A DNA stretch of 64,000 nt, from the NCBI GenBank assembly GCA_964570515.1, contig CAZMYM010000007.1, forward strand, positions 9,397 through 73,396. Reading direction: 5' to 3'. The notes under the pieces were generated by a model that saw only the letters and a program-made list of their open reading frames with translations, had not been told where the DNA came from and ran no database searches. This document shows, one piece after another, positions 1 through 64,000 of the stretch (positions are counted from its first letter, which is position 1; each line of letters opens with the position of its first letter). A program made the position numbers and the translations under genes. This DNA comes from an uncultured Thermotogae bacterium. Its GTDB lineage: Bacteria; Bipolaricaulota; Bipolaricaulia; UBA7950; UBA9294.

Positions 1-549
1 TTCCTCGACTCGGGACCGATTCCGACGAGCGACGGACCGATCCGCTATGCAAGCCAAGGAGTGACGGGATCGATTGGCGTACCGCTCGGTCCCGTCGGGT
101 TCGGAGCGCGCTGGCGTTTCTTCCGGCTCTCTTCTCCATCCTCTGGTCAGGGCTGGGCATTGGACCCCGCGGTGCTCGTCGTGACGAAGAGCGTTCGGAT
201 CGGACTCGTGGCTGAGGGACTGTTCTCGGCGCCCGTCTCCTACGAGAGCGGAGCGGAGGAAACCTTCGGGCGGTCCCTGCGGCTCGGAGCGGCCCTGCTG
301 CTCGAGCCGGCGCGTGGCGTGCGATGGAACGCGACGTTCGAGGCGTCGGGGCTGTTCTCCGCGTTGGCGACGTTGGCGGTGGGGCTCGAAACGTGGATCG
401 GAGGGCTCGGAGCGCGCGTCGGCTTCGACGGACGGGGTCCGACGTTCGGTCTCTCGATTCGCTTCACCACGTTGGAGATCGATTGGGCGTACGCGAGCCG
501 GAGCGACCTTGGCGACAGTCACCGCGTAGAGCTGTCCCTGCGCTTCTGA
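1..549 (+). CDS. Partial (5'-truncated by window edge) outer-membrane beta-barrel-like protein
   Basis: The frame is open from nt 1, so the GTG at 61 is only the ORF-track start. Alternating hydrophobic beta-strand pattern; C-terminus 'HRVELSLRF' ends in Phe, as in OMP beta-barrels. Confidence 0.45.
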   Translation, partial: FLDSGPIPTSDGPIRYASQGVTGSIGVPLGPVGFGARWRFFRLSSPSSGQGWALDPAVLVVTKSVRIGLVAEGLFSAPVSYESGAEETFGRSLRLGAALLLEPARGVRWNATFEASGLFSALATLAVGLETWIGGLGARVGFDGRGPTFGLSIRFTTLEIDWAYASRSDLGDSHRVELSLRF

Positions 550-553
550 CCTC

Positions 554-3500
554 GTGAAAGGAGACACCATGTCCGCTGTTTGCCGGATCGGGATTCTGCT
601 CGCCGTCGGGCTCTCAATGGTGGCGTTCTCGCCGGTGGCTTGCGCCCAGGACGATGATTCGTTTACCGCTGAACTCGACGGACGCAAGACGTGGACCATT
701 CGCTATGGCTTCGGTAACCCATTTGGGTTGGCGGGTGCAGGCGTTGCGGCGGGACAAATCGCGCTCGATCAGACCCTGGCCGTCGATCTGCGTGCGGAAG
801 CGCTCTCGATCCTCACCGTCGAGGGGCATTTCGATGACCAGCGAGACGAGAGTCTTCAGTCTCTGACCGTCTATCTGGACACGGACAGGCTTGACGGAGT
901 GTTCGGCGATTTCGCTGTCGAAGGGCTGAGTGGATTCAGCTCACAGCGCCGGAAAATGATGGGAGGACGTCTCGACTATTCGCTGGGGGATGCGACGCTG
1001 ACCGCGGTCGCGGGCAGCTTTGAGGGAATCACGGAGTCGAAGACGTTCATCGGTCAAACGGCCGAAGCCGAGGTCGTGTTCTCTTCCGTCGTCGCGGATC
1101 GACCGTGGATTAGACCGCCGTACGGGCGGGGGATCGACGGCCTGTTTGCCTATCCGCTGGACGAGCTCTACGTCGAGGAGATCAGCACGGTCCGAATCTC
1201 GCTGCCCGGCAGTGATCCGGTCCGATCTGTCCTGGATGCGTACGGGCTGGCGTATCTGTCCGAGATTTTCGCCGATGAACCGGAGACGGATCTCGAGGCC
1301 ACCGCGTTCACGGTGATTGGCGCTGATGAGCAGACGCTTCTACTGAACGAGATGCCGGCCGAATTGACTCGGGGACGCCTGGAAGACGCGATCGATGCTT
1401 TCAACGAGAAGCATGAACTGTCGGGATTGGACCGTCGCGTGTACCCGTTCGTGCCGGGCTCAGACTATGAGGCCTCTTGTCTCGACGCGCTTGCGGGGCA
1501 CACGAGTCTTGTTGTGGACGACGACGATCATCCGATCGAGGATGCTGTGAAACGGCGATTCTATGACCTCGGCCGGACGCAGGTCCTCGCGACATCGGTT
1601 GCCGTAGAGATCAGCACTGATGGGGTTTCGTACACACAGATCGTGCGCCCGGAACTCTCAGACTACGTGGCGTTTGTCCACTCGGAAGAGGGGATTCTTG
1701 AGATCGACTTCCCTGCGGGTTTCTTCGAGAACGAGCAGGCGTCGATCCGCGTTCGCTTCTCGTACACCGTCACTGGCGGCTCATACATGCTGGGCTTCTC
1801 GCTGGTGCCGGGAAGTGAGCGAATCACCGTCAACGACGTCCCCCTCACGGGAGATGCCTACGAACTTGACTACGAGATCGGCTTGCTGATCCTCCTGATC
1901 GAGATCGCCGAGACAGACGTCATTCGCGTTGAGTACGAGCGATTCGGTGGCGGACTCGGCGGGGCGTCCGACTACGCCCGGTACTTCAGGGGCCTGACGC
2001 TCGATCTCCCCGTGTCCGGTGTTGTGCATCTTGTGGCGACGCTGCAGCAAGGTGTCGATGACGCCGATTCCGTCACTGACCCGGAACGCGTGAGGACGAT
2101 GCCGAACCGGCAGACAGTGGCCGGCATCAGTGGGACGGTCACGTTGGATGGTTTCGCAGGGGACTTCGCTTTCGGCTACGGCGCCGACGTGTTTCCGCCG
2201 GGCGATAACGTGCGACCGGCGTCGCCGAACGAAGTGACGGCAATCGTCGAAAGCTCAGGCTATCTCTTCGTCGGTCACCGATCAGGTTTCAGTGTCCTGC
2301 GGGAAGGTGCGTGGCGCGCGTACGGCGTTTCCGACGGGCTCTCCGGGCGATCGGTCCGGGCGATTACCGCGGGATCCGGTCGAGCGTTCATCGGGACGAA
2401 CGCGGGATTGACCGTCGTCACCCTGACCGGGGTGGCCCCCCTTGACCGCGCCGGGAGCTGGTTGCGATACGGGGAGAGTGACGGTCTGCGAGATCCGTCG
2501 ATTCGAGCTCTTCTCCTGCGCGAGGAACGGCTTTGGATCGCAGCCGACACGGGACTTGTCCACGTCGAAGTCGAGGAGCTTGACGACCCGGCGGCCTGGG
2601 TGGCGGTTGACCTGACGGACCTCGGCGGAATCACGGCGCTTGCCGACGGGGGCGATGCGCTCTACGTCGGGACTGAGACGGGCGCGTATCGCTTCGATCC
2701 GATGTCGAACGAGATCGACCTTCTCGCGGGGACCCGGGGGCTTCGAATCTACGCCCTCGTGCCTTCCGACGGGACCCTTTACGTGTGCTCCGATCGGGGT
2801 CTACGTACGTATCGAGAAGGCGTGGGAACCGGGTGGGTGGAGTTCGGAACGCCTGTGTATGCAGGGACTGTTTTCGAGGGTGGTCTGTACTACGGAACGG
2901 ACGCGGGGATGGCGCGTGCCTCGGACGGGGCGAGGTTCTACAGCGACTGGAGGATCTCGGCCTTGAGCGTGGACGGGCAGGGATCGTTGTGGGCGGGCAG
3001 CCGGGCTGATATGCAGTATGCCTTGATGCTGTGGCGGCGCGGTGAGAGAGAAGACACGTTCGACAACGTCACAGCGAGAATCGATGGACGCGATCCGGCT
3101 CTGTTCGGCGCAATGACGGCCGATGAGCACACGGCCGAGGGTCTCTTCGGGCGAGCCTCATTCCATCATGAGGCGGATCGGTTCACGCTGCGCGGAAACG
3201 TCGAGACAGTTTCGCCGGGCTATCGCTCGATCGGTGCGGGTGTGGGGGGTGGGGCGACAGGATGGGAAGTGGATGCTGCGATCACCCCTTGGGACGACGT
3301 CCAGGTACTGGCCTCTCACGAGTACATGCAGCGAGCGATGTCAGGAGGCTCGCTGCGGGTGAGAACGGCGAACAGCATTGCCTTCACGGGGTCGTTCGGC
3401 CCGACCATCTCGCTCTCGGTTTACCAGGAGAGCGCCAGCGACAATCCATTCCGCGCGGGGCCTGAGAACGCCTCGTACTCGTTCCAGTCGTCGGTTCTCG

Positions 3501-4558
3501 ATTCGCTGTTTGATGACGTGCTGGATCTCTCGATCTCGTGGAGCGCGTCGGCGAGCACGGATCGCGTCATTGGAACCACGGGGAAGGAGAACCGTCTATC
3601 GGCGCGGGCGGGTCTGGCCCTGCCGGCTGGGACGAGGATCTCGATTGACTGGCTGCGCCCTCTGCGGAACGCCGCCGGCTCCTGGAGCGGACGCGAGGCG
3701 TGGACGCTCGGCGGAGACTGGTCGGGACGCCTCTCGGCGGCGACCGTCTCTGCCGACGGGGTCCTCGAGTTGTCGAGGCCGGTCCCAGGAGGCGAATTCG
3801 ACGCCGTGACGACGGTCGACGCGAGCCTGAATGTCGACGCGTTTGAAGTGAGTGGCTGGCGATTCACGCCGACGGCGGACGCGACATTCAAGCGAGAGGT
3901 CGATGCGACGACACTGACCGGAAAGGCGATTGCACGCGGCGCGTGGGAAGGGCTCACCATCCGCACGACCCTCAGCGGTGAAGCGTCCGGATTGGGGGAA
4001 CCGGTGACGCGCCAGAAGGGCAAGCTCGCGATCTCCGTGAACTACAGCGGCTCGCCGGCGTGGAGGCCCTCCCTGACCTACTCCTCGGACCGGTCGATCA
4101 CGGTCCACGAGGGCGTCGGAAGCGCGACGTCGACCGACCACAGCCTGATCGGCCGCTCGATGTGGTCGGGCGAGGGTTCTTCGGACTCGCTGTCCTTCTC
4201 GATCCGGGTTCACGAGGCGGGAGAAGAGCGACGGGTGACGGGATCGATTGAGAACTCCTATCAGCTCGATCTGACGAAGAGCCTGGCCGCGTGGCTGCCA
4301 TCGGAAGAGACGGGCGGTGGCGAGGCCGAGGTTGTTTTCCCAACGGTGGTGCTTTGCCTGGATTCGAGCGGTGAATACCGCTCGCGTGAAACGGGAGAGA
4401 CGGCGGATGCCGACCTGACGGCCACGGCTCGGTTGGACGTTGCGCTGTCGGAGATGTGGGGCGGATCTCTCTCCGCGTCGTACTTGGTGGGGACGAAGAG
4501 TGCAGGCGGCTTCTACCACAGCTACTTGCTCGAGATGACGGTGGCGGTCAACTTCTAG
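554..4558 (+). CDS. Large (1334 aa) secreted/outer-membrane protein: signal peptide, central beta-propeller-like repeats, C-terminal beta-barrel-like region
   Basis: N-terminal signal peptide 'LLAVGLSMVAFSPVACAQ'. Repeats such as 'GLSGRSVRAITAGSGRAFIGTNAGLTVV', 'GLRDPSIRALLLREERLWIAADTGLVHV' and 'GLRIYALVPSDGTLYVCSDRGLRTY' resemble two-component-regulator propeller blades. C-terminus '...LLEMTVAVNF' ends in Phe. Confidence 0.7.
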   Translation: MKGDTMSAVCRIGILLAVGLSMVAFSPVACAQDDDSFTAELDGRKTWTIRYGFGNPFGLAGAGVAAGQIALDQTLAVDLRAEALSILTVEGHFDDQRDESLQSLTVYLDTDRLDGVFGDFAVEGLSGFSSQRRKMMGGRLDYSLGDATLTAVAGSFEGITESKTFIGQTAEAEVVFSSVVADRPWIRPPYGRGIDGLFAYPLDELYVEEISTVRISLPGSDPVRSVLDAYGLAYLSEIFADEPETDLEATAFTVIGADEQTLLLNEMPAELTRGRLEDAIDAFNEKHELSGLDRRVYPFVPGSDYEASCLDALAGHTSLVVDDDDHPIEDAVKRRFYDLGRTQVLATSVAVEISTDGVSYTQIVRPELSDYVAFVHSEEGILEIDFPAGFFENEQASIRVRFSYTVTGGSYMLGFSLVPGSERITVNDVPLTGDAYELDYEIGLLILLIEIAETDVIRVEYERFGGGLGGASDYARYFRGLTLDLPVSGVVHLVATLQQGVDDADSVTDPERVRTMPNRQTVAGISGTVTLDGFAGDFAFGYGADVFPPGDNVRPASPNEVTAIVESSGYLFVGHRSGFSVLREGAWRAYGVSDGLSGRSVRAITAGSGRAFIGTNAGLTVVTLTGVAPLDRAGSWLRYGESDGLRDPSIRALLLREERLWIAADTGLVHVEVEELDDPAAWVAVDLTDLGGITALADGGDALYVGTETGAYRFDPMSNEIDLLAGTRGLRIYALVPSDGTLYVCSDRGLRTYREGVGTGWVEFGTPVYAGTVFEGGLYYGTDAGMARASDGARFYSDWRISALSVDGQGSLWAGSRADMQYALMLWRRGEREDTFDNVTARIDGRDPALFGAMTADEHTAEGLFGRASFHHEADRFTLRGNVETVSPGYRSIGAGVGGGATGWEVDAAITPWDDVQVLASHEYMQRAMSGGSLRVRTANSIAFTGSFGPTISLSVYQESASDNPFRAGPENASYSFQSSVLDSLFDDVLDLSISWSASASTDRVIGTTGKENRLSARAGLALPAGTRISIDWLRPLRNAAGSWSGREAWTLGGDWSGRLSAATVSADGVLELSRPVPGGEFDAVTTVDASLNVDAFEVSGWRFTPTADATFKREVDATTLTGKAIARGAWEGLTIRTTLSGEASGLGEPVTRQKGKLAISVNYSGSPAWRPSLTYSSDRSITVHEGVGSATSTDHSLIGRSMWSGEGSSDSLSFSIRVHEAGEERRVTGSIENSYQLDLTKSLAAWLPSEETGGGEAEVVFPTVVLCLDSSGEYRSRETGETADADLTATARLDVALSEMWGGSLSASYLVGTKSAGGFYHSYLLEMTVAVNF

Positions 4559-4606
4559 CCGGGTTCGGGTCAGGCTCACCCTCCCCCAGATCGAGCCGAT
4601 CGTGTG

Positions 4607-4921
4607 CTAGCCGCCTCCGATCGGGGGGAGGAAAGCGACGGTGTCGTCTGGATTGAGGTGCGTGCCGAGGTCGTCCAAGAATCTCGCGTTCCGCCCGTTG
4701 ACCAGCACATTCAAAAAACCATCGCGCAGACCTTGCTCGAGCTTGGGAACGACGTCGGGGCAGATCGCGGTCAACGCCTCGAGGAGATCGTGAAGCGTCC
4801 CGTTTTCCCGAATCCCGATCTCCCGGGCGGCCGCGCCGAAGCCATCGCGCAAGGCGCCGAACACCTTGACGGCGACACGAGTCTCTCCCGACACCATTGA
4901 GGCCTTGGACTTTTCGTTCAT
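4607..4921 (-). CDS. moaD: MoaD/ThiS-family ubiquitin-like sulfur-carrier protein
   Basis: 104 aa with the beta-grasp pattern 'VKVFGALRD...LVNGRN...L.DDDTVAFLPPIGGG' and a C-terminal Gly-Gly. Confidence 0.7.
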   Translation of the reverse strand: MNEKSKASMVSGETRVAVKVFGALRDGFGAAAREIGIRENGTLHDLLEALTAICPDVVPKLEQGLRDGFLNVLVNGRNARFLDDLGTHLNPDDTVAFLPPIGGG

Positions 4922-4979
4922 GGAGCTAGTGATACTCGTTTAGCGCGTGCCGTGCAACGAAACAGGGCCTGAGCGTTCG

Positions 4980-5008
4980 TTGGTGCCTGAGAGTCTCCGA
5001 GATATAAT
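4980..5008 (+). promoter_or_regulatory. Candidate sigma70-type promoter for metG (TTGGTG-N17-TATAAT)
   Basis: TATAAT at 5003-5008, with TTGGTG 17 nt upstream; located 37 nt upstream of the metG ATG. Confidence 0.4.
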
Positions 5009-5044
5009 CCTCTACTGTACTTCAGAGCTCGAAGGAGTGGACGG

Positions 5045-7006
5045 ATGGACAAGTCCCGCGTTCTCGTTTGCAGTGCGTGGCCGTACGCGTCGGGCATGCC
5101 CCACTTGGGAAACCTCATCGGCTGTCTTCTGTCAGGGGACGTGTTCGCGCGGTACTACCGCATGCGCGGAAAGGACGTGCTCTACGTCTCCGGGTCGGAC
5201 GTCCATGGGACTCGCGTCGAGTACGAAGCAGAGCGACAGGCGATTCCCCCGGCGACGTTGGCCGAGCGGAACCATCGCCGAATCGTGGAGATCAACCGCG
5301 GCTTCGGAATCGAGTTCGACAACTACACCACGACTGAGACGGCGACGCACAAGGGGTTCGTGCGTGAGATCTACCTCCAGATGGAGTCGAACGGGTACAT
5401 CTGTACGAAGGAGGAGAGGCGCGCGTTCTGCCTCCACTGCGAGCGGTTCCTCGCAGATCGCTTGATCGCGGGAACCTGCCCGCGATGTGGATCCGCGAAC
5501 GCGCTCGGCAATCAGTGCGACTCCTGCGGGGCGATCCTCGAGCCGGAAGAACTGGTGGATCCTACCTGCAGCTTCTGCGGGATGAACGACATCGAGTTCC
5601 GGAAGACGCGGCACTGGTACTTGGACCTGGAACGGCTGAGCGAGCCGTTGCGCGACTACGTGACGTCGAAGAGCTTCCAGGGTAACGTACGCTTGTACAC
5701 GGAGCGGATGCTCGATGAGGGGCTTCGCCCTCGCGCGATGACCCGTGATATCGACTGGGGAATCGCCGCCCCATTCGAAGGAGCGGAGGGGAAGGTCATC
5801 TACGTATGGGGCGAGGCGGCTCTCGGCTACGTTTCGGCAGTGATTGAGCACTTCGACGGCGTCGAGCGGTGGAAGGACTTCTGGTTCGGCGACGACGTCC
5901 ATCAGGTGTACACCTTGGCGAAAGACAACATCGCGTTCCACACCCTGATCTTCCCCGGCCAGCTGATCGCGTCGGGCCAGGGCTACCACTTGCCGGATCA
6001 GATCGCCGCCACTGAATACCTGAACTGGGTCGGAGGCGGCAGCTTCTCCAAGACTCGCGGCGTCGGCCTGTACTGCGACGACGCTCTGGAAGTGATGGAT
6101 GGCGAGCTGTGGCGGTTCTATCTGCTATACAACCGGCCGGAAGGGCGCGACGTCAACTTCTCGTGGGAAGAGCTGGAGAAGGCGGTCAACGGCGTGTTGA
6201 TCTCGAATGTCGCGAACCTGATGAATCGCGTCATCTCCTTCGTTCAAACGCAGTTCGACGGTGTCGTGCCGCGCGTCGATCTCGACCCTGAAGTCGTCGA
6301 ACGCGTCGACGCGGGGAGGACGACCTATGAAGACGCGCTGGAACGGGGTGCGCTGGGCGAGGCGCTGCGATCCGTCTGCGAACTGGCTGTGTTCGGGAAC
6401 GAGTACTTCCAGAGGAAGAAGCCTTGGGAGACGAAGGACGAGGCGGCTGTAGCGAGCGGCGTGTACCTGGTCAAGGGGATGGCGATCCAACTGGCGCCGT
6501 ATCTGCCGAGATTCGCGTCTGCGGTGCTGTCGGTGCTGGGCGTGTCCGATCCGCGGTGGGAGGACATCGACCGTTCCATCGGAGGATCGAAGCTGGGAGA
6601 GGAGCGCGTTCTGCTCGAGCGGATTGATGTTGGTGAGATCCGCGAACGCGTGGAGCGACAGGAAGAGCGAGTTGAGGAGACCGAAGTGGCCATTTCGTTC
6701 TCAGATTTCGAGAAGGTGGATCTTCGTGTTGGCGTGATTGCCGCAGCTTCAGAGGTCGCGGGGGCCGAGAAGCTGTTGCAGCTCTCGGTCGATTTCGGAG
6801 ATCGTACGCGAAGCTGTGTCGCCGGCATCAAGGAGAGCTACGCGCCGGACGACTTGATCGGGAAGCACGTGGTCGCGGTGGTCAACCTGGAACCCCGGAC
6901 GATACGTGGACTACAATCAGAGTGCATGCTTCTTGCCGCGCAGGGTGAGGAGCTTTCGCTTGTAGTCGTCGACAGGCCTGTGGAGCCGGGGAGTGCGATT
7001 TCTTAG
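5045..7006 (+). CDS. metG: Methionyl-tRNA synthetase with C-terminal tRNA-binding (Trbp111/EMAP-like) domain
   Basis: Class I signatures 'PYASGMPHLGNL' (HIGH-like) and 'SFSKTRG' (KMSKS-like), a Zn-knuckle 'CPRCG...CDSCG', and the C-terminal motif 'DLRVGVI...VVNLEPRTIRG'. Confidence 0.95.
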   Translation: MDKSRVLVCSAWPYASGMPHLGNLIGCLLSGDVFARYYRMRGKDVLYVSGSDVHGTRVEYEAERQAIPPATLAERNHRRIVEINRGFGIEFDNYTTTETATHKGFVREIYLQMESNGYICTKEERRAFCLHCERFLADRLIAGTCPRCGSANALGNQCDSCGAILEPEELVDPTCSFCGMNDIEFRKTRHWYLDLERLSEPLRDYVTSKSFQGNVRLYTERMLDEGLRPRAMTRDIDWGIAAPFEGAEGKVIYVWGEAALGYVSAVIEHFDGVERWKDFWFGDDVHQVYTLAKDNIAFHTLIFPGQLIASGQGYHLPDQIAATEYLNWVGGGSFSKTRGVGLYCDDALEVMDGELWRFYLLYNRPEGRDVNFSWEELEKAVNGVLISNVANLMNRVISFVQTQFDGVVPRVDLDPEVVERVDAGRTTYEDALERGALGEALRSVCELAVFGNEYFQRKKPWETKDEAAVASGVYLVKGMAIQLAPYLPRFASAVLSVLGVSDPRWEDIDRSIGGSKLGEERVLLERIDVGEIRERVERQEERVEETEVAISFSDFEKVDLRVGVIAAASEVAGAEKLLQLSVDFGDRTRSCVAGIKESYAPDDLIGKHVVAVVNLEPRTIRGLQSECMLLAAQGEELSLVVVDRPVEPGSAIS

Positions 7007-7065
7007 TGCATTGAAATGGGGATTGCCGACGGCTAGAATCGGCTCCAATCGAGGTGGGAAGCTGA

Positions 7066-7380
7066 ATGTATGCAGTGATAGAGACAGGCGGCAAACAGTA
7101 CCGAGTTGAACAGGGAACGCTCCTCGAGCACGAGCGCATCACGGGTGTCGAAGTTGACGACGAGATCGTGTTTGATCGGGTTCTCCTGTTGGCGAATGAC
7201 GCCGATATCCGGGTGGGGACTCCGCACCTCGAGAACGTCACGGTGAAGGGCCGTGTACGTGCTGAGGAGCGAGGCGAGAAGATCATCGTCTACAAGTACA
7301 AGAGCAAGAAGGGATACCGCCGGAAGCAAGGCCATCGACAGCCGGTCATGAAGACGGAGATCACAGGAATCGAAGGATAG
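7066..7380 (+). CDS. rplU: 50S ribosomal protein L21
   Basis: N-terminus 'MYAVIETGGKQYRVEQG' and '...KYKSKKGYRRKQGHRQ'. Confidence 0.95.
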   Translation: MYAVIETGGKQYRVEQGTLLEHERITGVEVDDEIVFDRVLLLANDADIRVGTPHLENVTVKGRVRAEERGEKIIVYKYKSKKGYRRKQGHRQPVMKTEITGIEG

Positions 7381-7388
7381 GGGAGAGC

Positions 7389-7712
7389 GTGGGGGAAGTA
7401 CTGATCCAACGTGACGAACGAAACCGCGTGACCGGCTTGAGCGTTCGCGACCTTGAAGGTGAGACGACTGCTGGAGCGACCGCGCTGCACCTGATGCGGG
7501 CGGTGACGGCGTCGCTTGTCGATTACCTGCACGTGCCGGTCCAGTCTCCCGAATCGGAGGCAATTGGGCTGGCGATCGATCGGTGCCATACGTACTTGGA
7601 TCGTGAACTCGATGCGGTTCTCGAGACGCTGATCATTGGCCTGAAGATGCTGGAGAAGGAATATCCGACCGATCTGGTGGTCGTGGAGGCCGCCGTCGGT
7701 GTGGAAGTGTAG
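7389..7712 (+). CDS. Prp (DUF464, L27-processing cysteine protease) homologue lacking the catalytic His/Cys
   Basis: Sits in the conserved L21-Prp-L27 position. The C-terminal half 'LETLIIGLKMLEKEYPTDLVV' matches the Prp pattern. The GHA...DIVCAA region is replaced by 'DLEGETTAGATALHLMRAVTAS'. Confidence 0.65.
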   Translation: MGEVLIQRDERNRVTGLSVRDLEGETTAGATALHLMRAVTASLVDYLHVPVQSPESEAIGLAIDRCHTYLDRELDAVLETLIIGLKMLEKEYPTDLVVVEAAVGVEV

Positions 7713-7791
7713 CGCTGAATCTCCCACCCAAGACGCCAAGTCGCGAGCGCAACTCGGGGTCGTCGGGCGGCAAGAAAGATAGGGAGTTGAG

Positions 7792-8049
7792 ATGGCACAC
7801 AAGACGAGCACGGGCTCAACGCAGAACGTCCATGACAGCCCGGGGCAGCGGCTGGGCGTGAAACGCTTCGGCGGAGAATGGGTGAATGCAGGGACGATCA
7901 TTGTCCGGCAGCGAGGAACGGTGTACGCGCTGGGCAAGAACGTCGGTTTGGGAAGGGACTTCACCATCTACGCTACTGCGCCGGGCTACGTTCGCTTCGA
8001 GGGCAGCAGCAAGAAGTTCGTCAGCGTTCTTCCGACATCCGAGGCCTGA
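7792..8049 (+). CDS. rpmA: 50S ribosomal protein L27 (no N-terminal propeptide)
   Basis: '[29 protein letters not shown]...IIVRQRGT'. Confidence 0.95.
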
Positions 8050-8077
8050 GGATCGATGATCCTCTCGGCCAACGCCG

Positions 8078-9355
8078 ATGTTTCTGGATGAGGCCATCGT
8101 CCGGGTTCGCGCGGGGCGTGGTGGTAATGGGTCGATGCACTTCCTATCCACCCGGCATAGCCCGCGTGGCGGTCCCGATGGTGGGAACGGAGGACCCGGG
8201 GGTGCCGTCATCCTTCGAGCCTCCCGTAGCGTCTCCACTCTGTATTCGTTCCGGAATCGCCCCCGTTTCGTTGCGGGAGACGGGGTCGACGGGCGGCGGA
8301 GCGGCTGTCACGGGCGGGCGGGCGAGGATCGAACCGTCCTGGTGCCGGTGGGGACGGTCGTTCGCGACTCAAAGACTGGCGAAGTCCTGGCCGACTTGAG
8401 CGGCCCGGGCGACGAGGTCGTCGTCGCGCGTGGCGGCGAGCGCGGGCGGGGGAACGCGAGCTTCACAACAGCAACGCGACAGGGGCCACGGATTTGCGAG
8501 CGAGGCCTGGCCGGGGAAGAAAGCGTCCTTCAACTGGAGCTGAAGCTGATTGCCGACGTTGGCATCATCGGCTACCCGAACGTCGGCAAGTCGAGCCTGA
8601 TCCGCCGCGTCTCGGCGGTTCGTGCGAAGGTGGCCGACTACCCATTCACGACGACCACCCCCAACCTTGGCGTCGTTGATGTCGATGGGCGTGGCGAGTT
8701 CGTCGCCGTCGACATTCCTGGGTTGATCGAGGGCGCGCACGAAGGGAAGGGATTGGGTGACCGCTTCCTACGTCACGTCGAACGGACGAGGCTGTTCATC
8801 CACATGATCGACTTGGCGACGACGGACGAAGGACGAGCCCCGGTCGACGATTACCGCAGCATTCTGAGCGAACTGGAGTCGTTCAATCCGCGGTTGGCCG
8901 AGCGGACGCACGTCGTGGTAGGAAACAAGATCGATCTGCTGGATGAGGAGGATGTCGAGGCTGCCGTTCAGCAGTTTGGGCAGCTTGAGCTTACGCTGTG
9001 GCCGGTTTCGGTGGCGATGGGGGCAGGAATCCGCGATCTGGTGACGCGAGTGCACCGGCAGCTGCAAGAAGAGATCGAGCGCGAGGTCTCCTCGCCCGCG
9101 GTGGTCCGGCGGAAGGTCTACAGGCTTCGGGGAGACACAGGATTCCGTGTCGACCGCGACGAAGAAGGTTTCGTCGTGCGTGGTGAGCAGGTTGAGAAGG
9201 TCGTGCGAAAGCTCATTCTCAACAGCCAAGACGCGCTGGAGTACCTGACGGATCGGCTGGAGAAGATGGGAGTTCTGAAGGAGCTGCGGCGGCAAGGGTT
9301 CGCCGCGGGGGATGCGGTTCGGATTGGCGAGGTGGAGTTTGAGCTTGACGGGTAG
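8078..9355 (+). CDS. obg: GTPase Obg/CgtA
   Basis: Obg fold 'MFLDEAIVRVRAGRGGNGSMHF', G-domain 'GYPNVGKSSL...DIPGLIEGA...NKIDL', and a C-terminal OCT-like domain. Confidence 0.95.
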   Translation: MFLDEAIVRVRAGRGGNGSMHFLSTRHSPRGGPDGGNGGPGGAVILRASRSVSTLYSFRNRPRFVAGDGVDGRRSGCHGRAGEDRTVLVPVGTVVRDSKTGEVLADLSGPGDEVVVARGGERGRGNASFTTATRQGPRICERGLAGEESVLQLELKLIADVGIIGYPNVGKSSLIRRVSAVRAKVADYPFTTTTPNLGVVDVDGRGEFVAVDIPGLIEGAHEGKGLGDRFLRHVERTRLFIHMIDLATTDEGRAPVDDYRSILSELESFNPRLAERTHVVVGNKIDLLDEEDVEAAVQQFGQLELTLWPVSVAMGAGIRDLVTRVHRQLQEEIEREVSSPAVVRRKVYRLRGDTGFRVDRDEEGFVVRGEQVEKVVRKLILNSQDALEYLTDRLEKMGVLKELRRQGFAAGDAVRIGEVEFELDG

Positions 9356-9947
9356 AGTCGGAGTGTTCGGCGGCACGTTCAACCCGATTCACAATGGGCA
9401 CATCCTGATTGCCAGGACTGCGGTTTCGCAGTTCGAGCTCTCGCAGGTCGTGTTCATCCCGAACGGGATACCGCCTGACAGGCAGAAGGAAGCGCGACCA
9501 GGCAAGGAAGACCGCTTCCAGATGGTCGCCGATGCGGTCGCTGGCGAAGACGGGCTAGATGTTTCGCGCATCGAGGTGGATCGCGAAGGGCCATCCTATA
9601 CCATTGACACGATTCGGGCTTTGAAGGAAGATTACCGGGAAGGGATCTGCTTCATCATCGGAGCGGATCGCCTGGCTCGAATTGACAGATGGAAAGAACC
9701 GGAAGCGATCATCGCGAGTGTGCCGTTCATCGTCGCGCCGCGCGCGGGTGTGTCGCTCTCTGCTTTCGACCGGGGACTGTTCGTTGAGGCGTCGGTTTGG
9801 GCGCTTGAGATGTCTGAGGTTGACCTCTCATCGACGGTTCTGCGCGAGAGAGTGCGGCGAGGCGAGCCGATCCGAGAATCGGTTCCCGCTTCCGTGGAGG
9901 CGTACATCGTGAAGCACAGGCTGTATCGGGGTGCCGAAGAGGCGTAG
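9312..9947 (+). CDS. nadD: Nicotinate-nucleotide adenylyltransferase
   Basis: 'GVFGGTFNPIHNGH' (HxGH motif). The start is uncertain: ATG 9312 overlaps the obg 3' end, and the in-frame TTG 9345 or GTG 9363 are alternatives. Confidence 0.85.
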   Translation: MRFGLARWSLSLTGRVGVFGGTFNPIHNGHILIARTAVSQFELSQVVFIPNGIPPDRQKEARPGKEDRFQMVADAVAGEDGLDVSRIEVDREGPSYTIDTIRALKEDYREGICFIIGADRLARIDRWKEPEAIIASVPFIVAPRAGVSLSAFDRGLFVEASVWALEMSEVDLSSTVLRERVRRGEPIRESVPASVEAYIVKHRLYRGAEEA

Positions 9948-9982
9948 AGTCGGAAGAGGAGGCTGGAATACAGAGCAGGAGA

Positions 9983-10477
9983 TTGCGAATCAACGATCGG
10001 ATCACTGCGGCGGAGGCTCGCGTTGTTGACGATGCGGGAGAGAACCTTGGGGTCATGCCGACGAGTGAAGCGCGAGAGCTTGCGAGAGAGAAGGGGCTTG
10101 ATCTCATCGAGGTCGCGCCTCAGGCAAAGCCGCCGGTTTGCAGGATCGCAGACTACGGGAAGTATCAGTATCAACAGGAGAAGCGCGACCGGAAGCAGAG
10201 GCGGCGAACGAAGCTCAAGGAAGTCAAGTTTACGATCAAGATCGGCGAGCATGACTTCGAAACGAAGGTGAATCGAGCTCGCGACTTCCTCTCGCATGGA
10301 GACATGGTGCGAGTGAGCATCTTCTTCAGGGGACGGGAGGTCGTGCATGCGTCTCGTGGCCGCGAGATGCTGAAGCGCGTGGAAGAGAAGCTGAGCGACA
10401 TCGCCCGTGCTGAGGGGCAGCCCTCGGCGAAGGGGCGGATCCTGCAGATAATGTTGGTCCCCACCCAGCAAGGCTGA
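9983..10477 (+). CDS. infC: Translation initiation factor IF-3 (non-AUG start)
   Basis: 'RINDRITAAEARVVDDAGENLGVM...KPPVCRIADYGKYQY'. No in-frame ATG near the N-terminus; TTG 9983 or ATC 9989 follow an AGGAG at 9976-9980. Confidence 0.9.
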   Translation: MRINDRITAAEARVVDDAGENLGVMPTSEARELAREKGLDLIEVAPQAKPPVCRIADYGKYQYQQEKRDRKQRRRTKLKEVKFTIKIGEHDFETKVNRARDFLSHGDMVRVSIFFRGREVVHASRGREMLKRVEEKLSDIARAEGQPSAKGRILQIMLVPTQQG

Positions 10478-10497
10478 AGAGTTCAAGAGGAGAGAGC

Positions 10498-10692
10498 GTG
10501 CCGAAGCAAAAGACGCATTCTGCCGCGAAGAAGCGGTTCAAGCGCTCGAAGAGTGGGAAGCTGCTTCACCACATGTCGAACTACGTTCACAAGAGCCTGA
10601 AGAAGCGGCCCAAGGCAAAGAGACAGGCGCGTGCCGCAAAAGAGCTAGGCGGAGGACAAGAGAAGACGATTACCCGGATGATCGGGAAATAG
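10498..10692 (+). CDS. rpmI: 50S ribosomal protein L35
   Basis: 'MPKQKTHSAAKKRFKRSKSGK'. Confidence 0.95.
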   Translation: MPKQKTHSAAKKRFKRSKSGKLLHHMSNYVHKSLKKRPKAKRQARAAKELGGGQEKTITRMIGK

Positions 10693-10724
10693 CTCTCGCG
10701 GTCGGAGAGACGGAGGACGTTCTA

Positions 10725-11087
10725 ATGCCACGAGCAAGGGGAGGAAGCAAACGCAAGGAGAGCCGTAAGAAGATCATGGCTCTCGCCAAGGGATTCAAGG
10801 GGAAGCGCGGGACGTCGCACCGTATTGCCAAGCAGGCAGTGATGAAGGCGCTGCGCAACAGCTACATCGATCGCAGGCGAAAGAAGAGAGACTTCCGACG
10901 CCTCTGGATCACACGGATTAGCGCGGCGGCAAAGCAGAACGGGACGTCCTACTCCGCCTTCATCGGCGGCCTTGAGCGACGCGGCGTGGCGCTCAACAGG
11001 AAGATGATTGCTGATATCGCGGTCCGAGACGAGGCGACGTTCGTCGTCCTTGCCGAGATGGCGAAGCAAGAAGCGGTCAAGCAGTGA
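10725..11087 (+). CDS. rplT: 50S ribosomal protein L20
   Basis: 'MPRARGGSKRKESRKKIMALAKGFKGKRG...'. Confidence 0.95.
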   Translation: MPRARGGSKRKESRKKIMALAKGFKGKRGTSHRIAKQAVMKALRNSYIDRRRKKRDFRRLWITRISAAAKQNGTSYSAFIGGLERRGVALNRKMIADIAVRDEATFVVLAEMAKQEAVKQ

Positions 11088-11188
11088 TGGAGCGGGTCCG
11101 GCTGGCTCCCACGACACGGAAGTGATGGCCGGATGCTCTCGTAGACGTGGAATGGCTGCTGAGGTGTGCGGGTCAGGAGAAGGCAAAG

Positions 11189-11569
11189 ATGGATGACCGA
11201 ACGGGATGTGTTCGGCTCATCGTGGAGGGAATTGAGTTCGAGGGGCGGCACGGCGTCTACGCGGAGGAACATGAACAGGGGAATCGCTTCCGCCTCGATG
11301 TTGAGATCACGGCGGACCTGTCGTCCGCACTTATCAGCGACCGGCTTGAAGATACCGTCGATTACGGTTCCGTAGTCAGCTTCGTCAAGGAGATCAACCG
11401 GCAGCAACGATTCAACCTCATCGAGTCCTTTGCCGGGGCGATCTCAGCCGGTCTCTTGGTGCGGTTTCCTCGAATCGATGAAGCGCTTGTACGCGTTCGG
11501 AAGCTGGCACCTCCGAGATTGGGGAACACAGTATGCGCAGCGGCAGAAGTGCGCAGGAGCCGCGAGTAG
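11189..11569 (+). CDS. folB: Dihydroneopterin aldolase
   Basis: 'IEFEGRHGVYAEEHEQGNRFRLDVEI...DTVDYGSV'. The ATG at 11189 is preceded by AGGAGAAGG. Confidence 0.85.
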   Translation: MDDRTGCVRLIVEGIEFEGRHGVYAEEHEQGNRFRLDVEITADLSSALISDRLEDTVDYGSVVSFVKEINRQQRFNLIESFAGAISAGLLVRFPRIDEALVRVRKLAPPRLGNTVCAAAEVRRSRE

Positions 11570-12066
11570 GCCGTGTCAGCACCTACCTCTCGCTCGGCTC
11601 GAACCTCGGTGAGCGAGGTGCGAAGCTCGAGGAGGCCCTCGTATCCTTGCGGGAGCGGGGCGTTTCGGTCGCGAAGCGATCGTCGATCTACGAGACGGAG
11701 CCGACGGGAATCCCGGATCAACCGTGGTTTCTCAACCTTGTGGTCTTTGCGAAGACCCTCCATTCTCCGCGTGAGCTGCTGGGCGTGTGCAAACGGATTG
11801 AACAGGAACTCGGCCGCGTGCCGGGACGACGATTCGGCCCACGAGCCCTCGATATCGACGTGCTCCTGTACGAAAGAGAGACGATCGAGGAGGCGGATCT
11901 CGTGGTGCCGCATCCTCGAATGCATCGCAGGCGGTTCGTGTTGATTCCGCTTGTGGAGATTGCGCCGGAGTTGACCGATCCGCGCGACGGGCGGCGATTC
12001 TCGGACATACTCGACGGACTCGGTGAGGGAAAGAAGGTGGTTCGATCAGCGTGGATAGAATCTTGA
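11533..12066 (+). CDS. folK: 2-amino-4-hydroxy-6-hydroxymethyldihydropteridine pyrophosphokinase
   Basis: 'YLSLGSNLG...RFGPRALDIDVLLY...VPHPRMHRRRFVLIPL'. Confidence 0.85.
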   Translation: MRSGRSAQEPRVGRVSTYLSLGSNLGERGAKLEEALVSLRERGVSVAKRSSIYETEPTGIPDQPWFLNLVVFAKTLHSPRELLGVCKRIEQELGRVPGRRFGPRALDIDVLLYERETIEEADLVVPHPRMHRRRFVLIPLVEIAPELTDPRDGRRFSDILDGLGEGKKVVRSAWIES

Positions 12067-13289
12067 TCTCGGTCGACGTCGCCGAGGCGGGCGGTAAGCG
12101 CACGCGAGTGGCTCTCCTCGATGGCGAGCGGCTGATGGAGATCCAATACGGGCACCCCACGCAGGAGAAGATTGTCGGCAACATCTACCGCGGACGGGTG
12201 CAGGACGTTCTCCCTGGCTTGGGGTCGGCGTTCGTGGAGGTCGGGGAGAAGAAGAACCTCTTCCTCTCCCAGAGTGAGATCAACGACCAACTGCTGGTAG
12301 AGAAGGGATTCAAGCCGTGGCAGGCAAACATCCCCATTGCCAAGCTTCTCCGGCCAGGGCAGATGATCACGCTGCAGGTTCGCCGCGAAGGGATCGGGGA
12401 CAAGAACCCGCAAGGGACGATGAAGATCAGCCTTCCGGGTCGGTTCCTGGTCTACCTCCCGACGGAGGACCGGCTCGGTGTTTCTCGCCGGATCGAAGCC
12501 GTGCGTGAACAGCGGCGAATTCGCCGAATCGCGCGTGCGATGAACCGGCCCGGCGAAGGGCTGATTGCACGGACCGCGGCGCAGTGGGCGAGCAAGGCAG
12601 ACCTCGAACGTGACCACGCGCTCCTCGTCGAAACCTGGGAGAGCGTTGCGGCCGCCGCGCGTGGTGCGAAGAAGCCTCGATTGCTCTACAAGGCGATGGG
12701 GATGGTGCAAGGGATCCTTCGCGATCGCCTTGATCCGGAGACGAAGGAAGTGATTGTCGACTCGCCGTTCTTCCACGAGAAGATCCTCTCCTTCCTCGAC
12801 TACATGAGGATGTCCGAGTACAAGGAGCGTGTTCGTGTTCACGATGGGGCACGGCCGCTGTTCGAGGCATCTCAAGTGGAGGAGCAGATCCAGGCGAGCC
12901 TGTCTCGCCGTGTCCGGCTTGCTGGCGGAGGCTCGCTCGTCTTCGACGAGACCGAGGCGCTCATCGCAGTCGACGTCAACACAGGCAGCGACGTGCGGCA
13001 CCGCAACCAGCAGGAGGCGATCCTCAACACCAACCTGGAAGCCGCATCGGAATTGGCTCGACAGCTTCGTCTACGACAAGTGAGCGGGATCATTGTCATC
13101 GATTTCGTGGACATGGACGACCCGAAGAACGTCCAGTGCTTGATCGAGAAGGTGAAGGAGGAACTGAACAAGGACCGCGTTTCCGCCGACTTCGTCGACA
13201 TGACCGCACTCGGTCTGATGGAGATCACGCGGAAGCGGCACGGCGAGAGTCTGGCCGACATGTTGGAGAACGCGCGATTCGAGGCTTGA
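12051..13289 (+). CDS. rng: Ribonuclease E/G family (RNase G-like) with N-terminal S1 domain
   Basis: 'GNIYRGRVQDVLPGLGSAFVEVG', 'LVFDETEALIAVDVNTG', 'IIVIDFVDM'. Confidence 0.85.
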   Translation: MDRILISVDVAEAGGKRTRVALLDGERLMEIQYGHPTQEKIVGNIYRGRVQDVLPGLGSAFVEVGEKKNLFLSQSEINDQLLVEKGFKPWQANIPIAKLLRPGQMITLQVRREGIGDKNPQGTMKISLPGRFLVYLPTEDRLGVSRRIEAVREQRRIRRIARAMNRPGEGLIARTAAQWASKADLERDHALLVETWESVAAAARGAKKPRLLYKAMGMVQGILRDRLDPETKEVIVDSPFFHEKILSFLDYMRMSEYKERVRVHDGARPLFEASQVEEQIQASLSRRVRLAGGGSLVFDETEALIAVDVNTGSDVRHRNQQEAILNTNLEAASELARQLRLRQVSGIIVIDFVDMDDPKNVQCLIEKVKEELNKDRVSADFVDMTALGLMEITRKRHGESLADMLENARFEA

Positions 13290-13412
13290 TCGACCACTCG
13301 GCGCTTCGCGCTCAGTGGCTTGGGCGTCTCTCCCTTTCGGTCGAGAGTCTTGGTACAATGACATTCCGCAGTTGCGCATGAACGATGTCAGTGCAGCCTC
13401 TGGGGGCGGAAT

Positions 13413-13485
13413 GGGCGAATAGCTCAGCTGGGAGAGCGTTCGGGTCACATCCGAAAGGTCGCAGGTTCGAGCCCTGCTTCGCCCA
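13413..13485 (+). tRNA. tRNA-Val (anticodon CAC)
   Basis: Cloverleaf read by eye: acceptor GGGCGAA/TTCGCCC, D-stem GCTC/GAGC, anticodon stem TTCGG/CCGAA with loop GTCACAT, T-arm GCAGG-TTCGAGC-CCTGC. CCA is not encoded. Confidence 0.9.
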
Positions 13486-13494
13486 AGAGACCGA

Positions 13495-13528
13495 GAGGAG
13501 CGATGCTGGAAGGCACGCTCCTCTTTTT
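13495..13528 (+). terminator. Rho-independent terminator after tRNA-Val (possibly bidirectional with ribD)
   Basis: Stem GAGGAGCG...CGCTCCTC followed by TTTTT. Confidence 0.55.
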
Positions 13529-13566
13529 CCGAAGCTCTTGCCGGCTGAGTCTGGCGAAGGCGTGAC

Positions 13567-14652
13567 TCAACCGCGGTCCGGATATCCTGTGACGCAGATG
13601 TCCTCCGCGAGCCTGTCAACGGAGACGTCGCGTAGGCGCCAGGCCTCGGAGATGCGGGCCGCACCGAGGCCTCCAATGGCAGGCGTGGCCTTCCTGCCGC
13701 CGATTAGCATCGGGGCGATGAAGAACGCGACCTTGTCGACGAGCCCGGCCTCCACGAAACGCGCTGCCGTCTCCCCGCCTCCCTCGACCAGGACGGAGTC
13801 GATGGACGCCTCGGCGAGGCGATGGAGGAGAAGCGGCAGATCGAGCAGTCCCTCTTGGAGCGGGAGACGCCAGACGCGGACACCTCGCGAGGTCAATGCG
13901 TGCTCCTTGGCGGCCGACATCGACGAGGTCACAACGATCGCGGAGGCACCGGATCCGAGCAATCGGGCGTTCTGCGGGATCCGGCCGGACGGATCGAGAA
14001 CGATCGGAATCGGATCCCTTCCTGTCACGTGACGCACCGAAAGCTCCGGATCATCGGCGACGACTGTGCCGACGCCAACCAGGACGCTAGCAAACTTACG
14101 CCTCAGTCGATGGGTCTCGGTTCGAGATGCCTCGCCGGAGATCCACTTCGAATCACCGGACCGGGTTGCAATCCGACCATCCAGACTGAGGGCGATCTTC
14201 AGCTGAACGAACGGTCGGCCGGTTGCGGCGAAGCACAGGAAGATCTCGTTTTGCCGCGCGGCCTCCTCGGCAAGAACACCTTCCGTAACTTCGATCCCGG
14301 CTTCGCGTAGACACGCGATCCCCTTCCCATTCACCAGCGCATTGGGATCCCGTATGCCAAGGACGACGCGGGCGACTCCTGCCTCGATGATGCGGTCGGT
14401 GCACGGAGGCGTCTTCCCGCGGTGGCAGCACGGTTCGAGCGTCACGATCAGAGTTGCTCCACGCGAGGCCTCGGCGGCTTCTTCGAGGGCGAAGATTTCT
14501 GCGTGAGCCTCCCCGAAGCGTCGATGGTAGCCGCGGCCGACGATTCGGCCGTCCTTGACGAGCACGGCGCCGACAAGGGGATTCGGGTTGACGTTCCCCT
14601 CGCCAAGCTGCGCAAGATCGAGGGCGAGTCGCATCGCCTCAGCGTTGTTCAC
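13567..14652 (-). CDS. ribD: Bifunctional riboflavin biosynthesis deaminase/reductase RibD
   Basis: 'NPNPLVGAVLVKDGRIVGRGYH...HAEIFAL...TLEPCCHRGKTPPC' and a C-terminal RibD reductase domain. Confidence 0.9.
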   Translation of the reverse strand: MNNAEAMRLALDLAQLGEGNVNPNPLVGAVLVKDGRIVGRGYHRRFGEAHAEIFALEEAAEASRGATLIVTLEPCCHRGKTPPCTDRIIEAGVARVVLGIRDPNALVNGKGIACLREAGIEVTEGVLAEEAARQNEIFLCFAATGRPFVQLKIALSLDGRIATRSGDSKWISGEASRTETHRLRRKFASVLVGVGTVVADDPELSVRHVTGRDPIPIVLDPSGRIPQNARLLGSGASAIVVTSSMSAAKEHALTSRGVRVWRLPLQEGLLDLPLLLHRLAEASIDSVLVEGGGETAARFVEAGLVDKVAFFIAPMLIGGRKATPAIGGLGAARISEAWRLRDVSVDRLAEDICVTGYPDRG

Positions 14653-15296
14653 CGGCGGCCTCCAGCCTCCAGCAAAGCCCGCATCGCCGCCGTACGATCA
14701 GCGGCGCCGAAGATGGCCGAGCCGGCGACGATGATGTCGGCGCCGGCGTCCACGACGTCGGAGACGTTCTCTAAGCGAATGCCTCCGTCGACGGCGATCT
14801 CGATTGGCCGTCCATCGATGCGTTTCTTCAGATCAGCGATCCGTTTCAGCGCATCGGGAAGCAAGGCCTGGCCGCCGAACCCCGGCTCGACGCTCATGAT
14901 CAGAACGAACGTGATCTGGTCGAGGAACGGAGCCAACGCGTCGAGTGGCACTCTCGGGCGCAAAGAGATCCCGATCCGCGCGCCCGTCGAGCGGATTGCA
15001 TCGATCGTCGTGCGGGGCGGGTCGCAGGCCTCCAAGTGGAAGATGATCGTGTCCTCCGGGTTGACGTCAAACTGGGGTGCGTACGTACTCGGATGTTCGA
15101 TCATCAGGTGAATGTCGAACGGCAGGTCGAGCCGGCGATGGAGCGCATTCACCACCGGCGGGCCGAAGGTCAGATTGGGGACGAAGTGCCCGTCCATCAC
15201 GTCCCAGTGGTACCGGTCGGCGAGCGCCGCGACGGAGAGCGCTTCGTTGTACAGATCAGCGAAATCGGCTGAGAGGAGAGACGGAGCGAGCTTCAT
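14649..15296 (-). CDS. rpe: Ribulose-phosphate 3-epimerase
   Basis: 'KLAPSLLSADFADL...HWDVMDGHFVPNLTFG...DGGI'. Confidence 0.9.
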   Translation of the reverse strand: MKLAPSLLSADFADLYNEALSVAALADRYHWDVMDGHFVPNLTFGPPVVNALHRRLDLPFDIHLMIEHPSTYAPQFDVNPEDTIIFHLEACDPPRTTIDAIRSTGARIGISLRPRVPLDALAPFLDQITFVLIMSVEPGFGGQALLPDALKRIADLKKRIDGRPIEIAVDGGIRLENVSDVVDAGADIIVAGSAIFGAADRTAAMRALLEAGGRR

Positions 15297-15979
15297 CGCC
15301 TGCGAGCCGCCGACAGCATGAGAACAAGCTGCAACGCGGCCATGGCGGCGGCGGCGACGTACGTGAGCGCCGCCGCGAACAGGACCTCCTTCACGGCGCC
15401 AATCTCCTCCGTGCTGACGAGCGCCGCTTCGCGCAGGGCCGAGACGGCGCGACGGCTAGCGTCGAACTCGACGGGGAGCGTGACCAGAGTGAACAGGACT
15501 GCGGCCGAGAACAGCAGGATGCCGACGGTGAGAAGGGGTTGGTACTGGAAGACCAAACCGAGGAAGAACAGGGGGAACGCCAACTGCGAACCGAAGCTCG
15601 CGACGGGCACGATGGTCGTTCGCAGCGCGAGAGGCCCAAAACCGCGGGCATGCTGAACGGCGTGACCGGCTTCGTGCGCGGCGACGCCGATCGCAGCGAT
15701 GGACGTCGATTCGGAGGCCGAGAGTCGCAGGACCTTCTTGCGCGGGTCGTAGTGGTCGCCAAGCGAGCGGTTCGTCTCCTCGACGGAGACGTCGGTGATG
15801 GCGGCTCCGGCAAGGATCTTGAGTGCGACACCGCGCGCGGTGATGCCTCCGGTCGAGGGAATGCGAGCGTAGCGGCGATACGTCGATCGGACTCTCCACT
15901 GCGCGTAGAGCGCGAGCACGATCGCCGGTATCAGGATCCATATGCTCGGTCCAAGGAAGAACGATAGCCCGGAATGCAT
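15293..15979 (-). CDS. Membrane zinc metallopeptidase (YugP/Zn_peptidase_2-like)
   Basis: 'GVAAHEAGHAVQH' HExxH motif with flanking TM segments. Confidence 0.8.
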   Translation of the reverse strand: MHSGLSFFLGPSIWILIPAIVLALYAQWRVRSTYRRYARIPSTGGITARGVALKILAGAAITDVSVEETNRSLGDHYDPRKKVLRLSASESTSIAAIGVAAHEAGHAVQHARGFGPLALRTTIVPVASFGSQLAFPLFFLGLVFQYQPLLTVGILLFSAAVLFTLVTLPVEFDASRRAVSALREAALVSTEEIGAVKEVLFAAALTYVAAAAMAALQLVLMLSAARRR

Positions 15980-15980
15980 A

Positions 15981-16388
15981 CTAGTTCCCCTTTTCCTTTC
16001 CCGAAGACCGGACGGCGAGTATACGTCGGGCGATCTTGCTCGACAACAGGTTTCGCCGGACGACGGCCGCAGCGGCGGCGGCTACACAGGCGCCGAGAAG
16101 ATCGAATGCGAGGTCGACCACGTCGGCGTCACGCGCAGGGACGAACATCTGGTGAAACTCGTCACTGCCCGCGTAGAGAGCGGTCACCAAGAGGGCGATC
16201 GAGGTTCGTCCGATCGCCTTTCGCGCGAGGACGTAGAACAGGCCGAACTCGAAGGCATGGAGGACCCAGTCTCGTCCCGGGAAGGAGAGAGGTGCCGGGC
16301 CCTTGCCGAGGGGGAGGCTCGACAAAGCGAAGATGATCCCGGCGTAGCCGACCAGAAGCAGTGTCCAAGTGATCCGGTTTCGAGTCAT
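15981..16388 (-). CDS. VanZ-like membrane protein
   Basis: 'DWVLHAFEFGLFYVL...SDEFHQMFVPARDADVVDLAFDLLG'. I trimmed the ORF-track N-terminus to the ATG at 16388 because the upstream part overlaps rnpB. Confidence 0.7.
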   Translation of the reverse strand: MTRNRITWTLLLVGYAGIIFALSSLPLGKGPAPLSFPGRDWVLHAFEFGLFYVLARKAIGRTSIALLVTALYAGSDEFHQMFVPARDADVVDLAFDLLGACVAAAAAAVVRRNLLSSKIARRILAVRSSGKEKGN

Positions 16389-16399
16389 GTTATGATCGA

Positions 16400-16756
16400 A
16401 GCTCGAGAGAGGGCCGATAAGCCGGATTCTGTCGTGGGAAGACATCCATCTATGCGGCCTACCCGAAGGCTCGGACGGGCAGTCCTCGTGCGCCTTCCTA
16501 TTTGGCCTTGCTCCGACCAGGGTTTGCCGAGCCGGCCCGGTCGCCCGAGCCGCTGGTGGTCTCTTACACCGCCGTTTCACCCTTGCCTGATCCCGAGCTT
16601 GTGGGCTCGGGCCATCGGCGGTCTGCTCTCTGTGGCACTTTCCCGGGGTCGCCCCCGCTGAGATTTCCTCAGTGGCCTGCCCTTTGGAGTCCGGACTTTC
16701 CTCCAGCCACTCAGCCATGCCGAGCAGCCGGCGTCTCCCTGGCCCTCTCTCGCGTC
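16400..16756 (-). ncRNA. rnpB: RNase P RNA (bacterial type A)
   Basis: The minus strand carries the universally conserved 'GGAGGAAAGUCCGGACUCC' (complement of 16687-16705) and 'ACAGAAUCCGGCUUAUCGGCC' (P4 3' strand, about 16411-16431). P1 pairs GAGAGAGGGCC (5' end near 16752) with GGCCCUCUCUC (3' end near 16404). Confidence 0.88.
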
Positions 16757-16802
16757 ATTCCTGTCGTATGCTGCGGCTTGCCGGCGGGAATGAGTCCATC
16801 AC

Positions 16803-17579
16803 TCATCGACGGAAGCCGCATGAGCGGCAGTAGTATACTCGATGGCTTCCGGCGGCCCGCGATCCGGGCGTGTAGCTACCGGTACGGAGAAGATGTCCGC
16901 AACGCGGGCAGATCCGGCGGTGGATTCCCCAGATCAACACTCCGGTGACGCCTAATACGCCGAGAACGATCCATCCGCTGAGCGTGCGCCGCCGGGGCAC
17001 GGACTCGCTCGGAGAGGCGGCTCCGCCCAGATGGCGGGCGAGCCCGTCGAACAGGGCCACCATTGCCTCCTCGATTCTTCGGTGCGCGACGAGGTCGTGG
17101 GTTTCCGAGTGTAGTCTCGCCGGCAAAGAAGAATCCGGGAGCGCCCGGTTCCCAATGATGGCGTGCTCCCACACATCGAGCGTCTTGACGAAGACAGCGA
17201 GGATCACCGGCTCCCGCCCATCGAGTCCCCAGGCTTCGAGGACGGCCTCGCCGAAGCGTTCGGCGTTCGGGAGTGGATTCTCCCAGCTTGCGAGGATGAA
17301 GACAGCGATTCCGAAGCGCGCTTGCGCGTTTTCGATCAGGGCGTTGATTCGATCTCGCCCGTGGCGATCGAGAACGGATCCGTAGTCGGAAACCGCTCCG
17401 ATGGGACGAGGGAGGTCGACTGCCGATGCTGCTGTGAACGCGAGGAACGTGATGGCGGTAAGTGTCGCGATCAGGCGGCGTACAGGATGCGCGAGCAGTG
17501 TTCGCACGTCACCACGCCCATCTCGCCACGCGCCCGCTCGCTTGTGTTGCCGCTGACGCGAAGCTTGCAGCCGGTGCAC
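16803..17579 (-). CDS. TPM-domain (YgcG-like) protein with TM anchor and C-terminal zinc ribbon
   Basis: 'LPRPIGAVSDYGSVLD...' TPM-like start, a TM 'WIVLGVLGVTGVLIWGI', and 'CPRCG...CRSCG'. The start is uncertain; GTG 17507 would reduce the overlap with the upstream gene. Confidence 0.65.
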   Translation of the reverse strand: MHRLQASRQRQHKRAGAWRDGRGDVRTLLAHPVRRLIATLTAITFLAFTAASAVDLPRPIGAVSDYGSVLDRHGRDRINALIENAQARFGIAVFILASWENPLPNAERFGEAVLEAWGLDGREPVILAVFVKTLDVWEHAIIGNRALPDSSLPARLHSETHDLVAHRRIEEAMVALFDGLARHLGGAASPSESVPRRRTLSGWIVLGVLGVTGVLIWGIHRRICPRCGHLLRTGSYTPGSRAAGSHRVYYCRSCGFRR

Positions 17580-18172
17580 GTGCCGTTCCGGATCTCAGCG
17601 ACGGGATGGGCGAACTTGGCGTGCAGGGTCTCGTACTGGGACACCAGGTAGGTCTGAACTGCTTCAGTGACGCGGCCACGCTCGGCAGTCAGCTCAACGA
17701 GCTGCGCGTTCGTCACCTCGATTTCGGCGCGGGCCTCCGAGATCCGGCGGCGAAGGTCGTCCTCCTTCGTCACGAGGTGGGACTCCGCATCGCCTTGCGC
17801 GCGCGCTCTCTCTTCGATGGCGTCCATCAGGGAGAGCGCATCGTCCTCCAATTGGTTGATCCGAGCTCTCTCGCTTTCGATCTTGATGCGGAGGTCCTCC
17901 ATCTCCTTGAAGCTGATGATTCCCTCGTTGAGGCGCTTCTCGTAGCCGCCGATCTGCATGTGGAGGTTGTCGACCTCCAGGTTCTTCATCCGGCTGTCGT
18001 GCTCAAGCGCAGACAAGGCCTCTCTCGACGCGTCGACGGCGGCGCGCTCCGTCTTGATCTGACCATGGAGGCGCTGGGACTCGTCTTCCAGACGGGCAAC
18101 TCTGGCGGCGGCATCGGCGAGATGCTCATCGATTGCCTGAAGGTGAAGGAGCTGCTTGATCTCGGGAAGCAC
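17471..18172 (-). CDS. COG1579-type coiled-coil protein with C-terminal C4 zinc ribbon
   Basis: 'LLHLQAIDEHLADAAARVARLE...', a long coiled coil, and 'CTGCKLRV...CEHCSRILY'. Confidence 0.75.
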   Translation of the reverse strand: MLPEIKQLLHLQAIDEHLADAAARVARLEDESQRLHGQIKTERAAVDASREALSALEHDSRMKNLEVDNLHMQIGGYEKRLNEGIISFKEMEDLRIKIESERARINQLEDDALSLMDAIEERARAQGDAESHLVTKEDDLRRRISEARAEIEVTNAQLVELTAERGRVTEAVQTYLVSQYETLHAKFAHPVAEIRNGTCTGCKLRVSGNTSERARGEMGVVTCEHCSRILYAA

Positions 18173-18273
18173 AATCCCCTCGCGCAGTATCGTCAGTTGC
18201 GAACGACTATACGGAGGCGCCGGGCGGCGCGCAAGGGGATCTTAGAGAGGCTCAGGGTGAGGGGGCCTGGAAA

Positions 18274-18588
18274 CTAGGGCTGGAGGCCGAAGCCTTGCGC
18301 AAGGGGCCCGAGTCGTTTCTCCGCCGCTTCGCGTGCCTGCTTTTGCGCCTCCTGCACCGCGGCGATGACGAGATCGACGAGCATTTCCGCGTCCTCCGGG
18401 TCGATGACCTCCGGTTCGATGGAAAGGTCGGCCAGGTCTCCACGCCCGGTCACTGTGGCGGTGACCATGCCGCCTCCGGCGGTCGCAGCGATCCTCATCT
18501 CCGCGATCTCCGCTTGAGTCTGCTCCAGCTCCTGCTGGATTTGCTTGGCCTGTTTCATCAAGTGGCCGAGATTGCCGAGGCTCTTCAC
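18274..18588 (-). CDS. ybaB: Nucleoid-associated protein YbaB/EbfC
   Basis: 'LGNLGHLMKQAKQIQQELEQTQAEI...GGGMVTATVTG'. Confidence 0.9.
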   Translation of the reverse strand: MKSLGNLGHLMKQAKQIQQELEQTQAEIAEMRIAATAGGGMVTATVTGRGDLADLSIEPEVIDPEDAEMLVDLVIAAVQEAQKQAREAAEKRLGPLAQGFGLQP

Positions 18589-28452: not shown

Positions 28453-30164
28453 TCGTCCCCCTCCTCCACCAGATGCAGCTGGACATCTCTCACTTCTATC
28501 GGCACTTGCGTGCCCGGAACCTCTCTCGTGCGATCGGACACCGCCAGCAGCCACGTCCCGGCATCGAGGCGATACTCCTTGATGATGGCTTCCAGAAGCT
28601 CCCCGTAGAGAGACCGGTTGCCTACGCTCCGCACGGGAATCCTGTCAGCAAGCACAGCCGACGAGTCGCCTGGGGGGATCCGTGGAATCTGGTACAGGTA
28701 ACCATCGACGAGGACGAACCCAACGTCAAGCTCGTAGAACAGCGTGTTCGATATCTGGACCGTCATCGCCCTTCTGTCGAGGGCGAAGGACATCAGGCGC
28801 CGCGGCGAGCCGTAGTGACGGAAGTCGCGGACTTCGTTGGCCTGAATGGCGAATTGAAACAGCCCCTCGTCGGTGGCGGACGAGAATGACGTGTGCGGCG
28901 TGCTGTTCACCAGCGCATAGGTTGGCACGCTCACCTTGTCGCGCGGTATGCTGGCGGTCCGCGTGGTCGCCGGTGATACAAAACCGGCGTAACCTAGTGA
29001 GATACCGTGCGTTGCATGCGTCTGAATACTGAAATCTAACTGGAAAAGCTCAACAAGCTGTTTCGCAGGGTTTGCATAGAAACCGGACCAAACCGACACT
29101 CCGACCAGTAGCGCTACTACAGCCAACACGGTAATGCCCATCACTAGAGGATTTCCCGTCGCTCGTCTGCGTGCGATTCCCCAGCGAAGCGCCGCGACGC
29201 AGCCGAGGATGATCACGACGAGGGTTGGGGCAATCAAGTAGATGGGGCGCGGGACGCGCATGCTGCCGCGAAACTCGCTACCGAAACGGAGAAGGGAGTA
29301 CCAGTCAGCGCCGGGAATCCGAGCTCCGATGTCTGCCATCCGATCAGCCGCCAGGTCGGGGGCTCGGACGCTAACCACGGAGACAGTTCCTGCGCCGTAG
29401 GTCGTTTGGTACAGCAGTGGGCTTCCCGCCTGATTGTCGGAGAGGACGACCGGAATGGACTCCATTGGCTCTCCAGCCAAGTAGGGCGTCCCGTCCGGGA
29501 AGTGACCCATCGTGGTTTCGCGCAACGGGAACAGCTTGCGGAATGCCGGTGACTCAATCTGGTAGTAGTCCTCCCCCGTGAAGACGACGATGGAGCCGCC
29601 GGCGAACACCCACTGGGCGATGGCCTGCCAGGCTGCGGTGCTGATGCCGCCTCCGTTGATCCACAGGCTGTCGACGCTCTCGTACGCCCACCACTCCGTG
29701 GGGAGTTCAGAGGGTGAAACGACCACCTCCAGTGCACCAAGAGGGATCGCTGGACCGCTCACAACAGGGAAACGGGCGGTTCGCTGGAAGAGGCGGACGT
29801 TCGTCGACTGCTCGACGATCAAACGTCCATCGGAGGAGAGCACCGCGACGTCGATCGGATTGAGTGGATCGAAGATCGGAATCGTTCCGGCGTACGTGCC
29901 GTTGTCCAGCGTTCCGTGGACCAGATCGACGGTTACGACGTCCGGGTTCTGGTCAATGGCGCCAATGCGTTGTGTGACGCGCAGGATGCCGTCGATCGGG
30001 GTATCTACTCCGCTGAGATCAATCCGTATCGGGGCATACCGGCTCGCCATAACGCTCGAGGAGTAGCCCACGTGGATTTCGAGACGCTGAGCTTGTGTCG
30101 CGACGGCGCATGACAGGATCCCCACCGCGACGCAGAGTAGCGCTTTCGAGTATCGATTCGACAC
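28449..30164 (-). CDS. Signal-peptide protein with two internal TM helices (possibly DUF4350/ThuA-like), first gene of the MoxR operon
   Basis: Signal peptide 'LLCVAVGILSCAVATQAQ'; 'WINGGGIS...WVFAGGSIVVFTGE'; TM pair around 'IYLIAPTLVVIILGCVAAL...VLAVVALLVGVSVW'. Confidence 0.65.
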   Translation of the reverse strand: MSNRYSKALLCVAVGILSCAVATQAQRLEIHVGYSSSVMASRYAPIRIDLSGVDTPIDGILRVTQRIGAIDQNPDVVTVDLVHGTLDNGTYAGTIPIFDPLNPIDVAVLSSDGRLIVEQSTNVRLFQRTARFPVVSGPAIPLGALEVVVSPSELPTEWWAYESVDSLWINGGGISTAAWQAIAQWVFAGGSIVVFTGEDYYQIESPAFRKLFPLRETTMGHFPDGTPYLAGEPMESIPVVLSDNQAGSPLLYQTTYGAGTVSVVSVRAPDLAADRMADIGARIPGADWYSLLRFGSEFRGSMRVPRPIYLIAPTLVVIILGCVAALRWGIARRRATGNPLVMGITVLAVVALLVGVSVWSGFYANPAKQLVELFQLDFSIQTHATHGISLGYAGFVSPATTRTASIPRDKVSVPTYALVNSTPHTSFSSATDEGLFQFAIQANEVRDFRHYGSPRRLMSFALDRRAMTVQISNTLFYELDVGFVLVDGYLYQIPRIPPGDSSAVLADRIPVRSVGNRSLYGELLEAIIKEYRLDAGTWLLAVSDRTREVPGTQVPIEVRDVQLHLVEEGDE

Positions 30165-30263
30165 GAAATACCGTCTCTTCTACCGGAGAAGTTACGAGAG
30201 CAGGGATCCAACGCGGAATTGTAGGCAGTTCGTCCGCGAATGCAAGGTGGCTGCAGCGGCGAC

Positions 30264-30881
30264 CTACTGCGGCAGATTGTCCACAGCGATCGCGGCATCC
30301 TCACTGAGCACGTCGGCGTAGATCTGGGTCGTCTGGACCGAGCGGTGCCCCAACTGCTTCTGCACGAGCCGGAGGTTGTACTTCGATGCGCGATAGAGCA
30401 TGGACGCGTAGGTGTGTCGGCACGAGTGAATCGAGAACCTCTGTGGGAGCCCCACTGCCCCGGCGTTGGCGCGGAAGATGCGGTAGACGGCCGTACGCGT
30501 TAGCGCGCCGCCTCTTGAGGAGACAAACAGCGGAGCGTGAGACGCCGTCGATTCGCCAAGACGCTCTTTGTACCCGATGAACTGTGCAAGATGGTTGCGA
30601 AGCGCCGAGCCGACGCGAACGCCACGTTTCTTGTCGCCTTTCCCGCTCCGCACGATCAGCGAGGCGTGTTGACGGTCGAGGATCACATCGCGTACCCGCA
30701 GGGCGCAGATCTCGGAAACGCGCAATCCCGAGTCGAGGGCCACGTGAAGGATCGCCCAGTCCCGCACGGGCCGTTCTCGGCCGTCGACGGAGCCGTTCTC
30801 GGCACGGCGGCGGCAGTGATCCTTGAGGGCGGCCACCTCATCGGGGGCGAGGAAATCCTCATGGGTGATCTCGAGTGGCAT
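30264..30881 (-). CDS. Tyrosine recombinase, catalytic domain only (205 aa)
   Basis: 'GLRVSEICALRVRDV' (Arg), 'HSCRHTYAS' (HxxR), 'LGHRSVQTTQIYADV' (His + Tyr nucleophile). The ATG at 30881 is preceded by AGGAGG. The 278-aa ORF-track version adds a low-complexity N-terminus with no SD. Confidence 0.85.
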   Translation of the reverse strand: MPLEITHEDFLAPDEVAALKDHCRRRAENGSVDGRERPVRDWAILHVALDSGLRVSEICALRVRDVILDRQHASLIVRSGKGDKKRGVRVGSALRNHLAQFIGYKERLGESTASHAPLFVSSRGGALTRTAVYRIFRANAGAVGLPQRFSIHSCRHTYASMLYRASKYNLRLVQKQLGHRSVQTTQIYADVLSEDAAIAVDNLPQ

Positions 30882-31004
30882 GGCCCTCCTTCTGGGGCGC
30901 CCGTGGAGGGGTGCCCCTCCGTTTCGGTCGTGTGGAGGGTTGTCTCCCTCTCCGAGCGCCGGCGGAAGGGTAGTGGGCGCAACCGAATCGAGGAGAGACA
31001 ACTG

Positions 31005-31032
31005 TCGCAACAAAAGGGTACTTTTGTTGCGA
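31005..31032. repeat. Perfect 28-bp palindrome TCGCAACAAAA-GGGTAC-TTTTGTTGCGA (candidate recombinase core site)
   Basis: Read directly. It parses as 12-bp perfect inverted arms with a 4-bp centre, or equivalently as 11+6+11. AT-rich in a GC-rich context; lies between the HD gene stop (31170) and the recombinase start (30881). Confidence 0.8.
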
Positions 31033-31169
31033 GAACGCGGCTGGTACAGCGAAAACCCTATTCTGTTCTGTCTTTCCGTGTACGCGAGCGGTACAACCAT
31101 TCGGTGCGAAGGAACTCTAGGGTCCGATCTGAGGTCGGCTGGAGGCGTTCGAGGTGGTTTACGGGGCTC

Positions 31170-31943
31170 TCAGTCGATCGAGTATCGCTCGACGATCTTC
31201 TCTTCCTCCCCAGCGATGTCGGCGATCACTTCGACGTAGGGGGCGAGGGTCGAGTTCTTCAGCTTCTCGCGAAGGAGATTGTCGAGCTGAAAGATGCCGG
31301 CGGAGTTGGACATCTCGATGGCGATTCGGATTGGCCGCGTCTCCCCCGCGCCGAGCCTCACCTTCCGGATCGCCATCGCTGAGACCGAATGGATGGTCTG
31401 CTCGCCGGTCGAGAACGGGATGCGGGCCCTTCCGGACTCCATGTCGAGTGCGTCGGCCACCTTCACAACCCCGGCTTCGATCGTAAGCGGTTGGATGTCG
31501 CGCTGGTGGGCGTAGATGGCATGGAGTGTTTCCCCCTTGACGATCGTCTTCGTTCGGTCGTCGTAGAGGCCCTCGAGGAACTCGTCGATCAGCGGAGCCG
31601 CGAGAACGAGAGAGAGCGTCTCGTGGTTGCGGCGGTGGATGACATGGCCAATGTCGTGGAGAACGCTTGCGAGCACGACGATCGTCTCGGCGTCCTCGCC
31701 GCGCAGACCGTGATCGGTCACTGCGCTCGGCGATACGTCCGCTTCGACAAGGAGCCGCAGAAGCTTCAGGCCGATGTTAGCGATGATCCGAATGTGAACG
31801 GGGCCATGATCGTTGATGTGCATCCGATCGACCGCGGTCACGTTCGAGCTTGTCCAGAGGGCATCAAGCGACGCAGACTGATCGAGGCGCTCAACCAGTC
31901 GTTCGAGGGTCTCGTTTCCTCGTGTCGGGAGTCTAAGTTGCAT
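31170..31943 (-). CDS. HD-domain metal-dependent phosphohydrolase
   Basis: 'HINDHGPVHIRI...' and 'LASVLHDIGHVIHRRNHE' (H...HD signature). The ATG at 31943 has a GGAGG 6 nt upstream. Confidence 0.8.
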   Translation of the reverse strand: MQLRLPTRGNETLERLVERLDQSASLDALWTSSNVTAVDRMHINDHGPVHIRIIANIGLKLLRLLVEADVSPSAVTDHGLRGEDAETIVVLASVLHDIGHVIHRRNHETLSLVLAAPLIDEFLEGLYDDRTKTIVKGETLHAIYAHQRDIQPLTIEAGVVKVADALDMESGRARIPFSTGEQTIHSVSAMAIRKVRLGAGETRPIRIAIEMSNSAGIFQLDNLLREKLKNSTLAPYVEVIADIAGEEEKIVERYSID

Positions 31944-32424
31944 CGACATCCTCCCGGAGCCGCTCCCACCACGTGGGGAGATCTCTCTGCGTCGCAGGTA
32001 CGGCCGATTGGAGGCGCGTTTCGAGATACGCGACACGTTTGCGCAGAAACGCGATCTCCTGGCGCAGGACGTTCGCAGCGGACGCGGTTTCATGAGGTTT
32101 CGTATCGTGCGATACGAAACGTGGCGAAACACCAGTTTCTGTACTAGCCTGCGCGGACGTCTTAGCTCGCAGAACTGCGCTCGCCTCCGTGATCGTTAGT
32201 CCGCTATCGTACAATTCCTGCAGCTGTCGCAGCAATGTGGCGCCTTCGTCCGTGATGAGGATCTGGTTGTTGGGCCCGCGGCGCAGATGATCCGCCAAGA
32301 CGTCTTTGATCGCATCGATGCGATTTCGGACTTGATGGGTCGTGGCGAGGTCGAGCGTCTTCCGGAGGCTGCTGATCGTGTGCATCCTGAAGTGAACGAT
32401 ACGCGAGGATGAGGAGGGGGGCAA
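31933..32424 (-). CDS. Hypothetical protein with predicted N-terminal helix-turn-helix-like region and C-terminal coiled coil
   Basis: 'LATTHQVRNRIDAIKDVL' and 'ANVLRQEIAFLRKRVAYLETRL'. Overlaps the HD gene start by 11 nt. Start uncertain (TTG 32424 or ATG 32385). Confidence 0.5.
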   Translation of the reverse strand: MPPSSSSRIVHFRMHTISSLRKTLDLATTHQVRNRIDAIKDVLADHLRRGPNNQILITDEGATLLRQLQELYDSGLTITEASAVLRAKTSAQASTETGVSPRFVSHDTKPHETASAANVLRQEIAFLRKRVAYLETRLQSAVPATQRDLPTWWERLREDVDAT

Positions 32425-32469
32425 ACGCGAATTGTGAGGCCGGCGGGAATCGAGTAGCCTTCTTCGGCC

Positions 32470-34203
32470 ATGGCGATCGTGCGACTCACGGAAGAGCTAA
32501 CGCGGAAGATTGCCGCGGGTGAAGTGATCGAGCGCCCCGCTTCGGTGGTGAAAGAGCTCATCGAGAACGCGATGGACGCCAGAAGTGAGAGCATCGCGGT
32601 CGAGATCGCCGCGGGAGGCACGCTTTCGATCGTTGTCCGGGACGATGGCGTCGGGATGAATGAAGCGGACCTCCGGCTCTCGGTCGAGCGCTACGCCACG
32701 AGCAAGATTCATACGGAAGCGGATCTCGATTCCATCCGTACGCTCGGGTTCCGCGGTGAGGCATTGGCCAGCGTTGCGGCGGTGTCGAGACTGCGCATCC
32801 TTTCCCGCGCTGGGGACGCCTTGGACGCGTGGGCCCTCTCAATGAGCGCGGGGAGCCTGGTGAGCATCGCACCGGAGGCTCGGGGGCCGGGTACGACCGT
32901 CGAGGTGAAGGACCTCTTCTTCAATCTGCCCGCGCGCGCCCGTTTCCTCGGCACGCCGAGGACCGAGTTCCTCCACGTGAACCGCGTGATCCAGCGGATG
33001 GCGCTTCTTGCGTATGACGTGGGATGGAAGCTGACGCACGATGGGCGATGCGTGTTCGACGTGCCGAAAGCCGCAACCCTTCTCGACCGAATCGGTCAGG
33101 TGTACGGTGTCGACGTGGCTCGCGCGTTGATTCCTCTCGAAGGGCATCGCGGGGAGGTCAAGATTGCAGGATTCACCAGCCGACCGGACCTGAGACGAGG
33201 GAACCGTCGCGACCAGCTGTTCATCGTGAACGGCCGCCTGGTCGCCGATCGGGGTCTGAGTTTCGTGTTGGCGAGCGCGTATCGAGGACTGCTACGGCCG
33301 GGCGGGTATCCGATTGCGATTGTTCGGATCGACGTGCCGCCCGAACAGCTCGACGTCAACATCCATCCACGCAAGGAGGAAGTGCGCTTCGCCGCGTCGC
33401 GCCATGTTCAGGATGCGCTGGCGGCTGCGCTCCACCAAGCGCTTTCGAGTCCACGTATGGTTGCTCCCATCGTTCCGACGGCCGGAGGCGCCGTGCCGGT
33501 TGGCCCCGCAGCTGGCGAAGTTCGCGAGGGCGTCGGCAAGTCGCTTTCTTTCGATTTGCAGACCGCGATCTCCGCGAGTACGCGAGACCGAGAGGCCGAG
33601 AAAGTGAGGGTCGCGGGGGATCGTCGAGTGATTGGGCAGCTTCAGTTCACGTACCTGCTTGTCGACGCTCCGGAGGGTCTGGAGATCGTCGATCAGCACA
33701 TCGCTCACGAGCGGGTGCTGTACGAGCGTCTGCGGGCGCAGGCACAGGAACATGGGATCGCCAGACAGCTGTTCCTGTTGCCCGTTCGGGTCGAGGTCTC
33801 GTTCGAGGTTGCTGCCCTGCTGTCTGCGCATAAGGAGAGGCTCGAGCGGGTCGGCATCGTGCTCGATGAATTCGGCGGCGGGACGTTCCTGTTCCGCGAG
33901 TACCCGCGGATGCTCGCCGATGAGCAGACGCAGCGGGGTTTCCAAGAGCTGGTCGAAGGGTTAGCTGAAGCTCTGGAAGGCGAAGGCGAAGGCGATCTGG
34001 AGGGTGTGTTGTTCGATCGTCTGATGAGCCAGATGGCTTGCGGCGCCGCAGTCAAGGCCGGCGAGCGTCTTACGCTCACGGAAGCTCAGCGCTTGGTGGA
34101 GAGGCTGATGGAACTCGAGAACCCATACGTCTGTCCACACGGTCGCCCGATCATCTTCCGCGTTGCACGAGAGGATCTGGATCGGCGATTTCGACGAACC
34201 TAG
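32470..34203 (+). CDS. mutL: DNA mismatch repair protein MutL (endonuclease type)
   Basis: 'KIAAGEVIERPASVVKELIENAMDA', 'DQHIAHERVLYE' (DQHAxxExxxxE endonuclease motif), 'CPHGRP'. Confidence 0.92.
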   Translation: MAIVRLTEELTRKIAAGEVIERPASVVKELIENAMDARSESIAVEIAAGGTLSIVVRDDGVGMNEADLRLSVERYATSKIHTEADLDSIRTLGFRGEALASVAAVSRLRILSRAGDALDAWALSMSAGSLVSIAPEARGPGTTVEVKDLFFNLPARARFLGTPRTEFLHVNRVIQRMALLAYDVGWKLTHDGRCVFDVPKAATLLDRIGQVYGVDVARALIPLEGHRGEVKIAGFTSRPDLRRGNRRDQLFIVNGRLVADRGLSFVLASAYRGLLRPGGYPIAIVRIDVPPEQLDVNIHPRKEEVRFAASRHVQDALAAALHQALSSPRMVAPIVPTAGGAVPVGPAAGEVREGVGKSLSFDLQTAISASTRDREAEKVRVAGDRRVIGQLQFTYLLVDAPEGLEIVDQHIAHERVLYERLRAQAQEHGIARQLFLLPVRVEVSFEVAALLSAHKERLERVGIVLDEFGGGTFLFREYPRMLADEQTQRGFQELVEGLAEALEGEGEGDLEGVLFDRLMSQMACGAAVKAGERLTLTEAQRLVERLMELENPYVCPHGRPIIFRVAREDLDRRFRRT

Positions 34204-35090
34204 GCCGGAACGAGAACGCGAAGCGCGTTGGGGACGACCTCGACGCGGAACGGCTCTCGCGGCAGTTTGTACGGCTCCCCATCGACGTGAGCGACGAGCT
34301 TCGACGGGGATGAGACCGTGACGCTCTCGACTTGACGGTAATGGACGCACGAGAGACCCAGGTGTTTGCCGGCGCGAGCCTGGGGTAGGCGGATGAGGCG
34401 CTCCAGTCGGGGGAAATCGCCGACCGCCGCAACGTCGATTCGGCCATCGTCGACCTTTGCCAAGGGCGCGAGCTTGAATCCTCCTCCGCAGAACGGGCCG
34501 TTCGCGATGCCCAGCGAAAGGCATTTGAACTCAAGGTTCCAGTCCTCCGCCGTCAGCGTGATCGGAAACGCCTTGAAGCGGAAGACCTCCTTGACGGCGG
34601 CGGTGAGGTAGGCGGGGACTCCGCGCAGGCGCTCCATTTTCAGAACATCGCGGGCGACCTGTGCGTCGATGCCGACCCCCAAGCCATTGACGACGCAACG
34701 ATCCTCTGCGACCCTGCCGACATCGATCGTCCGCGTCGTGCCGTGCATCAGCACGTCGAGCGCGTCGATCGGATCGATGGGGATTCCGACGGTCCGGACG
34801 AAGTCGTTGCCGTTTCCCGCGGGGATCACGCACAGAATGGCGTCGAAGCCTTGTAGCCCGTTGGCGACCTCGTTCACCGTGCCGTCGCCGCCCATCGCGA
34901 CGATGTGCGTGAATCCGGCCTCAATCCCCATCTTGCAGACGTCGGTCGCTTCCAGAGGCTCATTCGTGAAGTGGAGGTCGTAATCGATTCCACGACGGTC
35001 GAGTTCGGCGCGTACCTTGGGAAACAGATCCTTGCACCGGCCATGCCCCGCGATCAGGTTGACGATCAGGAAGTATTTCCGTCCTTCCAT
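34200..35090 (-). CDS. Diacylglycerol/lipid kinase family protein (YegS/BmrU-like)
   Basis: 'FLIVNLIAGHGR...IVAMGGDGTVNEVANGL...IPAGNGNDF'. Confidence 0.85.
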   Translation of the reverse strand: MEGRKYFLIVNLIAGHGRCKDLFPKVRAELDRRGIDYDLHFTNEPLEATDVCKMGIEAGFTHIVAMGGDGTVNEVANGLQGFDAILCVIPAGNGNDFVRTVGIPIDPIDALDVLMHGTTRTIDVGRVAEDRCVVNGLGVGIDAQVARDVLKMERLRGVPAYLTAAVKEVFRFKAFPITLTAEDWNLEFKCLSLGIANGPFCGGGFKLAPLAKVDDGRIDVAAVGDFPRLERLIRLPQARAGKHLGLSCVHYRQVESVTVSSPSKLVAHVDGEPYKLPREPFRVEVVPNALRVLVPA

Positions 35091-35158
35091 GACGCCATGC
35101 TACGCGTCTGGTCTCGCCTCTGTCAAGAAACGCGGTTTACTGCTGGCATCACACGTCC

Positions 35159-35809
35159 TCAGGAGTGACCTGAAAACGCTGGTTTGATCGCACGGAGAGC
35201 GACGAACGAGCCACGCTCCCAGCCTTCGGCCGGCGTCTCGACGCGATCGTTGGCGGCCACGGGATCGGCCATCAGGGTGCACGTCGAACACTCCAGGTGA
35301 AGACCCGCGGCCGAAAGCGCCGCGACCACGGCGGCGCGCGGCCGTAGGATCGCCTGGCGGAAGAACGGGTCCTGGGCGGCCGCTCCCGTGTACATCCGCC
35401 CGAACGGACTGTCGGAAGGGATGAAGGCGACGATTGCGGTGCCACCGGCAACAAGAACCCTGGTCACTTCCGTGAACGCGCGCGCCATGTCGTCGAGAAA
35501 GCAGAGCGTCGTGATGAGAAACACGGCATCCATCGATCTGTCCGCGAGCGGTAGATCCTCAGCAACACCGTTCAGTACTTCGATCCCCCGGGCTCTGGCA
35601 AGGCCCGCGATCCCTTCGGCCGGTTCGACGCCGGTGTCGATTTCCAGGGCGGAGGCGAAACGCCCCGAACCGACGCCGATCTCGACCCAGCGGCCCGGCT
35701 CCGGCAGGATCTGTCGGATTGCCAGAAGCTCCGACGCGAACACGTTGGCGTTTGCGTCGAACCACGCGTCGTACTCGGCGTACCGGGTCTCGAACGGGGT
35801 CTCATGCAC
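35159..35809 (-). CDS. Class I SAM-dependent methyltransferase
   Basis: 'WVEIGVGSGRFASAL' (motif I) and 'DAVFLITTLCFL'. The start overlaps the stop of the ABC ATPase gene by 8 nt. Confidence 0.75.
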   Translation of the reverse strand: MHETPFETRYAEYDAWFDANANVFASELLAIRQILPEPGRWVEIGVGSGRFASALEIDTGVEPAEGIAGLARARGIEVLNGVAEDLPLADRSMDAVFLITTLCFLDDMARAFTEVTRVLVAGGTAIVAFIPSDSPFGRMYTGAAAQDPFFRQAILRPRAAVVAALSAAGLHLECSTCTLMADPVAANDRVETPAEGWERGSFVALRAIKPAFSGHS

Positions 35810-36533
35810 CGGTCTTCTCCCCCTTTAGCACCAGCTGCATCACATCGTCCCTGGCGTGAGCGAAAGCAGGCCCAAGTCGCGCGGCCTTCTCGCGCGGCGT
35901 GAGGTCGATCACCCGCTCGCCCAGGACGTGTGCGGGCCGTTCGGTGAAGACGATCACGCGGTGGGAAAGGAAGATCGCTTCCTCGAGATCGTGTGTGACG
36001 AAAATGAGCGTTCGCGCGAGTTCCGCCATCAGGTCCGCCATCCATGCCTGCAGACGATGGCGCGTCAGCGTGTCGAGCGCACCGAACGGCTCGTCGAGTA
36101 CGAGCGAGTCGACTCCGGCCAGAACGGCGCGAAGGAGTGCGGCGCGTTGCTTCATTCCCCCCGAGAGTTCGTGAGGATAGGCGTTCTCGAACCCGGCCAA
36201 TCCGAAGCGATGGAGGCGTTCAGCCACGGCGTCCCGCCGGCGCTTCCGGTCTGACCCCGCGACCTGCATCGGCAGCTCCACGTTCTCGAGTACCGTCTTC
36301 CATGGCAGCAAGAGCGTCTCCTGCGGGAGGTACCCGGCGCGCGATAGCCGGCTCAGGACCGAACCTCCATCGTGGGTCTCGAGGCCGAGCAGAATGCGAA
36401 GAAGCGTCGTTTTTCCGCAACCCGAAGGTCCTAAGAGGGCGACCCGCTCGCCCCGGCCGACGTGAAGAGACACGCCGCGCAGGACCTCGAGGTCGGCGAA
36501 GCACTTGGAGACGCCCTCGGCCGAGACGATCAT
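35802..36533 (-). CDS. ABC transporter ATP-binding protein (NitT/TauT family; ThiZ-like)
   Basis: 'LLGPSGCGKTTLLR', 'LSGGMKQRAALLRA', 'LVLDEPFGALD'. The ATG at 36533 forms an ATGA overlap with the upstream gene. Confidence 0.9.
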   Translation of the reverse strand: MIVSAEGVSKCFADLEVLRGVSLHVGRGERVALLGPSGCGKTTLLRILLGLETHDGGSVLSRLSRAGYLPQETLLLPWKTVLENVELPMQVAGSDRKRRRDAVAERLHRFGLAGFENAYPHELSGGMKQRAALLRAVLAGVDSLVLDEPFGALDTLTRHRLQAWMADLMAELARTLIFVTHDLEEAIFLSHRVIVFTERPAHVLGERVIDLTPREKAARLGPAFAHARDDVMQLVLKGEKTGA

Positions 36534-37525
36534 CCCTCGTCCTCCTCGGGGAGGTAGACGTTGGTGAACGCCGCGAGCGGATCGATGGCCGTCTCGATGA
36601 GGCCATTCTCCAGTGCCCACGCAGCGAACCCGGACCAGACCTTCTCTTCCTGCCGCCCCCACTCGCTGGTGACGGTCACGGATTCCCCTGCGAGCCACTG
36701 TTGCGACGCCAGGACCAGTTCGCGGTCAAGCTCCGGCGCGTAGTCAAGCAAGAGTTCTGCCGAGGCTGCGGGAGCCAGCGCTGCGGTCGTATACCCCTGC
36801 GCGACGGCTTGGAGGAACCGGGCGACCAGATCCGGACGGTCGGAGATCGTCCGTTCGCTCGTGATCAGAACGGGTGTGTAGTAGTCGAGAACCTCCGCTT
36901 GATCGCGTAGTGGGAGGAAGTCGAAAGCGATCCCCTCAAGCTCTGCGTGGACTCCCTGCCAGCCGTAGAAAACCCAGTAGAAGTCGGCGATGTCGAGCCG
37001 CACCGCGGTCGTGAAGTCGATGGTCCCGATGTTGACGAACTCGACGTCGTTGGCATCGGCGTCGTCCTGTTCCATCACCGTTCGGATTATCACCTCTTCC
37101 ATCTCGCTTCCCCATCCCGCGTACGTCTTCCCGGCGAAGTCGCTCGGCGACCGGATCTCCCGATCGGAAGGCGACGCGAAACCGGACGTGTTGTGAGGGA
37201 AGAGGGCGGCGACGGAGACGACGGGGATCCCTTGCGCGCGTGCCATCGTCACGTACTCCTGACTCGTGATCCCGAAGTCGGCGTGGCCAACGGCGACGAG
37301 CTGCAGGGCGACCGTCGGCCCCGGCTCGACCAGGCGCAGCTCCAACTCAACGTCACGGAAGAATCCGCGCTCTTCAGCTACCAGCAGTCCGGTGTGGTTC
37401 GTGTTCGGCGTCCAATCGAGGGCAACGCGAACCCCTTCCGCTCGATCGAACAAGCCGCAGCCGACGATGGTCGCAAGGAGAGCGCCCCCCAGGAGCAGTA
37501 CTGCACCGAACGCGAAGTACCTCAT
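36530..37525 (-). CDS. ABC substrate-binding lipoprotein, NMT1/THI5-like (ThiY-like, pyrimidine-precursor binding)
   Basis: Lipobox 'LLATIVGCG'; 'ALDWTPNTNHTGLLVAEERGFF'. ATGA overlap with the permease gene. Confidence 0.85.
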   Translation of the reverse strand: MRYFAFGAVLLLGGALLATIVGCGLFDRAEGVRVALDWTPNTNHTGLLVAEERGFFRDVELELRLVEPGPTVALQLVAVGHADFGITSQEYVTMARAQGIPVVSVAALFPHNTSGFASPSDREIRSPSDFAGKTYAGWGSEMEEVIIRTVMEQDDADANDVEFVNIGTIDFTTAVRLDIADFYWVFYGWQGVHAELEGIAFDFLPLRDQAEVLDYYTPVLITSERTISDRPDLVARFLQAVAQGYTTAALAPAASAELLLDYAPELDRELVLASQQWLAGESVTVTSEWGRQEEKVWSGFAAWALENGLIETAIDPLAAFTNVYLPEEDEG

Positions 37526-38268
37526 TGCCGCCTCCTTTTCATCCACGGTGTGAGCGCCCGGCCGATGGCATCCACCGACTTGAAGAGCCCATAGCTGAGA
37601 AGCATCACGATCAGAATCGCACCAAACATGCGGTCGACGCGGACGGAGCTGAGTGCCCGTGTCATGTACACGCCCATCCCCTTCGCCCCGCCGAGCCACT
37701 CGCCGATGACCGCGCCGAGCACGCTGTACGTTGCCGCGATCTTCGCCCCCGCCACGATGTTCGGAAGGGTCGCCGGGATGTACAGGTGGCGGTACCGATC
37801 TCGCGCGGTCGCGCCGTAGGTCTCAAGGAGCTCCCGATAGGCCGGATCGACGGCCCGGAAGCCCTCGTACGCGCTGACCGCAATCGGAAAGAAGCAGACG
37901 AAGGCGACGATCAGCGTCTTTGCCAGGACGCCAAACCCGAACCAAATCAGGATGAGGGGCGCGATGGCAATCAACGGTATGGCCTGGGAGAGGACGAGCG
38001 GGGGATAGAGCAGATCCCGAGCGAGAATGGAGGCATTCATCGCCATGCCGAAGAGCAACCCGAGGAGAATGGCAAGCGCGAAGCCCGTCGACGCTGCGAG
38101 GACCGTCATGCCAACGTGCGGACCGAGGAAAGAAAGGTCGTTCAAGATCGCGCGAACCGTCGCCGTGGGAGACGGGAGGACATAGGCGGGGACGGGCAGG
38201 AGCCACGTTGCCGCCTGCCACAGGAGGACAAACAGAACAAGACCGATCACCCATCGATGGGAGGCCAT
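37522..38268 (-). CDS. ABC transporter permease (ThiX-like)
   Basis: BPD_transp_1-like, with 'LETYGATARDRYRHLYIPATLP' (EAA-loop region). Start chosen at ATG 38268; ATG 38334 is an alternative. Confidence 0.8.
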   Translation of the reverse strand: MASHRWVIGLVLFVLLWQAATWLLPVPAYVLPSPTATVRAILNDLSFLGPHVGMTVLAASTGFALAILLGLLFGMAMNASILARDLLYPPLVLSQAIPLIAIAPLILIWFGFGVLAKTLIVAFVCFFPIAVSAYEGFRAVDPAYRELLETYGATARDRYRHLYIPATLPNIVAGAKIAATYSVLGAVIGEWLGGAKGMGVYMTRALSSVRVDRMFGAILIVMLLSYGLFKSVDAIGRALTPWMKRRRQ

Positions 38269-38302
38269 ACGGGATCTCGTGCGCGCAGGCGCTGGAGGTT
38301 GA

Positions 38303-38968
38303 TCAGCCACCAGCGGCACCTTCCTTGGGTTCATGAACGACGAGAAGGAGCCCGGCTTCGACGATGATCCGGACGGGAATCCGCGCGACTTCATTCGACA
38401 CACCACGAGAGGCCGCGCGACGCAGTTTCTCACTGCGAAGTCGATAGCGAAGCCCATCGGTTGTCACGAGGGCGGAGTCCGAGAACGGAATCAGAGACAC
38501 GCGATCGCCTGGTCTGACGTCACTCAGGGTTGCCTCGCCGTCGACGAGGCGGGCCGTCTCGTCGCCCGCGACGAGCAGGATAGGGACACTCGCATGGATG
38601 CCCTTCTCCAGCAAATGGAGGCCGGTGAGTGCGTGGTCGAGTCGCTCGCCGAGCACCCCGAAGAGGATGATCTGCGACGGATCCCTGCGCAGGGCGTGTT
38701 CGAGTGCGAGTTCCAGATCCGTCCAGTCCTTGTCGCGAGCAAAGGTATGAACGACAGGACCAACGGCCTCGGCAAGCGTCTTTCGCTCAGCTCCCTGAAT
38801 CGAGTCAAGGTCACCGACAATCTCGTCGACGTGAACGCCATGCGCGAGTGCTTTCGAGTATCCGCCGTCTGCTGCGATGATGTGGTCGGCTGACGCAACG
38901 ACCCGACGGAGCCGCTCCGGGCTCGACCAGACACCGTTCGCCAAGATCAACACCGTTTCCGCTCGCAT
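38303..38968 (-). CDS. thiN: Thiamine pyrophosphokinase
   Basis: 'LILANG...IIAADGGYS...IVGDLDS' and the C-terminal B1-binding motif 'GLRYRL...SNE'. Confidence 0.85.
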   Translation of the reverse strand: MRAETVLILANGVWSSPERLRRVVASADHIIAADGGYSKALAHGVHVDEIVGDLDSIQGAERKTLAEAVGPVVHTFARDKDWTDLELALEHALRRDPSQIILFGVLGERLDHALTGLHLLEKGIHASVPILLVAGDETARLVDGEATLSDVRPGDRVSLIPFSDSALVTTDGLRYRLRSEKLRRAASRGVSNEVARIPVRIIVEAGLLLVVHEPKEGAAGG

Positions 38969-39047
38969 GACGACGGGGGATTCTCCAGGATTTCTGCGAC
39001 CCTACCAACGAACATCCCGGACTCCGTAGGAGCTCCGGGATGCATCC

Positions 39048-39136
<89 letters not shown>

Positions 39137-39249
39137 AAGCGTACACAACGAGCCGACAGACGACAAGCGGACGCCGTCGGTGCCGCTTCGCTTACCCGCG
39201 CTTCCTCACCGGCTGCCGGTTTTGCTGCGTATTGCCGAAGATAGTTACG

Positions 39250-40317
39250 CTATCGCGGTGTGAAGTCGGTGCTGTCGTCGATACCGGCTACGGTGTGGGC
39301 GATCAACTTGGCTGCGTGGTCCGCGTCATCGAGGTGGATCAGTTCGCAAGGGCTGTGCATGTAGCGGTTGGGGATCCCCAGAACCGCTGCCGCGTTCCCC
39401 GCGCCGACAACCTGCATTCGCCCGCCATCCGTCGGGGTGACGCGCGGGTACCCTTCCACCTGAACTGGAATCTTGTTCGCCTTGGCTGCCTCGATCATCC
39501 GTCGGAACAGCTCCGGGTTGATGTTCGGCCCGCGGGTCACTTGAGGGCCCTTCCCGAGCGACAGCTCACCGTGTTTGATCTTTGCGTCGTCCATGCTCGG
39601 GGTGTCGGTTGCCTGGCCGACGTCGACGGCGATCGTCACCGCCGGATCGAGGCCGCACGCACCGACCGTGGCACCCCGGGCTCCGATCTCCTCTTGCGTG
39701 GTGGCGACCGCGTACACGGCAGCCTTCGGCTTCATCGTCGACAGGAGACGCAGCGCCTCGAGGACGACAAACGCACCGATCCGGTCGTCCAACGCGCGTG
39801 CGACCACCGTGTTGTTACGCACTTCGACGAAACCGTAGTCGACGACGGCTGGATCGCCGATCTCCACGAGCGACAGCGCCTCTTCCTTGTCCTTGACGCA
39901 GATGTCGATCCAGAGGTCCTCGATCTTGACGACCTTCTTGCGGTCTTCCGGCGTCATGACGTGAATCGCCTTGCGCCCGATGACGCCGAGGATGTCGCCT
40001 TTCTTCGTGCGAATGTGAACGCGCTGCCCCGGAAGAACTTGCGGATCCCAGCCGCCAAGCGTCTGGAACGACAGAAAACCCTGATCGTTGACGTAGGTGA
40101 TCATCAGGCCGATCTCGTCGACGTGACCGGCGAGAACGATCTTCGGGCTGCCGGTCTCGTTGATCACGGCGAACGTGTTCCCGAGGACGTCCTTCCACGT
40201 GCGGTCGGCGAACCCATCCGCCTCGGACTTCCAGACGGCCGAAGCTTCCTCCTCAAACCCTGTCGGGCACATCGTGCCCATGAACCGCTCTAGAAACTTG
40301 ATCCGCTCTTTCTCCAC
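39250..40317 (-). CDS. M42-family metallo-aminopeptidase (FrvX/CelM-like)
   Basis: 'LERFMGTMCPTGFEEEA...LAGHVDEIGLM...RALDDRIG...TTQEEIGARGA...RYMHSP'. Confidence 0.9.
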   Translation of the reverse strand: MEKERIKFLERFMGTMCPTGFEEEASAVWKSEADGFADRTWKDVLGNTFAVINETGSPKIVLAGHVDEIGLMITYVNDQGFLSFQTLGGWDPQVLPGQRVHIRTKKGDILGVIGRKAIHVMTPEDRKKVVKIEDLWIDICVKDKEEALSLVEIGDPAVVDYGFVEVRNNTVVARALDDRIGAFVVLEALRLLSTMKPKAAVYAVATTQEEIGARGATVGACGLDPAVTIAVDVGQATDTPSMDDAKIKHGELSLGKGPQVTRGPNINPELFRRMIEAAKANKIPVQVEGYPRVTPTDGGRMQVVGAGNAAAVLGIPNRYMHSPCELIHLDDADHAAKLIAHTVAGIDDSTDFTPR

Positions 40318-40419
40318 GCTCTTCCTCCCTTACGTGCTGGTTCCACAGTCTACTCCAGCCTCGGAGTGCCCTCCACCGCAGCACGGCCGAGGCGGCGCAT
40401 AGACCGGTCCCCGCCCGCG

Positions 40420-40449
40420 TTGAATATCAAAACCGGCCTTCGATATACT
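40420..40449 (+). promoter_or_regulatory. Candidate promoter TTGAAT-N18-TATACT, probably giving a leaderless mRNA for the XRE-cupin regulator
   Basis: The -10 ends 8 nt before the ATG at 40458, and there is no SD between them. Confidence 0.45.
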
Positions 40450-40457
40450 GAACCCCG

Positions 40458-41033
40458 ATGGACAACCTTGGCGCACGCCTTCGTGATGCCCGAACACGAC
40501 GCGCATGGACGCTGGAGACGCTCTCCGCGCAATGCGGCCTGTCAACCGGGTTCCTGTCTCAAGTAGAGCGCGGTCTGTCGACGTTGTCCATCGTCTCGCT
40601 GTCGGCGATCTGCCGTGCGCTCGACCTTCCGATCGGGGGCTTGTTCTCTGCGAGCGGTCCGCTTGACGGAGCCGCTCCAGGGGTCACCAAGGCGGTCGAC
40701 CAGCTGCAGATCCGGATTGGCGATTCGCCCGTCGCGTATCGCTACCTATCGAGCCAGCTCCCCGAGAGCCCCGTCGAGGAGCTGCTGATCGCAGAGTTTC
40801 CGCCTGGCTTCAGGCAAGATGACTCGACGCACGAAGGGCAGGAGTTCGGCTACGTTCTGGGCGGGGCCCTTGCGCTGATTGTGGACGGGCACGCACACGA
40901 ACTCGCGACCGGTGACAGCTACAAGATCGCCGCCTCCGAGGCCCATGGATACCGAACACGCGAGGGGGAAGGCGCCAAGGTGTTGATGGCGGTCACGCAG
41001 CGGTTCATCGAGCCGCCGAGGAAAGGAGCCTAG
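40458..41033 (+). CDS. XRE-family HTH + cupin-domain transcriptional regulator
   Basis: 'LRDARTRRAWTLETLSAQCGLSTGFLSQVERG' and a C-terminal cupin 'HEGQEFGYVLGG...GDSYKI...HGY'. Confidence 0.85.
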   Translation: MDNLGARLRDARTRRAWTLETLSAQCGLSTGFLSQVERGLSTLSIVSLSAICRALDLPIGGLFSASGPLDGAAPGVTKAVDQLQIRIGDSPVAYRYLSSQLPESPVEELLIAEFPPGFRQDDSTHEGQEFGYVLGGALALIVDGHAHELATGDSYKIAASEAHGYRTREGEGAKVLMAVTQRFIEPPRKGA

Positions 41034-43196
41034 GTGAGCGAGCGACGGATCGCGAATCATCCGATCGTGCAGCGAGAAGGGGAGAGCTCGGTTACGTTCA
41101 CCTTCGGCGAGCGCTCGATCGATGCGCTCGCGGGAGAGATGATCTCCTCAGCGTTGTACGCGAACGGCATCAGGGTCTTCGGACATCACCCTCGGGACGG
41201 CGCTCCTCAGGGGCTCTTCTGCGCCAACGGGCAGTGCTCGCAGTGCATGGTGCTGGCAGATGGGGTGCCTGTGAAGGCGTGCATGACGCCCGTGACCTCT
41301 GGGATGCACGTGGAGCCGCTCGATCGCCTACCCGACCTCCCGATTGTGGCGGAGGCTCCGGAAATGACCGACGTCGAGACAGTCACTGTCCCCGTCCTCA
41401 TCCTCGGTGGGGGGCCCGCCGGGCTGTCGGCAGCGATCGAACTCGGTCAGCGCGGTGTGAGCACGATCCTGGTGGACGACAAGGATCGGCTCGGAGGAAA
41501 GCTGGTCCTGCAGACGCATCGCTTTTTCGGCTCGATCAACGCGGTCTACGCCGGGACGCGCGGTGTCGACATCGGAGCGCGCCTTGGGAAAGAGGTCGCC
41601 GCGCTCGACTCGGTCGCTGTTTGGCTGAACAGCACCGCATTGGCCGTGTTCGGCGACAAGCGAGTGGGGATCTTGCGAGGGGATCGATACACGCTCGTCG
41701 AGCCGCAGGTCCTGCTCGTCGCCACAGGCGCGCGCGAGAAGTCTCTGGTCTTTCAAGGAAACACGCTCCCCGGCGTCTACGGCGCCGGTGCCTTCCAGAC
41801 GTTGGTCAATCGCGATCTAATTCGCGCCGCCGACCGGCTGTTCATCGTCGGTGGAGGGAACGTCGGCCTGATCGCGGGGTATCACGCGCTGCAGGCCGGG
41901 ATCGACGTCGTCGGACTCGTCGAGGCGCTCCCCGAGTGCGGCGGCTACAAGGTCCATCGGGACAAGCTCGCGCGGATGGGGGTTCCCATCTACACGTCAC
42001 ACACCGTCCTGAGCGCGAACGGCGAAGAGCAGGTGGAATCGGTCACCGTCGCTCGCATCGACAACGACTTCCAGCCTGTGCCGGGATCCGAGAGATCCTT
42101 TGCGTGCGACACCGTCCTCATCGCGGTCGGCCTGGATCCGGTCGACGAGTTCCTCCGTTCGGCGCGCGAGGTCGGGCTGAGCGCGTTCGCCGCCGGCGAC
42201 GCCGAAGAGATTGCGGAAGCATCGGCCGCCATCTTCTCCGGCAAGATTCGCGGACTCGAGATCGCCCGCGAGCTCCTCGTCGCCGACGCGCCTGTCCCGG
42301 AGGATTGGGCGAGAATGGGCGAAGTCCTCAAGTCCAAGCCGGGCGACGTGGACACACAGATCGTCATGCAGCAGGAGTTCCACGGAGATGTCTTCCCGGT
42401 CCTGCATTGCTCGCAGGAGATCCCATGCAACCCGTGTACGTCGGTCTGTCCGCAGGGGCTAATCCACATCGACGAAGCCGACATTCGCGCGTTGCCGAGG
42501 TTCCTCGGTCAAGAACTGGGCAAGACCTGCGTCGGCTGCGAGCGGTGCGTCACGATCTGCCCGGGGCTTGCGATCACGCTCGTCGACGGCCGCACCGACC
42601 GGCTGAATCCGCTGGTCACGATCCCGTTCGAATTCGAGCAAGACCGGCTCGCCGCCGGGGACACCGTAGACGTCCTCGACACCGTCGGCAAGCCGCTCGG
42701 CACCGTCACTGTCGAAGAGGTCAAAGCGATTTCCGCCAACGATCGCACCGTCCTCATCAAGGTGCGAGCACCGGTAGAGACTGCCGTGCGCATTGCGGGC
42801 ATTCGCGTCCAGGAGCCGTGGATTGGCGATTCGCTGCCCGAAGCGGTTGAGCCGATCCGTGACAGCGACATCGTCTGCCGATGCGAACGCGTCACGGCCG
42901 GGGAGATTCGCAAGCTGATCCATGCTGGCTATCGCGATGCGAACGAGATCAAGGTCGTCACCCGCGCCGGCATGGGCGCGTGTGGCGGGAAGACGTGTCA
43001 AGCGCTGATCCTCCGCCTGTTCCGTGAACAGGGCGTCCCGGTCGACGATGTGACGGAAAACGTCGCGAGGCCACTGTTCGTTGAGGTTCCATTCGGCGTG
43101 TTGGGCGGGGCGTGCTGGAACAGCTCGGGCCGTTCCAGCACGTACGAGAACGCACATGGAGACGTGCGTTCTCGCGGTGGGAAGGGGAGAAGCTGA
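41034..43196 (+). CDS. Four-domain fusion oxidoreductase: 2Fe-2S (HcnA/SoxA-N-like) + FAD/NAD(P) pyridine-nucleotide-disulfide oxidoreductase (HcnB/OoxA-like) + 2x[4Fe-4S] ferredoxin + BFD-like [2Fe-2S]
   Basis: 'CANGQCSQCMVLADGVPVKAC', 'VLILGGGPAGLSAA', 'IVGGGNVGL', 'CNPCTSVCPQG', 'CVGCERCVTICPG', 'VCRCERVTAGEI...GACGGKTC'. Confidence 0.85.
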   Translation: MSERRIANHPIVQREGESSVTFTFGERSIDALAGEMISSALYANGIRVFGHHPRDGAPQGLFCANGQCSQCMVLADGVPVKACMTPVTSGMHVEPLDRLPDLPIVAEAPEMTDVETVTVPVLILGGGPAGLSAAIELGQRGVSTILVDDKDRLGGKLVLQTHRFFGSINAVYAGTRGVDIGARLGKEVAALDSVAVWLNSTALAVFGDKRVGILRGDRYTLVEPQVLLVATGAREKSLVFQGNTLPGVYGAGAFQTLVNRDLIRAADRLFIVGGGNVGLIAGYHALQAGIDVVGLVEALPECGGYKVHRDKLARMGVPIYTSHTVLSANGEEQVESVTVARIDNDFQPVPGSERSFACDTVLIAVGLDPVDEFLRSAREVGLSAFAAGDAEEIAEASAAIFSGKIRGLEIARELLVADAPVPEDWARMGEVLKSKPGDVDTQIVMQQEFHGDVFPVLHCSQEIPCNPCTSVCPQGLIHIDEADIRALPRFLGQELGKTCVGCERCVTICPGLAITLVDGRTDRLNPLVTIPFEFEQDRLAAGDTVDVLDTVGKPLGTVTVEEVKAISANDRTVLIKVRAPVETAVRIAGIRVQEPWIGDSLPEAVEPIRDSDIVCRCERVTAGEIRKLIHAGYRDANEIKVVTRAGMGACGGKTCQALILRLFREQGVPVDDVTENVARPLFVEVPFGVLGGACWNSSGRSSTYENAHGDVRSRGGKGRS

Positions 43197-43197
43197 C

Positions 43198-44355
43198 ATG
43201 GCGGGGACAGCGTACGACGTCATCGTCATCGGTTCCGGAAGTGTCGGAATTCCCGCGGCCTGGGCGATGGCGCGCTCGGGGCTCTCCGTCCTCGTGCTCG
43301 AGCGGCTAGCGAGCCCCGGGCAGGGGTCGAACAAGGCCGCGATCGGCGGCATCCGCGCCACACACTCCGAGCCGGCCAAGATCCGGATCTGCTTGCGATC
43401 GCTCGAGATCGCCTCCACGTGGCACGAGACGTACGGCGACGAGATCGAATGGCGGATGGGCGGCTACTCGTTCGTCGCCTACTCCGAGCGTGAGGCGGGA
43501 ATCCTCCAGGGACTGATCGCAGTGCAACAAGCGAGCGGCCTCAGTATTGACTGGAAAGACAGGAACGCGTTGCTCGAGCTGATCCCGGCGCTGAATCCGA
43601 CGGACCTCCTCGGCGGCACATTCTCTCCCGGCGATGGCCTGTGCTCGCCACTCCTCCTCGGGCACGCGATGTACGTCCAGGCTTGCGAAGCCGGTGCGGA
43701 ATTTCACTTCCATGAGACGGTTCGCGAGATCGAGGCCGAAGACGGCCGGGTTCGAGCCGTTGTCACCGACGCGGGACGTTACGAAACGCCGATCATCGTC
43801 AACGCGGCGGGGGCCTGGGCGAACGACGTGGGACGGATGGTCGGGCTCGATCATCCGATTGCCCCCGACTCGCACGAAGGCGGCGTCACCGAGCCGGTCG
43901 CCCCGTTCCTCGGCCCGATGATCGTCGATATCCGGCCGTCCGAGACGGCCGCAAACTGCTACTTCTACCAGCTTGCGACGGGCCAGGTTCTCTTCTCGCT
44001 CACCCCGAAGCCGATCGTCCCCGGCTTCAACTGCCGTGAGACGAGCGACTTCCTTCCGACGGGCTCCAAGCGGATGATCGCCCTCGTCCCGCGCCTGGCG
44101 AACCTCCGCGTGCGCCGCACGTGGCGCGGCCTCTATCCGATGTCGCCCGACGGGGCGCCGTTCGTCGGCTGGTCGAGCGAGATCGAAGGGTATCTCACGG
44201 CAATCGGGATGTGCGGGCACGGCTTCATGCTCGGGCCCGGCCTTGGCGAGGTCCTCGACCGCGTTGTCCGCGACGATCTCCGTGACGAGGATCGGGGTAT
44301 CCTCGATGGCCTGTCGCCCGATCGCTCGTTCGAGAGCCAAGCGGCGTTAAAGTAG
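43198..44355 (+). CDS. FAD-dependent oxidoreductase, DAO family (sarcosine oxidase beta/OoxB/HcnC-like)
   Basis: 'YDVIVIGSGSVGIPAAWAMARSG' dinucleotide fold; '...GHGFMLGPGLGE'. The ATG lies 1 nt after the upstream stop. Confidence 0.85.
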   Translation: MAGTAYDVIVIGSGSVGIPAAWAMARSGLSVLVLERLASPGQGSNKAAIGGIRATHSEPAKIRICLRSLEIASTWHETYGDEIEWRMGGYSFVAYSEREAGILQGLIAVQQASGLSIDWKDRNALLELIPALNPTDLLGGTFSPGDGLCSPLLLGHAMYVQACEAGAEFHFHETVREIEAEDGRVRAVVTDAGRYETPIIVNAAGAWANDVGRMVGLDHPIAPDSHEGGVTEPVAPFLGPMIVDIRPSETAANCYFYQLATGQVLFSLTPKPIVPGFNCRETSDFLPTGSKRMIALVPRLANLRVRRTWRGLYPMSPDGAPFVGWSSEIEGYLTAIGMCGHGFMLGPGLGEVLDRVVRDDLRDEDRGILDGLSPDRSFESQAALK

Positions 44356-44398
44356 CTGCCGCGCGCTCCGCCCGCCAGTGCGGGCTTCGCTTGCTTAC

Positions 44399-44424
44399 GG
44401 GAGAACCGCACTTGGCGGTTCTCC
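44399..44424 (+). terminator. Hairpin GGAGAACCGC-ACTTG-GCGGTTCTCC downstream of the oxidoreductase operon
   Basis: Perfect 10-bp stem. The trailing sequence TGATCGTTT is only weakly U-rich. Confidence 0.45.
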
Positions 44425-44525
44425 TGATCGTTTAGGCGGTCACTGTCGCGCGGCAAGCTGTGCGCAGGTCCTGCGGCCTAGATTGCGGCTGAACGAGGTG
44501 GACACTTGTCATTCTATGTGAATGC

Positions 44526-45149
44526 ATGGCATACTCCTCACTGCCCCCTCGCGATGAGCGGAACTCTCAACGGGGATGGAGGTGGGAAGTGCCAGACGAC
44601 AATCAGAAGCTACCGAAGCAGCCTCCCAAGCTCGTCCCTGGATGGGGGCGTTTCCTGATCGGGGTCTACTTGGTCGCGTTTCTCGGCTTTGCCCTGTACG
44701 CGATCGTCGTACTATGGCCCAACCCATGCGAAGGCGTGAAGACAACCTTCCTGTGCTGGACAATCCCGGAGAACTGCGAACCTGCATGGATTCTGCTCGC
44801 ACTCGCCTCCGGCGCGTTGGGCGGGCTGATCCACTCGCTGCGCTCGTTCTACTGGTATGTTGGCAATCGCGAGCTGGTTCGAAGCTGGGTCGGAATGTAC
44901 ATGCTCCTCCCGCTGGTTGGAGGCGCGCTGAGCGTGATCTTCTACGTCGTGATCCGCGGCGGGCTGTTCTCCGGAAACCTGCCGGGAGACGGTCTGAACC
45001 CGATCGGATTCGCTGCCGTCGGCGCGATCGTCGGCCTCTTCTCCGAGCAGGCCATCCTGAAGCTCAAGGAAGTTGCCAACACGCTGTTCACCACGCCAGG
45101 GACAGGGGAAGACAAGACAACCAATCCCGACGCACCGCCGGACGAATAG
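44526..45149 (+). CDS. Hypothetical 4-TM membrane protein
   Basis: Four hydrophobic segments and a Cys-containing loop 'WPNPCEGVKTTFLCWTIPENCEP'. I recognise no family. Confidence 0.5.
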   Translation: MAYSSLPPRDERNSQRGWRWEVPDDNQKLPKQPPKLVPGWGRFLIGVYLVAFLGFALYAIVVLWPNPCEGVKTTFLCWTIPENCEPAWILLALASGALGGLIHSLRSFYWYVGNRELVRSWVGMYMLLPLVGGALSVIFYVVIRGGLFSGNLPGDGLNPIGFAAVGAIVGLFSEQAILKLKEVANTLFTTPGTGEDKTTNPDAPPDE

Positions 45150-45762
45150 GCGGCCTATGGTCGACCTAGGTCGGTAGGTGCTGCGGCATGCGTGTTGGGG
45201 ATGACTCGTCGGACAGCGTGATCGCGCCAGACGGCACCTTGGGGAGGATAGTCCCTCTCAGGCTTCGTCTCGCGCCGTACCGCGGATGCTCGATCGCGAA
45301 TCGCCCGATTGGTCCAGAGCGCAGAGGATCTTCAACATTCACGCCGACCGAGTTGAAACGGTCACGCCCAGGATCGCGCGGCGAGTGCTCGACAACGACA
45401 AAACCTGCGTCCGAACAACTGGCTCACCCGCCGCCGGATCCTCGCTTGCTTCCTCCTCGCGCCGTTTCGCCTCGGAAACGTGCTCAGGTGAAGCGACAGC
45501 TGCGAGTTGCCGTCCTCATTCCTCACTCTGAGCAAGTGAGTCTCTCTGGCATGATGCAGAAACTCGCTCGTTACCATCGTAGTTGAGCGCCATCGCTCGT
45601 CTCGGGCGCTTGCGGGGAGAGCCTAACGGGCTTTCTCTCAAGCTGCTTGGGCTCTTCAGCCTAAGCAGCCAATCTCCACAAGACTGACACACCGTTGTGC
45701 GACGGTCTCCACAGGCAGGCGGCATCCTCTCCTCGACAAACGCACCATGAGGAGGAAAGAAG

Positions 45763-46284
45763 ATGAGGAACAGAAAGAAGGTTCTCACGATCACGGCCGT
45801 GGTTCTGCTTGCGGCCGGACTCGCGGCCGGCTTCGTGCTTGCGCAGGATGAGGCGGACACTGGAGTCACCGCGTCGAACGAGAGCACCACAATGCTGAGC
45901 AAGGTCGCCTCGATCCTCGGCATCGAGGAATCCGCACTGGCCGATGCGTTCGAACAGGCGAGGCTGGAATCGCTCGACGAGGCCGTCGCGGCGGGCACGA
46001 TCACCGAAGAGCAGGCCGAAGCAATGAAGGCCGGCATCGCGACGAGGAACGCACTGAAGGACGTCATCGATGCGGCCATCGAATCCGGCGAACTTACGCA
46101 GGAGCAAGCGGATCTGCTGGGGCAGCGCATGTCCCAAGGACGCCAGATGGGCCATCTCGGCCTCGGCCTCCAAGGAAGGATGCAGGGTCTCCGCGACAAC
46201 GCACAGGATCCCCGGGGATTCGGCTTCATGCTGAGGACGCCCCGCGGGACGATGAGAGGAGGCGTCTGGGGACGCTGCCCGTAG
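45763..46284 (+). CDS. Hypothetical secreted helical-repeat protein
   Basis: Strong SD GAGGAGGAAAGAAG before the ATG. Signal/anchor 'VLTITAVVLLAAGLAAGFVLAQ'. Repeated 'TEEQAEAMKAG' and 'TQEQADLLGQ' motifs. Confidence 0.65.
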   Translation: MRNRKKVLTITAVVLLAAGLAAGFVLAQDEADTGVTASNESTTMLSKVASILGIEESALADAFEQARLESLDEAVAAGTITEEQAEAMKAGIATRNALKDVIDAAIESGELTQEQADLLGQRMSQGRQMGHLGLGLQGRMQGLRDNAQDPRGFGFMLRTPRGTMRGGVWGRCP

Positions 46285-46498
46285 CTCCCGACGTCACGGA
46301 GGACGGCCGCCTCGCCAGTCGCCGCGGGTGAAAAGGCGAGCGACGCCTGAACCGAGGCCTCCCGAAGCAGGGTGAGACGCGCACGAAGCTTCGCGCGTCT
46401 CGCCCCTTCTTTTCTCGACCGGTTGTTGCCGGCCCCGCTCCGCGCTAGAGTGGTTGTCTCCGGTTCTGAGGTTTCGGAGTCGGTCAAGGAGATGGGGA

Positions 46499-47281
46499 AT
46501 GCGAAACCGATGGTGGCAACTGCTCCTGATTGCGGCACTCGTTCTCGGCCTGGCGGCGTGTTCGTCGGAACAGCCGCCCGCTTCGACCTCCGATGAGACG
46601 GGCGAGCCTCCAACTGCAGGTGTCCCGGAGATCGAAGCGCCTGCCGAGACGGTGATCTCCGAGGCCGTTCCGCCTACGCCGGAGAGCGCGTTCACCGATG
46701 CCCTGATCGCCCTAGAGAAACTGGAGAGCTATCGCTACACGACGTCGTTCCTATTCGTTGCGGAGGGGGACGGGGAGACCGAATCCGGGTCGATGGAACT
46801 CACCGGAGTCATCGCGGGCCCCGACCGGATGCACTTGGTCATGCGGAACGTCTACGAAGACGAGTTGTTCGAGGTCATCCGAATTGAGAGCGAGGCCTGG
46901 ATGCTCGATGACGAGGGGTGGAGTCGGGTCCCTGTCCTCATCGCCAATGCCATGACGGAGGCGGCGTTGGTCTTCGCGCCGTCCGTGACCTGGAATGGAC
47001 TGCTTGGAGAACTCCAACCGGACGCGTCCTACGTCGGCAAGGATGTTGTGAACGGAGTCCCCGCCGACCATTACACGGCGACGTACACGCAGTGGGGCGG
47101 CTACTGGCCGGGCGAGCTGATCGACGCTGCCGGAGACGTCTGGATTGCCGAGGCCGGCTATCCCGTGAGATACCACTTCTCCGCGACAGGGATCGACGAG
47201 GACGGCAGCCGCGGCGCCGTCACATGGGCGATGGATCTGACGGACGTCAACGCTCCCCTCACGATCGAGCCGCCGATGTAG
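46499..47281 (+). CDS. Hypothetical lipoprotein
   Basis: AAGGAG SD; lipobox 'LVLGLAACSS'. Confidence 0.7.
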   Translation: MRNRWWQLLLIAALVLGLAACSSEQPPASTSDETGEPPTAGVPEIEAPAETVISEAVPPTPESAFTDALIALEKLESYRYTTSFLFVAEGDGETESGSMELTGVIAGPDRMHLVMRNVYEDELFEVIRIESEAWMLDDEGWSRVPVLIANAMTEAALVFAPSVTWNGLLGELQPDASYVGKDVVNGVPADHYTATYTQWGGYWPGELIDAAGDVWIAEAGYPVRYHFSATGIDEDGSRGAVTWAMDLTDVNAPLTIEPPM

Positions 47282-47354
47282 GGTCGCGAAGCCCGGGACG
47301 GGCTCATGCTCAAGCGCAAGCAGGGCCAAGGACTCGTCGCGCCGTCCGGGCCGG

Positions 47355-49058
47355 TCACTCAACCGCCTTTGTGTCGGTCTCGCATCTCGTCGTCCCTCGT
47401 GCGAAGAGCCAGAACATCGCCGAGGTCAGGACGCACAGCCCAGCGAACATCCAGACCCACCAGGGAAAACCCAACAGCCAGAGCCGATCTGAACCCCAAT
47501 TCCAAACATCGTTTCCCAGGAAGAAGACCGCGCAGAACGCCAGGGTCCAGCCGACCTTGGCGCGATGGCTCATCGGAATCCAGCGGCGGCAGGGTCGCCG
47601 CCAGGAGACGGAGTGCGTCAGCAGGCTGACGAGGATCAACACGGCGGTGCCGCCGAGTAGGATCGGAATCACCGGCAGCGTGCCGAACGTCGGCAGCAGC
47701 TTGAAGTAGTAGGCGACGACAAGCCCTTCACCGACGAGAATCGACACGACGCCGCCGACCGACGTCATCCGTTTCCAGTACAGAGCTCCGATCACGACGG
47801 GAAAGAGGACGGCGAGGCCGGTGAACGTCTGCGTCGCGATCACGCGGAAGCTCGCCGGCGGGCGATAGGCGATCGCGAGCCCGATCAACGCCAGGGCGAC
47901 GACGAACGCTTTGCCGACCCAAGGCGACAGTGGCCGTTCGATCGCTTTTCCGTTCGCGGCGATTCTCGCCGCGCGTGCCGCGCGGCGATTCCAGATCGGT
48001 TGGACGACGTCGTGAGTGAACATGGAGGACAGCGTCAGGAGCTGCGAATCGAGGGTCGACATCAACGCGGCGAGGGCCGCGGTCAGCACGAGCGCCTCGA
48101 CGATGCCCGGCGCGTGTGCGTGGAGCATCAGGGGCAGGATCTGGTCGGCGCCGACCCCTTCGGGAAGGACAGGGAAGCTCAGTCGTCCCAGAACACCGAT
48201 GGTGACCGGCAGGAGGAACAGGAAGCCGGTGAGCAGCGGGTAGAGCGCGACCGTTGTCGACAGGGCGCGCGGCCCGCGGCCGGCGTAGAACCGCTGGAAG
48301 AGCTGCGGGAACATCGGATCGGCGAGGAACCACAGAAGCATGTATCCCAGCCAGATTCCGGGCGCGTAAAGGCCGCCCAGCCCGGGCCGCGAGAAGAGTT
48401 CGGGAACCGACGAGGCGACGGCCTGGTTCGCCTCGGTCAGCCCGCCGAACGGCGCAGCGATGAACGCGACGGCGACGACGAGGAGACTGATCATCATTCC
48501 GCCCTGCAGGGCGTCGGTCCACGACACGCCGCGGAATCCGCCGAGGAACGTGTACAGAAGCATCACCGCGGTGATCAGCGCGGCCCCGGCGAAGTAGGGG
48601 ATTCCCAGGAGCGTATGAAGTGCGTAGCCGGCCGCCATCGGCTGCATCGCAAGATAGGGAATGGTGAAGACCGTCATCACGACGAAGAAGAGGAGGCGCA
48701 AGCTTGAACTCCCGGTCAAGTGGTGGACGAGCTCCGGGGGCGTGATCAGGCCATGCTCCTTGCCCAGCCTCCATGCGGGCAAGCCTATGAGCAGGAAGGT
48801 GAGCGCCATGAACCCTGTGCCGAACGCCATGATTGGGTAGTAGGCGTAGCCCGCCTCCCAGCCGGCGCCGGCGAAACCGAAGACGGTGAACGCGCTGAAA
48901 TTCGTTGCCGCCATCGTCAAGAAGAGGATGAGTGCCGGCGTTGTTCTCGATGCGACGAAGTAATCTTCGAGGCCTCGCCGTGCGCGGCTCCGCGCCGCCC
49001 ACCCGATCCCGAGCAAGATCAAGAAGTACCCGACGACCACGGCAATCCGCGTACCCAT
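47355..49058 (-). CDS. Sodium:solute symporter (SSS family) with a fused C-terminal 2-TM DUF3311-like extension
   Basis: SSS pattern 'DYFVASR...', ~13 TM, plus the tail '...WLLGFPWWVWMFAGLCVLTSAMFWLF'. The ATG at 49058 is preceded by GGAGGU. Confidence 0.88.
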   Translation of the reverse strand: MGTRIAVVVGYFLILLGIGWAARSRARRGLEDYFVASRTTPALILFLTMAATNFSAFTVFGFAGAGWEAGYAYYPIMAFGTGFMALTFLLIGLPAWRLGKEHGLITPPELVHHLTGSSSLRLLFFVVMTVFTIPYLAMQPMAAGYALHTLLGIPYFAGAALITAVMLLYTFLGGFRGVSWTDALQGGMMISLLVVAVAFIAAPFGGLTEANQAVASSVPELFSRPGLGGLYAPGIWLGYMLLWFLADPMFPQLFQRFYAGRGPRALSTTVALYPLLTGFLFLLPVTIGVLGRLSFPVLPEGVGADQILPLMLHAHAPGIVEALVLTAALAALMSTLDSQLLTLSSMFTHDVVQPIWNRRAARAARIAANGKAIERPLSPWVGKAFVVALALIGLAIAYRPPASFRVIATQTFTGLAVLFPVVIGALYWKRMTSVGGVVSILVGEGLVVAYYFKLLPTFGTLPVIPILLGGTAVLILVSLLTHSVSWRRPCRRWIPMSHRAKVGWTLAFCAVFFLGNDVWNWGSDRLWLLGFPWWVWMFAGLCVLTSAMFWLFARGTTRCETDTKAVE

Positions 49059-49082
49059 ACGCACCTCCGCATGAATGAGAAA

Positions 49083-49109
49083 CGCCACCCGGCCAGAGGC
49101 TGGATGGCG
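49083..49109 (-). terminator. Terminator/attenuator-like hairpin inside the symporter 5' leader
   Basis: Minus strand: CGCCAUCCAGCC-UCU-GGCCGGGUGGCG (12-bp stem with 1 mismatch and 1 GU pair), followed by UUUCUCAUUCAU and then the SD and ATG. Confidence 0.45.
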
Positions 49110-49331
49110 CGTGCCTGACATACCTCGGCGCGGAGTATCACACAGGAGGCGTGCGGCGGGCAAGGCCAGGCGTCCGTCGACTGTGCGCGCCGGCGACCAC
49201 CGTTACGTCGAACCCAACGCGCAGGCGCTCCACTGCGTTGGCGAAACGCTGCGGTGATAGGTGGACAGAGAGAAGCAGCCCCTTCAAACGGGTACACTTG
49301 TCCTGTTGATCGCGACACACGAGGAGGGACG

Positions 49332-50225
49332 ATGGACAACCGGTTACTCCAGGGTGTCTTCCCGCCGATTCCGACCCCGTTTGATGCGGCCGGCGCAGTC
49401 GATCGCGAGGCTCTGCGGCGGAATCTCCAATGGTGGAATCGTCACGATCTCTCCGGCTACGTCGTGCTCGGCTCCAACGGGGAGTCCGTCCACCTCACTG
49501 AGGCCGAGAAGCTCCAGATGATCGCGGACGTTCGCGCCGAGGCGCCCGATGACCACCTCATCATTGCGGGGACCGCTCTGCTCTCGACCGAGGCCACGAT
49601 CGATCTCACCGAACGGGCGGCCGAGGCTGGAGCCGACGCAGCTCTCATCCTCCCGCCCTTCTACTACCGCGGGCAGATGACATCGGCAGCGCTTGTGGAG
49701 CACTTCGGCGCAGTCGCTGAGGCGTCGCCGATTCCGATCGTCCTGTACAACATGCCGGCCAACACGGGGATTGACATGGAGGCTTCCCTCGTGATTGAGC
49801 TCTCGCGGTACGCGAACATCGTCGGCATCAAGGACTCCGCTGGGAACGTTGCGAAGCTGGCCGAGGTGCGCCATTCCGTCGATGCTGGCTTCGCAGTGTT
49901 GGCGGGATCGGCAGGCTTCTTCTTGCCGGCCCTGGCCGTCGGAGCCGACGGAGGCATCCTCGCCCTGGCGAACATCGGCCCGTCGATCTGCATCGAGATC
50001 TTCCAGGCGTCCCGACGCGGTGCGTGGGACGAGGCCAGAGCGCTCCAGAACCGGGTCGTGCATGCCAACGCCGCGGTGACGAGACGATGGGGCGTTCCGG
50101 GGCTCAAGGCGGCGATGGACATGCTCGGGCTCACTGGCGGAGCGTCTCGCCGCCCGCTGCCGCCGCTCTCCGACGAAGCGCGCGCTGAGCTGAGCGAGAT
50201 CCTGACCGATGCCGGCATTCTGTAA
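49332..50225 (+). CDS. DapA/NAL-family (dihydrodipicolinate synthase-like) lyase
   Basis: 'GVFPPIPTPF...VLGSNGES...LPPFYY...VGIKDSAG' (Schiff-base Lys). The ATG follows GAGGAGG. Confidence 0.88.
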   Translation: MDNRLLQGVFPPIPTPFDAAGAVDREALRRNLQWWNRHDLSGYVVLGSNGESVHLTEAEKLQMIADVRAEAPDDHLIIAGTALLSTEATIDLTERAAEAGADAALILPPFYYRGQMTSAALVEHFGAVAEASPIPIVLYNMPANTGIDMEASLVIELSRYANIVGIKDSAGNVAKLAEVRHSVDAGFAVLAGSAGFFLPALAVGADGGILALANIGPSICIEIFQASRRGAWDEARALQNRVVHANAAVTRRWGVPGLKAAMDMLGLTGGASRRPLPPLSDEARAELSEILTDAGIL

Positions 50226-50234
50226 GGAGATGAG

Positions 50235-51407
50235 ATGAGAGACCGTCCGCTGCTGATGATCCCAGGCCCGATCGAGTTCGAGCCCGACGTCCTTCGAGCG
50301 CTTGGCGCGCCGACGACGAGTCACGTTGCGCCGGAGTTCATCGAGACGTTCGGCCGGGCGCTCGAGCGGATGCGCGAGGTCTGGCGCGCCCCGACCGGGC
50401 AGCCGTTCATCTTCGCCGGGTCGGGGACGCTCGCGATGGACGTGGCCGGAGCGAATCTGATCGAGTCGGGCGATCGAGCCCTTGTGCTGAGCACCGGCGT
50501 CTTTGGCGACCGGTTCGAGGACTTGCTGTCGCGCTACGGCGCCGACGTGACGACGCTCCGTGTCCCGGTCGGGGACACCATCGACTTCGCGGAGGTTGAT
50601 GACGCGCTCAACTCACGAGACTACAAGTTGATGACCGCCACGCACGTGGATACCTCGACCGGCGTTCGTGTCGACGCCGAGCGCTTCGGGGCACTGGGGC
50701 GGGCGCACGACGTCTTCACCGTCCTCGACGGCGTCTGCTCGGTCGCCGGCGAAGATCTCAGGCAAGAAGAGTGGGGGATCGATGTCGTGCTGACCGCGTC
50801 GCAGAAGGCGATCGGCGTTCCGCCGGGACTCGCCCTCCTCGTGGCCAGCCAGAAGGTTCTGTGCGCGTGGGGCAAGCGCAGGACGAAGGTTGCGAACTAC
50901 TACGTCGATTGGGCGAAGTGGCTGCCGATCATGGCCTCCTACGAGAAGCGTGTGCCGAGCTACTTCGGGACCCCGGCGGTCAATCTCGTGTGCGCACTCG
51001 ACGTGAGCCTGGGACAGATCCTCGATGAGGGGATGGACGTTCGGGTCGCGCGACACGAGCGCATCGGACGGGCTTGCCGGGCGGCGATAGGCGCCCTCGG
51101 GCTCAGCCAGGTGCCGACGGACCTCGGTCATGCGGCGAACACGCTGAGCGCGCCACGATATCCGGCCGATGTCTCCGCCTCCGATCTTCTTCCTCGCGTT
51201 CGCGCCGCCGGAGCGATTCTGGCCGGGGGCCTCCATCCAAAGATCAGGTCCGAGTACTTCCGGATCGGCCACATGGGCGCGACGAACGCCGGCGACCTGC
51301 TTGCCACGATCGGCGCACTCGAGGCCGGACTGAGTGAGGTCGGATGCGAGATCGAGATCGGAGCGGGGGGCGCCGCCGTGCAGGCCGTGCTCGTCGGCGA
51401 AGCGTAG
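50235..51407 (+). CDS. Class V aminotransferase (alanine-glyoxylate/serine-pyruvate type)
   Basis: 'LMIPGPIEFEPDV...', 'TASQKAIGVPPGLALL' (PLP Lys), 'RIGHMG'. Confidence 0.88.
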   Translation: MRDRPLLMIPGPIEFEPDVLRALGAPTTSHVAPEFIETFGRALERMREVWRAPTGQPFIFAGSGTLAMDVAGANLIESGDRALVLSTGVFGDRFEDLLSRYGADVTTLRVPVGDTIDFAEVDDALNSRDYKLMTATHVDTSTGVRVDAERFGALGRAHDVFTVLDGVCSVAGEDLRQEEWGIDVVLTASQKAIGVPPGLALLVASQKVLCAWGKRRTKVANYYVDWAKWLPIMASYEKRVPSYFGTPAVNLVCALDVSLGQILDEGMDVRVARHERIGRACRAAIGALGLSQVPTDLGHAANTLSAPRYPADVSASDLLPRVRAAGAILAGGLHPKIRSEYFRIGHMGATNAGDLLATIGALEAGLSEVGCEIEIGAGGAAVQAVLVGEA

Positions 51408-51503
51408 GGATCGGCTTCGCAGTTCGGTTCCTTGTTCCTGACCGTCGGATCGGCTATCAAGTACGCTGCATCGATCGGACGACAATCGGGAGGGACGCAT
51501 CGG

Positions 51504-52361
51504 ATGTTCGGTAGACGAAGAAAGAACAAGAAGCCGAAGAAGCCTGCAGTGATCCTGCGAATCGCGTGGCGATGGGGATACAAGCCGGGGCGCGTGATGA
51601 CCGAAGTCCTCGAGTGGACCGAAGTTGGAGTCGTCGCGCTGGCGCTGGCGGCCGTCATCATGATCTTCGTCACCGTGCGCATGCACGTGCCGACGGGGTC
51701 GATGATCCCCACGATCGACCCGAAAGATTCGTTCTTCGTCGATCGGATTACCTACTACTTCCGCGATCCGAAACCGGGGGATGTCGTCGTCTTCCGCCAC
51801 ACCGAGCAGGTCTCGGTCGGTCGGGTCCTCGAAGGTTCTCCGGCAGCGGAAGCCGGCATCGAGGCCGGCCAGCGTCTGCTGTTCCTGAACACCGAGCCGG
51901 TGTACACTAGAGCGTTCGCAGAGGATGTCCTCGCCGCGTGGCCCGAAGGCACGGAGCTGCGCTTGACGACGACCGAAGGCGGGCGCTACGAGCTGGGTGC
52001 GAAGGCGGCCGGCGCCGAGTCGTTCGAGGACCTCGGGATCGTCGTCCGCGAGAAGCGGATGCGCTACGTGAAACGGCTGATCGCGATCGGCGGACAGACC
52101 GTCCAGATCGTGGATGGCGACGTTTACGTCGACGGAGAGCGGCTCGAAGGTAGACGCTTCGATCGAACGTACGTTTCGAGCGACTCACGCTTCAACTTCG
52201 GGATCGCGCCGACCGTCGTTCCCGAGGATCACTACTTCATGCTCGGAGACAACTCGGCCGATTCGTTCGATTCGCGCTACTGGGGATTCGTCGACGATCG
52301 CGACATCATCGGCGTTCCGTACTTGCGCGTCTGGCCGATCACAAGATTCGGCCCGATGTAG
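51504..52361 (+). CDS. lepB: Signal peptidase I with an ~85-aa PDZ-like insertion
   Basis: 'VPTGSMIPT' (Ser), 'GDVVVF', 'YVKRLIAIGG' (Lys), 'FMLGDNSADSFDSRYWG'. The insertion 'VGRVLEGSPAAEAGIEAGQRLLFLN...' lies between boxes C and D. Confidence 0.88.
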   Translation: MFGRRRKNKKPKKPAVILRIAWRWGYKPGRVMTEVLEWTEVGVVALALAAVIMIFVTVRMHVPTGSMIPTIDPKDSFFVDRITYYFRDPKPGDVVVFRHTEQVSVGRVLEGSPAAEAGIEAGQRLLFLNTEPVYTRAFAEDVLAAWPEGTELRLTTTEGGRYELGAKAAGAESFEDLGIVVREKRMRYVKRLIAIGGQTVQIVDGDVYVDGERLEGRRFDRTYVSSDSRFNFGIAPTVVPEDHYFMLGDNSADSFDSRYWGFVDDRDIIGVPYLRVWPITRFGPM

Positions 52362-52387
52362 GTCGTCTCGCGGGGTTCCGATCGGTC

Positions 52388-53428
52388 CTAGTTCTCGGAT
52401 CCTGCATTCTCCAGCTCGGTAGATGTGTAGATGGCATCGGCGACGGGCTCCGAGTCCAGGAGCCGGTCGATCGCTTCGACCATCGTTGGGTGCGTTCGCA
52501 TGTCGATGTGATCCAATCCGATGCAGGCGATGTTTTCGGCACCCGGCAGATAGGCCGACGACATCAAGATCACCAGATCGTGCCCGGCCCAGTCGAGCCC
52601 CTCTTCGACGCATTCCCTGCGACACACGTCGACGTCGCCTCGGACCGAACAGCCGAATCCTAGGCAGCTTTGGCCTGCCATCGACACATAGCGAACGTCG
52701 GTGTGAAGGGCCGCCGCCTCATCCCCGGCGCCCTCGTTGAGGAGAGCGAGGAACGGGCTCTCCGGATCGAGTTGTCTCGGCAGCGGGCCGAACCATGGGC
52801 CGAGCGCGGCGAACTCCGCCCCATGATGCGGAGCCGCAATCGTGATCAGGGTTCGGACATCGCCTCGATACACCGTGTCGTAGTCTTCGTACTCCGGGTT
52901 TCCAAGGACCGCATCGAAGTCCATGGCCTCGATGTAGCAGCGGGCGACGAGCGCCCCCATGCTGAAGGCGACCAGGTGGACCTCATCGACACTCCCGTTG
53001 TCCGTGATCCAGGCAATCTCGTCGGAGAGGCGCGCGGCATAAAAGCGTAGGTCGCGAACCGTTGGCTCGTATGGCATCGCGTAGTCGCTGAAGAAGACGT
53101 CCTGCCCCCCACCGTCGGACGACGAGAGGAAGTACAACGAGTGTTCGGCGCCGAGTGAGAGTCTCTCGATGTGGGCGAGGCTTCGCCCGCTCAGTTTTTC
53201 CGCGACCTCCGCCCAAAGCTGGGGCGGGTAGAAGCCCGGGACCGGCTGAAACCCGTAGATGAGAAGGACGGGCGGAGATTCGCGGCTTTCCGCAGATGCT
53301 TCAACAACGGGCGGAAGGACGAGTCGCTCGACGGGATCGTTCGCGCTGTCCGTCGAAGCCGACCCCACGAGCAAGATCGCCACGGCGAGACACGCACAGC
53401 CGATGAAAGCCAGGCTACCGTTCGGCAT
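52388..53428 (-). CDS. Secreted alpha/beta-hydrolase (lipase class 2/PGAP1-like)
   Basis: Signal peptide 'FIGCACLAVAILLVGSA'; nucleophile elbow 'LVAFSMGALV'. Start taken at ATG 53428. Confidence 0.7.
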   Translation of the reverse strand: MPNGSLAFIGCACLAVAILLVGSASTDSANDPVERLVLPPVVEASAESRESPPVLLIYGFQPVPGFYPPQLWAEVAEKLSGRSLAHIERLSLGAEHSLYFLSSSDGGGQDVFFSDYAMPYEPTVRDLRFYAARLSDEIAWITDNGSVDEVHLVAFSMGALVARCYIEAMDFDAVLGNPEYEDYDTVYRGDVRTLITIAAPHHGAEFAALGPWFGPLPRQLDPESPFLALLNEGAGDEAAALHTDVRYVSMAGQSCLGFGCSVRGDVDVCRRECVEEGLDWAGHDLVILMSSAYLPGAENIACIGLDHIDMRTHPTMVEAIDRLLDSEPVADAIYTSTELENAGSEN

Positions 53429-54071
53429 TCCTCGGGACGAGCGCGATCGCGCCGGACGGGCAGCTGGAGACACAGACGCCGCAGCCGAAGCACCGGGTGA
53501 CGGCGAGGCACGGCGTTCCGTCTCCGTTTGCCGTCCACGCGTCGAAGTGGCAGCGCTCGACGCAGAGACCGCAGCCGACGCAACGCTCGACGTCGTGTTG
53601 GGCGACGTAGTTCGATTCGATGATTGCTTCGTGATAATCGTAGTCCTTGAGCTTGTTCAGGAGCCAGCAGCAGCACGAGCAACAGGAGCAGAACTGGGTG
53701 ATCTTCCCGTCGCCTTTTCGATAGGCCATGTGCACGAGTCCGGCCTCGTGGGACGCGCGGAGAGCGGCGACCGCATCCTCGTACGACACGACACGAAATC
53801 CCTCATAGCCCGCCTCCTTCATTCCCTCCACGTCTTCATCGATGACGATGCAAGCGTCCAGCGGCGCGTCGCACTTCTTGGCCTCCTTGCGGCAGTAGCA
53901 GGGGCCGAGGGCGATACGCTCTGCGCTTCGCAGGATGTCCGCGGCTTCAGGCTGGATCAGCACCGTCTGCTCGACATCGACGGTCACGTGCACCGGAATC
54001 GTCGTCGCGACGTACCCGTCGACGATCTCGGCGACGCGTTCCGAGGGGCGTTTCGGCGGGCCGTCACTCAT
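53415..54071 (-). CDS. 4Fe-4S dicluster ferredoxin-domain protein with additional Cys-rich motifs
   Basis: 'CVGCGLCVERC', 'CFGCGVCVSSCP', plus 'GPCYCR' and 'FCSCCSCCCW'. Confidence 0.75.
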   Translation of the reverse strand: MSDGPPKRPSERVAEIVDGYVATTIPVHVTVDVEQTVLIQPEAADILRSAERIALGPCYCRKEAKKCDAPLDACIVIDEDVEGMKEAGYEGFRVVSYEDAVAALRASHEAGLVHMAYRKGDGKITQFCSCCSCCCWLLNKLKDYDYHEAIIESNYVAQHDVERCVGCGLCVERCHFDAWTANGDGTPCLAVTRCFGCGVCVSSCPSGAIALVPRNAER

Positions 54072-54244
54072 GTGGGAGTCCTCTTCTTGTCTCACGTGGG
54101 ATAGTCTAGCAGATCGAGGACAGACGCTCATCGCGGATCCCGTGGCCGGTTGCTCTCGGCGGCACGGATCGGCTACCGTGGTCCCGCCGCACAGGGCGCG
54201 GCCAGGTTCCGGAGAGGTACGGACATGAACGCGAAGCGCGGCCC

Positions 54245-54661
54245 GTGCGCGAGGTGTGGTGTCAGTCGTTTCTCCGCGAGGAGCGCAACGTCCTGATCGT
54301 CGCCCTTTCGGGCAAGGAGCCGGTCGGATTTACGATTGCCTATCTCCTCGATCGAGCAGAGCGTAAGGCGCCGATGCTCCTGCTCTACGAGATCGAGGTT
54401 TCTCCGGCGCACCGCCTTCGCGGCGTCGGACGGGCGTTGATCGAGCGGCTCAAGCAGATCGGGCGCGAGCACGGCGCGTTCAAGATGTGGGTCCTCACCG
54501 ATCGTGCGAACCGCGCCGCAAGAGGACTCTACCGCTCGTGCGGAGGCGCCGAGTCTGGCGAGAACCTCTTGATCGAGTGGACAGGGTCCGACCTCGAGAC
54601 GCAGCCGGCCGACGTACCGCCCGCCCCGGATGATGCTCCGGCGTCGTCGGCTTCATCGTGA
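54245..54661 (+). CDS. GNAT-family N-acetyltransferase (short; possibly 5'-truncated)
   Basis: 'LYEIEVSPAHRLRGVGRALIERL' (acetyl-CoA motif A). Only ~25 aa precede the central beta strands. Confidence 0.6.
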   Translation: MREVWCQSFLREERNVLIVALSGKEPVGFTIAYLLDRAERKAPMLLLYEIEVSPAHRLRGVGRALIERLKQIGREHGAFKMWVLTDRANRAARGLYRSCGGAESGENLLIEWTGSDLETQPADVPPAPDDAPASSASS

Positions 54662-54715
54662 CCCGGCGTGGTCTCCTCGCTGTTCCGGATTCAATACGAA
54701 GAAACCCCAGGCGCT

Positions 54716-55252
54716 TCAGATCACGTAGCCCGGGTCGTCGTGTGGCTTCATCGTGATGACGACTTCTTCGCGCACCGACGTTCCCGCCGGGACCGACTGT
54801 CGCAGTGTGACGCAGGCCCCAATCCTGGCGTCGTCGCCGATGTCGATCGGCCCGAGCAGGGCCGAGTGCGCACCGAGCAGAACCCGGTCTCCGACCGCCG
54901 GATGCCGGCGCCCTCCGTTCGCCGCGATCCCGCCGAGCGTGACGCCCTGGTAGATCAAGACGTCGTCTCCAACGGTGGCCGTCTCTCCCATCACGACGGC
55001 CATTCCGTGATCGATCACCACGCGGCGCCCGAGCCGGGCACCGGGATGAATCTCAATGCCCGTCCGGCGGCGAACGACGTGGGAGATGTACCGGGCCAGC
55101 AGCTTCGCTCCACGAAGCCACAGCCAATGACTGATGCGGTGCTACCAGATTGCGCGCAATCCCGGATAGGCTAAGAGGATCTCGAGTGTCGAGCGGGCGG
55201 CCGGATCTCGCGCCTTCAGCGCCCGGATGTCTTCGCGAGCACGTCTAAGCAT
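54716..55252 (-). pseudogene. cysE: Serine O-acetyltransferase interrupted by an in-frame TAG (at 55142-55144)
   Basis: My translation of 55252->55145 gives '[36 protein letters not shown]', then TAG. The frame continues 'HRISHWLWLRGAKLLARYISHVVRRRTGIEIHPGARLGRRVVIDHGMAVVMGE...' with hexapeptide repeats down to 54716. Confidence 0.75.
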
Positions 55253-56180
55253 CGCCGCCCACCTCCCACAGCGAACTCGTCAAGTACTTCTCTCCTCCGT
55301 CGGGGAGGATCGTGACGATCACGGCGCCCTCGGAGTCCGGGCGTTCGGCGACCTCGAGCGTCGCCGCAAGCGCGGCGCCGGACGAGATCCCGGAGAAGAT
55401 CCCCTCACGCCGTGCCAGGTGTCGCATCCAACGCGCCGCGTCTTCGTCGGAGACGCGGATGATCTCGCTCAGGATGTCCCGCTCGAGGATGCTCGGCTCG
55501 AATCCGGCTCCGATCCCTTGGATCTTGTGCGGTCCCGCGCGACCCTCGGTCAGGAAAGGGGAACTCGACGGCTCGACGCCGATCACTCTCGCGTTCGGCT
55601 TCAGACGGTTGAGGAATCGCGCGATTCCCGTCACCGATCCGCCGGTCCCGATCCCGGCCACGACGATGTCCACTTCCCGGTCGGTGTCGTTCCAGATCTC
55701 GCGGGCCGTGGTCTCTTCGTGAATTCGCGGATTCGGTGGATTGTCGAACTGACCCAGGACGACGGCTCCCGACGTTTGCCCCGCAAGCCGATCGGCCTCT
55801 TCGATGGCGCCGCGCATTCCGTTTGCTCCGGGGGTTAGCACAAGCTCAGCCCCCAGCGCGATGAGGAGTCGCCTCCGCTCGATGCTCATCGTGTCCGGCA
55901 TCGTCAGGATCACGCGGTAGCTCTTCACGGCCCCGACCATCGCCAACGCGATCCCGGTGTTGCCCGAGGTGGGCTCGATGATCGTGCCGCCAGGCTGCAG
56001 TGCACCGCTTGCCTCCGCATCCTCAACCATCGACAGGGCGATTCGATCCTTGATGCTTCCGACCGGATTGAAGCGCTCCAGTTTCAGGTAGATGGCTCTT
56101 GCTCGGCCGGGACCCGCCGCGCCGAGATCCACGAGTGGTGTGTGCCCCACCAAATCGAGAACAGACGTTGCGATCTTCAT
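55245..56180 (-). CDS. cysK: Cysteine synthase A (O-acetylserine sulfhydrylase)
   Basis: 'GHTPLV...[13 protein letters not shown]...[12 protein letters not shown]'. Confidence 0.93.
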
Positions 56181-56484
56181 TGTTCCTCCTTCTGGAATGA
56201 ACGCGAGGCTGCGTCAAATGGGACTCGCCTCCGGGCCACGCGAGTAGCGCTCGAACGGGCTGCTGCCGGAATTGACGTGAGGGAGTCCGACGCTATCTGA
56301 GGAGTACTAGGCGATCGATGAGGTGAGCGCAGGACAAACGCAACCATCTCGGTACCGGAATCGGTCGTTCATGTCGCTCACCTCCGCGAGCAGTGAATGG
56401 GGCAGCGTACGTCGAAACGGTGACTGCGTCAAGACGACGGTGCCCGCCGTTCTGCGTTCGTTCTCGAATCAGCAGGTGACCGTT

Positions 56485-58104
56485 CTACTCCTTTTCTTCG
56501 CTGGTGGTGATCCGCCCCTCGATTTGGGGTGCGACGGCCGCGACCGCTTGCAGGTACTCGGCAAGGGCGTCCGAGAGCAGAAGCCCGGTGTCGTACCGCG
56601 AAGCTGCTTCGCCAAAAACATCATAGCCGTCGCCGCCGTCGGCGAGGTATTCGTTGGTCGCCAGGGTGTACGTCGCATCCGGATCGATCGACAGGAACTC
56701 GTTTGAATCGTGAGAGCGCACCTCGACGAACTCGATCCGTTCGCCGGACGGCGCGTCCGCAGAGAACCGGAATCGAAGTCCCGCAACTTGTGGGAACCGG
56801 CCCGCGCCCTCTTCCACCTGGCTGACGCTGTTTTCCAGCGCGGCCACAACTTGAGTGCCTGTCAGCTCGAGCACCGTAATCTCGTTGCCGTAGGGAAGGA
56901 CCTCGAGGACTTGTCCCATCGTGACCTCCCCCATCGGAACGCTCGCTCGGATTCCCCCGCCGTTCTGAATGACGACCTGAGCTCCGAAGGCTTCGGTCCG
57001 CCACAGCACGGCGTCGCAAACCAGGTTCCCGAGGTTCGTTTCCGTGCTCCGCACGGCCTCTGTCTCGCCATCAAGCCGGTTCTCCGTCGAGCCCACGACC
57101 TGTGTCTTCAGGGCGTCGATCGCCGCGGTGTACCCGTCGAGGAGGTCGACGACCCTCTCGTCCTCCGCGAGTGACTCCCCGATGAACAGGAGTTCGCCGG
57201 ACGCCTCCGCTACGACTCCCGCTTCGTCGAAGGTCACATCGAGACGGCCGAGCCGCTTTCCCCACTCGTGGGCTGTGACAACGTACACCGGCTCAGCGCG
57301 CGGCGAGAACTCAACCAGCGGATATGGTCCCTGAGAAGAGGCGCCGTCCCCGAGCAACGAGTGACTGTGCCCCCCGACGATGACGTCGATCCCCGCGACG
57401 GCGGTCGCCAGCACGAGGTCGACGGCGAGCCCAACGTGGGTCAGGGCGATGATCTTGTTGATTCCCAGTGCCTCGATGGCGCCGACCGTTGCCCGTGCTG
57501 CCGAGCTGATATCTTCAAACCGGACCAGCGGCCCAGGGCTTGATAACACGGCCGCTTCCTCGGTCGTCAGACCGAAGACGGCGACTTCCTCTCCATCGAA
57601 CTCGAACACCGTGAACGGCTCGATCAGGCCGGCCAGGTTCGGATCGCTCGACGCATCGATGTTTGCGGAGAGAATCGGGAATCCTGTTTGATCGATCAGA
57701 GCGGCCAGCTCGCTCGGTCCGGAGTCGAACTCGTGGTTCCCGATCACCATTGCGTCGTATCCGAGAGCGTTCATGACGTCGGCCACGCCCTTCGCGCCCC
57801 CGACGTGGAAGTAGAGCGTCCCCTGGAACTGGTCCCCCGCGTCGAGCAGCAGACTGTGCCCGACGACCTCACGGACATTGTCGATCGCCGTGGCCAGGCG
57901 GGCGACGCCTCCCTGGATAGGTTCGCCCCACGGCTCGACGGGCTCGTAGTGGGCGTGGAGGTCGTTTGTGTGCAGGATCGTAAGGTCGAACGTCTCAGGG
58001 GAGGGCAGCGCTTCGGACTGATCACGAAACGCGTCCAGCGCGGCGAACGTCAGTAGGCAGAGCGCGGCCGCCATGGCCAGTAGCTTCCATCCGAGTGGCT
58101 TCAT
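56485..58104 (-). CDS. Secreted bifunctional metallophosphatase/5'-nucleotidase (UshA-like)
   Basis: Signal peptide; 'ILHTNDLHAH', 'GDQFQGT', 'GNHEFD', 'GGHSH', and a C-terminal 5'-nucleotidase domain. Confidence 0.88.
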   Translation of the reverse strand: MKPLGWKLLAMAAALCLLTFAALDAFRDQSEALPSPETFDLTILHTNDLHAHYEPVEPWGEPIQGGVARLATAIDNVREVVGHSLLLDAGDQFQGTLYFHVGGAKGVADVMNALGYDAMVIGNHEFDSGPSELAALIDQTGFPILSANIDASSDPNLAGLIEPFTVFEFDGEEVAVFGLTTEEAAVLSSPGPLVRFEDISSAARATVGAIEALGINKIIALTHVGLAVDLVLATAVAGIDVIVGGHSHSLLGDGASSQGPYPLVEFSPRAEPVYVVTAHEWGKRLGRLDVTFDEAGVVAEASGELLFIGESLAEDERVVDLLDGYTAAIDALKTQVVGSTENRLDGETEAVRSTETNLGNLVCDAVLWRTEAFGAQVVIQNGGGIRASVPMGEVTMGQVLEVLPYGNEITVLELTGTQVVAALENSVSQVEEGAGRFPQVAGLRFRFSADAPSGERIEFVEVRSHDSNEFLSIDPDATYTLATNEYLADGGDGYDVFGEAASRYDTGLLLSDALAEYLQAVAAVAPQIEGRITTSEEKE

Positions 58105-58251
58105 GATCGCCTCCGTTGCTTTCTTCGCCGGGATCTTCCGAAGGAGAACGCATCCTCATGCCGATGATGCGAGTCCGGCGGCGCCCAGTCAAACCACTTC
58201 TCCGACTGCGCCCTTCTTTCCGACCTACCGCGGCAGCCGCCAAACACACCC

Positions 58252-58782
58252 GTGTCGGGAATCCTTCACACGAAACACACATCCGGCGGGCAAAATGAGT
58301 CTTGTGGCGTATCGTCTGCGCTCGAAACCTGCGAGCCAGTTCCGATAGATTCCTGGAGACTCCGGAGATGGGGCTTCCGTTATTGGGTGGTGGACGACCT
58401 GTACGAGACGACTTCCAGAGCGGCGGCAGAAGCGCCCGCCGTTTCTGCATTCTCCCTTGCCCCGGCAGTACGTTCCGCCCGATGGATCGGCGCGCTGCTC
58501 ACCAGCGGATGGCGACTCGCCAAAGCGCACGATCTCAATCCGTGGGTGTTCATAGGGATGTCGGCCGTCGGATGGGCCGTCCAGGGGATGGTCTACCTGC
58601 CTTGGTTCCAGGGAGACGATTGGCGGTTGGCGTTGCTGATTCTCTTGCGGCTGATTGCTCTCGTTGTTCCGGCCTATATTCTCCTGAAGGGGAAGAAGAT
58701 CGCCCTTGCGTTCAACACGTCGATCGCCCTGATGTTTGCCGCCAACACCACGTGGCACGTCTGCTACTACGTATTCCTGTAG
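58252..58782 (+). CDS. Hypothetical small membrane protein (start uncertain)
   Basis: The C-terminal ~110 aa contain 3-4 hydrophobic segments; the N-terminal part of the ORF looks non-coding. Confidence 0.4.
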   Translation: MSGILHTKHTSGGQNESCGVSSALETCEPVPIDSWRLRRWGFRYWVVDDLYETTSRAAAEAPAVSAFSLAPAVRSARWIGALLTSGWRLAKAHDLNPWVFIGMSAVGWAVQGMVYLPWFQGDDWRLALLILLRLIALVVPAYILLKGKKIALAFNTSIALMFAANTTWHVCYYVFL

Positions 58783-58790
58783 TCCACGAC

Positions 58791-59354
58791 TCAGACCCGG
58801 AAGCGCTCCTCACGCCAGGGATCCCCTCGATCGTGATACCCTCGCTCCTCCCAGAAACCTCGCTGTCGGTGGGCGAGGAATTCGATCTCGTGGACGTACT
58901 TGGCGCTCTTCCACGCGTACAACGCCGGGATCACAAGCCGAATCGGCTCCCCGTGCTCTCTGGGAAGCGGTTCGTCGTTCATTCTGTAGGCAAGGAGGGA
59001 GTCCGGACGACGGAAGTCCTCGATGGGCACGTTCGTCGTGTAACCGTCCCTCCCACGAACGATTACCCACCGCGCCTCCGGATTGGGTGAGACACGATCC
59101 GCGAGATCCCGCGTCCCCACGCCCTCCCACACGATGTCCTTGACGCTCCACGCGGTGACGCAATGGAAGTCCCGCTCGAGTCTAGCGCACGGCATCGTCA
59201 TGATCTCTTCCCAACAGAGCGTCACGGGATCCTTGACCGCACCGAAGACACGGAGCCGGAAGGCGTCAAGCTCGACAAGCGGGACCGGCCCGATGCTGTA
59301 AACGATCGGCTTCTTCAACCAGCGTTGTCCTGGCGGCAGGCGTTCGAGCGTCAT
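58791..59354 (-). CDS. Sulfite-oxidase-family molybdopterin oxidoreductase (short, YuiH/MsrP-like, no signal peptide)
   Basis: 'DFHCVTAWSVKDIVWEGV', 'DGYTTNVP', 'EHGEPIRLVIPALYAWKSAKYV'. The ATG at 59354 is preceded by GGGAGGAGG. Confidence 0.85.
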   Translation of the reverse strand: MTLERLPPGQRWLKKPIVYSIGPVPLVELDAFRLRVFGAVKDPVTLCWEEIMTMPCARLERDFHCVTAWSVKDIVWEGVGTRDLADRVSPNPEARWVIVRGRDGYTTNVPIEDFRRPDSLLAYRMNDEPLPREHGEPIRLVIPALYAWKSAKYVHEIEFLAHRQRGFWEERGYHDRGDPWREERFRV

Positions 59355-59788
59355 CTGACCTCCTCCCGTGCAGTTCAAGCAGTCTAGCCGATTCCAGACG
59401 GCGAACACCGCGTAGCCCGACAGGGGCTCTGCTGTCGAGATCGGACCGGGTTGGGAGATCGCGGGCCGGATTCACGACGAACTCGCCCAGCATCAGCTTC
59501 ATCGCATTCGAGTTGCTGCGGCGTTGATCGAGGAATCGCGAAGGGAACGCGGCTGACGCCCGGCGGGCGTCACGGCCTGGTCGGTGACGGGAGCGGGTCC
59601 GATCCGGTCGCATGGGTCGGCCGATCCATTGCGGCCAGGTGTGACGTCGCCGGGCTGAAGTGTTGCTCCATGCGTCTCACCCCTTCCTGTTGAGAGTTGC
59701 CTCTCCCGAAGGAGACCCAGCGCCAGTATAGGCCGCGCGATCCGAAGGTCAAGACCCACAGAAGACAAAAGGCCAAGCCGGCAATGTC

Positions 59789-60325
59789 CTAGCTCGCGGC
59801 CCTCGATCCGCGGTAGGCATCCTCGCTGAGGACGAATCGTCTCACGACCATCTCGAAGTACTCGGTCTCCTCGACGAACCGCAGCCCGAGCTTCTCGATG
59901 AGCCGTTGTGACGCGACGTTCTCGGGGTGGGCGAGGGCGATGATCTCCTCAAGTCCGACGGTCTCGAAGCCGAACTCGATCCCGGCGCGGCCCGCCTCCG
60001 TCGTCAGCCCTAGCCCCCAGTAGCTCTTGTCGAGGAGGAAGCCGATCTCCGTTTCATCCGTTTCCGGCAGGTACTGGAGGCCGTTCCAGCCGAGAAGCTT
60101 GCCCGTCTCCTTCAACTCGACCGCCCACCAAGCATAGCCGATCTCGTCCCACTGCTTGATCTGGCGGGCGACGAACGTCTGCGCCTTCTCCAGCGACGGG
60201 CTTCCCGGACCCGGGAAGTACTTCAGGATGTCCTCCTGGTTCAGAATCCGGTGCAGGTCAGCCGCGTCGTCCTCGGTGAACGGTCGCAGGACCAGTCGCT
60301 TGGTCATCACGATTGGCGTCTTCAT
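59789..60325 (-). CDS. GNAT acetyltransferase (RimJ/RimL-like)
   Basis: 'TKRLVLRPFTEDDAADL...' and 'GYAWWAVELKETGKLLGWNGL'. Confidence 0.85.
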   Translation of the reverse strand: MKTPIVMTKRLVLRPFTEDDAADLHRILNQEDILKYFPGPGSPSLEKAQTFVARQIKQWDEIGYAWWAVELKETGKLLGWNGLQYLPETDETEIGFLLDKSYWGLGLTTEAGRAGIEFGFETVGLEEIIALAHPENVASQRLIEKLGLRFVEETEYFEMVVRRFVLSEDAYRGSRAAS

Positions 60326-60395
60326 TCAGCCTCCTCGAGTGGAACGGGATCGTTCGCGTGTCTTTCAAACGCTCAACGTCGGTTCGATCGCGCGC

Positions 60396-62441
60396 TCAGC
60401 CCGGCCCGGCCTCCCACATCCGTCGAACCCGCTCGGCCACGTCGACATCCACGTCGAGCGGACGACCAGGATCCGGCTCCTCCGGCGGAGCCAGACTCTC
60501 GTTGTCGACCGTCTCCAGCACGTAGGGCGTGAAGAATCGGCACAGCTGCGCGTAGCTGTGCGAGTTGCTGAGCGCGTACCACTTGTGGTAGTAGCGAAAC
60601 GGCCACGTGACGTAAAGGAAGTCCTTGGCGCGCGTCAGCGCGACGTAGGTCAACCGAAGCTCCTCATCGAGCTCCTCTTCCGAACCTGCGGCCATATCGG
60701 ACGGCAAGAAGCCGTCGGCCGCGTGGATGAGGAAGACCACGTCCCACTCGCAGCCCTTCGCGGAGTGAATCGTCGACAGGACGAGCCAATCCTCGTCTTT
60801 CATCGGCGGGCCGGCGAGATCGCCCGTCGAAGAAGGGGGGTTGAGCTGAAGGTCGACGAGAAACTGGCGGCGGGATCGATACCCGGCTGCGATCTGTTCC
60901 AGGCTGATCAGGTCGCGCTTGCGGACCGTCGGGTTCTCGTACGTTCGCTCGAGGATTGGATCATAGAACCTGCGGATTCGCTCGACCTGAATCGCGGGCT
61001 CCCGGACGCCCATCGGCGCGAGCTCCTCGACCAGCTTGCTGAACGACGCCATGATGTCCCTCGCCGCCGGGGGCGAGGGGAAGGTTCCGATCGATCGCGG
61101 GTCGTTCCGGTGCTCGGCGATGTGGTCGGTGATCTTCGACGCGGTTGACGGGCCAATTCCATCGAACAACTCGAGGACGCGATACCAGGCCAACTCGTCG
61201 CGCGGATTCTCCATCAGCCGCAGGAAGGCGACCAAATCCTTGACGTGCGCCGCTTCAAGGAACCTCAAGCCGCCGTACTTGTGGTACGGGATGTTCCGCC
61301 GTGTCAGCTCGAGTTCGAGCGAGTCCGACAAGTGGCCTGCGCGGAAGAGTACGGCCTGCCGGCGGAGCGGAATCCCTTGTTCGTAGTGCGTCAGAACTCG
61401 ATCGATCACATACTCGTCCTGCTCCGACTCGTCCTGACACGTGACGAGTCTTGGCAGCTGGGCGCCGCCCCGCTCCGACCAGAGATCCTTCGTGTACCGC
61501 TCTTTCGCCGCGGCAATGAGGCGGTTGGCTGTCTCCAAGATTGGCGAGATCGATCGGTAGTTCTGCTCCAGCGTGACGATCGTCGTTCCCGGAAACTGAT
61601 CCGGGAAGTCGAGAATGTTGCGCACCGTCGCTCCGCGGAACCGGTAGATGCTCTGTGCGTCGTCGCCGACGACCATGATGTTGTTCGAAGTCGTCCGCAT
61701 CCCTCGAAGAATCTCTGCCTGAAGATGATTCGTGTCCTGATACTCGTCGACGAGAATATGCTCGAAGCGCCCGGACAGCTCGGCTGCCGCCGACTTGTCG
61801 GCGACCAGCTGCGCCCAATACAGCAAGAGATCGTCAAAATCGAGGACGTTGCGCTCCTGCTTGCGTGTGACGTAGCGGCCGAAGATCTCGCGCAGCTCCG
61901 ATTCCCACTCAATGCACCACGGGTAATCGCGCTCGATCACGCGGTGCAGATCGTCCGACGTGTTGATACACCGCGAGTAGATGCCCACGCACGTTCGCTT
62001 GCGCGGAAACCGCTTCTCCATCTTATGGAGACCCATGTCATGGCGGATCAGGTTCATCAGATTCTCGGCGTCCCCCTGGTCGAGAACGGTGAAGTCCTTG
62101 CGCAGGCCGACGGCCTTGACGTGCGTGCGAAGCAACCGATTGGCGATCGAGTGGAACGTCCCGCCCCAGACGCGACCGGTCGCCGACGTGCCTCGCGCGA
62201 CGACGTTCGCCGCACGGTGGAGCATCTCATGCGCCGCGCGACGCGTGAACGTGAGAAGCAGGATTCGGCCCGGATCGACGCCCTGTGAGATCAAGTAGGC
62301 GACGCGGTAGGCGAGGGTCTTCGTCTTCCCGGTCCCCGCGCCGGCAACGACGAGAAGCGGCCCGTCGCGATGCGTCACGGCCGCTTGTTGCTCGGCGTTC
62401 AGATCGTCGAGCCAGGAGAGATCTTGCCCACCCGGAGTCAT
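60396..62441 (-). CDS. UvrD/Rep/PcrA-family SF1 DNA helicase
   Basis: 'LNAEQQAAVTHRDGPLLVVAGAGTGKTKTL', 'ILVDEYQDTN', 'VGDDAQSIYRFRGA', 'LEQNYRS', 'TIHSAKGCEWDVVFL'. Start trimmed to ATG 62441. Confidence 0.9.
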   Translation of the reverse strand: MTPGGQDLSWLDDLNAEQQAAVTHRDGPLLVVAGAGTGKTKTLAYRVAYLISQGVDPGRILLLTFTRRAAHEMLHRAANVVARGTSATGRVWGGTFHSIANRLLRTHVKAVGLRKDFTVLDQGDAENLMNLIRHDMGLHKMEKRFPRKRTCVGIYSRCINTSDDLHRVIERDYPWCIEWESELREIFGRYVTRKQERNVLDFDDLLLYWAQLVADKSAAAELSGRFEHILVDEYQDTNHLQAEILRGMRTTSNNIMVVGDDAQSIYRFRGATVRNILDFPDQFPGTTIVTLEQNYRSISPILETANRLIAAAKERYTKDLWSERGGAQLPRLVTCQDESEQDEYVIDRVLTHYEQGIPLRRQAVLFRAGHLSDSLELELTRRNIPYHKYGGLRFLEAAHVKDLVAFLRLMENPRDELAWYRVLELFDGIGPSTASKITDHIAEHRNDPRSIGTFPSPPAARDIMASFSKLVEELAPMGVREPAIQVERIRRFYDPILERTYENPTVRKRDLISLEQIAAGYRSRRQFLVDLQLNPPSSTGDLAGPPMKDEDWLVLSTIHSAKGCEWDVVFLIHAADGFLPSDMAAGSEEELDEELRLTYVALTRAKDFLYVTWPFRYYHKWYALSNSHSYAQLCRFFTPYVLETVDNESLAPPEEPDPGRPLDVDVDVAERVRRMWEAGPG

Positions 62442-62549
62442 GCGTTTACTGTAGCGGATCGGCCGCCGCTCGGCGAGGAACGTGCCTCGCATCCGGGCGC
62501 CTGGTAGGATGGCGTACGGTCGGATTTCCAGGGAAGGAGGAAGCGTGCT

Positions 62550-63608
62550 ATGGACATCGCGGTGATCGGCCCATGCGGCGACGTGGGGCGTCAGATTGTG
62601 CAGCAGGTGGTCGTGGAGCGCCTGCTCGCGTGTGACGAGCGCTTGGTCCTCGTCGCTAATCCGGATGGCGCTAGTGCACGTAGCGTCCACGGTCTCGTCG
62701 CCGACTTGATGGACGCCTACGCGGAGATTGCACCGAGCTTCGAGGTTGTCTTGGATCCCGCCGAGATTCGAGCGGACTTGATTGTCGAGGCGGCAGGCGC
62801 CACGCCGGCTGCGACACTCCGCGACGCGCCTCTGTCGCGTGACGCGCTCGCCGAGCGCAATGCGCCGATCTTCGATGCACATGCTCGCGCGATTGCCGAG
62901 AACGGCCATGGGCAGGAGATTGCCGTCTGCATCGCCAATCCGAATGAACTGGCCGTCGCGCTATTCGCCAAACACCTTGGCCGTCAGCGCGTCATTGGCA
63001 TGGGCGCGTTCCTCGACTCTCTCCGGTTTCGTCAGGAAATCGCGATCGACCTCGGCATTCGCAGACAGCGTATCCATGCCTTCATCGCAGGCGAGCACGG
63101 CGCGTCGATCGTTCCCCTGTGGAGCAACGTTCACGTCTACGGATTCACGGACGATGAGCTGCAACGGGAACTCAAGCGCATCCGACGGGGCGTCGACGCG
63201 GCGAACTTCCCGGCGGCCCTGCAGAACGCACAATCCGAGGTGCAGAGCCTGCTTGTCGCCGGTCGCATTCGAGAGGCGTACGCATTGGTTGACGGGTTTC
63301 CGCCGGACGTGCGGCTCGTTGTGCGCCCGTTCGTTACGCACTACAGCGGTGCGAAAACCGTGATCGGCACAGCGCGGGCGACGATGGAGTTCATCCGAAC
63401 CATCACGCTCGGCGCGGATGCGCTCATCTCGGGGCAGGTCGCCCTGGACGGCGAAGCGTACGGAATCCGGGGAACCATCGGCGTGCCGTTCGTCGTCGGG
63501 AACCGGGGGGTCGATCGCGTGTTCGAGCTTCCTTTGGAAGCATCCGAGCGCGCCTGTCTCTGCGAGAGAGCGGCCGAAGTGCAGGCGAAGATCGAGCCCT
63601 ATCTGTGA
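62550..63608 (+). CDS. Lactate/malate dehydrogenase-family oxidoreductase
   Basis: 'MDIAVIGPCGDVGRQI' Rossmann fold, 'IANPNE', 'GEHGAS'. Confidence 0.8.
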   Translation: MDIAVIGPCGDVGRQIVQQVVVERLLACDERLVLVANPDGASARSVHGLVADLMDAYAEIAPSFEVVLDPAEIRADLIVEAAGATPAATLRDAPLSRDALAERNAPIFDAHARAIAENGHGQEIAVCIANPNELAVALFAKHLGRQRVIGMGAFLDSLRFRQEIAIDLGIRRQRIHAFIAGEHGASIVPLWSNVHVYGFTDDELQRELKRIRRGVDAANFPAALQNAQSEVQSLLVAGRIREAYALVDGFPPDVRLVVRPFVTHYSGAKTVIGTARATMEFIRTITLGADALISGQVALDGEAYGIRGTIGVPFVVGNRGVDRVFELPLEASERACLCERAAEVQAKIEPYL

Positions 63609-63641
63609 CGCCTTTCCCCTCAGATCTCCCGACCTCGTGTT

Positions 63642-64000
63642 CTACCGATTCGCGCAGTTCGCTTCCCACTCGACGAACAGCTCGCCAATCTTCGGCAGGC
63701 TCGTCCACTGGACGTACCCCGCTTCGACGAGCGGCTTGACCAACTGGGTCAGCGTCTCTTCCCAATAGGCAAGATCCTGGAGGAAGGCATCCCCGTAGCT
63801 CACCTCACCCGTCCTCGGGTCGACGACAATGTAGTCCTCGTCGCTCTCCGGCTCGAAGTGCCCGGCGTGCGTCACGATGTAGAACGTGTTGACTCGATCC
63901 GCGTCGGCGTGGGAGATCACCTGCGCGAGCATCGCAGCCAGCCGCTCATGAACGAACTCGGGATGTCGCGTGATCGCCTGCCCCCAACCGGGGATGAAGA
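63642..64000 (-). CDS. Partial hypothetical protein (5' end beyond the window)
   Basis: The frame is open to nt 64000 ('...FIPGWGQAITRHPEFVHERLAAMLAQV...'). I recognise no family. Confidence 0.45.
   Translation of the reverse strand, partial: FIPGWGQAITRHPEFVHERLAAMLAQVISHADADRVNTFYIVTHAGHFEPESDEDYIVVDPRTGEVSYGDAFLQDLAYWEETLTQLVKPLVEAGYVQWTSLPKIGELFVEWEANCANR

Follow-up and report, generated by a model that had tools for sequence, protein, structure and literature searches.

The 64,000 nucleotides analyzed here, referred to below as the window, contain a short tyrosine recombinase gene and, upstream of it, a 28-bp palindrome. We assign a probability of about 50% to the interpretation that the two represent a site-specific recombination module with a single recombinase, inherited vertically within the Bipolaricaulota, in which the palindrome would be the cognate site and dimer resolution the role. 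From the evidence presented below we infer that the recombinase binds the arms of the palindrome, that recombination takes place there and that it serves dimer resolution. By analogy, the locus is probably best read as an Xer/dif-type module with only a catalytic domain, similar to XerS/difSL or XerH/difH. An earlier reading of the same DNA, here called the first-pass annotation, had suspected an undescribed module; in line with that, we found no description of it in the literature searched, including reports on Xer or dif in Bipolaricaulota or Acetothermia. The features of the locus are compiled in Table 1.

Table 1. Features of the recombinase locus, with positions counted from the first nucleotide of the window.
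Feature	Position	Strand	Basis or remark
Tyrosine recombinase gene, 205 aa, catalytic domain only, Xer-like	30264..30881	-	PF00589, orthologue lengths, AlphaFold model
Leader and promoter region, from site to ATG	30882..31004	-	AGGAGG 30885-30890, leader duplication, -10-like element
Degenerate duplication of about 30 nt in the leader	30881-30899 and 30912-30930	-	
Conserved -10-like element CTACCCT	reverse complement of 30967-30973	-	Conservation at fixed distance from the site
Candidate core recombination site, TCGCAACAAAAGGGTACTTTTGTTGCGA	31005..31032	.	Sequence, conservation upstream of orthologues, phage copies
Arms of the candidate site	31005-31016 and 31021-31032	.	Repeat search: 12 nt, 100% complementary, 4 nt apart
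Asymmetric centre of the candidate site	31017-31020		GGTA on the plus strand, TACC in gene orientation
HD-domain protein, 257 aa, co-conserved upstream neighbour	31170..31943	-	Pfam HD; upstream of the recombinase in 77/80 species loci
p150, MerR/RacA-like winged helix and coiled coil, two genes upstream	31933..32385	-	Weak MerR_1 match; syntenic in 71/80 loci

The 205-aa protein displays the catalytic fold of the tyrosine recombinase superfamily together with the R-K-H-R-H/W residues and the tyrosine nucleophile. PF00589 is its sole Pfam domain (E=2.5e-31, the match starting at about residue 10), and R54, K81, H152, R155, H179 and Y188 are invariant among 32 orthologues and align with XerA and XerD, which argues that DNA cleavage is under selection. 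Its closest matches by sequence and structure are Xer enzymes (XerA, XerD, XerH and XerC), with XerA (5hxy) leading in both respects (E=1.4e-18 for sequence, Foldseek E=1.3e-10). The AlphaFold model (pLDDT 81.8) corresponds best to the catalytic domains of XerA and XerH (TMq 0.71-0.74) and also matches those of IntI4 and Cre; its N-terminal addition consists of one extra helix and nothing else. The best matching NCBIfam models are XerC (125.4 bits, cutoff 335), XerA (119.4, cutoff 220) and XerD (119, cutoff 330), all aligned over their C-terminal halves only, from model positions 95-124 on; XerS scores 94.7 bits (cutoff 267), and none of these four Xer equivalog cutoffs is reached. PHROGs classifies the protein as integrase.

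A core-binding (SAM-like) N-terminal domain is absent according to Pfam, NCBIfam, the structural model and the upstream reading frame. The start at ATG 30881, preceded by AGGAGG at 30885-30890, is confirmed, because the more than 100 orthologues are 204-206 aa long, public gene calls likewise give 205 aa, and an in-frame stop is situated 3-54 nt 5' of the start in 26 orthologous loci. The first-pass annotation had described the protein in the same way, as complete in its catalytic residues, 205 aa long from this start and devoid of the core-binding domain; the start further upstream with such a domain, which it had named as a refuting case, was not found. The C-terminal tail is predicted to be disordered yet is invariant at D195, A196, A199, V200, L203, P204 and Q205, the pattern that would be expected for a segment docking onto a neighbouring subunit. 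Judged from these comparisons, the protein is an Xer-like tyrosine recombinase cut down to its catalytic domain, with all catalytic residues intact and a predicted recombination activity.

The palindrome at 31005-31032 had initially been described as two 11-bp arms around a 6-bp spacer. It is indeed perfect, but a better parse is two 12-bp arms separated by an asymmetric centre of 4 bp; the two parses are equivalent, because the outer G and C of the 6-bp spacer also pair. The inverted arms of about 11 bp and the short asymmetric centre are those of an Xer-type core site. With a GC content of 43% compared to about 62% for the window, the site is AT-rich in a GC-rich background, as had been noted before. 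The 64 kb contain neither a second copy of the 28-mer with up to 3 mismatches (shuffled sequences also lead one to expect 0) nor an additional half-site with up to 1 mismatch. The target of a telomere resolvase (protelomerase) was considered as well and ruled out, since the dyad symmetry is broken by a central 4 bp that is asymmetric in 129 of 129 distinct host sites.

Transcribed into RNA, the palindrome would form a 12-bp stem, and the 68-nt stretch around it folds at -20.2 kcal/mol (z = -4.4). As it lies 138 bp past the HD stop codon, it could be an RNA hairpin only, acting as terminator or stabilizer of the HD transcript or as a leader structure. This explanation is extremely improbable, because the conservation resides in the sequence itself and goes beyond pairing, single arms are kept at a fixed offset in one clade, and phages have the same sequence in unrelated surroundings. 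Moreover, no intrinsic terminator is predicted at the palindrome on either strand, its AT-rich stem is not followed by a U-tract on either strand, and Rfam gave no match at the site. The first-pass annotation had named a pure terminator function as a refuting case, and the conservation of lone arms, which are unable to form a hairpin, speaks against it.

A GTDB scan returned 174 stretches encoding a relative of the recombinase, and the 80 loci kept are all on Bipolaricaulota-type contigs. A palindrome is present upstream of the orthologue in 79 of the 79 informative species loci, and no other intergenic element there comes close to it in conservation. Its arms are near-invariant, all 12 bp of each being kept across species whose proteins are only 60-75% identical; the centres occur in 21 different 4-nt versions, none of which is palindromic among the 129 distinct sites. 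Conservation peaks in the inner 7 bp of each arm, which give the invariant core ACAAAAG-N4-CTTTTGT (7-4-7). Among the 120 site-bearing contigs of a metagenome scan, 114 represent the host locus and none has a second copy. Hence, the check beside orthologues that had been recommended earlier came out in favour of the palindrome. Altogether, one site per locus was counted in about 200 loci, and the gene stands beside the site in 183 host loci, an adjacency that is a hallmark of the single-recombinase Xer systems XerS and XerH (PMC5357621).

The surrounding gene order, MutL | MerR-like p150 - HD - site - recombinase, is fixed in 64-77 of the 80 loci, with the recombinase and the HD gene being the best conserved genes of the block. 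On this comparative evidence, the recombinase is a core gene of Candidatus Bipolaricaulota that has been passed on vertically.

A different role could be deduced from protein size, because FimB and FimE also comprise about 200 aa and lack the core-binding domain, and NCBIfam models of tyrosine-type DNA invertases match weakly (46.7 and 37.9 bits). FimB/FimE-type invertases act on two inverted repeats flanking an invertible promoter and need accessory proteins. It is very unlikely that the protein is such an invertase with a second inverted site beyond the window: a pair of inverted sites around an invertible segment was not detected, and neither the 64 kb nor the DNA flanking about 200 loci contains a second site or arm; the genes surrounding the single core site always come in the same order; and the invertase scores are far below their cutoffs (221 and 222) as well as below the 119-125 bits for Xer. 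Resolution, inversion and integration had all been proposed at first. The presence of only one core site speaks against inversion, resolution fits best, and integration is suggested by phage copies of the site.

The distance between site and start codon, initially estimated at about 125 bp, amounts to 123 bp here; this value is not representative of the orthologues, which have a median of 62 bp and a range of 54-156 bp in 183 host loci. The gap is longer in our sequence because a leader of about 30 nt with the ribosome-binding site has been duplicated in degenerate form. A scan for sigma-70 consensus sequences found no promoter in the leader or over the site. The motif CTACCCT may be read as a -10-like element, given its conservation at constant spacing from the site; in the main clade it follows the palindrome at a distance of about 30 nt. 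In a divergent clade, a readable promoter of the form TTGACA-N17-TAAAGT is found about 35 nt downstream of the palindrome. All 15 loci of this clade possess a third copy of the arm 50-52 nt past the palindrome, which overlaps the -10 element of the TTGACA-N17-TAAAGT-type promoter where the promoter is readable, and several have a fourth copy 21 nt further on. Lone arm copies over the recombinase promoter argue that the arm is a protein-binding half-site and not just part of a hairpin. Such monomer-type half-sites would fit the recombinase rather than a hairpin or an obligate-dimer regulator.

These arm copies over a promoter are a clear regulatory use of the motif, and the palindrome itself precedes the start codon by 54-156 bp in every locus. 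Hence, it could be mainly a transcriptional operator of the recombinase gene that is bound by the recombinase or by p150, with recombination targets, if any, elsewhere. The geometry of the 7-4-7 core ACAAAAG-N4-CTTTTGT would correspond to that of MerR-family operators such as merO and the SoxR boxes, and p150 with its MerR-like winged helix is encoded nearby. Homologues of p150 were found only in Bipolaricaulota, some under the JGI name MerR regulator, and the N-terminal domain of its structural model matches RacA, GlnR and CueR; p150 could act as an accessory factor or as a rival binder of the palindrome. Nevertheless, we regard a mainly regulatory role as unlikely. In a MerR-type operator the palindrome is centred in the 19-20-bp spacer between -35 and -10, whereas here it is placed upstream of the whole promoter in the divergent clade and upstream of the -10-like element in the main clade. 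Isolated half-sites misfit an obligate MerR dimer, and the conservation of full 12-bp arms at this level of protein divergence is unusual for an operator. Furthermore, the selection for cleavage seen in the invariant catalytic residues points away from mere regulation, genes for p150 and for the host recombinase are both missing from the phages that carry the site, and no second site was found near the promoter of p150 itself.

The site is also found outside of the host chromosome. Four of the 120 site-bearing metagenome contigs have a lower GC content and no host genes, three of these four being phage-like, and IMG/VR contributed three further phage contigs with the site. The phage-like contigs with the site and without host genes are L122/L201, L153, L189, L202 and L203. 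None of their centres is identical to any observed host centre, which weighs against the main reading. L202 encodes its own 200-aa tyrosine recombinase and has an extra arm copy; relatives of this enzyme in other phages of IMG/VR are not accompanied by such a palindrome, therefore the site follows the host and not the L202 enzyme. Copies on mobile elements, such as IMEX elements and the cer-like sites of plasmids, are typical for Xer-type systems, and the phage copies suggest that foreign elements exploit the module as they exploit Xer, possibly by integration at the site. A possible prophage junction of L203 with the host HD gene was tested and ruled out, and the divergent-clade site pattern retrieved from IMG/VR only low-GC phages (0.25-0.36), which are chance matches.

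The relatives of the recombinase outside of the phylum are likewise associated with mobile elements. The nearest ones are encoded beside a DnaB-like helicase (57% identity) and beside an IS605 TnpB (46%), while a 205-aa relative with 42% identity is encoded by a small ParA/RepA plasmid; 34 bp past this gene, the plasmid has a 13-7-13 palindrome. The plasmid relative with its own palindrome fits a multimer-resolution role for the wider family, as far as the analogy goes. Distant short relatives of the recombinase were found in mobile-element contexts with no shared site. The best matches of a PLSDB protein search, at 34% identity, are full-length recombinases of three-recombinase ('trio') elements.

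Considering these contexts, the site could chiefly be an attachment site for phages or plasmids, the host gene a domesticated integrase, and the module a device that governs or interferes with the integration and excision of elements. The phage-like contigs, at least five in number, the recombinase and extra arm of L202, the out-of-phylum relatives on mobile-element-like contigs and the integrase class in PHROGs are in its favour. We judge this possibility to be quite unlikely, because the strict vertical inheritance, the single gene order and a very strong purifying selection point to a housekeeping role, and the L202-type enzymes occur elsewhere without the palindrome. A half-site scan of 204 sequences for integrated elements or hybrid sites detected only the extra arm in L202, and no recombination product, second site, integrated element, prophage junction or duplicated site was found in about 200 host loci, a result that also weighs against the main reading. 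PADLOC gave no match to a defence system at the locus.

Regarding the replication terminus, the top-strand GC skew of the window changes from positive to slightly negative with a cumulative maximum at about 52-54 kb, while the site is at 31 kb. There is no reversal of gene-strand bias at the site, and the gene-corrected skew is also without a clean switch there. Among polar 6-8-mers that flip at the site, the best was CCGCGAA (11:0 vs 1:8), which with p=2e-5 over 4,470 tests is not significant. In CP070725.1, the only closed chromosome, the gene is found at 52.9% of the record, the start of which need not be the origin. About 3 kb beyond the right edge of the window, the contigs stop at an IS3-type transposase.

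Compared with known systems, the A4-N6-T4 layout and the 11-bp arms match the published half-sites of difSL and difH, TTTCCGAAAA and AGTTATGAAAA. XerS/difSL of streptococci and lactococci shares the single recombinase, the gene immediately beside the site, the vertical inheritance within a clade and arms that border the crossover region with AAAA on one side and TTTT on the other. However, XerS has 356 aa and includes a DNA-binding domain at its N-terminus, the arms of difSL are imperfect and unequal with a centre of 11 bp between them, and FtsK dependence and terminus location have been demonstrated for XerS. XerH/difH of Helicobacter and Campylobacter is similar in its one recombinase, nearby site, 10-11-bp arms (AGTTATGAAAA ...) and 6-bp centre. 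It differs in protein length (354-362 aa), in the N-terminal domain, absent here, through which most base-specific contacts with the inner 5 bp of each arm are made, and in imperfect arms that set the order of cleavage, while in our case the arms are identical and the centre alone is asymmetric. XerH thus reads the inner arm mostly by its N-terminal domain, yet conservation of the present site is highest in the inner 7 bp although its recombinase lacks that domain, which speaks against the main reading.

The archaeal XerA/dif system provides the best sequence and structure match, and its single recombinase is reported to be FtsK-independent; its PDB chains comprise about 290-320 residues with a core-binding domain. 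The XerA dif site resembles the bacterial ATAA-N6-TTAT consensus, and to our knowledge it has not been described as adjoining its gene. XerL/dif of the Legionellales, with the mobile element LME-1, is another lineage-specific single-recombinase system that was missed by homology searches. In Legionella it was revealed by a mobile-element copy of the chromosomal site, the same role that the phage contigs play here. XerL differs by its catalytic tyrosine at residue 387-389, which makes the protein roughly twice as long, and by the experimental proof of its function and of its position near the GC-skew maximum. Finally, Cre/loxP of phage P1 combines one recombinase of related fold with identical inverted arms, an asymmetric spacer and a site beside the gene, and it is used for the resolution of replicon multimers, a role only proposed for the Bipolaricaulota module. 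Cre is a two-domain enzyme of 343 aa with a 13-8-13 site; it is phage-borne, in contrast to the chromosomal core gene described here.

For the preferred reading, a dimer-resolving Xer/dif-type module, the following course of events can be proposed. One recombinase monomer would occupy each of the identical arms, TCGCAACAAAA(G), with the asymmetric G-NNNN-C centre as the place of strand cleavage and exchange; the asymmetry of this centre would give the site its polarity. Recombination between the two site copies in a chromosome dimer would then resolve the dimer. As there is apparently one site per chromosome, the reaction beneficial for the host would be recombination within a chromosome dimer. 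Phages with the site might rely on the host enzyme for integration or for resolving multimers of their own, and in the divergent clade the extra arms over the promoter could allow the recombinase to repress its own gene.

A more far-reaching version is that the 205-aa enzyme is the sole dimer resolvase of the phylum and the first Xer-type enzyme without a core-binding domain, with its identical-arm 28-bp site being copied by phages to integrate or resolve; we offer this tentatively, as somewhat doubtful. It is more speculative still that p150 reads the inner 7-4-7 core in trans and replaces the missing domain, resulting in a split two-protein recombinase, which we consider a long shot.

If the main interpretation is true, a further single-recombinase system for dimer resolution would stand beside XerS, XerH, XerA and XerL, in a phylum without any cultured member. 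It would also imply that a bare catalytic domain can recognize and recombine a simple lox/dif-type site, which bears on how tyrosine recombinases read DNA. Moreover, the compact pair of a 205-aa enzyme and a 28-bp site would be a candidate tool for genome engineering. The site would also serve as a marker that links phage contigs to Bipolaricaulota hosts, and it may be useful for locating replication termini in assembled Bipolaricaulota genomes.

The first-pass annotation had paired a minimal tyrosine recombinase with a perfect palindrome upstream, and domain and repeat searches recovered both elements. The recombinase start codon is preceded by AGGAGG at 4-9 nt. The short length of 205 aa that had been assigned to the protein is backed by more than 100 orthologues from a protein search (73-100% identity, the named ones all from Candidatus Bipolaricaulota/Acetothermia), which are almost all 204-206 aa long, by public gene calls of 205 aa on four contigs with an identical protein, and by an in-frame stop 3-54 nt upstream of the start in 26 orthologous loci. 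Orthologue lengths and stops speak against a longer protein that starts upstream with a core-binding domain. The protein lacks two defining features of the known Xer families, namely their domain architecture and the model cutoffs: the NCBIfam Xer models align from their positions 95-124 onward only, and the scores are 125 bits vs a cutoff of 335 for XerC, 119 vs 220 for XerA, 119 vs 330 for XerD and 95 vs 267 for XerS, while Fim-type invertase models reach only 47 and 38. Sequence matches in the PDB were XerA (5hxy, 1.4e-18), a second archaeal Xer, XerD, IntI4 and XerH; in these alignments R54, K81, H152, R155, H179 and Y188 fall onto the catalytic residues, all six of which are invariant among 32 orthologues. 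The AlphaFold model (pLDDT 81.8) comprises the catalytic domain and one extra N-terminal helix, and Foldseek matched it to the catalytic domains of XerA and XerH; the TM scores are 0.71-0.74 over the query but drop to 0.44-0.55 when taken over the two-domain targets. Disorder is predicted for the C-terminal tail, yet its sequence is invariant, the pattern expected of a segment that would dock on the neighbouring subunit.

Coordinates of features in the window and at loci outside it
Sequence	Position	Strand	Feature
Window	270-357		tRNA-Ser gene
Window	13412-13486		tRNA-Val gene
Window	16402-16750		RNase P RNA (class A)
Window	20191-20267		tRNA-Pro gene
Window	25501-30164	minus	Downstream of recombinase: three conserved uncharacterised proteins (571, 229, 433 aa), then MoxR AAA, DUF58, BatA/VWA (Bat-like operon)
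Window	30264-30881	minus	Tyrosine recombinase ORF, 205 aa; Phage_integrase PF00589 (E=2.5e-31) as sole Pfam domain
Window	30881-30930		Two degenerate copies of ~30-nt unit
Window	31005-31032		Palindrome TCGCAACAAAAGGGTACTTTTGTTGCGA; repeat search: 12-nt arms, 100% complementary, 4 nt apart
Window	31933-32385	minus	p150, 150 aa
Window	32087-32130		Imperfect palindrome in poorly conserved p150 linker; 21-nt arms, 81% complementary, 2 nt apart
Window	39035-39140		TPP riboswitch
L002	upstream of 3001		Many copies of ~30-nt unit (partly N-masked)
L124	2646-2765		At least four perfect copies of ~30-nt unit
L095; L146	2352-2377; 131-156		Fully symmetric GCGCAACAAAAGCTAGCTTTTGTTGCGC
L202	6520-6543		Full site
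L202	6699-6712		Extra isolated arm CTTTTGTTGCGAGA, ~165 bp away
L204	2570-2830		Run of AAGGAGGAC-type short repeats upstream of the relative, iteron-like in look
L295	12854-14082		IS3-type transposase pair (HTH_Tnp_1 + rve)
L297	3152-3184		13-7-13 palindrome TTTATGGCGAATT-CAAGCGC-AATTCGCCATAAA, 34 bp past stop codon of the relative

The earlier 11-6-11 parse of the palindrome agrees with the 12-4-12 arrangement once the G and C at the two ends of the spacer are counted as paired. The 64 kb contain neither a second copy with 3 or fewer mismatches (shuffles expect zero) nor a further half-site with at most 1 mismatch. When one genome per GTDB species was scanned, 174 stretches encoded a recombinase relative, and the best 80 of these were analysed; all are contigs of the Bipolaricaulota type, some of them under other NCBI labels. 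An inverted-repeat search placed the palindrome upstream of the orthologue in 78 of the 80 loci; one exception is N-masked and the other holds a slightly degenerate copy, so that the palindrome accompanies the recombinase in 79/79 informative loci. The proposal of a single-recombinase site-specific module withstood both computational refutation tests that were run. Site-anchored intergenic conservation peaks sharply on the arms. The consensus of 183 host loci (129 distinct sites) is TCGCAACAAAAG-N4-CTTTTGTTGCGA, followed by CAnnTGTCC, and the site ends 54-156 bp (median 62) before the start codon. The spacing of 123 bp in the window, compared with this median, is due to a ~30-nt unit with a ribosome-binding site (TCCGTCCGAGACGAAGCGAGGAGGGACTCA), which in some lineages is tandemly repeated between palindrome and recombinase start and might tune translation. 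The centre takes 21 forms, whose consensus reads T-R-C-C in the direction of the gene, and it is palindromic in none of the 129 distinct sites; a telomere resolvase target was rejected because the centre is asymmetric in every host site. In a divergent clade of 15 species the inner ACAAAAG-N4-CTTTTGT is kept, while the outer arms, TT(T/G/A), are altered on both sides. The idea that the palindrome acts only as an RNA hairpin or terminator is weak, since the stable stem (-20.2 kcal/mol for the fold of the surrounding 68-nt stretch) comes with no U-tract and no predicted terminator, and the sequence is conserved, not merely the pairing.

The order MutL (opposite strand), p150, HD-domain protein, recombinase and the 571-aa protein is kept in 64-77 of the 80 loci, and within this block conservation is highest for the recombinase (58-85% identity) and the HD protein. 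The window and ~1.3 Mb from related loci contain no recombinase paralogue. The recombinase is a core gene and not a recent mobile element. Fim-type inversion was dismissed because there is no second site in the 64-kb window or the scanned related loci, and a defence system because PADLOC gave zero matches. The RNAs of the window are ordinary housekeeping ones. Contig L295 (130 kb) overlaps the window on its right side and terminates at a transposase pair ~3 kb beyond the window's end.

Further arms occur near the recombinase promoter. A weight matrix built from the divergent-clade arms (maximum score 23.1) detected a third copy in 15/15 of these loci (score 13.7-22.7), in the orientation of the gene-proximal arm and 50-52 nt after the palindrome; several loci carry a fourth 21 nt beyond the third. 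Where a promoter is readable, of the TTGACA-N17-TAAAGT type, the third copy overlaps its -10. Loci L062-L079 of this clade have one or two isolated arm-like half-sites (e.g. CTTATGTAAAGT) 50-73 nt downstream of the palindrome and ~21 bp apart, which cover the -10 and start region of the recombinase promoter. Single arms form no hairpin and are unsuited to an obligate-dimer regulator; they fit binding by a recombinase monomer, for which the arm would be a half-site. The promoter-borne arms of the divergent clade are probably used for self-repression of the recombinase.

The metagenome pattern CGCAACAAAAG-N4-CTTTTGTTGCG matched at least 120 contigs. Among the 120 matches listed, each contig has one site, and the recombinase adjoins it in 108; in 6 the host locus is truncated where the contig stops but retains the HD gene, and 4 are lower-GC contigs (0.52-0.56) without host genes, three of them with phage genes. 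The other two (L095, L146) are low in GC (0.44) and carry a sequence with a fully symmetric centre and no recombinase nearby, which is probably unrelated to the host site. Among these matches the site is almost confined to the host locus. IMG/VR yielded three phage contigs with the site: L201, the same phage as L122, with terminase and portal genes; L202, with a terminase and a tyrosine recombinase of its own (200 aa, catalytic domain only, 31% identical) ~1 kb beyond site and arm; and L203 (GC 0.64, phrog_2045 gene). In L201, L202 and L153 the site is close to terminase genes. By a rough estimate, in which the collection size is also estimated, a 20-base specified pattern is expected ~0.1 times by chance in such a collection, and the phage matches reach beyond the searched pattern. 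No such palindrome accompanies relatives of the L202 recombinase on seven other viral contigs, which indicates that the site tracks the host and not that enzyme. The phage copies are suggestive of elements exploiting a host Xer system or of plasmid cer-type sites, which leave such a signature; the discovery of XerL/dif via a mobile element followed a similar route. None of the phage centres is identical to an observed host centre, and no integrated copy of a site-bearing element was seen in half-site scans of host loci or a junction check of L203.

It is possible that the palindrome is instead an operator of p150, a MerR/RacA-like winged-helix protein with a C-terminal coiled coil that is restricted to Bipolaricaulota, ends in an invariant WW motif and has its gene two positions upstream of the recombinase gene. 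The geometry of the 7-4-7 core is that of a MerR operator, but the palindrome lies outside the promoter spacer, the half-sites speak against a dimer-only binder, and the site-bearing phages lack p150. The protein might rather be an accessory factor of the recombinase.

We consider the palindrome to be the cognate recombination site of the recombinase with a probability of roughly three in four, and regard as evenly poised the joint claim that it is this site and serves chromosome dimer resolution. In their proposed working, recombinase and site resemble XerS/difSL and XerH/difH. The mechanism poses a puzzle: in XerH most of the base-specific contacts to the inner arm come from an N-terminal domain that is absent here, yet conservation of the site is highest in its inner 7 bp. 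Regarding a putative position at the replication terminus, the top-strand GC skew falls across the window from ~+0.1 to ~-0.03 with a cumulative maximum near 52-54 kb (gene-corrected +0.08 left, +0.01 right), and the window has a strand bias without a flip at the site and no significant polar oligomer; Legionella dif sites lie 89 bp to 79 kb from the skew inflection. In the one closed chromosome the gene is located at 52.9% of the record, as counted from where the record happens to start.

The literature searched holds no description of this recombinase/palindrome module, in line with the initial view of it as possibly undescribed. HMMER against 1.84 billion cluster representatives found 52 proteins at E<=1e-30, mostly ~200-260 aa, and sampled relatives have mobile-element-like contexts: a DnaB-like helicase adjoining the closest relative outside the phylum (L204, 212 aa, 57% identity), IS605 TnpB (46%) and a ParA/RepA/PIN plasmid (42%). 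The latter, the 6.3-kb plasmid-like contig L297 (ParA, RepA_C, PIN, HU), encodes a 205-aa relative whose candidate cognate site is the nearby 13-7-13 palindrome. Collectively, these matches and contexts indicate that short catalytic-domain-only recombinases are widespread and uncharacterised, and the Bipolaricaulota lineage looks like their chromosomal, housekeeping branch.
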